This document shows, one piece after another, positions 1 to 38,941 of a stretch of 38,941 bases of DNA. The notes under the pieces were generated by a model, which did no database searches, was not told the origin of the DNA, and saw only the letters and a list, made by a program, of their open reading frames with translations. The position numbers and the translations under genes were made by a program. Each line of letters opens with the position of its first letter. The first letter of the stretch is position 1. This stretch comes from Parcubacteria group bacterium (lineage in GTDB: Bacteria > Patescibacteriota > Minisyncoccia > Phycocordibacterales > UBA2135), in NCBI GenBank assembly GCA_016180525.1, contig JACPBB010000004.1:1-38941 (forward strand), read 5' to 3'.

Positions 1-1
1 G

Positions 2-346
2 GATGCGGATGCTATCTTCCTGTCGGTCACCAATTCTCAATCCGGCAAGCGTTACACTATCCGGGGAGTAGGCGAGATGCTGAGGAAATACTCGCTCAAA
101 GCCAAAATTCCCATTCTCAATGCCCACAGCTTCCGGCACCGCGTGGGACACCACATTATCAAAAGTGGCGGATCAAGCGCCGATGTGATGAACATTCTCG
201 GACACTCCTCGGTCCAGAGCACGACTATCTACACGATGATGTCCGACCTCGAGCTCGAAAAAAGATACCGATTTTTTATGGAAGAGCCGGCCCAAGAAAA
301 AAGCCGAGTTGCGAGAGAGTTGCCCCCTGTGGGTAAGTCAGCTTGA
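2..346 (+). CDS. Tyrosine recombinase/integrase, C-terminal part (5'-truncated by window edge)
   Basis: Frame open from nt 2 (DADAIFLSVTNSQSGKRYTIRGVGEM...). Catalytic motifs HSFRH (HxxR), LGHSS and STTIYT (nucleophile Tyr) are present. Confidence 0.92.
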   Translation, partial: DADAIFLSVTNSQSGKRYTIRGVGEMLRKYSLKAKIPILNAHSFRHRVGHHIIKSGGSSADVMNILGHSSVQSTTIYTMMSDLELEKRYRFFMEEPAQEKSRVARELPPVGKSA

Positions 347-518
347 TGTTCGGTGCCGGTTGGATAGGGTTGTTGGTGGAACGAAAAATGACGAGGTTGC
401 GAGAGAATTCAACTTGATGAATCTGCGAGAATTGATATAATGAAAGAGATGCGAGAGTTATCCACTCCCCATCAGCTTGACTACACCGGTAGAGAGCATA
501 GGGTTGTGGGTGCGATAA
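310..518 (+). repeat. TGCGAGAG direct repeats interleaved with three promoter-like units
   Basis: TGCGAGAG at 310, 398 and 450, TGCGAGAA at 424. TCAGCTTGA-N17-ATAGGGTTGT occurs twice (338-373, 472-507). TTGATG-N16-TATAAT at 414-441. Confidence 0.7.
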
Positions 519-543
519 AAAAGAGAGCCCTTTGACAACCCGA

Positions 544-601
544 CTTTTACTCCCAGACGATCCGACGGCAACCTACCGGCGGGCCGTCTGGGGAGTAAAA
601 G
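544..601. repeat. Long imperfect inverted repeat (58-nt hairpin)
   Basis: CTTTTACTCCCAGACG (544-559) pairs with CGTCTGGGGAGTAAAAG (585-601) with one bulged G; inner TCCG/CGGG and CGG/CCG pairs extend it. Confidence 0.85.
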
Positions 602-637
602 AAACTCTTTTCAGATGAAAAGTTTGTGGCTAAAAAA

Positions 638-745
638 TCCCTGTGACATTTTCTGTAATAGAAGAAATATAAGAGATGTCACGGCAAGTGACATCTCGCA
701 ATCCTTCCGTAGCTTTAGCGAAGGAGGATAAAAAGTGTCATGGGA
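638..745. other. Multibranch structured element containing a REP-like hairpin
   Basis: Outer stem TCCCTGTGACATTTT / AAAAGTGTCATGGGA encloses the perfect hairpin GAGATGTCAC-GGCAA-GTGACATCTC (673-697) and ATCCTTCCGTAGCTTTAGCGAAGGAGGAT (701-729). Confidence 0.6.
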
Positions 746-752
746 GATGAGG

Positions 753-787
753 AAAAGAAAAAAGCCCATTCCAAGAAATTGACGGGC
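753..787 (-). terminator. Intrinsic terminator of the small zinc-ribbon gene
   Basis: Minus strand reads GCCCGTCAATTTCTTGGAATGGGC followed by TTTTTTCTTTT. Confidence 0.6.
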
Positions 788-809
788 CTATTGGGGCAAA
801 AAGGTCGGT

Positions 810-962
810 TTAATGCATGCCAATTAATGTTACCTTCCATCCCGATTTTTTAAGTTTTTCCTTGCACTGTAAACAAACTTCGAATTTAATCTTACCGGCC
901 TTCTCCATAGCGAAGAATCTTCCGGTTGGTCCATTACATTCAACACATTTTCCAGGAAACAT
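810..962 (-). CDS. 50-aa zinc-ribbon-like protein (not in ORF track)
   Basis: MFPGKCVECNGPTGRFFAMEKAGKIKFEVCLQCKEKLKKSGWKVTLIGMH: two CxxC motifs, AAGGAGG SD 6 nt before ATG, upstream promoter and downstream terminator. Confidence 0.75.
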   Translation of the reverse strand: MFPGKCVECNGPTGRFFAMEKAGKIKFEVCLQCKEKLKKSGWKVTLIGMH

Positions 963-1001
963 TTCTTTCCTCCTTGCGTGGGTAAATTGTGAACTGTTTG
1001 T

Positions 1002-1029
1002 ATGATAACATATGTAATGAATTTGTCAA
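1002..1029 (-). promoter_or_regulatory. sigma70-type promoter for 810-962
   Basis: Minus strand TTGACA-N16-TATCAT with TGn extended -10. Confidence 0.65.
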
Positions 1030-1180
1030 GAAAAATCCGCATGACATTTTCTATTTTTGAGTCCATGAGGCAGTTCATAAATTTGAAAAATGGCTTAAAA
1101 TAAGGAAAATCCCTGCCTTCGCAAGGCCGTAGCATTGCTTCGGCAAGGCAAAAGGTATCATGGGAAATGAGGATAACAAC

Positions 1181-1762
1181 ATGCACAGACTTTTAGAAGA
1201 ATCAAAGAGAATAAAAGCTCAAGCAGATAGGATTCTTAAAGAATCCGGTATTATTGAAATTTTGAAAACGTATGGGGAAGTAAAAATTGGTGGTAGCTAT
1301 GCCCTTAATGTCATGTTAAGGCCTGATCTTGACCTTTTTGTGATTGCTGAAAAACATGATTGGAACAAAGTACTGGATATTCAATCCAAAATAATGAAGA
1401 CAAAATATTTTCGAGAATTTGACTTCGTAAATTGGGTTGACTTTAAGACGAATGAGGAAGATTTTCTCCCTGGGTATTATTTCCAGCCCTGGGTTCCAAT
1501 AGATGATCAACTTTGGAAAATTGATGTTTGGTTATTTACTCAAGAATGTGATAAGTCAGCAGAAAACACTGAGTATTTTAAAAAGTTACTTAAAAAAAGC
1601 GATGAGTCAAAAAGAATTGCAATTTTAGAAATTAAAGAGGCTATGCGGCAAGGTTTAAAATATATTAAGGGCGTAAACGGAAAATTGATTTGTAAAGCCG
1701 TACTAGAGAGTGGAATCACTACTCCAAAAGAATTTAGAGAATTCTTGCAGATACAGAAATAA
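1181..1762 (+). CDS. Pol-beta-superfamily nucleotidyltransferase-like protein
   Basis: GGSYALNVMLRPDLDL fits the hGS...DxD motif, with a later WKIDVW acidic strand. GAGGA SD precedes ATG 1181 (alternative start 1160). Confidence 0.7.
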   Translation: MHRLLEESKRIKAQADRILKESGIIEILKTYGEVKIGGSYALNVMLRPDLDLFVIAEKHDWNKVLDIQSKIMKTKYFREFDFVNWVDFKTNEEDFLPGYYFQPWVPIDDQLWKIDVWLFTQECDKSAENTEYFKKLLKKSDESKRIAILEIKEAMRQGLKYIKGVNGKLICKAVLESGITTPKEFREFLQIQK

Positions 1763-1807
1763 ATTAAAAAGCGCCGAAAAGTATAAAGATAATAAAAAGA
1801 GCCAACG

Positions 1808-2368
1808 TTAGGTGGCTCTAGAGGGAAAGGTCTGCACCATGGCCGCACATTTCATGTATCGTTTGGCCGTAAACATCCAGTGTGATTTCAGGGGTTCAGA
1901 AAGGAATTTACGAGGCATGGTTTTGAAGCCGCGCCTCTTGAATCTCCTGAAATGATAGTACATGGTAATAAAGCCAATAGTGGTTGCGCCTTGAGTACGA
2001 ACATGATTGACGGCATGATTAAAAAGAGACATGCCGATACCTCGCTTGCGATATGGTTTTTCAACTGCAAGAGTGGTAAGAACTGCAGTACTGTTATCGA
2101 TCGTTGTTGCGCCCATGCTACCCACCACACGACCGCCTACCTTAGCTATCCAGTATTGACCATCAAGTTTCTCCATCGGACTTCCAATCTTGGCTTCGAC
2201 GATGAGACGGTTAATATCAGAAAGGTGTCGCTTATCCGCTTTACGGATTGTAAATTGCATTAATTCTTTCGGGCCAGGATGCCAAACGTGTTGACAACGA
2301 GGATTTTGACACCAATAGCCATCGGTAGGATCTTCAGCACACCAAGAACCGCATTTTGGACATTTCAT
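1808..2368 (-). CDS. GNAT N-acetyltransferase with N-terminal zinc ribbon
   Basis: Acetyl-CoA motif LAVEKPYRKRGIG; N-terminus CPKC...CQNPRC. Upstream TTGACT-N17-TATTGT promoter. Alternative TTG start at 2386. Confidence 0.85.
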   Translation of the reverse strand: MKCPKCGSWCAEDPTDGYWCQNPRCQHVWHPGPKELMQFTIRKADKRHLSDINRLIVEAKIGSPMEKLDGQYWIAKVGGRVVGSMGATTIDNSTAVLTTLAVEKPYRKRGIGMSLFNHAVNHVRTQGATTIGFITMYYHFRRFKRRGFKTMPRKFLSEPLKSHWMFTAKRYMKCAAMVQTFPSRAT

Positions 2369-2466
2369 TATTTTTTCTACCCTCAAGAAGAATTCTGTCT
2401 AGACAATAATATATTCATGTTATATAGTCAATACGCTTACTAAAAAATATAAACTAAAATACAAAC

Positions 2467-2880
2467 ATGACGAATCACGCAGCAATTATTTTGAGAGATG
2501 AGAATAAAGTTTTGTTCGTACAGCGAAGCGCGAACAAAAAATCACTTCCCAATATTTGGGCATTTCCATCAGGCACGATAGAGGAAGGGGAATCACCAGA
2601 GGAAACTACGATTCGGGAGGCTAAAGAAGAATTAGGAATAGATATAGAGATTGAAAAATCACTTGCTACCGTTGAGTTACCAGAATTAGGAGCACGACTT
2701 CATTTTGTTACCTGTACAAGCAAGCATAACGGCAATATCGTGTGCGACCCGAATGAAATCCAGGCGACAAAATGGCTCACGTTTAAAGAATTTTTTAATG
2801 AGTTTACGGATGAAGAAATTGGTCACGGCCTCATACATCTCCGCAAGCACCCAGAAATCTGGCATTCTTCTTTTAATTAA
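2467..2880 (+). CDS. NUDIX hydrolase (MutT-like)
   Basis: Nudix box GTIEEGESPEETTIREAKEELG. Confidence 0.92.
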   Translation: MTNHAAIILRDENKVLFVQRSANKKSLPNIWAFPSGTIEEGESPEETTIREAKEELGIDIEIEKSLATVELPELGARLHFVTCTSKHNGNIVCDPNEIQATKWLTFKEFFNEFTDEEIGHGLIHLRKHPEIWHSSFN

Positions 2881-2909
2881 AAAAGCCACATTAAGTGGCT
2901 AAATTTTTT
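2879..2909. terminator. Probable bidirectional terminator between convergent genes
   Basis: A-tract, AGCCAC-ATTAA-GTGGCT hairpin, then T-tract. Confidence 0.55.
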
Positions 2910-2914
2910 AACTA

Positions 2915-3259
2915 TTAGTCTGGTATTAGTTGCAAGAGAAAATTTAACTGAACATATTCAACTTCAGGAAATTTTTTCCAACAAGCAGCGGCATCTTCAA
3001 CAGAACTATTATCGGTTATTTTTAAAATGTATTCCTTTCCGCTTGTAATGCGAAGAACATTTGTTCCACATTTTATATTCATTTCCTGTAATCTTAGTTT
3101 TGATTCGTTGCCGTCTGTCTTGACGATAAGTTCATTTTGAATATGGGTTTGAGCATAAACACTTATTGTGCTACTTGCTACTAACATCATGAAAAAAAGT
3201 GGCAAAGTGCTTAATGCAACGACACCCAAAATCCAATCTTTCAATCTGAGTTTTGGCAT
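2915..3259 (-). CDS. Exported/membrane-anchored protein resembling a stand-alone subtilase (S8) prodomain
   Basis: Hydrophobic N-terminus, then NELIVK...YILKI...SVEDAA...PEVEYVQLNF, similar to the P.VEYAEPNY end of subtilase propeptides. No protease domain follows. Confidence 0.55.
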   Translation of the reverse strand: MPKLRLKDWILGVVALSTLPLFFMMLVASSTISVYAQTHIQNELIVKTDGNESKLRLQEMNIKCGTNVLRITSGKEYILKITDNSSVEDAAACWKKFPEVEYVQLNFLLQLIPD

Positions 3260-3361
3260 TTGACCTCGCTCAATGTTTAATATCTGACATTAGTAAGTAT
3301 AAAGACATATTAATGAAAGTCAAACATGACAAGAAAAAGCCGCATGGAAGCGGCTGTGCTC

Positions 3362-4003
3362 TTACATAAACCGAGTAATTTCTTGAAATGAATGGACAAT
3401 ATGGTCTGGCTTTGTGGCAAGCACCAAGTCGTGGGGTACGTGGTCATTCAGAAACGCGACTGCTTGTATGCCCGCTTGTTTTGCGTGGCGCATATCAGAT
3501 GGTGCGTCGCCTATAAAATAGCATTCATGGGGAGATACCCAGTCTCTGACAAATCGTCGTCTTTCAATTTCATTTGAAATAATTTTTGAAATCAGAACTT
3601 TTTTATCAAGCGCATGAAACTCAAGGTAGCTGAATAATGAGTCTATTCCAAACTGTTCAAGCATCGGAAGCGCGATTGCCTGTGGCTGTGCCGTTACGAG
3701 CGCAAGAGTGACCCTTGTTCTAAATAAAAATTGCAACACTTCTCTCACTTGAGGAAAAATAGTGGCGGAAGATGCGCGACATACGTATTCTTTTTCATAC
3801 ATTGCGTTTAATTCTTCGCGAGAGGCGTCAATGCCTCTTTTTCTGTAGACTTCCATATAATCTCCGCTTTCAAGAGCTCTGAAATATTCCGCAATCGTTG
3901 GAGGCTTTTTCCCAAACACCTGAAACAGAGCACCCATCGCTTGTTCCCAAATTATTGTGTCGTCAAGAAGTGTCCCGTTCCAATCACAAAAGAGAATTTT
4001 CAT
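3362..4003 (-). CDS. HAD-family hydrolase (phosphoglycolate phosphatase-like)
   Basis: Motif I DWNGTL, motif II VT, motif IV IGDAPSD. Terminator-like AGCCGC/GCGGCT hairpin at about 3337-3355. Confidence 0.9.
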   Translation of the reverse strand: MKILFCDWNGTLLDDTIIWEQAMGALFQVFGKKPPTIAEYFRALESGDYMEVYRKRGIDASREELNAMYEKEYVCRASSATIFPQVREVLQFLFRTRVTLALVTAQPQAIALPMLEQFGIDSLFSYLEFHALDKKVLISKIISNEIERRRFVRDWVSPHECYFIGDAPSDMRHAKQAGIQAVAFLNDHVPHDLVLATKPDHIVHSFQEITRFM

Positions 4004-4051
4004 TCAGAAATCCCCACTATTCTGTATTTTAGTGTATAATGTACAAGTTAT

Positions 4052-4783
4052 ATGTCAACGCATGCGCTTGAGATAAAAAATTTAAAAAAGTCATACGGAA
4101 AAAATGTCGCGGTGGACGGCATTTCTTTTTCTATAGAACAGGGAGAGTTTTTTGGACTCTTAGGGCCCAATGGCGCCGGAAAGACAACGACTATACATTG
4201 CATAACCGGTATCGGGACCATTACCTCAGGGAGTATTTCCATACTCGGCCTTGATGTGGTGAAAGAGTATCGCGAGACGCGAAAAAAGATAGGACTTTCT
4301 CCACAGGATTATAATGTCGATATTTTCGCGAAGGTTTGGAAGATTCTTGATTATGCCGGCGGCTATTACGGCATGCGAAAAAAAGAGCGCATGAATCGAA
4401 TTGAAAAGGTTCTTGCGGAATGCCGATTGACGGAGCATAAAGAAAAAGCATTCCAACATCTCTCCGGAGGCCTGAAGCGTCGGCTCATGCTTGCCCGCGC
4501 TCTGATGCATGACCCGGAAATCCTTATACTTGACGAGCCGACTGCCGGTATTGATGTTGAGTTTCGTCACGAACTATGGGAGTTTTTGCGGAAGTTAAAT
4601 AAAAGCGGGAAAACCATAATTCTGACCTCTCATTATTTGGAAGAGGTTGAGCTTCTCTGCAGTAGAATTGGAATTATTCACAAAGGGAATCTTGCCGCGC
4701 TTGGCAGGAAAGATGAATTTGTGAAAGACGGCAAAAAACTTGAAGATAAATATTTAATCATTACGAGGGGAGAACATTTTTAA
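4052..4783 (+). CDS. ABC-2 type exporter ATP-binding subunit (YadG-like)
   Basis: Walker A GPNGAGKT, signature LSGG, Walker B ILDEPT, H-loop TSHY. Confidence 0.95.
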   Translation: MSTHALEIKNLKKSYGKNVAVDGISFSIEQGEFFGLLGPNGAGKTTTIHCITGIGTITSGSISILGLDVVKEYRETRKKIGLSPQDYNVDIFAKVWKILDYAGGYYGMRKKERMNRIEKVLAECRLTEHKEKAFQHLSGGLKRRLMLARALMHDPEILILDEPTAGIDVEFRHELWEFLRKLNKSGKTIILTSHYLEEVELLCSRIGIIHKGNLAALGRKDEFVKDGKKLEDKYLIITRGEHF

Positions 4784-4787
4784 TAGT

Positions 4788-5552
4788 ATGTTTAATTGGA
4801 TTGGATTATATACTCTCATACGACGTGAAGTTGAGAGAACGTTTCGCATCATTGCGCAAACGCTCGGGGCGCCCCTTATTTCCGCGTTTTTATTTATTTT
4901 TATTTTTGGTTTTGTGCTCGGAAGAAAAATTGAGCTCGTCGGAGGTGTTCCTTATATGCTTTTCGTGTTTCCTGGCATTTTAATGATGAATATGCTCACT
5001 GCGTCATTTGATAATGTTTCGCACACATTGTTTGTAAGTCGGTGGGTGAGAAACATTCACGAAGTACTTGTGGCGCCATTGTCTTATCTTGAGATGATTA
5101 TTGGATATGTAGTGGGTGCCATAACACGTGGACTTTTAATCGGGTTGGGAGTGCTCCTAATAGGACTTTTATTCGGAGCGGTACATATAGCGCACCCTCT
5201 CCTTTTTATATTTTACGCTATTGGAGTTACTACAATATTTGCCCTCCTTGGTATTCTCGCGGGACTTTGGGCGAAGGGGTTTGAACAGCTCGGCATCTTT
5301 AATATTTTTATTATAATGCCGCTTTCATTTTTGGGAGGAATGTTTTATTCAATTGAATTTTTACCCGAAACGGTTCGCGCGATTACGATTTACAATCCGA
5401 TGTTTTATTTCATTGATGGTATGCGATACGCGTCTCTTTCATACCACGAGTCAAATCTTATGGTAGGCGCGACACTTATCATAGGACTTATTTTATTTTT
5501 AGGAACCCTTGTATTTTATTTATTTAAAAAGGGGTGGCGCTTGAGGGAATAA
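4788..5552 (+). CDS. ABC-2 type permease (YadH-like)
   Basis: About six hydrophobic segments; FLGGMFYS and YNPMFYFIDGMRY motifs; directly follows the ATPase. Confidence 0.92.
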   Translation: MFNWIGLYTLIRREVERTFRIIAQTLGAPLISAFLFIFIFGFVLGRKIELVGGVPYMLFVFPGILMMNMLTASFDNVSHTLFVSRWVRNIHEVLVAPLSYLEMIIGYVVGAITRGLLIGLGVLLIGLLFGAVHIAHPLLFIFYAIGVTTIFALLGILAGLWAKGFEQLGIFNIFIIMPLSFLGGMFYSIEFLPETVRAITIYNPMFYFIDGMRYASLSYHESNLMVGATLIIGLILFLGTLVFYLFKKGWRLRE

Positions 5553-5652
5553 TGCGGATACGCGCAAATTCTAAGTAGATACATACAGATAATTGGAAAC
5601 TTTTTAGACAAAAATATGATATATTAAATAGAGAACGAAAACGGAGATCGCC

Positions 5653-5868
5653 ATGGATATGGAAGACCGTCGGTGTGATGATGGCGCATGTCACTGTAAC
5701 GGAGGAGAGGATAAAGATCATTGTGTATCCTGCAGAAAATGTGTCCTTATAGAAGAACTCAGGCCTCGTCGCGGAATATGTATGGAATGCGCGCTTTCAC
5801 ATCCGGAGAGCATGCCGGGCAAAGGATTATTCATAGCGTATGCTTTTGCGGGATTAGACGATTTTTAA
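5653..5868 (+). CDS. Small Cys-rich hypothetical protein
   Basis: Eight Cys in 71 aa (CHC, CVSCRKC, CMEC); GGAG SD; terminator AAACCGG-TATG-CCGGTTT-T-tract at 5882-5909. Confidence 0.55.
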   Translation: MDMEDRRCDDGACHCNGGEDKDHCVSCRKCVLIEELRPRRGICMECALSHPESMPGKGLFIAYAFAGLDDF

Positions 5869-5934
5869 TATTATCATTTGTAAACCGGTATGCCGGTTTT
5901 TTCTTTTTTCAAAAATAGTTTAATATATAGAGAT

Positions 5935-6279
5935 ATGATTCTTATCGCAAAATGGCTTATCGTTGCGCTTTCATTTCTACTCGCAGCATATTATGTGCCG
6001 GGTATTTCTGTGGAAACTTTTTATACGGCGCTTATCTTGGCATTTGTTTGGGGTGTTATAAGTCTCTTATTTCGCCCAATTTTAATTTTTCTTACATTGC
6101 CAATTACTCTCATTACATTCGGATTATTCACATTGGTTATCAACGCCCTGCTTTTTATGTTTTTAAGCACTTTTGTAAAAGGATTTGAAGTAGAGGGTTT
6201 CGTGAGCGCGTTTCTCGGGGCACTGATTGTGTCTCTTGCCTCCTGGTTTGGAAATAAAGTTCTTTCTCATCTTAAATAA
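5935..6279 (+). CDS. Phage holin family 4 / YvlD-like membrane protein
   Basis: Typical RPILIFLTLPITLITFGLFTLVINA...GFVSAFLGALIVS pattern; ATG 5935 preferred over 5890, which lies inside a terminator. Confidence 0.88.
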   Translation: MILIAKWLIVALSFLLAAYYVPGISVETFYTALILAFVWGVISLLFRPILIFLTLPITLITFGLFTLVINALLFMFLSTFVKGFEVEGFVSAFLGALIVSLASWFGNKVLSHLK

Positions 6280-6488
6280 TTACCTCATGCTCTTGCGCGC
6301 GGTATTTTTAGTGGTATGCTGAGGAAATTATAAGTAATCTCTAAACTATTTAATTATGAGCGAAGTTATATTTATTGCATCACTATTTGCGGCATTTATA
6401 TTGCTTGCAGCGAGTCAGATATATTTTTAAAAGAATTGGCCGATATTTTATGAGCAAAAGTGAAATAAAATATCGTTGCCAAACTTTT

Positions 6489-6763
6489 ACCCCCTCTTTT
6501 TGAGTTTTGCTTCAGTCGGCTATGTATTATGTATACGTAATAAAGAAAAAGAGTAGATATGGCGAGTTTTATATTGGATATTCTACTGATCTCCGTGGCC
6601 GACTGAAAGAGCACGCTGTTCGGAAAAATGATCTTGTATATTATGAAGCATACAAACACAAAAAAGATGCTTATATACGAGAGAAACAACTGAAGAAATA
6701 CAAAAGTGCGTGGGGTTAGTTTAAAAAGAGAACACAATTTAGCAGAATCTAAAAAGAGGGGGT
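6489..6763. repeat. 23-bp imperfect inverted repeats enclosing the GIY-YIG gene
   Basis: ACCCCCTCTTTTTGAGTTTTGCT (6489-6511) versus AGCAGAATCTAAAAAGAGGGGGT (6741-6763); the outer 13 bp pair perfectly. Confidence 0.8.
6522..6752 (+). pseudogene. Short GIY-YIG nuclease with in-frame TAG at 6717-6719
   Basis: MYYVYVI...FYIGYSTDLRGRLKEH...LVYYEAY...AYIREKQLK. The frame continues past the TAG as FKKRTQFSRI to TAA at 6750-6752. Confidence 0.75.
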
Positions 6764-6802
6764 GATAATTTTAATACTCGTTACACTCGTTTAAAATCTA
6801 TC

Positions 6803-8584
6803 ATGTGTGGAATATTTGCATACGTCGGAAATGATAATCAATCCGTTTTAAAGGCGGTGCGGGGGCTCAAAGACCTTGAATATCGTGGATACGATAGTTG
6901 GGGGGTTGCGGTAAAAACACCTCAAGGGTTTTTTATAAGAAAAGAGACTGGAAAGATTTCAAATATTCCTGAGACCGATTTTGAAAAACATGAAGGCACA
7001 ATGTCTATTGGCCATACTCGGTGGGCAACGCATGGAGGTGTTTCCGCATATAACGCGCACCCACATTTTAATAGAGACAAATCGCTCGTTGTTGTTCATA
7101 ATGGCATTATTGAAAATCATGACGCTCTTCGCGAAGAGATAGCAGCCGTGTTTGGCAATGACGTATTTCGTTCGGAGACAGATACAGAGGTCATACCGCT
7201 TCTTATAGATATATGCATGGAAAGAGGACTCTCGTTTGAAAACGCTTTCACGGAGGTATGCAAAAAATTACATGGGCGATTTGCGTTTGTCGCGCTTCAC
7301 AAAGATGAGCCGTATATGCTTGCTGCACGAGACGGTTCCCCACTTGTTATGGGTCTTGCTGAAGGAGAATATTTTATTGCATCAGATACACCGGCGTTTT
7401 TGGATTACACAAATGAGGTATATTTTTTTGATAATGGCGAATACGCGAAGATTTCTAAAGATGCCGTAACATTTTTTAATCTTTTATCCGGCAATCATGT
7501 AGAAAAAAAGAAAGAAAAAATTTTATGGGAAAAAGAATCAGCAAGTAAGGGCGGGCACCCGCATTTTATGCTCAAAGAGATACTGGACCAACGTGAATTG
7601 ATTGAAAATACCGTGCGTCTTGGAGGCCCTGCTGTCTCAAAGGCCGCTCAAACACTGGAGAAAGCCGACAATATCTTTTTTACGGCGATGGGAACGGCTG
7701 CCCACATGGGTATGGTCGGGGAATATCTTTTCTCACGAATTGCCAAAAAGTCAGTGCAAGCAGTATACGCTGCAGAGTTTGATAAAGTTCTTCCGTTTAT
7801 AAACAAACAAAGCCTCGTCTGTGGTATAAGCCAGAGCGGAGAAACCGCGGATCTCTTGGAGGCGTTTAAAACAACAAAAAAGAAAGGAGGGAAGATTATG
7901 TCTGTTATTAATGTACGCGGGTCATCAGCTGAACGAGAATCATTTCTTTCTGTTCCGGTAAATGCTGGACCGGAGAGAGCTGTTGCCTCTACAAAAGCAG
8001 CCACAGCGCAATTTACCATACTTACTTTACTTGCATACGCACTTATAGGGAAAAGGATGCAGGGGGAGAAAAAACTTACAAATGCCTCTCATGCTATAAA
8101 AAAATGGCTCACCCAAGAACTGCTCATACATATTTCTCACATCGTAGAGACGATAAAACACAATGAAGATTTATATGTTATCGGCAAATCAGTTAATTAT
8201 CCAATTGCTCTTGAAGCGGCACTCAAGATAAAAGAAGTTTCTTATATTCACGCTGAAGGTTTTGCGGCAGGGGAGTTAAAACATGGCACGCTTGCGCTTA
8301 TTGAAAAAGGCACTCCGTGCGTTGTTTTAGTATCCAACGATGAATATAAACAAGATGTATTAAATGCTGCTCAAGAATTAAAAGCCCGTGGTGCCACAAT
8401 TATAGGCATTTCGCCGGAGGCGCATCCTGTTTTTGATCACACTATAGTAACTCCTGATTTGGAAAACGAAACGCCAATGGCGCTTATGATTTCTTCTCAA
8501 ATTCTTGCATATTATTTAGCGACGCTTCGCGGGCTTGATCCCGATAAGCCGCGTAACTTGGCAAAAAGCGTGACAGTGAAATAG
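6803..8584 (+). CDS. glmS: Glutamine--fructose-6-phosphate aminotransferase
   Basis: MCGI N-terminus, LEYRGYDS, GHTRWATHG, SQSGET, C-terminal PRNLAKSVTV. Confidence 0.98.
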   Translation: MCGIFAYVGNDNQSVLKAVRGLKDLEYRGYDSWGVAVKTPQGFFIRKETGKISNIPETDFEKHEGTMSIGHTRWATHGGVSAYNAHPHFNRDKSLVVVHNGIIENHDALREEIAAVFGNDVFRSETDTEVIPLLIDICMERGLSFENAFTEVCKKLHGRFAFVALHKDEPYMLAARDGSPLVMGLAEGEYFIASDTPAFLDYTNEVYFFDNGEYAKISKDAVTFFNLLSGNHVEKKKEKILWEKESASKGGHPHFMLKEILDQRELIENTVRLGGPAVSKAAQTLEKADNIFFTAMGTAAHMGMVGEYLFSRIAKKSVQAVYAAEFDKVLPFINKQSLVCGISQSGETADLLEAFKTTKKKGGKIMSVINVRGSSAERESFLSVPVNAGPERAVASTKAATAQFTILTLLAYALIGKRMQGEKKLTNASHAIKKWLTQELLIHISHIVETIKHNEDLYVIGKSVNYPIALEAALKIKEVSYIHAEGFAAGELKHGTLALIEKGTPCVVLVSNDEYKQDVLNAAQELKARGATIIGISPEAHPVFDHTIVTPDLENETPMALMISSQILAYYLATLRGLDPDKPRNLAKSVTVK

Positions 8585-8619
8585 AAGATTTAAGATTTAT
8601 GATGTAAGATTTAAGAATG
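8585..8619 (+). repeat. Heptamer tandem repeat (AAGATTT-type) filling the glmS-gatB gap
   Basis: AAGATTT AAGATTT ATGATGT AAGATTT AAGAATG. Confidence 0.8.
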
Positions 8620-10032
8620 GAATTTAAACCTACAATAGGCTTAGAAATTCACTCCGAGTTGAAGACAGAAACGAAAATGTTCTGCAATTCTAAAAATGAC
8701 CCCGATGAAAAACGGCCTAATGTTAATATTTGCCCCATCTGTATGGGTCACCCCGGGACACTTCCCGTTATTAATAAAGCGGCCGTAAAACATGTGCTTA
8801 AGGTTGGGCTTGCGGTTGGTGGCACATTGGCAGATTTCACCGAGTTTGACCGAAAAAATTATTTTTACCCCGACTTACCGAAGGGCTACCAAATAAGCCA
8901 GTACAAGTATCCGCTTGTATCAGGAGGAAATATTGCGGGGGTTTTACTTGAACGAATTCATCTTGAAGAAGACACAGCCCGTTCCACACACGATACGGGG
9001 GATTATAGTTTGGTTGATTTCAATAGAGCCGGAGTGCCGCTTATGGAGCTTGTCACAAAACCAGTCGTTAAAACTGCCGAGGAAGCAAGTTTTTTTGCAA
9101 AAGAATTACAACTGCTTTTGCAATATCTCGGCGCAAGTGATGCGAATATGGAAAAAGGAGAGATGCGCGTTGAAGCAAATATTTCTGTAAGTGAAAGCGA
9201 AACGTTTGGGACAAAGGTAGAAGTAAAAAATTTAAACTCATTTAAATCAGTTGAGCGGGCGATAGCGTATGAAATAAAACGACAAAGCGATCTGCTTAAG
9301 CGAGGAGAGAAAGTGGTGCAAGAAACAAGGGGCTGGGATGACAATAAAGGAAAAACATTTTCACAGCGGCTCAAAGAAGAATCGCATGATTATCGGTATT
9401 TTCCCGAGCCAGATTTGCCCAAGTTGCGCATAAGCACAGTTCCCGAATTTTCAAAAGAAAATCTTAAAAAAGAAATTCCAGAATTGCCATGGAAAAGGCG
9501 TGAGAGATATCAGATGGAATTCGGCATCACAAAAGAAGACGCGGATATGTATGTAAGCGACAAGGCATTCGGGGATTTATTTGGAAAAGCAGCGCAAGAA
9601 CTTAAAGGAGATAAAAAATTAATTAAACTTGCTTCAAATTATATCGCAAGCGATTTGCGCAGCCTTATTGGGAGAGACGCCCACACATTTATTGATAACA
9701 TAACTTCATTTACGGAGCTTATAACAATGGCTCATGAAGGAATTATCTCATCTCGCGGCACGAAAGATATTTTGGGAATACTGGTTGCCGAAGGAGGTAA
9801 TCCGCGCGAAATAGCGGAAAAAATGAATTTACTTCAACAAAGCGACGAGGGGGCGCTTCAGACTATTATTGAAAAAATTGTTGCAGAGCACCCTAATGTG
9901 GTTGCTGATTTTAAGGCAGGAAAAGAACGCTCAATTCAGTTTTTAATCGGACAAGCTATGAAAGAAACAAAAGGGTCTGCTAACCCAAAAGTGCTTGAAA
10001 AATTATTGCGTGAGTGGCTTAGTAAAGCATAA
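8617..10032 (+). CDS. gatB: Asp/Glu-tRNA amidotransferase subunit B
   Basis: IGLEIH, RKNYFYPDLPKGYQISQ, HLEED, EVKNLNSF, DYRYFPEPDLP. Confidence 0.98.
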   Translation: MEFKPTIGLEIHSELKTETKMFCNSKNDPDEKRPNVNICPICMGHPGTLPVINKAAVKHVLKVGLAVGGTLADFTEFDRKNYFYPDLPKGYQISQYKYPLVSGGNIAGVLLERIHLEEDTARSTHDTGDYSLVDFNRAGVPLMELVTKPVVKTAEEASFFAKELQLLLQYLGASDANMEKGEMRVEANISVSESETFGTKVEVKNLNSFKSVERAIAYEIKRQSDLLKRGEKVVQETRGWDDNKGKTFSQRLKEESHDYRYFPEPDLPKLRISTVPEFSKENLKKEIPELPWKRRERYQMEFGITKEDADMYVSDKAFGDLFGKAAQELKGDKKLIKLASNYIASDLRSLIGRDAHTFIDNITSFTELITMAHEGIISSRGTKDILGILVAEGGNPREIAEKMNLLQQSDEGALQTIIEKIVAEHPNVVADFKAGKERSIQFLIGQAMKETKGSANPKVLEKLLREWLSKA

Positions 10033-10056
10033 ATAATTTAGATATAATTAAATAAT

Positions 10057-11115
10057 ATGGATAAAAACAAAATACGAATCGCGATAAATGGGTTTGGGCG
10101 CATCGGGAGGGCATTTTTTAAGGTCACTCAGAAATACCCTGATTTTGAAATTGTTGCTATAAATGATTTGGGAGACCCTGAAAACCTTGTCTATCTCTTA
10201 AGATACGACACGGTCTACGGCAGGACGAATTCCGATATTTCTCTAGGGCATGCTGGACATAAGCCTGTTTTAAAAATTGGGAAAAAACACGTACTCTTGC
10301 TTAGTCAAAAAGACCCCGCGCTTCTTCCATGGAAAAATCTTGATATTGATATCGTAGTTGAAGCAACGGGCGTATTTGCAAGTTATGAAAAGTCACAAGT
10401 GCATTTATCTGCCGGAGCAAAAAGAGTTGTGGTGACAGCGCCGATAAAAGACAAGCCAATCGGCATAAATGGCGCAACAGTGCTCGTTGGAGTAAACGAA
10501 AAAGAATTAAAAACTTGCGATATTTCTTCAAATGCTTCGTGTACGACAAACGCCGGAAGCCCACTCGTCGCGATTTTAAATGAAGTAATCGGCATAGAGA
10601 AAGCAGTTTTGAATACAGTGCACGGATATACCGCGTCACAGGCGATTGTAGACGGTCCGGCAAAAAAAGATTTTAGACGCGGGCGGGCTGCGGCGCAGAA
10701 TATTGTACCATCTTCAACCGGTGCGGCAATTGCTACCACAAAAGCAATTAAATCACTTGAGGGAAATTTTGACGGTATCGCAGTACGAGTTCCAGTGCCT
10801 GTTGGGTCACTTGTTGACGTGACATTTATTGCAAAGAGAAACACTTCGGCAAAAGAAGTAAATGATATTCTTACAAAAGCTGGGAAGCAAGAACGATGGA
10901 AAAAGATTTTTTCAGTTACTGACGAGCCTATTGTCTCCTCCGACATTATTGGAAATCCGCATGCCTCCATTGCCGACCTTTCATTTACTCGTGTCGTGGG
11001 GGGCAATCTTGTAAAGGTACTTGCTTGGTATGACAATGAAATGGGGTATGTGAACGCACTTGCGGAGCACGTCCTTATAAGTGGAAGATATATTAAAACA
11101 GGCTCTAGGCTTTAG
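10057..11115 (+). CDS. gap: Glyceraldehyde-3-phosphate dehydrogenase type I
   Basis: INGFGRIGR, SNASCTTN, STGAA, WYDNE. Confidence 0.97.
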   Translation: MDKNKIRIAINGFGRIGRAFFKVTQKYPDFEIVAINDLGDPENLVYLLRYDTVYGRTNSDISLGHAGHKPVLKIGKKHVLLLSQKDPALLPWKNLDIDIVVEATGVFASYEKSQVHLSAGAKRVVVTAPIKDKPIGINGATVLVGVNEKELKTCDISSNASCTTNAGSPLVAILNEVIGIEKAVLNTVHGYTASQAIVDGPAKKDFRRGRAAAQNIVPSSTGAAIATTKAIKSLEGNFDGIAVRVPVPVGSLVDVTFIAKRNTSAKEVNDILTKAGKQERWKKIFSVTDEPIVSSDIIGNPHASIADLSFTRVVGGNLVKVLAWYDNEMGYVNALAEHVLISGRYIKTGSRL

Positions 11116-11190
11116 GTAACTAGGCGCTAGGAATGTCAAATTTTCTAACGCCTAACGCCTAACGCCTAACGCCTAATGCCTAATGCCTAA
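11101..11190. repeat. Two partly complementary heptamer arrays at the gap-rpiB junction
   Basis: GGCTCTA GGCTTTA GGTAACTA GGCGCTA GG (11101-11131), then (CTAACGC)4 (CTAATGC)2 CTAA (11145-11190). Confidence 0.9.
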
Positions 11191-11638
11191 TATAATTTTT
11201 ATTGCGTCGGACCACGCTGGTTTTGAATTAAAAAATAAACTCATTCCTCATTTGCAAAAACAAGGATTTAAAGTTGTTGACAAAGGTCCTTTTACGTATG
11301 TTGAAACAGATGATTATCCTGATTTTGCTTCCCTTGTTGCGCAGGAGGTTTTAAAAAATACAAAAGAACACCGTGGTATTATGGTATGCGGTTCAGGACA
11401 AGGCGAGGGGATGGTTGCGAATCGTTTTAAAGGCATACGAGCCGCTGTTTATTATGGCGGCAGTAGCGATGTCGTAAAAGCCTCCCGTGACCACAATGAT
11501 TCTAATGTTCTTGCCGTCGGAACACGGTTCGCAAAAGAAAAAGAACTTATTGATGCTGTTGATGTGTGGCTTCAAACTCCGTTTTCAAATGAGGAACGTC
11601 ATATTAGGCGGATTCGTAAGATTGATCAACTACCATGA
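11183..11638 (+). CDS. rpiB: Ribose-5-phosphate isomerase B
   Basis: ASDHAG, DYPD, CGSGQG, SRDHNDSNVL, ERHIRRI. Confidence 0.95.
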   Translation: MPNIIFIASDHAGFELKNKLIPHLQKQGFKVVDKGPFTYVETDDYPDFASLVAQEVLKNTKEHRGIMVCGSGQGEGMVANRFKGIRAAVYYGGSSDVVKASRDHNDSNVLAVGTRFAKEKELIDAVDVWLQTPFSNEERHIRRIRKIDQLP

Positions 11639-12339
11639 CGGAGGTTATTCCTGCGCTTATGCCGCGCTCCTTCAGCGAATTGCGCGAGTCCATTGAAAAA
11701 TTCATTGGCATTGTGCCACTTGTTCAACTTGATGTTATGGACGGCGTATTCGTACCGGAAAAAAGCTGGCCATACAGTGAAAATAAAAACGAGCTCCAAG
11801 AATTAATAAACGGTCACGATACAATCCCGTTCTGGGAAGATATTGATTTTGAGGTAGATTTAATGATAGAGAATCCCGAACAAGAAATAAAAAACTGGAT
11901 TTTATTTGGTGCCTCTCGAATTATTGTTCATGTTGAGAGCGTGCGACATATGGATTTTATTATTGAAGAAGTTCAAGGTTCTATTGCCGGGAAACAAGAG
12001 GAGGATGGACACGAAAAGAAAATAGAAATTGGTCTTGCAGTTAACATTGATACGCCAAATAAAATGATTGAACCGTTTATACGTTCTGTTGATTTTATTC
12101 AGTGCATGGGTATTGCAAAAATAGGATACCAGGGACAGTTGTTTGACGAGCGTGTAATTCATAAAATAGAAGATTTGCGTGAGCGATATCCTGACGTTAC
12201 AATAAGTGTTGATGGCGGAGTGAATTTTGAATCTGCTCCTAAATTGACTGCCGTGGGAGCAAATCGTCTTGTTTCTGGCTCTACTATTTTAAAAAGCAAG
12301 GACATAGAGGAAGCCATATCTTTGCTTCAAAATGCCTAA
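11635..12339 (+). CDS. rpe: Ribulose-phosphate 3-epimerase
   Basis: DVMDGVFVP, EVDLMI, HVES, SVDGGVN, VSGS. Confidence 0.92.
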   Translation: MTEVIPALMPRSFSELRESIEKFIGIVPLVQLDVMDGVFVPEKSWPYSENKNELQELINGHDTIPFWEDIDFEVDLMIENPEQEIKNWILFGASRIIVHVESVRHMDFIIEEVQGSIAGKQEEDGHEKKIEIGLAVNIDTPNKMIEPFIRSVDFIQCMGIAKIGYQGQLFDERVIHKIEDLRERYPDVTISVDGGVNFESAPKLTAVGANRLVSGSTILKSKDIEEAISLLQNA

Positions 12340-12354
12340 TATGTATCTGAAACA

Positions 12355-12783
12355 ATGCAGGCAAAACAAACAAAATACGGATATATTTTAAAATTAGAAC
12401 GCGGCGAAAAAGTCGTTGAAACTATCACGCAGTTTTGTAAAGACCACACCATTACATCAGGAATTTTTCATGGTATTGGTGCTGTGAAGAACACCACTAT
12501 TGGATACTATAGTTTGAAAAAGCGGGAATATTTTTTTAAATCTATTTCTGAAGACATGGAGGTTGCAAGTATGACCGGAAATATTGCTCTTGTTGATGAA
12601 CAGCCGTTTTTGCATACTCACGCGGTGCTTTCAAAAATGGATGAAACGCTTGCTTGCATCGGCGCGCACATAAAAGAAGCAGAAGTTGCGGTGACGCTTG
12701 AAGTGTTTTTAATAAATTACGAGGTGTCTATAAAACGAGAGCTCGATAAAAATATAGGATTAAAATTGCTTAAATTTGAGTAA
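12355..12783 (+). CDS. PPC-domain (DUF296) protein
   Basis: LERGE, GIGAV, EVASMTGNI, HTH metal motif, GAH, TLEV. Confidence 0.9.
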   Translation: MQAKQTKYGYILKLERGEKVVETITQFCKDHTITSGIFHGIGAVKNTTIGYYSLKKREYFFKSISEDMEVASMTGNIALVDEQPFLHTHAVLSKMDETLACIGAHIKEAEVAVTLEVFLINYEVSIKRELDKNIGLKLLKFE

Positions 12784-12805
12784 ATATGCCACATATACAC
12801 GATAA

Positions 12806-12857
12806 CCCCAGTACCACCAAGCACTCAATACGTTGAGTGCTTGGGCTACGGAGCAAG
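12806..12857. repeat. REP-like palindromic element
   Basis: Perfect 12-bp stem CCAAGCACTCAA-TACG-TTGAGTGCTTGG (12817-12844) inside CCCCAGTACC...GGCTACGGAG arms. Confidence 0.75.
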
Positions 12858-12890
12858 AAAAATAAAAGAAAGTATTTAAGTTTATATCAC

Positions 12891-13751
12891 ATGAGCCACA
12901 TTCACGATGAAAAACTAAAAAAACTTGAGCTTATTGCAAATCGCTTGCGTCAGCATGTAATTACTTCTGTTGCAACTGCGAAAAGTGGACACCAAGGAGG
13001 ACCGTTGGGTATGGCAGATATTTTCGCGGCGCTTTATTTTCATATTTTGTGTCATGACCCCAAAAATCCTGGATGGGATGAGCGGGACAGGCTCATTCTT
13101 TCAAACGGGCACATTTGTCCGGTGCGCTACGCCGCAATGGCAGAGGCCGGATATTTTCCCATTGAAGAGCTTAAGACATTGCGGAAATTTGGAACACGGC
13201 TTCAAGGCCACCCCGAGCGACTCCGCCTTCCGGGGTCAGAGACAACCTCAGGTCCTTTGGGTGCGGGCCTCGCGCAAGCAGCAGGCATGGCGCTTGCGCT
13301 TAAAATGAAAAAGAAAACGCCATATGTCTACGCGCTCACTTCAGACGGCGAACATGAGGCTGGGCTTCACTATGAAGCAATGCTTTTTGCAGGGAAAAAT
13401 AAGCTGGACAATCTGATTTGTGTCGTTGACCGCAACAACATTCAAATTGACGGTAATACGGAAGACATCATGCCCCTAGAGCCACTTCGTAAAAAATATG
13501 AGGCATTTAATTGGCATGTGATTGAAATTAATGGAAATGATATGGAAGAGGTGGTACGCGGATTTGAGGAGGCAAAAAGCGTGCATCAAATGCCTATTTG
13601 CATTATTGCGCATACAATCCCTGGCCGCGGTGTTTCATTTATGGAGAATAATTACAAATGGCACAGCCAACCGTTTAAAGAAGGAGAAGCGGAACAGGCG
13701 CTCAAAGAATTAAAAGGAATTGAAGCCAAGCTTTCAGCAGAACATAGATAA
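12891..13751 (+). CDS. tkt: Transketolase, N-terminal (TPP-binding) subunit
   Basis: SGHQGG, DRLILSNGH, LQGHP, SDGE...DRNN. Confidence 0.95.
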   Translation: MSHIHDEKLKKLELIANRLRQHVITSVATAKSGHQGGPLGMADIFAALYFHILCHDPKNPGWDERDRLILSNGHICPVRYAAMAEAGYFPIEELKTLRKFGTRLQGHPERLRLPGSETTSGPLGAGLAQAAGMALALKMKKKTPYVYALTSDGEHEAGLHYEAMLFAGKNKLDNLICVVDRNNIQIDGNTEDIMPLEPLRKKYEAFNWHVIEINGNDMEEVVRGFEEAKSVHQMPICIIAHTIPGRGVSFMENNYKWHSQPFKEGEAEQALKELKGIEAKLSAEHR

Positions 13752-13757
13752 TTAATC

Positions 13758-14735
13758 ATGATTTCTAAAAAAGCAAAACTTATTACAGACTTAAAGAAAG
13801 CGGTAGAGGTGCCGACACGAAATGGCTATGGCGAAGGTATAGTGCTTGCGGCGAAGAAAAATGAAAATGTCGTGGTACTTTGCGCCGACCTTACCGAGTC
13901 AACCCGCAACGAAGAATTTAAAAAGCAGTTTCCGGGCCGTTTCGTGCAGATGGGAGTGCATGAGCAGCTCTTAGCGGCTCTTGCCGCCGGCATGGCGCTT
14001 GAAGGAAAAATTCCATTTATTACTTCGTACGCCATGTTTTGTCCCGGACGGGCGTGGGAGATGGTACGAACTAATATTTGTCTTAACGAAGTGCCGGTAA
14101 AAATTATCGGAAGCCACGCGGGAGTCTCCGTGGGCCCAGACGGTGCGACACATCAAGCAATTGAAGACATTGCCATTATGCGCCCGATTCCCAACATGAC
14201 AATCATTGCTCCGGCTGACGTAATTGAGGCGAGGAAGGCAACCATTGCACTTCTTGATGTAGACGGTCCATGTTATGCACGATTTGCCCGCGAGAAAACG
14301 GCGGTATTCACCACTGAAGATACACCGTTTAAAATAGGGCGGGCAGAAGTTTTTAGAGACGGAACTGATGCGGCAATTATTGCCTGCGGCCCGCTTGTTT
14401 ACAACGCTTTGTTGGCGGCAGAAGATCTTGCGAAAAAAGGGCTTGATGTTCGTGTTATTAACTCTCACACAATAAAACCGCTTGATGAGAAAACAATTTT
14501 AGCGGCAGCAAAAGAATGCGGGGCAATCGTAACCGTTGAAGAACATCAGGTGACAGGCGGCCTTGGTGGAGCCATAACAGAATATCTTTCACAAATTTAC
14601 CCTGTTCCAATTCTACGCATCGGCGTTCAAAATAAATTCGGTCAGTCAGGCGAGCCTAAAGAACTTGTGGAATACTACGGCATGGGGGTTTCTCATATTA
14701 AAAAAGCGGTAGAGGAGGTGTTGAGGAGGAAGTAG
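13758..14735 (+). CDS. tkt: Transketolase, C-terminal subunit
   Basis: GVHEQ, GPDGATHQ, TIKPLD, VEEH, FGQSG. Confidence 0.95.
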   Translation: MISKKAKLITDLKKAVEVPTRNGYGEGIVLAAKKNENVVVLCADLTESTRNEEFKKQFPGRFVQMGVHEQLLAALAAGMALEGKIPFITSYAMFCPGRAWEMVRTNICLNEVPVKIIGSHAGVSVGPDGATHQAIEDIAIMRPIPNMTIIAPADVIEARKATIALLDVDGPCYARFAREKTAVFTTEDTPFKIGRAEVFRDGTDAAIIACGPLVYNALLAAEDLAKKGLDVRVINSHTIKPLDEKTILAAAKECGAIVTVEEHQVTGGLGGAITEYLSQIYPVPILRIGVQNKFGQSGEPKELVEYYGMGVSHIKKAVEEVLRRK

Positions 14736-14780
14736 AATGCTGATATACTTTTCCAAGATGTACTTTTGGGTGAGCACACA

Positions 14781-15161
14781 ATGGCCAAAAAGTCTAAGAA
14801 AACCAGATTTATTGAATTTAATCTACCTTTTGAAAGTCCGAATCAATCCGTTGAGTTCAAATTTAATCTCGCCATAAAAGTTGCTCCTAAGCATAAACAC
14901 GACATTATTCATTTTACCGTTATGGCGGGGAACACATCGAAATACGACTCAATGCTTGTTATAAAACGGTCCTTTTCACAAATTAAAGATATAAAACATT
15001 TTTTGATGAGCGTGGAATTCACGGGACTTTTTACGAGAATATTCAAAGAGAATTGTTCTGATGCTATCACTCAATTTTTGAAAACTGTGGACACCCGCTC
15101 ACTCAAAAAGAAGATTGAAGAGATCCGTACCGCTCATCCTCATTGCAAAAAGTCCCGCTAG
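14781..15161 (+). CDS. Hypothetical protein
   Basis: 126-aa ORF followed by terminator AAAAGTCC-CGCTA-GGGCTTTTT; no recognised motif. Confidence 0.7.
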   Translation: MAKKSKKTRFIEFNLPFESPNQSVEFKFNLAIKVAPKHKHDIIHFTVMAGNTSKYDSMLVIKRSFSQIKDIKHFLMSVEFTGLFTRIFKENCSDAITQFLKTVDTRSLKKKIEEIRTAHPHCKKSR

Positions 15162-15224
15162 GGCTTTTTTCTTGTTTATGCTATTTTAAAAAAAGAGAAT
15201 ATTTCTTGTTTATTGGGGGGTTCC

Positions 15225-15668
15225 ATGCAGCATGACGCAGAGGCTCATTGGAGTTCAGACCAAGTATTGTTAGATATACATGAAAATAATCTTGTCGTTC
15301 ACGCTGTTATTGGGTACATAGTGCGAGAATTTCCAAAAGAAGATAAATATTTTTTGACGTTCCGTATACATCTAAAAGACCCCGCCCATAAGGACAAGAT
15401 ACTGGAAGAAGCCTGTTTTAAGTTGCATTTTGAAACATGGGAAAATTTGGAATTTTGGATAAGTAATATTCCTTCGTTTATCACTCCACTTCTGTTCGTC
15501 AAAGACGAGGAAATGCTGCTTGATAATGCTCAGAAAATAAAAAAACAGCAAGATATGCGTAAAATTGCTGATTGTCTTGTGTCACAACTGCCAATAATTC
15601 GAGAAGGAGTTGAATATGCTCGATTCATTCCAGATAGAGAGCCGGGAGACCAGCAAAAGCTTCATTAA
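15225..15668 (+). CDS. Hypothetical protein
   Basis: 147-aa ORF with G-rich RBS, followed by a terminator; no recognised motif. Confidence 0.7.
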   Translation: MQHDAEAHWSSDQVLLDIHENNLVVHAVIGYIVREFPKEDKYFLTFRIHLKDPAHKDKILEEACFKLHFETWENLEFWISNIPSFITPLLFVKDEEMLLDNAQKIKKQQDMRKIADCLVSQLPIIREGVEYARFIPDREPGDQQKLH

Positions 15669-15694
15669 GCCCCATCGCTTTTGGGGCTTTTTTT
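15667..15694 (+). terminator. Intrinsic terminator
   Basis: AAGCCCCA-TCGCTTT-TGGGGCTT followed by T-tract. Confidence 0.75.
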
Positions 15695-15722
15695 ACGCTT
15701 GATTTCTTATATAATAAACCTC

Positions 15723-17639
15723 ATGACATCAGAAGAAATACGAAAAAGATTTCTTTCTTTTTTTAAAGAGAGAGGCCACGCCATAATTCCATCGGCATCT
15801 TTAGTGCCCGAAAATGATCCTACAACGCTTTTTACCGGCTCAGGCATGCAGCCGCTTTTGCCATATCTTTTAGGAGAGAAGCACCCGCAAGGAACCAAAT
15901 TGGCAGATTCCCAAAAATGTTTTAGGACTCAGGATATTGAAGAAGTGGGCGATAATCGCCATACGACCTTTTTTGAAATGCTCGGGAACTGGTCTCTTGG
16001 AGATTACTGGAAAGAAGAGCAGATTCAATGGTTTTTTGAATTTTTAACAAAAGAAGTAAAAATCCTGCCTGAAAAACTCTGGGTTACTTGTTTTGACGGA
16101 GATGAAACATTGGGATTGTCAAAAGACACTAAATCCGCTGAAATCTGGAAAAAATTAGGCATACCGGAAAGCCGCATCAGGTTTTATGGAGCGAAAAAGA
16201 ATTGGTGGAGTCGCTCCGGAGTACCTGAAAATATGCCAGCAGGGGAGCCCGGCGGCCCTGATTCTGAAGTATTTTATGAATTCACACAGGTTGCGCACGA
16301 CCCTAAATTTGGAGCGGAGTGCCATCCGAATTGTGATTGTGGAAGATTTCTTGAAATTGGAAACTCTGTTTTTATGCAATATGTGAAAAAAGAGGACGGT
16401 TCATTTGAACTTCTCCCGAAAAGAAATGTTGATTTTGGCGGAGGACTTGAGCGTATTGCGGCAGCATCAAACAATAACAATGATATTTTTCTTGTAAATT
16501 ATAACTATATTATTAAAGGGATTGAAAGAGTAACCAAAACAAAGTATGAGGACAATTTACAGGCGTATCGCATTATTGCAGATCATATAAAAGCAGCAGC
16601 GTTTCTTATAGGAGACGGTGTGCTCCCATCAAATACAGATAAGGGTTATATACTCCGCCGTCTTATCCGTCGGGGGGTTAGATATAGTGATATTCTTGGT
16701 ATTGATAAAGAATTTCTATCTACGCTTGTAGATTTTGTTATTGAAAAATATAAAGATGTATATTCGAATTTATCTGAAAGAGCGCCTATTATAAAAAATG
16801 AAATTAAAAAAGAAGAAGAAAAATTTCGAGACACCCTTAGTAAGGGCCTTGCAGTCTTAAATAAAGAATTAAAAGCACAAATTGTGAAGCGCGGAGAAGC
16901 GGTTGAGGCACAAAAAATAAGCCTTATACAGGGTCCGGGAAATGTTCAAATATCGGATTACCGACCGCCAAATTCAATGGTTACTGGTAGATGGTTGTTT
17001 GATTTTTATCAGACGTTTGGCTTCCCTGTCGAAATGATTATAGAAGAATTAAAATCTCAAGGTTACTATTTCAGTCCGAAAGAATATAAAAGACTTGCTA
17101 ATGAATTTAAAGAGGAATTTGAAAAACACAAAGAAGTTTCTCGTGCCGGTCTGGAGAAAAAATTTAAAGGCGGGTTGGCAGACACAAGTGAGAAAACAAC
17201 AATGCTTCATACCACGACACACCTTATGCTCGCAGGACTACGGAATTTTTTAGGAGAGCACGTGCATCAGGCGGGCTCAAATATTACTCCAGAGAGAACA
17301 CGGTTTGATTTTAGTCATCCTGAAAAAGTTGGGAGAGACATTCTTGATAAGGTAGAAAAATATGTAAATGAGGCTATTTCAAAAAAATGCGATGTTATTA
17401 TTGAACAGATGCCTAAAGCAGAAGCGCAGAAAAAGGGAGTTGAAGGAAGCTTTTGGGAACGGTACCCCGATATGGTTAACGTCTATATGGTGAAATGCGA
17501 AGATGGGACAATATATTCACAGGAATTATGCGGAGGCCCTCACGTAAAAAATACCAAAGATATCAAGGGAGTCTTTAAAATAGTAAAAGAAGAAGCGGTT
17601 TCAGCGGGAGTGCGGCGTGTTAAGGCGGTACTTGAATAA
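15723..17639 (+). CDS. alaS: Alanine--tRNA ligase (short form lacking C-Ala domain)
   Basis: RHTTFFEMLGNWS, DFGGGLER, IADH, GYILRRLIRR; editing motifs HTTTH and ELCGGPH; ends at GVRRVKAVLE. Confidence 0.97.
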   Translation: MTSEEIRKRFLSFFKERGHAIIPSASLVPENDPTTLFTGSGMQPLLPYLLGEKHPQGTKLADSQKCFRTQDIEEVGDNRHTTFFEMLGNWSLGDYWKEEQIQWFFEFLTKEVKILPEKLWVTCFDGDETLGLSKDTKSAEIWKKLGIPESRIRFYGAKKNWWSRSGVPENMPAGEPGGPDSEVFYEFTQVAHDPKFGAECHPNCDCGRFLEIGNSVFMQYVKKEDGSFELLPKRNVDFGGGLERIAAASNNNNDIFLVNYNYIIKGIERVTKTKYEDNLQAYRIIADHIKAAAFLIGDGVLPSNTDKGYILRRLIRRGVRYSDILGIDKEFLSTLVDFVIEKYKDVYSNLSERAPIIKNEIKKEEEKFRDTLSKGLAVLNKELKAQIVKRGEAVEAQKISLIQGPGNVQISDYRPPNSMVTGRWLFDFYQTFGFPVEMIIEELKSQGYYFSPKEYKRLANEFKEEFEKHKEVSRAGLEKKFKGGLADTSEKTTMLHTTTHLMLAGLRNFLGEHVHQAGSNITPERTRFDFSHPEKVGRDILDKVEKYVNEAISKKCDVIIEQMPKAEAQKKGVEGSFWERYPDMVNVYMVKCEDGTIYSQELCGGPHVKNTKDIKGVFKIVKEEAVSAGVRRVKAVLE

Positions 17640-17680
17640 TATATATAACTTTGCTACAATCATTCTTTCATTCTTTATAT

Positions 17681-18460
17681 ATGCAGAAAACAGAAGAAAA
17701 AAAGGATATAAAATCAACAAGTACCTCTCTCATTGAGGATATGTTCCATGCGGGGGCGCATTTTGGATATTCCAAAACTCGCAGACATCCTTCATTTAAG
17801 CCTATGGTATTTGGCGCCAAAAAAGGTGTCGATATTTTAAATTTAGAAAAAACAGGTGCTCAATTGATGAAGACGCTTGAACTCGTAGCAGAAAGCGCGA
17901 AATTGGGAAAAAATTTTCTTCTTGTGGGCACGAAGCATGAGGCACGAAAAGCAGTTGAGGAAGCCGCTCGCACGCTTGAATTACCCTATGTTACTAAACG
18001 ATGGATCGGAGGCACACTTACCAACTTTCCAGAAATTAAAAAAAGAGTTGCTCGCCTTACAACACTTGTAGAGCAAAAAAAAGAAGGAAAATTGGATGTG
18101 TATACAAAAAAAGAGCGGCTGTTGCTTGATAGGGAAATTGCCCGTCTTGAAACATTTTTCAGAGGTATAGTTAAAATGGAAAAAACTCCGGATATGTTGT
18201 TTATTATAGATCCTCGACACGAAAAAACAGCGGTTAAAGAAGCGATTCAAAAATCTATTCCCATAGTGGCGCTTGCGAGCTCGGACTGCAATCTTGCTGA
18301 TATACAATATCCGATACCAGCAAATGATTCTTCAATGACAAGTATCATATTCTTCATGAACAAATTTGTTAAGGCATACCAGGAAGGAAAAAAACAGCAA
18401 ACAGCACCTGCCATAGCAGAGAAAGTAAAGGAAAACAAGGAAAAAAATCTTAAATCATAA
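17681..18460 (+). CDS. rpsB: 30S ribosomal protein S2
   Basis: AGAHFG, VGTK, RWIGGTLTNF, IPANDSS. Confidence 0.97.
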   Translation: MQKTEEKKDIKSTSTSLIEDMFHAGAHFGYSKTRRHPSFKPMVFGAKKGVDILNLEKTGAQLMKTLELVAESAKLGKNFLLVGTKHEARKAVEEAARTLELPYVTKRWIGGTLTNFPEIKKRVARLTTLVEQKKEGKLDVYTKKERLLLDREIARLETFFRGIVKMEKTPDMLFIIDPRHEKTAVKEAIQKSIPIVALASSDCNLADIQYPIPANDSSMTSIIFFMNKFVKAYQEGKKQQTAPAIAEKVKENKEKNLKS

Positions 18461-18472
18461 ATCTTACATCTG
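18445..18472 (+). repeat. Heptamer tandem repeat (AAATCTT-type) across the rpsB stop
   Basis: AAATCTT AAATCAT AAATCTT ACATCTG; reverse complement of the glmS-gatB unit. Confidence 0.75.
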
Positions 18473-18482
18473 AAATTAATCT

Positions 18483-19067
18483 ATGGTTTCCACAGACCAA
18501 GTAAAAGAATTAAGAGACAAAACAGGCATTTCTGTCATGCAATGCAAAAAGGCTCTTGAGGATGCTGGCGGGGATATGAATAAAGCGCTTGAAATGCTTA
18601 AGGCAAAAGGCGCCGAAATTGCGTCAAAAAAGAGCGCCCGTGCCCTTAAGGCAGGAGCTGTGGCCTCATACGTTCATAGCAATAATGCTGTAGGAGCAAT
18701 GGTTTTACTTTCATGCGAGACAGATTTTGTCGCAAGAAATGAAGAATTTAAGACGCTTGCATATGATATTGCAATGCATATAACAGCAATGAGTCCGGAG
18801 TTTGTGTCAGCAAAAGACATTACAACAAAACACAGGGAAAAGGCTCGTGAATTATTCAACAAGGAGGTAGATGAGAGTGGGAAGCCATCAGAAATAAAAG
18901 AGAAGATGCTTGCCGGTAAAATAGGAACATATTTTAAAGAACGGACGCTGCTTGATCAGCAATTCATTAAAGATGGAGAAAAAACGATCAGCGACCTAAT
19001 TACCAATGCTATACAAAAATTTGGAGAAAACATAGAGGTCGCTCAATTTGTTCGTTTCTCGGTTTAA
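18483..19067 (+). CDS. tsf: Elongation factor Ts (short form)
   Basis: VKELRDKTG...CKKAL, CETDFVARN, LLDQQFIKD. Confidence 0.97.
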   Translation: MVSTDQVKELRDKTGISVMQCKKALEDAGGDMNKALEMLKAKGAEIASKKSARALKAGAVASYVHSNNAVGAMVLLSCETDFVARNEEFKTLAYDIAMHITAMSPEFVSAKDITTKHREKARELFNKEVDESGKPSEIKEKMLAGKIGTYFKERTLLDQQFIKDGEKTISDLITNAIQKFGENIEVAQFVRFSV

Positions 19068-19072
19068 TCACT

Positions 19073-19471
19073 ATGTTCATCATTCTTTCTGTCTTTTTTA
19101 TATCACTCGCTGGATTATCTGGTATGATTCTATTTCGACGGTGGGAAATTAAAAAAGGAAAAGTTTTGGCAGCTACAAGTCTCAATGAACCATTTTTTTC
19201 TGAACAAGAAATAAAAATGCTTGTTCAAAGGTGTTATACATGCATACCAAGAGAATATTTTTTACGCCTGTTGGGAACAATGTCTATTCACGGCAAAGAT
19301 ACCACTCAAAAGTTGGTTAGTTTAATTCAGAATTCATTATTACATCAACGTATACGTGTATGTATTGAAGCAGTGAAAGGAAAATACAAAATACAGCATG
19401 GTACCAGGCCCTCTTCTCCTTTTATTCAAGATATACTGGCACATAAAGAACAAATTCGTAATAATAAGTAA
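19073..19471 (+). CDS. Hypothetical protein with N-terminal membrane anchor
   Basis: MFIILSVFFISLAGLSGMILF followed by a basic stretch. Confidence 0.75.
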   Translation: MFIILSVFFISLAGLSGMILFRRWEIKKGKVLAATSLNEPFFSEQEIKMLVQRCYTCIPREYFLRLLGTMSIHGKDTTQKLVSLIQNSLLHQRIRVCIEAVKGKYKIQHGTRPSSPFIQDILAHKEQIRNNK

Positions 19472-19551
19472 AACGCAGATTATTATTACACATAGATATA
19501 GTATAAAAACATACCTGAGCATTTTAATAGTAAGGTCTTAAAAAAATAATT

Positions 19552-19624
19552 GCCGCCTTAGCTCAGTTGGTAGAGCAACGGTTTTGTAAACCGTAGGTCC
19601 GGAGTTCGAGTCTCCGAGGCGGCT
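19552..19624 (+). tRNA. tRNA-Thr(UGU), CCA not encoded
   Basis: Acceptor GCCGCCT/AGGCGGC, D arm GCTC...GAGC, anticodon arm ACGGT-TTTGTAA-ACCGT, T loop GTTCGAGTC. Confidence 0.97.
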
Positions 19625-19664
19625 ATGGTAAGGTAAATTTAAATTAAAAAAACATAATTTTCTT

Positions 19665-20804
19665 ATGAAGAAAAATAAGATTATTGAAATTGATTTCCCT
19701 GAAGAGAGGAAATTGTATCAAGAACTGAAACAGAGAAATGATTCGGAGGCAAAAAGACTTCTTCGTTTTTTAAATATGCCTGATTTGTCGCGAACCAAAG
19801 ATAGTCCTTTAAAAGAGGTTGTTACCCGAGCTTTGCAAGTCACGAGTCTTAAAGGCTTTGACATAATAAAAATTCCGGAAATTGTTCCTACACATGTTTT
19901 GTTTGATCTTTTCAATATGCCACCCGGACATCCTGCACGTAGTAAGTCAGATACCTATTATATAAACGATGAATATGTATTACGAACTCACGACACGGTC
20001 TTTTGGTATTACTATTTAAATCATCCGGATATTAAAAAAAGAATTGAAAATAAAGAAACACTTGGAGTGGTCTGTTTCGGCAAAGTGTACCGAAAAGATG
20101 AAATAGACCGAAGTCACATGAACGTGTTTCATCAGTTTGGCGGCTTATACATAGGGCCGGATGACAAAGTTATTATAACTCCGGATGATTTAAAAAGTGC
20201 GCTTTCAGAAATAGCAAAAAGTATTTTTGGTGATGTTAATTTTCGTTTTTATGACCACACATTTCCGTATACCGACCCTAGTTTTGAAATGGAAGCGGAA
20301 ATAAATAATCAGTGGATAGAAATTTTAGGTTCCGGCATGGCACGAAAAAGCGTACTTTCAAATTTTGGCTTAACGGGCTATCACGGCTGGGCATTCGGCT
20401 TTGGACTAGAACGTCTCGCGATTATGAACATGAGTTTGCCCGACATTCGACTTCTCTGGTCGGATGACCCACGTATTAGAAAACAACTGCATCTTGGTAA
20501 TACATATGTTCCGGTAAGCAAATATCCGCCTATCACTCGCGATATATCGTTTATAGTTCCAAAAAGTTTTGTACCAAATAATTATTTTGACTTGATACGA
20601 GACCTTGGCGGGACGTTGGTAGAAGAAGTAAAACTTCTTGATTCATATGAAAATCCTGAAAAATTTGGGAAAGATAAAATAAGTTACACATATCGGATAG
20701 TGTATCGCAGTAATGACAGGACATTGCTTAGTAAGGAAGTGGACAAAATTCAAGACGAAATTTACAAACAAACAGCGGTTCAATTTAACGCCGAGTTGCG
20801 TTAG
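19665..20804 (+). CDS. pheS: Single-chain (organellar-type) phenylalanine--tRNA ligase: catalytic domain fused to FDX-ACB
   Basis: HPARSKSDTYY, GKVYRKDEID, FPYTDPSFE, WAFGFGLERLA, then YPPITRDISF...YRSNDRTL...ELR anticodon-binding domain. Confidence 0.92.
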   Translation: MKKNKIIEIDFPEERKLYQELKQRNDSEAKRLLRFLNMPDLSRTKDSPLKEVVTRALQVTSLKGFDIIKIPEIVPTHVLFDLFNMPPGHPARSKSDTYYINDEYVLRTHDTVFWYYYLNHPDIKKRIENKETLGVVCFGKVYRKDEIDRSHMNVFHQFGGLYIGPDDKVIITPDDLKSALSEIAKSIFGDVNFRFYDHTFPYTDPSFEMEAEINNQWIEILGSGMARKSVLSNFGLTGYHGWAFGFGLERLAIMNMSLPDIRLLWSDDPRIRKQLHLGNTYVPVSKYPPITRDISFIVPKSFVPNNYFDLIRDLGGTLVEEVKLLDSYENPEKFGKDKISYTYRIVYRSNDRTLLSKEVDKIQDEIYKQTAVQFNAELR

Positions 20805-20939
20805 GGGATATCCAAAATATCCTTATTTTACAAGCTAAAAACACTGTTTTTTACTTGTTTTAGGGGGTATCTTTTGTTATAATAAACATGCACGTAAAGC
20901 CGTGCATTTCTTTAATTTTAAAGACTCTATTTTCCTACA

Positions 20940-23105
20940 ATGCCCCTCAAAAGACTAAAAATAAGAACAGAAAAAGACCGCAATCCTCTGCCTTCTAAAA
21001 AGGAGAAAGTAAAAACAGAAACAAAAAAGAAGAAATCCGTACCCATTCCGCAAAAAAAAGAAGCCGTAACAAAAGCAGAGTCACGCAAAAAAGGAGAATA
21101 TAAAGCTGCCGACATCACGGTGCTTGAAGGCCTTGAGCCGGTACGAAAGCGTCCTGGTATGTATATTGGCACAACAGGCACGGAAGGGCTTCATCATTTA
21201 CTATGGGAGACTTTTGATAACTCTCGGGATGAAGCAATGGGAGGGTTTGCAAACCGCATAGAAATTGTACTCTTGCCCGACCACATGGTGCGCGTTGCCG
21301 ACAACGGACGCGGTATTCCTGTTGATATCCATAAACAAACAAAAGTATCGGCGCTGCAAACAATTATGACCACGCTTCACTCTGGAGGAAAATTTGGAGG
21401 AGAAGGATACAAAATCTCAGGAGGTCTTCACGGCGTTGGTATCTCTGTCGTAAACGCTCTGTCTGTGTACACAAAAGCAGAAGTACATCGCGACGGAGGA
21501 AAATACCTGCAGGAATATAAACGCGGAAAACAACAAGCAAAAGTTAAAAAAGTCGCGTCTTCAAAATTAAACGGAACCATTATCACGTTTGAGCCTGATC
21601 CGGAGATATTTAAGGACAGAACATTAAATTGGAAAAAAATTGTTGATCACATTCGACAACAAGCATATTTAGTCAAAGGAATGTCTGTTACTATTATTGA
21701 TGCTCGAGAACATAAAAACAGCATTAATCTGAATGATATTTTTTATTTTAAAGAATTAGAGTTGGAAGTACCCGAGTTTTCTTTTTGTTTTGAGGGGGGT
21801 ATTAGTTCAATGGTTAAGTTTTATAACCAGGCCCTTAAACCAATTCATAAAAATGTATTTTATATTGAAAAAACAATTGATACCGTTGCTGTTGAAGTAG
21901 CGCTTCAATATGTTGACGACATATCATCTCGTGAAATTGCGTTTGCGAACAATACATATAACCAAGAGGGTGGCACGCATATGACGGGATTTCGCACGGC
22001 GCTTACCAGAACTCTTAATGATTACGCAAAAAAGAATAATCTCCTAAAGGGCGAGGATGACTCACTCTCGGGAGATGACGTGCGTGAGGGTCTTACTGCC
22101 GTTGTGTCGGTCAAGTTGCGCGAGATTCAATTTGAAGGGCAGACGAAAGGGAAACTTGGAAGCGTTGAAGCCCGCGGAGCCGTTGAAAAGGTCTTTTCTG
22201 ACGGTTTTAGCGCGTTTCTAGAGGAGAAACCAGAGGAAGCGCGCATAATTATTGGTAAGGTGGTTTTAGCTCTAAAAGCGCGAAAAGCCGCAAAAGCTGC
22301 TAAAGATAGCGTCTTGCGCAAAGGAGCTCTTGAGGGATTTACCTTACCGGGGAAATTAGCTGACTGCCAAACGCGCGATGCAAGCGAGGCTGAGCTTTTC
22401 ATTGTAGAAGGAGACTCTGCTGGAGGCTCTGCAAAAACTGGCCGTGATAGGAGGGTCCAGGCGATACTGCCACTTCGTGGAAAAATTTTAAATGTTGAGC
22501 GCGCGCGGCTTGATAAAATGCTTGCTTCAACCGAAATTAAGGCACTTGTGGTGGCGCTCGGAACAGCAATTGGGGACACATTTAACATTGAAAAATTACG
22601 CTATCATAAAATTATCATTGCGACAGACGCGGATGTTGATGGAGCACACATCAGAACATTATTACTTACCTTATTCTATAGATACTTTAAGCAATTGATT
22701 GAAGTAGGAAATATTTATATTGCAACTCCACCACTCTATAAAATTAAAACGGGGAAAGACGTGCGTTATGTATATACGGAAGCGGAAAAAACAAAAGCGA
22801 TTGGTAAAGATACCGACAGTCTTCTTATTGATGACAGCGTAAACGAAGACGAAGAAATTAATGAGGAGATGGAAAAAACAAAAACTAAAAAAGTAAGTAT
22901 TCAGCGCTATAAGGGTCTTGGAGAAATGAATCCGGAAGAGCTGTGGGAGACAACCATGAATCCAGTAACTCGTACATTAAAACAGGTTACTATTGAAGAC
23001 GCCAAAGAGGCGGACAAAGTATTTGACATCCTCATGGGCACTGATGTTCCGTCTCGTAAAACATTCATTCAGACACACGCCAAGGAAGCAGAACTGGATA
23101 TATAG
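20940..23105 (+). CDS. gyrB: DNA gyrase subunit B
   Basis: LEPVRKRPGMYIG, DNGRGIP, GGLHGVG, EGDSAGG, PLRGK, DADVDG, QRYKGLGEM. Lys-rich N-terminal extension, so the exact start is uncertain. Confidence 0.95.
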   Translation: MPLKRLKIRTEKDRNPLPSKKEKVKTETKKKKSVPIPQKKEAVTKAESRKKGEYKAADITVLEGLEPVRKRPGMYIGTTGTEGLHHLLWETFDNSRDEAMGGFANRIEIVLLPDHMVRVADNGRGIPVDIHKQTKVSALQTIMTTLHSGGKFGGEGYKISGGLHGVGISVVNALSVYTKAEVHRDGGKYLQEYKRGKQQAKVKKVASSKLNGTIITFEPDPEIFKDRTLNWKKIVDHIRQQAYLVKGMSVTIIDAREHKNSINLNDIFYFKELELEVPEFSFCFEGGISSMVKFYNQALKPIHKNVFYIEKTIDTVAVEVALQYVDDISSREIAFANNTYNQEGGTHMTGFRTALTRTLNDYAKKNNLLKGEDDSLSGDDVREGLTAVVSVKLREIQFEGQTKGKLGSVEARGAVEKVFSDGFSAFLEEKPEEARIIIGKVVLALKARKAAKAAKDSVLRKGALEGFTLPGKLADCQTRDASEAELFIVEGDSAGGSAKTGRDRRVQAILPLRGKILNVERARLDKMLASTEIKALVVALGTAIGDTFNIEKLRYHKIIIATDADVDGAHIRTLLLTLFYRYFKQLIEVGNIYIATPPLYKIKTGKDVRYVYTEAEKTKAIGKDTDSLLIDDSVNEDEEINEEMEKTKTKKVSIQRYKGLGEMNPEELWETTMNPVTRTLKQVTIEDAKEADKVFDILMGTDVPSRKTFIQTHAKEAELDI

Positions 23106-23159
23106 AATATAGAGAATAGTGGGTAGAAAGTAGATTTCTATATTTAAGAATCTTAATAC

Positions 23160-23192
23160 AAAAGGAACAATTCGTGCGAAGTGTTCCTTTTT
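23160..23192. terminator. Bidirectional terminator
   Basis: AAAAGGAACA-ATTCGTGCGAAG-TGTTCCTTTT between convergent genes. Confidence 0.75.
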
Positions 23193-23210
23193 ATTAATAA
23201 TCATCATTCA

Positions 23211-23567
23211 TCAATCAAATCCTAGTTCTTCTCTTTCATTGAAAATTTCTTGCGCGCGGGTGTGTATTTCTTGAAATATATTTTCAATTATTTTTCTGTT
23301 ATTTTCTGGCTCATTTGGGGGAAGTCGCCAAAAGTCCCATTGCTGATATCCTAGTTCGTTATCCCATCCAACTTGATGAAATGGTCCCAGTTTATGTTTC
23401 TTACTAACCTCTTCAATAGCTCTATTGTAAGCGATGTTTTGCTTTTTATCTTTTGCTCTAAAATTAATTCCCCACGTTAAATCTAAACCAGGAACTGATT
23501 CTTTGACCTTTAAGTCAGCCTTTTCAAAAAAATGTTCTTTCTGTTCATTTTTGGGCTCTTTTTCCAT
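23211..23567 (-). CDS. Hypothetical protein
   Basis: 118-aa ORF starting 7 nt after the thrS stop; no recognised motif. Confidence 0.7.
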   Translation of the reverse strand: MEKEPKNEQKEHFFEKADLKVKESVPGLDLTWGINFRAKDKKQNIAYNRAIEEVSKKHKLGPFHQVGWDNELGYQQWDFWRLPPNEPENNRKIIENIFQEIHTRAQEIFNEREELGFD

Positions 23568-23574
23568 TTTATTC

Positions 23575-24816
23575 TTACTTTCTTTCTTTGATTTCTTTTT
23601 TGATTTTGGAGAGGAGGTTATCTATCACAAGTATTTCTTTTTTCCCGCTTCGGCCTTCAAGGGTTGTCGTGTTTGACTCTACTTCTTTATCCCCCACAAC
23701 GGCCAAGTAGGGTATTTTTTGCTGTTTGGCGGCTCTAATTTTTTTACCAAGCGTTTCATTTTCATTATAAAATTCAACCCTAATGCCATCGGCGTGCAAC
23801 TTCTCATATACTTCTTTGGCAAACTTTTCATGCTTTTCTCCGATGGGGAGAATCGCAACTTGAACGGGGGAGAGCCAGAGGGGAAAAGCGCCTCCATAAT
23901 GCTCAATAAGAAACGCCATGATGCGTTCAATGGCACCAATTGAAGAGCGGTGCACGACAAAAGCGCGTTTTTTGCTTCCGTCTTCTCCAATATAGGAAAG
24001 GTCAAAACGTTCTGGCATGCAAAAATCATATTGCACGGTAAATGCCGTATCTTCTTTACCGTTTGCATTTTTCATCTGAACATCAATTTTTGGTCCGTAG
24101 AATGCCGCTTCATTTTTTACTTCAACAAATTTATTTTTTTTCTTTTCAAGTAGATCACGAAGTAATGATTCGCCTTTTTCCCACGCCTCATCATTTTTAT
24201 AATATTTTTCCGTATTTGTCCTGTCTCCAAGCGAGAGGCGATAGTGATATTCTTTTCCATATTGCAGACCAAAAACGTGAGTGACATATTCAATCAAATC
24301 AAGCGCCCCGCCAATTTCTTCCACAGCCTCCTCTTCACTTTTGCAAATAATGTGCGCATCGGCAAGAGAAAACGTGCGGACTCGCTGAAGCCCCATCAAT
24401 TCTCCGGATTGTTCATAGCGATATAGTTTTGCAATTTCTGCGGTACGAATAGGAAGCTCGCGGTAACTATGCGGTTTTCGTAAGTAGAGCTGAAAATGAT
24501 GCGGGCACGTCATCGGCCGGAGCATGAATTTTTCATCATCAATCTCAATCGGCGCGTACATTGAGTCCTGATAGTGCGGATAGTGGCCAGATTTAATATA
24601 TAAATCAAGTTTTGCGATATCGGGAGTATAGACATGCTGATATCCGCGGCGAATTTCCTCATCAACAATAAATCGCTCAAGCTCGCGTCGTATCGCCGCG
24701 CCCTTGTGCGTAAAAAGCGGCAGTCCTTTGCCGACCGTCTCGTCAATATAGTAAAGGTCTAACTGTTTCCCTAAAATTTTATGGTCTCTCTCCGAATGAG
24801 ATTCATCATTATTCAT
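23575..24816 (-). CDS. thrS: Threonine--tRNA ligase lacking N-terminal TGS/editing domains
   Basis: Starts just before RDHKILG; RPMTCPHH, YRYEQSG, DAHI, FYGPKID, HRSSIGAIER, FPLWLSP. Confidence 0.97.
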   Translation of the reverse strand: MNNDESHSERDHKILGKQLDLYYIDETVGKGLPLFTHKGAAIRRELERFIVDEEIRRGYQHVYTPDIAKLDLYIKSGHYPHYQDSMYAPIEIDDEKFMLRPMTCPHHFQLYLRKPHSYRELPIRTAEIAKLYRYEQSGELMGLQRVRTFSLADAHIICKSEEEAVEEIGGALDLIEYVTHVFGLQYGKEYHYRLSLGDRTNTEKYYKNDEAWEKGESLLRDLLEKKKNKFVEVKNEAAFYGPKIDVQMKNANGKEDTAFTVQYDFCMPERFDLSYIGEDGSKKRAFVVHRSSIGAIERIMAFLIEHYGGAFPLWLSPVQVAILPIGEKHEKFAKEVYEKLHADGIRVEFYNENETLGKKIRAAKQQKIPYLAVVGDKEVESNTTTLEGRSGKKEILVIDNLLSKIKKEIKERK

Positions 24817-24864
24817 ACACTCTATAATAACAAAAGAGTTCTAATTATTTTAATCTAAAAATGC

Positions 24865-24893
24865 TTGACAGAACAATTACAATATGCTAGAAT
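24865..24893 (+). promoter_or_regulatory. Near-consensus sigma70 promoter with no downstream ORF
   Basis: TTGACA (24865-70), N17, TAGAAT (24888-93), with TGC extended -10. Confidence 0.8.
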
Positions 24894-24900
24894 AAATTCT

Positions 24901-25082
24901 GAACAAGGCGACAAGGTACGTCATTTCCGCATCACTTGAGATGTAGAAAGTGGCCGAGCTGTCATTTCACCTCCAAAGCGGCGAGGGAGACGGTCCCAGA
25001 AACGCTTGCGATTGAGTGGTCAAATGACTAGCTTTGTTTGAAGGCTCCTGGCATTACTTAAAACGCAGGGGCCTTTCTATTT
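24901..25082 (+). ncRNA. Candidate structured small RNA (unassigned family)
   Basis: Lies between the promoter and a terminator; GC-richer than its flanks; nested pairings GAACAAGGC/GCTTTGTTT, GTCATTT/AAATGAC, GCTGTC/GACGGT, CCTC/GAGG. Confidence 0.6.
25041..25082 (+). terminator. Intrinsic terminator
   Basis: AAGGCTCCTG (25041-50) / CAGGGGCCTT (25066-75), then TCTATTT. Confidence 0.65.
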
Positions 25083-25137
25083 GTCATTTTTTATCTTTCT
25101 TTTATACCTCTAATTCGCACGAATATGTCCTAATAAC

Positions 25138-25172
25138 AAATCTGAAATCTTAAATCATACATCGTAAATCTC
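25138..25172 (-). repeat. Heptamer tandem repeat directly after the dnaE stop
   Basis: Plus strand AAATCTG AAATCTT AAATCAT ACATCGT AAATCTC. Confidence 0.75.
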
Positions 25173-28100
25173 ATAGTTCTTTAACTTTTTCAATAATAAA
25201 ACTCGGCACTCCTTTTCTGTGCGATGTTTTTCCTCTTACTAAAATAGTTTTTTCCGTTTGTAAAAAATCTTTATATTCGTTAAATGCTCGGGGAAATACC
25301 ACTGTTTCTATGCTGTCGCCCAAGTCCGCGATTTTCAAAAACGCCATTTTTTCACCTTTTGCCGTTAAGATTGTTTTAACTTCCTCTACAATGCCGCCAA
25401 TAACGGTTGTTAACCCTTCACCCAATTTTTTTACCTTTTTAATATCAAGTTCAAGGCGTTTAAATTTTTCTTTATGTTCCAAAAGCGGATGTCCTGAAAT
25501 ATAAAGACCGAGTAATTCTTTTTCCCACGATAATTTTTCTTTTTGAGAAACAGGAGAAACTTCTTTGAGCCGCAGTTTTGGAACAGATTCTTGATTGCCC
25601 ATTAAGTTAAAGAGAGAATCTTGTTTTCGCGCATCCTTTTTTTGCTCTCGATTATACGCGAGCGCTTCTTCAGTATTCCCAAGCATTTGTTCTCTATTGC
25701 CAAACGCATCCATCGCCCCGCATTTAATGAGCGACTCCAGCGATTTTTTATTGAGATTTTTATGTTGAATACGCTCTAAAAAGTCAGCAAATGACTTAAA
25801 TTTCCCTCGCTCTTCTCGCTCGGCGATAATGGCGTTTCCAATTTCGTTACCAAAATTTTTTATGGAGTACAGTCCAAATCTGATCTTGTCGCCTGACAGA
25901 TTTTTAATAATAGTAAAATCTCCAAAGCTTTCATTTACATCGGGAGGAAGTACGGAGATGTTAAGTCGCACACACTCGGTAATCGCTTCGGCAATTTTTT
26001 CAACATCTCCAGCATCAGCATTGAGAATTGCCGCCATATATTCAGTGGGAAAATGTGCTTTCATATACGCGGTTTGATACGCAAATTTTCCATAACTTGC
26101 CGCATGTGCCTTATTAAACCCGTAGCCCTGAAATGGCTCAAAAAGCTTCCACATTGCCTCTGCCGCGTCTTTACTCATGCCTCCGTGTTTCTGACAACCC
26201 TCAACAAACATAATATGCTGTCGCGCCATCTCTTCGGGGATTTTCTTTCCGACTGCTTTTCTAAATTTATCAACCTCGCCCCAACTATACCCGGCGACTT
26301 CAATCGCGGTCATCAATAGGTCGTCCTGATATACTAAAACACCATATGTTGTATCAAGAAAATTTTTCATTTTAGGATGAGTATAAGTAACAGGTTTGCT
26401 GCCATGCTTTCTGGCAATATATTCATTAATGTTATCCATAGGTCCCGGACGATAAAGTGCTATCATAACATTGATGTCATGAATAGTGGTAGGCTTTAAT
26501 TCTTTCAAATACTGCGTCATACCAGAGCCGTTGAGCTGGAAAAGCCCCATTGTTTCTCCGCGCGCTAATTTTACAAATGTTTCTTTGTCATCAAGCGGAA
26601 TTCGTTCAATATCTATGTCCACTCCGTGGAATTTTTTAGCAAGCCGTATGGAATTACTCAAGATAGTAAGATTTTTAATTCCCAGAAAATCCAATTTCAA
26701 AAGCCCCACATCCTCTATTGCGTGCATATCATATTGAGTAATGACGCCTTTTTCGTGTGGGTCGTATTGGAGTGGTACCGTCTCCATAAGTGGATAAGGA
26801 GCTATGACCACTCCTGCCGCATGAACAGAGACGTGGCGCGCACAACCCTCAAGCCGTTTCGCGAGGTCAACAATTTCTCTTACTTCCTCTTCTTTTTCAT
26901 ACAGCTCACGCAGTTCGGGTGTTGTTTCAAGCGCTCGCTCGATGGTCATTGGAAACCCTTGCGAACCCATAGGAATAAGTTTTGCGATTCTATCGCCAAC
27001 AATATATGGTTTCCCTAAAGAACGGGCGACATCGCGCACTGCGCCTCGTGCCATCATGGTGCCGTATGTGCCGATTTGCGCGACGTGTGTTTCTCCGTAT
27101 TTTTGTTTTGCATACTGTATTACCTCATCCCGCCTTGTATCTTCAAAATCCATGTCAATATCAGGAGCAGAGGGCCGATGAGGGTTTAAAAATCTCTCAA
27201 ACGGAAGTTTATATTCAATAGGATTTACGTTAGTGATACCAAGCAGATACGAGACAAAAGAGCCAGCGGCAGAACCTCTGGTATTCGTTAAGATGTTATT
27301 TTCTCGAGAAAAACGAAGGAGGTCGGCAACGACTAAAAAGTAGGGTGAAAATTGTTTGGTTTTTATAATATCCAGCTCATAGGCAATGCGGGCAATATGT
27401 TCTTCTGTTTTAGATAAATTGCGAAACGAAAGCCCTTCGTATGTTAATCGTTCAAGCTCTTTGTCGTGCGTAGTCTCGGCACTAACTTTAAAATCAGGAA
27501 AAATCCAGCTGCCAAGCGAAAGCTCAATCTCGCACATATCCGCAATTTTTTTTGTGTTTTCTATTGCTTCTGGAATATCTTTAAAATTGTTCCATGCTGT
27601 TTCTGAATCTATAAAATGAAAATCATGTCCCGCAAACGTAAGCCGCTTTTCATCTCCAATATCGGTGTTCGTCTGGATTGCGATAAGCGTATCGTGCGCT
27701 CGCGCGTCATCTTCATGTAGATAATGCGAGTCATGTGTTGCGACAAGAGGAACATTGAATTTTTCCCCAAGTGCGATTGTTTGTTTTCGCACTTCATTAA
27801 GACCCTCTATGTCCGGGTGATGCATAATTTCAAGAAAATAATTTTCTTTTCCAAATATTTCTTGATGCTCTGTTATGACTTTCTCCGCCCCTTCCACGTT
27901 TTTATTTCGGAGAGCCCGTGAAAGTTCACTTCCAAAACATCCGGAAAGACAAATGAGCCCTTCACTATGCGCGCGAAGCAGTTCTTTGTCCATTCGCGGT
28001 TTGTAATAATACCCTTCAAGGTGCGAGAGGGTGACAAGCTTAATTAAATTTTTATATCCCGTATTATTTTTTGCCAAAAGCGTCAGGTGAAAACGCTTAT

Positions 28101-28359
28101 TATCAATTCCCGGCTGTTTATCATGCCGTGTTCGTTTTGCAATATACGCCTCAACGCCTATAATCGGTTTAATTCCTGCCTTTTTACATTCCTTATAAAA
28201 TTGAATGGCTCCATAAAGTGCTCCGTGGTCAGTTAAGGCAAGCGCTGGCATGCCGTAAGATTTCGTAAGCGAGACCATCTCCGTAATTTTTGACAGACCG
28301 TCTAAGAGCGAGTAGTGGCTATGCGTATGGAGATGAATAAAAGGAGTTTTTGAACCCAT
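25171..28359 (-). CDS. dnaE: DNA polymerase III alpha subunit
   Basis: PHP domain HLHTHSHYSLLDG, RGSAAGS, PDIDMDF, KLDFLG, YGFNKAHAA, C-terminal OB fold. Confidence 0.98.
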   Translation of the reverse strand: MGSKTPFIHLHTHSHYSLLDGLSKITEMVSLTKSYGMPALALTDHGALYGAIQFYKECKKAGIKPIIGVEAYIAKRTRHDKQPGIDNKRFHLTLLAKNNTGYKNLIKLVTLSHLEGYYYKPRMDKELLRAHSEGLICLSGCFGSELSRALRNKNVEGAEKVITEHQEIFGKENYFLEIMHHPDIEGLNEVRKQTIALGEKFNVPLVATHDSHYLHEDDARAHDTLIAIQTNTDIGDEKRLTFAGHDFHFIDSETAWNNFKDIPEAIENTKKIADMCEIELSLGSWIFPDFKVSAETTHDKELERLTYEGLSFRNLSKTEEHIARIAYELDIIKTKQFSPYFLVVADLLRFSRENNILTNTRGSAAGSFVSYLLGITNVNPIEYKLPFERFLNPHRPSAPDIDMDFEDTRRDEVIQYAKQKYGETHVAQIGTYGTMMARGAVRDVARSLGKPYIVGDRIAKLIPMGSQGFPMTIERALETTPELRELYEKEEEVREIVDLAKRLEGCARHVSVHAAGVVIAPYPLMETVPLQYDPHEKGVITQYDMHAIEDVGLLKLDFLGIKNLTILSNSIRLAKKFHGVDIDIERIPLDDKETFVKLARGETMGLFQLNGSGMTQYLKELKPTTIHDINVMIALYRPGPMDNINEYIARKHGSKPVTYTHPKMKNFLDTTYGVLVYQDDLLMTAIEVAGYSWGEVDKFRKAVGKKIPEEMARQHIMFVEGCQKHGGMSKDAAEAMWKLFEPFQGYGFNKAHAASYGKFAYQTAYMKAHFPTEYMAAILNADAGDVEKIAEAITECVRLNISVLPPDVNESFGDFTIIKNLSGDKIRFGLYSIKNFGNEIGNAIIAEREERGKFKSFADFLERIQHKNLNKKSLESLIKCGAMDAFGNREQMLGNTEEALAYNREQKKDARKQDSLFNLMGNQESVPKLRLKEVSPVSQKEKLSWEKELLGLYISGHPLLEHKEKFKRLELDIKKVKKLGEGLTTVIGGIVEEVKTILTAKGEKMAFLKIADLGDSIETVVFPRAFNEYKDFLQTEKTILVRGKTSHRKGVPSFIIEKVKEL

Positions 28360-28400
28360 GATACAATAAGTATATCATATAGAAATAACCTCTACGCTCT

Positions 28401-28988
28401 GTGGAAAAAAAATATTTGATAGGAATTGATGAAGTCGGAAGAGGCCCGCTCGCGGGACCTGTCGCCGTTGCAGCAGTCTTGTTTTTTCCGCACTTTGATA
28501 CGCGGCACCTCAAGGGAATCAAAGACTCAAAAAAACTCAGTCCTCAAAAACGTGAATTGTGGCTTGAAAAAGCTATTACTTTGAAAAAAGACGGGTATAT
28601 TGATTTTTCAGTTTCCTTTAGCAGTGAAAAGGTAATCGATAAAAAAGGCATTATGCACGCAATTCGACTTTCCCTAAAGCGTTCTGTAAAAAAAATGTGT
28701 AAAAGCCCCTATGAAACATATATATATCTTGATGGGGGACTTACCGCGCCCAAAATGTATCCGTTTCAAAAGACAATTATCCGAGGAGACGAACTTTTGT
28801 CAATTATTGCCCTCGCGTCCATTATTGCAAAAGTGGGGCGAGACAGAAAAATGGAAGAATATGCCGAACAATTTCCAGAATATGGATTCGAACAGCATAA
28901 AGGGTATGGCACCGACGCACACTATAAGGCAATTCAAAAATATGGTCTTTGCGCGATTCATCGGAGAAGTTTTTTGCATACAATATAA
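28401..28988 (+). CDS. rnhB: Ribonuclease HII
   Basis: GIDEVGRGPLAGPV, DSKKL, ASIIAKV.RD, HKGYGT, HRRSF; GTG start. Confidence 0.96.
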   Translation: MEKKYLIGIDEVGRGPLAGPVAVAAVLFFPHFDTRHLKGIKDSKKLSPQKRELWLEKAITLKKDGYIDFSVSFSSEKVIDKKGIMHAIRLSLKRSVKKMCKSPYETYIYLDGGLTAPKMYPFQKTIIRGDELLSIIALASIIAKVGRDRKMEEYAEQFPEYGFEQHKGYGTDAHYKAIQKYGLCAIHRRSFLHTI

Positions 28989-29028
28989 ATGCTTGCAATT
29001 ATAACAAAATAAGGTACAATAGGATTTT

Positions 29029-29256
29029 ATGGTCGTACGAATGAGATCAACCCGTTCGCATACGCGAAATCGGCGCTCCCACCACAAATTAATGGAGCCC
29101 CGTTTTTCGATATGCGCAAAGTGTGGAGCAAAACACATCCGTCATGTGGCATGTCTTTCGTGCGGAACATATCGAGAAAGAATGGTTCTTGATGTCGCCA
29201 AAAAGGCGATTAAAAAAGAAAGGAAGGCAAAAAAACGAGAAACAGAAGTAAAATAG
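29029..29256 (+). CDS. rpmF: 50S ribosomal protein L32 (Zn-binding form)
   Basis: RRSH...CAKCG...HVACLSCGTY. Confidence 0.93.
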   Translation: MVVRMRSTRSHTRNRRSHHKLMEPRFSICAKCGAKHIRHVACLSCGTYRERMVLDVAKKAIKKERKAKKRETEVK

Positions 29257-29356
29257 AATAATCGCGTAGCTCGAAGCGTGTAGCGCGCAACCCGGGAAGT
29301 TATTTACAATTACATATTTTTGAGTTATGTGCTACAAGTTATAAGACTCGAGACAT

Positions 29357-30250
29357 ATGGCTAATAGGCACCTTTCAAGAAGTATTGTTATGCAGTCACT
29401 CTTTGAGTGGGATTTTAATGACAGACAGGAAAAATTGGAAACAATTTTGGAACGCAACATAAAAGAATTTGCGCCCGGTATTAGTGTTGATGAATATCCA
29501 AAAGAATTAACAATAAATGTACAGAAAAAAATTAAAGTTCTTGACTCTATTATAGTCAAGGCTGCGCCAGAGTGGCCTATTCCTAAAATCGCGATTGTTG
29601 ACCGGAATATTTTACGTATTGGACTCTACGAATTACTTTTTATGGACAAGGGAGAAGTTCCCGCGAAAGTTGCCATAAATGAGGCGATAGAGCTTGCAAA
29701 AACATTTGGCGGAGAAACAAGCGGAAAATTTGTAAACGGTGTTTTAGGGGCGGTGTATAGAGAGCTTGGAGAGCCTGGAAAAGATGAAGGGAAAAAAAGA
29801 AAACATCCTCCCGCAACTGTTCCCTATGAGAAAATGCCGATTGAAAAATTGGGAGGTGCAGTGGTATACGCACAAAATAATAAAAAGATATATTTAGCGT
29901 TTGTGCATGATATTTTTGGACACTGGACTCTTTCAAAGGGGAAAATAGAAGCAAAGGAAGATGAAAGCGAGGGGACAATAAGAGAGATTAAAGAAGAAAT
30001 TGGGGTTGATATAAAAATACAAGGAGAGATTGGAAAAAACGAATATATTGCTTCTGACCCGGAGCGCGGCAAAATACGAAAACAAGTAACATATTTTCTG
30101 GGAGAGGCTCTATATATGCCTCTTACTCTTGGTAAATCGGGCGGCCTTGACGCAACACGATGGTTCTCGCTTGACGAAATATCCGGACTTAACATATATG
30201 ATGATATTTTGCCGATTCTTGCAAAAGGTATTAAAATGATTACAAAATAA
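29357..30250 (+). CDS. nusB: NusB fused to a C-terminal NUDIX domain
   Basis: VDRNILR, KVAINEAIELAKTFG...KFVNGVL, then WTLSKGKIEAKEDESEGTIREIKEEIG. Confidence 0.93.
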   Translation: MANRHLSRSIVMQSLFEWDFNDRQEKLETILERNIKEFAPGISVDEYPKELTINVQKKIKVLDSIIVKAAPEWPIPKIAIVDRNILRIGLYELLFMDKGEVPAKVAINEAIELAKTFGGETSGKFVNGVLGAVYRELGEPGKDEGKKRKHPPATVPYEKMPIEKLGGAVVYAQNNKKIYLAFVHDIFGHWTLSKGKIEAKEDESEGTIREIKEEIGVDIKIQGEIGKNEYIASDPERGKIRKQVTYFLGEALYMPLTLGKSGGLDATRWFSLDEISGLNIYDDILPILAKGIKMITK

Positions 30251-30254
30251 TAAC

Positions 30255-30356
30255 TGAATAATACAAATATACAAATTGTACGAATGATACCAATGGATAC
30301 GAATATGTCTCATTAGTATTATTCGTATCATTCGCACGCATTAGTATATTGGTATT
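30255..30356. repeat. Inverted pair of short degenerate tandem arrays (TACGAAT / ATTCGTA)
   Basis: ATACAAAT ATACAAAT TGTACGAAT GATACCAAT GGATACGAAT, then ATTAGTATT ATTCGTATC ATTCGCACGC ATTAGTAT ATTGGTAT. Confidence 0.8.
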
Positions 30357-30365
30357 GCGTTTGAT

Positions 30366-31064
30366 ATGAAATCAATTGATTTTTCAGGGTTTGAGAAAAA
30401 AATACAAGTTACTTTTAAAGAAAAAGCTCTCCTAACACAAGCATTTACCCATCGTTCGTATTTAAACGAGAATCCAGAGAAAGCAACGCACCATAACGAA
30501 CGGCTTGAATTTTTAGGGGATGCGGTATTAGAGCTTATTGTTACTGAATTTTTATTTGGAAAATATCCGCACAAAACTGAAGGAGAACTCACTTCATATA
30601 GGGCGGCTCTCGTAAATACAAACGCACTTGCCGAAGTGTCGGGAGAATTGGGCGTAAATACATACCTGCTTCTTTCACGGGGAGAAAGCAAGGATGTTGG
30701 AAAGGCACGACAATATATTCTTGCAAATACCTTTGAGGCGATAGTTGGAGCACTATATCTTGATCAGGGATACGCAACAGTACGTGATTTTATCGCGCGC
30801 TCTGTGTTCCCACACCTCGACAAAGTGCTAAAAGAACGACTTTGGCAGGATGCCAAAAGCAGATTTCAAGAAAAAGCACAGGAAATAACGAGCATTACTC
30901 CACGATATGAAGTACTTACGGAGTCAGGCCCAGATCACAACAAAATATTTGTTGTGGGAGTATTTTTAAACAACGAGCTTATCGCGGAAGGAAGAGGGTC
31001 TTCTAAGCAAATTGCAGAACAGTACGCGGCAAAAAATGCCCTTGAAAAAAAGGGGTGGACCTAA
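30366..31064 (+). CDS. rnc: Ribonuclease III
   Basis: AFTHRSY, NERLEFLGDAVL, ANTFEA, dsRBD with GPDH. Confidence 0.98.
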   Translation: MKSIDFSGFEKKIQVTFKEKALLTQAFTHRSYLNENPEKATHHNERLEFLGDAVLELIVTEFLFGKYPHKTEGELTSYRAALVNTNALAEVSGELGVNTYLLLSRGESKDVGKARQYILANTFEAIVGALYLDQGYATVRDFIARSVFPHLDKVLKERLWQDAKSRFQEKAQEITSITPRYEVLTESGPDHNKIFVVGVFLNNELIAEGRGSSKQIAEQYAAKNALEKKGWT

Positions 31065-31139
31065 ACATGAATTATGAATCTTGTAGCGTAGAACTCGAGT
31101 AAAAAAATCTTGCGTTACAAGTTACATGTTATACGATAT

Positions 31140-33389
31140 ATGTTACTTAAACGTCTTGAACTCTCCGGATTTAAATCATTCGCACGACCAACCGTACTTG
31201 AATTTACGACCCCTATAACCGGAATTGTCGGTCCAAATGGGTCAGGGAAATCAAACATTGCGGAGGCGGTTCGCTTTGTGCTGGGCGAACAATCAATTAA
31301 ATCCTTGCGCGGTAAACGCGGTGAGGATCTGATTTTTAATGGAACACCGTCTGTATCGCGACAGGCAAAAGCCTCTGTTGCGATCGTATTTGATAATAGT
31401 AAACGAGCGCTTTCCATTGACTATGACGAGGTTTCAATAAAAAGAATTGTATATAGAGACTCCACAAGCGAGTATGTAGTAAACGGGAGCCGCGTGCGGC
31501 TTAAAGATATATTAGAGATGCTTTCGTCAGTCCATATTGGGGCATCAAGCCACCATATAATTTCTCAAGGAGAAGCCGATCGAATACTTTTAGCGTCAAT
31601 AAAAGAGCGCAGAAGCATGATTGAAGACGCTCTTGGGCTTAAGATATATCACTACAAGAAATCGGAAAGTGAACGAAAATTAGATAAAACTAATGAAAAT
31701 CTAGCACAAGTAAAAGCACTTAAAAAAGAAATTGAACCTCATTTGCGATTTCTTGAGAAACAGGTAACAAAAATAAAACAAGCTGAACAATTTCGTGAGG
31801 AACTGAAAAATCTATACAAGGCATATTTTGAAAGAGAGGCATTTTATTTGGACAGTGAACGAAAAAAACTAGATAATGAACGCGCTGCTCCATCACAGGA
31901 GCTCTCCGTAGTTGAGCATTCAATAAAAAACATCGAGCAAACATTGCGCCTGGCAAATGAAGAAAAACAAGTATATCTTGAAATAGCAGAAATTGAAAAA
32001 AATATTGATCATGCTCGAAAAAGAAAAGATGAACTTTCACGCTCCCTCGGAAAAATTGAGGGATTTGTGGAGTATGAAAAAAGAAAACTTACTGAAGAGG
32101 AGCATAAAGCTGTTGAAAAAAAAGACATCATAGTGAATGAAGGGGCCCTTACTGAATTCCGCGCGTCCATCGGGACCATCAATAAAGAAGCCGAGCACGA
32201 GGAAAGCGTGGAAAAACTTCGAGCAGTAATAAATAATATATTTAAAATAACAGAAACATTTTGTGAAAAATTAATCAATAAAAATATTGGCGGCGCTCTT
32301 GTAACAGAATTAAAAAAAACGCTTGAGTCAAGACGGAACGAGCAAGAGAATCTTGAACATGAGATGGAGCGAATTAAAAAAGAGGAATCTGAGCTTTTGG
32401 AAAAACGCTTACAACTTCGACATGCCGTGGAAATAAAGGCAGGGAAAGAGCGGGAGAGTGAACGAGAAATGTTTGCGCTTCAAAATAAAAAAACAGAACT
32501 CCGCGCAGTTTTAAATTTAATAAAAGTAAAAGAGGAACAACTTACTATTCTGCAATTAGACTTTGAGTCATTTTTAAAAGAAGCAGAAGCACTCATTGGA
32601 GCTGTCTCATATAACCAGAGAGAAATTGTTTTACCCGAAGAACGCTCCGTGCAAAACGAAAGAAAAAATACCATTATTAGAATAAAGATTAAACTTGAGG
32701 AAATTGGCGTTGGAGGAGGAGAGATAATAAAAGAATATAAAGAAATAAAAGACAGAAATGAATTTTTAGAAAAAGAAATTACTGATTTAGAAAAAAGTGC
32801 GGAATCGCTTACAAATCTCATAGAAGAGCTTGCAGAAAAGATTAACGAGGAATTTAAAGTCGGTGTTCAAAAAATAAATAAAAATTTTCAAGAATTGTTT
32901 ATGGTTATGTTTGGCGGTGGGAAGGCTTCAATTCGTGTCATTACTCCCAAAAAACAAATAAAGAAAGATGAGTCAATAACATCCGATGAAGAAATTAACT
33001 CCGGTGATTTTGAAGAATCGGAGCCGGAAGAAGGCCTTGATATTTCTGTTTCTTTGCCAAGAAAAAAAATAAAGGGACTTATGATGCTCTCTGGAGGAGA
33101 GCGAGCACTTGTCTCTATTGCTCTTATTTTTGCGATGACTCGAGTCAATCCACCACCGTTTTTAATTTTAGATGAAACTGATGCCGCCCTAGACGAGGTA
33201 AACTCTAGAAAATATGGGGAGATGCTTAAAAATCTGGCAAAAGAAACAGAACTTATATTAATTACGCACAACAGAGAAACAATGGCTCATGCGGGAGTTT
33301 TATACGGAGTAACCGCTATAGACGGTGTTTCGCGTCTTCTATCAGTCAAGTTTGATGAAGCAGAAAGTCTGGCTGAAAAGACTACTTAG
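31140..33389 (+). CDS. smc: SMC-family ATPase, short (about 749 aa)
   Basis: GFKSFA, GPNGSGKSN, LRG, ISQG, coiled coil, LSGGE, ILDETDAALD, ITHN; follows rnc as smc commonly does. Confidence 0.88.
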   Translation: MLLKRLELSGFKSFARPTVLEFTTPITGIVGPNGSGKSNIAEAVRFVLGEQSIKSLRGKRGEDLIFNGTPSVSRQAKASVAIVFDNSKRALSIDYDEVSIKRIVYRDSTSEYVVNGSRVRLKDILEMLSSVHIGASSHHIISQGEADRILLASIKERRSMIEDALGLKIYHYKKSESERKLDKTNENLAQVKALKKEIEPHLRFLEKQVTKIKQAEQFREELKNLYKAYFEREAFYLDSERKKLDNERAAPSQELSVVEHSIKNIEQTLRLANEEKQVYLEIAEIEKNIDHARKRKDELSRSLGKIEGFVEYEKRKLTEEEHKAVEKKDIIVNEGALTEFRASIGTINKEAEHEESVEKLRAVINNIFKITETFCEKLINKNIGGALVTELKKTLESRRNEQENLEHEMERIKKEESELLEKRLQLRHAVEIKAGKERESEREMFALQNKKTELRAVLNLIKVKEEQLTILQLDFESFLKEAEALIGAVSYNQREIVLPEERSVQNERKNTIIRIKIKLEEIGVGGGEIIKEYKEIKDRNEFLEKEITDLEKSAESLTNLIEELAEKINEEFKVGVQKINKNFQELFMVMFGGGKASIRVITPKKQIKKDESITSDEEINSGDFEESEPEEGLDISVSLPRKKIKGLMMLSGGERALVSIALIFAMTRVNPPPFLILDETDAALDEVNSRKYGEMLKNLAKETELILITHNRETMAHAGVLYGVTAIDGVSRLLSVKFDEAESLAEKTT

Positions 33390-34018
33390 CGTCTATTTTC
33401 AAGCGCTTGCCGTATAGTTTCGGAATCTGAATATTCTAATTCAGTTCCTGTAGACATGCCTCTTCCAAGAGTTGATATTTTAATTCCATGTTTTTTTGCA
33501 ATTGGGGCAATGATATTTTTAATATACGTAGTTGTATAGTCTCCGTTGGGGTGAGCACTAAGAGCTATAATAACTTCTTCTAATTTTTTTGTAGGAGCAT
33601 CTTTTTTTAATCTTGCGACAAGACTTGCTATTCGTGCCGACGACTCCTTATTTAAGGAAGATACGAGGCCACCCAAAACAAAATATGTTCCATGAAATGC
33701 GTTGCCTTTTTGAATATTTTCAAGATCAATATCTTTTTCAACGATAATAAGAATAGAGGAGTTGACATTTTTTACGCATAAAGAACACTCGTTTTTTTCT
33801 GGCTTTTCCGACTCGTCTCTACTTTGGCGAGACTGGTCTTCAAAAAAACGAAAACATCGAGTACATTGTTTAGTTTCTTTTTTAAGATTTTGTAGGAGAA
33901 ATATAAATTCTTCAATGTAACGAGGTTCTGCTAAAAGAAGATGGTACACAAACCTGCGTGCTTGACGAAGTCCTATACCTGGAAATTTTAGAAAAACAGA
34001 AACAAGGCGGTCAATCAT
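33386..34018 (-). CDS. recR: Recombination mediator RecR
   Basis: HhH motif FPGIG, C4 zinc finger, YFVLGG, Toprim EVIIAL, GTELEYSD. Confidence 0.93.
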   Translation of the reverse strand: MIDRLVSVFLKFPGIGLRQARRFVYHLLLAEPRYIEEFIFLLQNLKKETKQCTRCFRFFEDQSRQSRDESEKPEKNECSLCVKNVNSSILIIVEKDIDLENIQKGNAFHGTYFVLGGLVSSLNKESSARIASLVARLKKDAPTKKLEEVIIALSAHPNGDYTTTYIKNIIAPIAKKHGIKISTLGRGMSTGTELEYSDSETIRQALENRR

Positions 34019-34026
34019 AGTAGATA

Positions 34027-35412
34027 TCAGAATTCCGCTTCTTCTAAAGATACGGTTTCCGAATCTTTAAAATTCTTTTCAAGCGACAAAAATGTCGTTC
34101 TCTTCTCATCAAAATATAATTTTACTTTGCCAAGAGGGCCATTTCTGTGTTTCGCAATGTCTATTTCAGCGACGTTTGTTTTTTCTTCATCGTCTTTGTA
34201 TTTATCACTTCGGTGAATAAACATAACAACATCGGCGTCTTGTTCTATGGAACCAGAATCGCGAAGGTCCGAGAGACGAGGTCTGTCTCGGCGTTGTTCC
34301 ACGGCGCGAGAGAGTTGTGAGAGGGCAATAACAGGAATATCTAGTTCACGCGCAAGAGCTTTGAGAGAGCGGGAAATTTCCGTTACTTGATGAACCATTG
34401 AATCATAGGTACGCGCGGTGCCAATGAGTTGTAAATAATCAACGATGAGTAGTTGAAGATTGTGTTCGCTTTTAAGTCTCCGAGCAACCGAGCGCATACG
34501 AAGCACAGTGTTTGTAGGGTAATCATCAATATAAATAGGAGACTTTGAGAGCCTGTCAAGAGAGTCGCGAATTTTTGAGAACTCTTCGTCTGTTTTTAGT
34601 TTTCCTGTTCTCAATTTCCATGCGTCTACCATAGATTCTGCCGCGACCATTCTGTCTACAAGTTGTTGCGAACTCATTTCAAGAGAAAAAATTCCAACTG
34701 GAATATTGTGTTCGCCAGCGGTCTTCCTGGCAATATCAAGCGCGAGAGTTGTTTTTCCCATTGAAGGACGAGCCGCTAAAATTATTAAATCAGACTTTTG
34801 AAATCCTGAAAGATAGTGGTCTAACTCTGAAAACCCAGTTGGTACGCCACGAATTTTTTGTTCTTCTTTGTGAAGTTTATCAAGCCGCTCCCATGCCTCC
34901 GCAAGTTCATCCCGTAACAGCAAGAATTTTTGATCAGAAGAAAGATTGGTAATACTAAAAATACTTTTTTCAGCTTTGTCTAAAATTTCTTCAATTTCGT
35001 CTTCTTCATTAAAGCCTAGATTGCCAATAAACTCGGATGCTTCTATCAAAGTACGGAGTACGTATTTTTTTTGGATCATTGAGGCATAATTTCGCGCATT
35101 TGCAGCAGATGGCACTCCACTCACAATCTCAGTAAGGTATCCACGCCCCCCAATTTGCTCAAGTTGCTTCTTGTCGTCTAGCCGAGATGACACTGAAAGT
35201 AAGTCAACTGGGTCGTTTTTGCTATGAATTTCAAGTATTGCTTGAAATATCATCCTATTTTTATTTGAGTAGAAAGAATGTGAAGAAACAATGTCCGCCA
35301 CATCATATATTGTTTCGGGACTAATCATTATAGAGCCTAAGAGAGCTTTTTCTCCCTCAATATTTTGAGGTGGTATTTTAATTTTTTCTTTTTGAGAAGA
35401 ATCAGGATGCAT
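34027..35412 (-). CDS. dnaB: Replicative DNA helicase
   Basis: PPQNIEGE, AARPSMGKT, FSLEM, VDYLQL, LSQLSR, DLRDSGSIEQDAD, KHRNGP. ATG 35412 preferred because TTGCAT-N16-TATTAT overlaps ATG 35430. Confidence 0.98.
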   Translation of the reverse strand: MHPDSSQKEKIKIPPQNIEGEKALLGSIMISPETIYDVADIVSSHSFYSNKNRMIFQAILEIHSKNDPVDLLSVSSRLDDKKQLEQIGGRGYLTEIVSGVPSAANARNYASMIQKKYVLRTLIEASEFIGNLGFNEEDEIEEILDKAEKSIFSITNLSSDQKFLLLRDELAEAWERLDKLHKEEQKIRGVPTGFSELDHYLSGFQKSDLIILAARPSMGKTTLALDIARKTAGEHNIPVGIFSLEMSSQQLVDRMVAAESMVDAWKLRTGKLKTDEEFSKIRDSLDRLSKSPIYIDDYPTNTVLRMRSVARRLKSEHNLQLLIVDYLQLIGTARTYDSMVHQVTEISRSLKALARELDIPVIALSQLSRAVEQRRDRPRLSDLRDSGSIEQDADVVMFIHRSDKYKDDEEKTNVAEIDIAKHRNGPLGKVKLYFDEKRTTFLSLEKNFKDSETVSLEEAEF

Positions 35413-35557
35413 TTCCTTTAATAATAGCATAAAAGATTGAAATGCAAGAGCAAGTCTACTGAGTATTTGTGTATATATGGTGGAAAAGAATGCTTATTCT
35501 TAACTTATGACAGCGCAATTACTAATTCTAAAAAACTTATATCTCGTCATTACGAAC

Positions 35558-35566
35558 TTATCCACA
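35558..35566 (+). promoter_or_regulatory. Perfect DnaA box in the divergent dnaB / giant-ORF intergenic region
   Basis: TTATCCACA. Confidence 0.55.
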
Positions 35567-35692
35567 TTTTATTGGTTTTTCAGTGCTTTATTTCATACAA
35601 TTAGTAAATAGGTAGAAGCAATAAAAAGGTAAAGTAAACATCCTATCTGCTTGTAAAAGAAGGTTATTTAAAAAACATCAAACAAAAAACAA

Positions 35693-38600
35693 ATGGGTTC
35701 AGAATTTTTTTGGGGAGACAAAAAGTATGTGTCGTCTAAACGAGCAGCCGAGATTTCCGGCTATGCGCCTGATTATATAGGTCAGCTTTGCCGTAAAAGG
35801 AAACTTGAATGCCGGCTCATAGGTAGGGGATGGTTTGTAACAGAGGCCTCGCTTTTAGAACATAAAAACGCTACGAAAACAAGGCCTGCGTTTCAAACTG
35901 AAAAGACCCAAAAAATTCTAATTAAAAAAATAGAACCTGCTACACCTGAAAAATCGCCTCTAATTTCTCAAGTCCCGGACAGTTGGGACGCGTTTTTATT
36001 TAGAGAAGAATATCAAATACAAAAAAAGGAGTTACAGGATGCTTATGAGAGTAATTATAGTACGGAAAATTTTGGAGCAATATATCCGGATACTTTTTCT
36101 CAAAAAAATAAAGAAGAAAGGGGAGTATATTTCAAAAACATCAATGAAAGAAATAAAATTCTGTCTCCGTTTTTAAATTTTTCATATTCACTTTTTGTAA
36201 AAACACTTGTCCCAATGACCCTCGTTATAGCCACGGGAATTGGAGTTTTTTATGTCAAAGATATTGCGAGCCCTCTTCTTGCAAATTTATTAGATTCTCA
36301 AAAAATAGTTTTTAAAAATAATATTCGATCTTTTTCTCTTAATGAGTCAGGTAATTTCTCATCGCATTTTGAAAATACAGTACAAAAAATGCAGAGTTAC
36401 TTTGATAAAAAAATAATATATATAAACCAAGCCGCAGGAGGAATAAACGATAATTACCCATTAACCCAAAACGAAATTCCTTCTGAAGACAAATACAAAC
36501 AAAATATAAAAAATGTCGGAATGCTTATTGCCGCAGTTAATTTCACTGAGTTATTTTCAACCGAACTTCTCATGAATACGACACAAAATGTAAAAAGGGG
36601 GTATATTTGTATTTTAGAATATGTTTCTGGTAACACACATTGTTTTATAAAAACAGAAAAAGTCATTGCAAATAAAGGGTTTTCTACCTCTATACTCTCT
36701 AATTTTAGTCTTCAACTATATCATTTAACAAATAATTTAATGCAGCCCATCCGTCAAGAATTTTTTACCTCTCTTGTAACGAAGCTGGGGTCTCGGGTCT
36801 ACCAGACTACAAACAACGTAACCAAGGCCGTAAAAGAGAATACTTTTAAGCTATTTACTGCTCAATCTCCTATGCAAACTGAAACTCCAAACTTAAAAGA
36901 AGCTGCTCTGCGACTCAAACAAAAAAAAGAAGGAGAAATATCTGCAAATATAATTTCTGATATAGCCACGAGTACCACAAAAGAACAAAGTGTTGTTTTT
37001 AACCCGGTAAATGAAAACACACTCATTGCCAGAGAAGGAGTAAAAAATCTAGAGCAGAAAGGATTTGCGGTAGAATCTACAACAGGAGCGCAAACTATCG
37101 TAGAGCGAGTAATTGAACGAGTAGTAGCTGGCATTTCTCCTGAAGACATCGCAGCACAATTAAACGCATTAGAAAACAAATTGCGGCAGGAAATATTTAA
37201 AGTAGGGGAATCGGGAACGCGCGAAGTGCGCGTTGTTGAACGACAAGTCGCGCTCACCAATAAAATTGACCAATTGCCCGATGTTACGCTTATCAATGCG
37301 ACGGTATCCGGTAATTTTACCGGCCTCACTGACGCGCACATTCCCAATGATATTGTTGCCACAAATTACCTTGAGCTCGCGGGGGGAAATATTACAGGTA
37401 CATTGGGGGTTGGCACCACCACGCCAACGGAAGATTTTGCGGTTGCAAATCGAATATATGTGGGGGGCACTGGAACTTCTACTATTGAAAACAACCTTCA
37501 AGTTGGGGGCGCGCTCTCGGTTAGCGGTGTGTGTCTTAATTGCGCTGGAAATAATGTTTTGGGAAATGCCGCCCTTTCTGTAAGTGGCACTTCAACATTT
37601 TCCGGTCAATTATTAAGCACAAACGTGTCTACGGTTCCCCACTCATTCGGAACGTGGGCAATCGGCGCCGCAGGATCAAACCCGCTTACTGCATCATTTG
37701 TAGTTGACCCTGCATCTGCCGATTCAGATACAAACCTTTTCGCAATTTCTATTGGCGGAAGCGCGCGGTTTCTCGTTGACGCGGAGGGTGATGTGTTTGC
37801 TAATTCAATTACTGCCGTAGGAGGTGTCACCCTTTCTACCACCTCTGCGTCAACCTTCACCGTCGAGGGAGACACAACATTAGGAGATGCATCAACAACA
37901 GACAGAACATATTTTAACTCCCGCATTGGTTCATCTCTTATACCAACTGCGGATAATATATTAGATATTGGAGACACTACAAACAGCCTTGCGTGGCGCA
38001 CGGGCATTTTCGGTACATCGCTTGGTGTGGGGACGACATCACCCGCGTGGACTCTCTCTGTGGCTGGTACGGGCTCGTTTGATGATTATGTTCGAGCTTC
38101 ATACTTTATTGCTACCTCGACAGTAGCAACATCTACATTCTCAGGTTTTCTAGACGTTACCGGAACGAATTCTACCTCAACATTTAGCGGAGGACTCACG
38201 GCTGATGCATTCGCCGTAACCGGTACAGCAAGTTCAACATTTACCGGAGGACTCATTGTAACAAGTGGAAATCTTAGTTTGGCAACGAATGGAACATTTT
38301 TTATAAGTGACACGCTCGCGCTCTCTGCCAACACATTGGGCTCATCGGTAGTTAATTCTTCGCTTACATCAGTAGGAACACTTTCCTCACTTTCTGTTTC
38401 CGGTGCAGCCACCTTCTCTGATACACTTTCTGTCTCCGGGCTTGCTTCATTTATAAATGCCTCAACATCCCGCCTTTCGGTCTTTGACACCGCCTATTTC
38501 GGCGGCACCGCGACGTCAACGTTTGATTCAACAGGAGCGCTTGTTTTAAACGCGCTTGGATCGTTTAATTCGGGTTTTATTTCATCAGCAACATCAAGTT

Positions 38601-38941
38601 TCGTGACACTCCAGGGTTCTGATATCTTTGCCTCATCAACGCTTGTTGTTGACGGCCTTTCTGTGCTTGGAGGAGATATTGTGCCAGACATAACCGATGG
38701 TTCTTCCCTCGGCACTACTGCTTTAAACTTCTCCGATCTCTTTCTTGACCTTGGCGCAGTCATTAACTTTGACTCCGGCGATGTGACGATAACCCACGGA
38801 AGTAATGACCTTTCAGTTGCCGGAGGAACACTTTCAATCCTGGGCGGCTTCATCTCCTCCGCCTCATCCTCTGCAACCTCGCTCTCCGCGACTGACCTAT
38901 TCGCATCCTCAACTATAGTCGCAGATGGACAAGCGCTCTTT
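35693..38941 (+). CDS. Giant protein (3'-truncated, >1083 aa): N-terminal HTH, TM segment, Ser/Thr/Gly-rich fibre-like repeats
   Basis: Hand-translated with no stop from ATG 35693 to the window end: MGSEFFWGDKKYVSSKRAAEISGYAPDYIGQLCRKRKLECRLIGRGWFV...; hydrophobic stretch at about aa 160-188; GVGTT.P and STF.GG repeats. Confidence 0.92.
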   Translation, partial: MGSEFFWGDKKYVSSKRAAEISGYAPDYIGQLCRKRKLECRLIGRGWFVTEASLLEHKNATKTRPAFQTEKTQKILIKKIEPATPEKSPLISQVPDSWDAFLFREEYQIQKKELQDAYESNYSTENFGAIYPDTFSQKNKEERGVYFKNINERNKILSPFLNFSYSLFVKTLVPMTLVIATGIGVFYVKDIASPLLANLLDSQKIVFKNNIRSFSLNESGNFSSHFENTVQKMQSYFDKKIIYINQAAGGINDNYPLTQNEIPSEDKYKQNIKNVGMLIAAVNFTELFSTELLMNTTQNVKRGYICILEYVSGNTHCFIKTEKVIANKGFSTSILSNFSLQLYHLTNNLMQPIRQEFFTSLVTKLGSRVYQTTNNVTKAVKENTFKLFTAQSPMQTETPNLKEAALRLKQKKEGEISANIISDIATSTTKEQSVVFNPVNENTLIAREGVKNLEQKGFAVESTTGAQTIVERVIERVVAGISPEDIAAQLNALENKLRQEIFKVGESGTREVRVVERQVALTNKIDQLPDVTLINATVSGNFTGLTDAHIPNDIVATNYLELAGGNITGTLGVGTTTPTEDFAVANRIYVGGTGTSTIENNLQVGGALSVSGVCLNCAGNNVLGNAALSVSGTSTFSGQLLSTNVSTVPHSFGTWAIGAAGSNPLTASFVVDPASADSDTNLFAISIGGSARFLVDAEGDVFANSITAVGGVTLSTTSASTFTVEGDTTLGDASTTDRTYFNSRIGSSLIPTADNILDIGDTTNSLAWRTGIFGTSLGVGTTSPAWTLSVAGTGSFDDYVRASYFIATSTVATSTFSGFLDVTGTNSTSTFSGGLTADAFAVTGTASSTFTGGLIVTSGNLSLATNGTFFISDTLALSANTLGSSVVNSSLTSVGTLSSLSVSGAATFSDTLSVSGLASFINASTSRLSVFDTAYFGGTATSTFDSTGALVLNALGSFNSGFISSATSSFVTLQGSDIFASSTLVVDGLSVLGGDIVPDITDGSSLGTTALNFSDLFLDLGAVINFDSGDVTITHGSNDLSVAGGTLSILGGFISSASSSATSLSATDLFASSTIVADGQALF

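Follow-up and report, generated by a model that had tools for sequence, protein, structure and literature searches.

Orphan genes for bacterial small RNAs (sRNAs), i.e., young genes confined to a species or strain, consist of 50-300 nt that hold no ORF, placed between a free sigma-70 promoter and a Rho-independent terminator. The unit described here, from the dnaE-thrS gap of a tiny groundwater bacterium, resembles such genes in having its own consensus promoter, ~185 nt without a credible ORF and a 3' end like an intrinsic terminator. It is also intergenic, between convergent and divergent genes, and unconserved beyond the species. Unlike them, it is predicted from sequence alone, and the promoter block in front of it serves small protein genes in relatives. 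6S RNAs (RF00013) are conserved housekeeping RNAs, which the unit resembles in length, in its paired ends and in having a strong promoter of its own, whereas it has no match to the 6S model, the rod with a bubble is a disfavored fold, and there is no conservation even within the genus.

The window, i.e., the whole 38,941-nt stretch of DNA that was analyzed, is contig C4 of a genome of 945,633 bases in five contigs which is rated 97% complete. The unit occupies the 354-nt gap between dnaE and thrS (Table 1). We consider it probable that this is a promoter-to-terminator cassette without a credible ORF, lodged in a variable dnaE-thrS cargo slot of a Paceibacteria (CPR) genome and species-specific in the sense that it is not in the genomes searched. 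It was introduced in the initial annotation as an orphan transcription unit in a GC-richer tract, and the promoter, the tract without a credible ORF and the terminator do follow one another in the order and orientation given. Positions 24900-25049 have a GC content of 0.54, and the flanks have 0.23-0.34; this is not exceptional, as the gap ranks 31st when 186 intergenic regions are ordered by peak GC. The tract is spanned by DNA contigs of runs X1, X3, and X5, for which no difference is listed within 24812-25114, and thus no population variation is seen there. Those of X5, which comes from a separate study, are two short low-depth contigs, one exact over 24837-24987 and the other with one difference over 25075-25225.

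Table 1. Features of the dnaE-thrS gap and its two flanking genes (window coordinates)
Feature	Position	Strand	Details
thrS	23575-24816	-	Class II synthetase core and anticodon-binding domain
thrS promoter, TTAAAA-18-TATTAT with TG	24824-24853	-	-10 box TATTAT, 24829-24824
Direct repeat TAATAACAAA (10 nt), copy 1	24825-24834	+	Flanks unit
Sigma-70-type promoter, TTGACA-17-TAGAAT, extended -10 (TG)	24865-24893	+	-35 box 24865-24870, -10 box 24888-24893
Predicted RNA core	24901-25039	+	P1 (24901-24909 with 25031-25039) closes a three-way junction; pair probabilities 0.89-0.99
Predicted hairpin P2	24920-24955	+	In MFE and centroid folds
31-aa TTG frame, rejected as a gene	24936-25031	+	No SD box; enclosing 42-aa frame without homologue
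Predicted long imperfect hairpin P3	24961-25028	+	GTCATTT with AAATGAC at base (inverted repeat I1); contains CACCTCC and GAGGGAG
Intrinsic-terminator-like hairpin and U-rich tail	25040-25095	+	11-bp stem 25040-25076, 15-nt loop, -17.0 kcal/mol
Direct repeat TAATAACAAA (10 nt), copy 2	25131-25140	+	Flanks unit
Heptamer array AAATCTG, 2.7 copies	25138-25156	+	Adjoins dnaE stop; flank kept in L140, L101, G001, and G004
dnaE	25171-28359	-	Far side of gap from thrS

The surroundings of the unit carry most of its interest. We compared 126 thrS loci, of which 75 came from metagenomes and 51 from species genomes. In 63 of them, dnaE is found upstream of thrS and in the same orientation, and after removal of 12 duplicates, these gave 51 distinct gaps of 0 to 2112 nt, ten of them under 150 nt. 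The same-genus genome G001, whose ThrS is 84% identical, has a gap of ~105 nt, in which dnaE has a terminator and a divergent unit is missing, and the other same-family gaps measure ~66 nt (G002), ~56 nt (G004), and 661 nt (G007). By a crude count, 39 of the 41 relatives' gaps of at least 150 nt contain an ORF of at least 40 aa on either strand; the two that do not are 165 and 211 nt long, and the 354-nt gap of the window is the sole one above 260 nt without such an ORF. Fourteen proteins of 47-175 aa are predicted as slot cargo, and only L097/L100 and L045/L046/L118 are mutually related. On these comparisons, the dnaE-thrS gap is a slot of turning-over content among close relatives.

What persists in the slot is its thrS-side edge. 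A promoter scoring at least 10/12 stands near thrS in the same orientation in seven of the 41 relatives' gaps, and L140 seems to have one as well, though masked bases interrupt it. The block that extends from the start of thrS up to the -35 box aligns in the window, L140, and L100, including ATTATTTTAAT (ATTTTCTTAAT in L140). The -35 flank ATGCTTGAC is kept in L140, reads TCCTTGAC in L100, and is carried further along the slot in G007/L097. Past the -10 box, the sequences diverge completely. With the promoter block shared and the tract in this species only, the unit most likely represents a young orphan small RNA, or else imported DNA of which a transcribed remnant persists, and in either case has no conserved role. 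Its RNA may have arisen as a by-product when cargo turned over, not as a selected gene, and an undescribed sRNA is possible. As one more unconserved promoter-to-terminator unit, known from a single sequence, it matters little; its modest value comes from its setting, a slot in which the cargo behind a conserved divergent promoter keeps changing, unrelated small proteins in the relatives and a non-coding tract here. This suggests that such slots in Parcubacteria are a regular site of gain and loss of small genes, perhaps of small RNAs too.

Covarying homologues in CPR genomes, which the initial annotation had envisaged, did not emerge, as the homologue searches of 60, 400, and 149 relatives and of the 126 thrS loci came back empty. 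BLASTN with 231 nt against 60 relatives gave a best non-self E of 0.006 over 26 nt, and in 400 genomes of the order, a 196-nt query gave eight non-self matches of 18-28 nt (E = 0.005-0.01). Nothing was found by nhmmer and blastn in the thrS loci, and tblastx against the relatives' loci returned nothing beyond the shared promoter region. A covariance model (R1) made from the single sequence and its centroid fold reached a best E of 0.64 in 149 relatives and one 44-nt partial match, outside the slot, in 45 syntenic loci. Phages yielded two 24-nt matches (E = 0.8) and plasmids none; in viral contigs, one of two 19-mers was without a match, and the other had one exact, non-extending match. Three apparent leads were rejected. 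Short matches to 24997-25020 (13-17 nt) in same-family genomes, considered as a conserved box, sit in unrelated coding sequences and were put down to chance, as was a 26-nt match in G046 and G246, which encodes the UvrD-type helicase motif FTNKAA(R/K)EM and does not extend. As a possible remnant of the relatives' cargo, the tract was also compared by local DNA alignment with 42 slot sequences, where the best z was 4.94 (score 25, ~13 nt, L045) and all others were below 2.5.

With the same BLASTN, a different structured RNA of this genome is recovered in four of 10 same-family genomes (G001, G003, G002, and G007), with 86% identity over 160 nt in the same-genus G001 (E = 3e-47), and the method therefore works at this distance. 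This RNA candidate (G000:C1:95784-96034, minus strand; L215:135-385) lies just upstream of ruvB (C1:96069-97085), folds at -87.4 kcal/mol (z = -5.96, with none of 200 shuffles as good), and has no meaningful Rfam match. The four copies are 74-86% identical to it, and RNAalifold gives 58 consensus pairs, 11 of them kept through changes on both sides, with a nearly invariant 17-bp closing stem.

If the cassette is read as proposed, RNA polymerase with the primary sigma factor would start ~7 nt past TAGAAT, near 24900 (we infer a start at about 24900-24901), and ~185 nt would be transcribed before the stop at the hairpin and U-tract. The RNA would fold as a closing stem, two hairpins, and the terminator hairpin. 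The promoter would be older than its cargo, since its block is common to relatives and drives unrelated small protein genes there.

Should the RNA act at all, the sole partner visible in the sequence would be the antisense strand. The minus strand of the gap has no hairpin-plus-U-tract, i.e., no dnaE terminator, and read-through transcripts from dnaE into thrS would thus be fully complementary to the unit RNA. The -10 box of thrS ends 7 nt short of the ATG at 24816, which leaves no thrS leader in the gap, and a -10 block beside the ATG (~7 nt from it) is kept in L097, L100, L077, G001, and G002. Probably, thrS is leaderless. A T-box or other thrS leader was rejected as an identity of the unit, as neither strand has a T-box match and the promoter and U-tract of the unit are on the strand opposite to thrS. 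We can picture a newborn regulatory RNA, left by cargo turnover behind an ancestral divergent promoter and made in quantity, which, as a perfect antisense of 185 nt and a barrier of convergent transcription, would uncouple the leaderless thrS with its own promoter from dnaE read-through, the GTCATTT/AAATGAC boxes being parts of the fold or factor-binding sites. We regard this picture as an unlikely one.

An sRNA with a selected structure would act differently, in trans or as a switch, with the GTCATTT/AAATGAC boxes toggling between folds or CACCUCC pairing with ribosome-binding sites of mRNAs. The intact expression signals fit such a role, as do the anti-SD-like CACCTCC and the SD-like GAGGGAG in P3 and the boxes themselves. 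Of the nine copies of GTCATTT or its complement in the window (9.28 expected), four fall within 24920-25089, a 170-nt stretch for which the window-wide rate predicts about 0.04, and this cluster could mark a function, in RNA pairing or as protein-binding sites, that our main reading misses. The repeat reported in the initial annotation, GTCATTTC, is indeed found at 24920 and 24961. The two alternative folds described with it are not supported as a switch: the pairings exist in the sequence, but their predicted occupancy is negligible, and no gene lies downstream on the plus strand for a cis switch to control. CACCUCC, moreover, is mostly paired in the MFE structure.

The stability of the fold is likewise ordinary for this genome. 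The MFE of 24900-25085 is -62.8 kcal/mol (z = -2.66, two of 200 shuffles as good), while the minus strand of the whole unit folds with z = -3.19. For the core (24900-25040), z is -2.54 on the plus and -2.19 on the minus strand, and six of 70 random 141-mers from the same genome reach -2.54 or lower. With ~9% of random genomic pieces folding as well, the predicted fold does not go beyond chance, and selection on structure is unsupported by these models. Together with the lack of conservation, this makes a functional RNA of the trans-acting or switch-like kind improbable, and we keep to the young orphan RNA or remnant without a conserved role.

A more sceptical position is that there is no transcription unit. 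The promoter-like site would then be what is left of the conserved divergent promoter, the hairpin would have arisen by chance or as a structural element of inserted DNA, and no discrete RNA would accumulate. The quality of the promoter argues against this. As first described, it is a strong consensus promoter pointing away from thrS (TTGACA-17-TAGAAT with TG); it scores 11/12, the highest of six promoter-like sites in 24000-26000. Genome-wide, 80 sites score at least 11/12, and 60 of these lie outside ORFs of at least 100 aa, although such ORFs cover 72-89% of each contig, which indicates that consensus promoters are really used in this genome. Judged by this extragenic enrichment, the unit has a promoter of its own which is unlikely to be due to chance and very likely fires. 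The great majority of such sites precede genes, and most of the 60 extragenic ones have an SD box and a start codon within about 30-90 nt, which the promoter of the unit does not. Strong promoters without an SD-preceded ORF are few and otherwise include the 16S leader and an apparent rplJ leader. Two more, both scoring 12/12, are at G000:C2:14729-14900 (plus strand) and G000:C3:175872-175600 (minus strand), the former followed by a short GC-rich hairpin with a T-run; from their sequences, these may be other small non-coding units.

The 3' end is more equivocal. A terminator closing the tract had been claimed, and an 11-bp hairpin of -17 kcal/mol does stand ~185 nt downstream of the promoter, followed by TATTTGTCATTTTTT, a U-rich tail, in an orientation that works for the plus strand only. 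Its 15-nt loop is atypical, however, and the hairpin was missed by the standard terminator scan because that scan covers loops of 3-8 nt. Weighing both ends of the cassette, we find the absence of a transcription unit distinctly unlikely, and a discrete transcript remains our preferred reading.

The cargo might also code for a very small protein, in the 31-aa TTG frame or in another short frame, in keeping with the relatives, in whose slots ORFs of 47-175 aa follow an SD box. The two longest frames from start to stop codon within the tract both begin with TTG and measure 31 aa (24936-25031) and 39 aa (25034-25153, running through the terminator). No start codon in the tract, those of these two frames included, is preceded by an SD box, while most strong promoters of this genome precede an SD box and a start codon. 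The description of the tract as ORF-free is thus borne out to the extent that no credible ORF is present, and on present sequence evidence, the unit has neither an SD-preceded start nor a protein homologue, as in orphan sRNA genes. A 42-aa open frame (24903-25031), without an ATG start, is the best case for coding, as it aligns end to end with the L045 protein (p of ~0.02). The p values for the other two members of that family, however, are 0.12 and 0.37; the profile of the three proteins scores the frame at 1.2 bits when the best of 300 shuffles reaches 6.7 bits, and in the genome of the window, it has no match at E <= 0.1. Membership of the frame in the L045/L046/L118 family was therefore rejected, and it has no homologue among proteins of 23-74 aa either. 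Taken together, this makes a small protein very unlikely and leaves the non-coding reading in place.

The family itself consists of 53-63-aa proteins encoded on the minus strand in the dnaE-thrS slot of three relatives (L045:1270-1428, L046:604-792, and L118:2179-2361). They end in YRP(C/L)(Q/L)EWS and have an apparent conserved 5'-UTR hairpin and an SD box. For the family, the L118 protein included, neither a word-indexed protein search nor the 400 genomes of the order gave homologues; in the latter, the profile gave partial noise matches only (best, 7e-4).

Concerning known RNA families, no Rfam family matches the unit. At gathering score, nothing was found in the window but tRNA-Thr (19552-19624), and at E <= 10, the 421 nt of 24780-25200 gave six noise matches to eukaryotic or organellar families, far below their cut-offs. 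The initial annotation had seen no signature of tRNA, tmRNA, RNase P, SRP, or T-box, with which Rfam and genome searches agree; tmRNA (C1:233127-233535) and RNase P RNA (C1:350659-351013, 92.6 bits) are found elsewhere in the genome.

A divergent 6S-like RNA had been put forward as well; it would be a rod with a central bubble, mimicking open promoter DNA and sequestering RNA polymerase holoenzyme. The proposed pairing of 24901-24909 with 25031-25039 is present in the MFE structure, and the helices of the rod consist entirely of standard pairs, but the MFE is -45.4 kcal/mol, and the rod, at -30.4 kcal/mol (-36.8 when these helices are enforced on refolding), falls short of it by 8.6-15 kcal/mol. 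Its pair probabilities are 0.000-0.006, and the favored prediction is the three-way junction. The length of ~185 nt, the strong promoter, the paired 5' and 3' ends, and a 6S role not visibly filled in a genome where RF00013 has no match (the model does match in seven of 14 named genomes used as a positive control) speak for the idea, which is nonetheless barely credible, since RF00013 fails to match 24780-25200 even at E <= 10, no copy exists in the same-genus genome or the 400 genomes of the order, nor, by covariance model, in 149 relatives, and a conserved structured RNA of this family of bacteria sits elsewhere, beside ruvB.

SRP RNA (RF00169, RF01854) has no match in the genome, nor in any of 61 genomes of the order, this one included. 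The genome also has no Ffh M domain (SRP_SPB), no SRP54-type GTPase, no TIGR00959 match, and no FtsY, and the DTAGR motif is absent from its 2945 open frames of at least 80 aa. Without Ffh and FtsY, SRP RNA is excluded as the identity of the unit. More widely, PF00448 gives only weak matches (at most 24 bits, to the first half of the domain) in six of 31 genomes of the order, and none of 151 genomes sampled across the phylum has an Ffh M domain. SRP subunits are absent from many CPR bacteria, as an earlier report states (PMC8080830); the absence as such is already known from there, and the breadth seen here is striking.

The two edges of the slot were also inspected for traces of insertion. 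The copies of TAATAACAAA that flank the unit, for which chance occurrence is roughly estimated at ~0.2, are only a hint of an insertion scar. Flanking direct repeats were rejected as a general scar of this slot, as head-tail repeats of at least 9 nt occur in three of 16 slots (the window, L101, and L148) and are inconsistent. A deletion between the two TAATAACAAA copies would produce a gap resembling the short one of G004.

On the dnaE side, the flank AATCTGAAATCT... is common to the window and relatives, and the heptamer array lies at this end of the slot. Arrays of three to six tandem heptamers occur at many places in this genome, the TRF output containing 350 arrays of period 7 (e.g., C1:173113-173191, C1:267432-267504, C3:66782-66860, C3:69140-69218, and C5:34257-34327). 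They often come in pairs ~15 nt apart, with units that look like reverse complements, as in TAGGCTT... followed by CCTAGCG... or AATTTCA... followed by AATCTGA....
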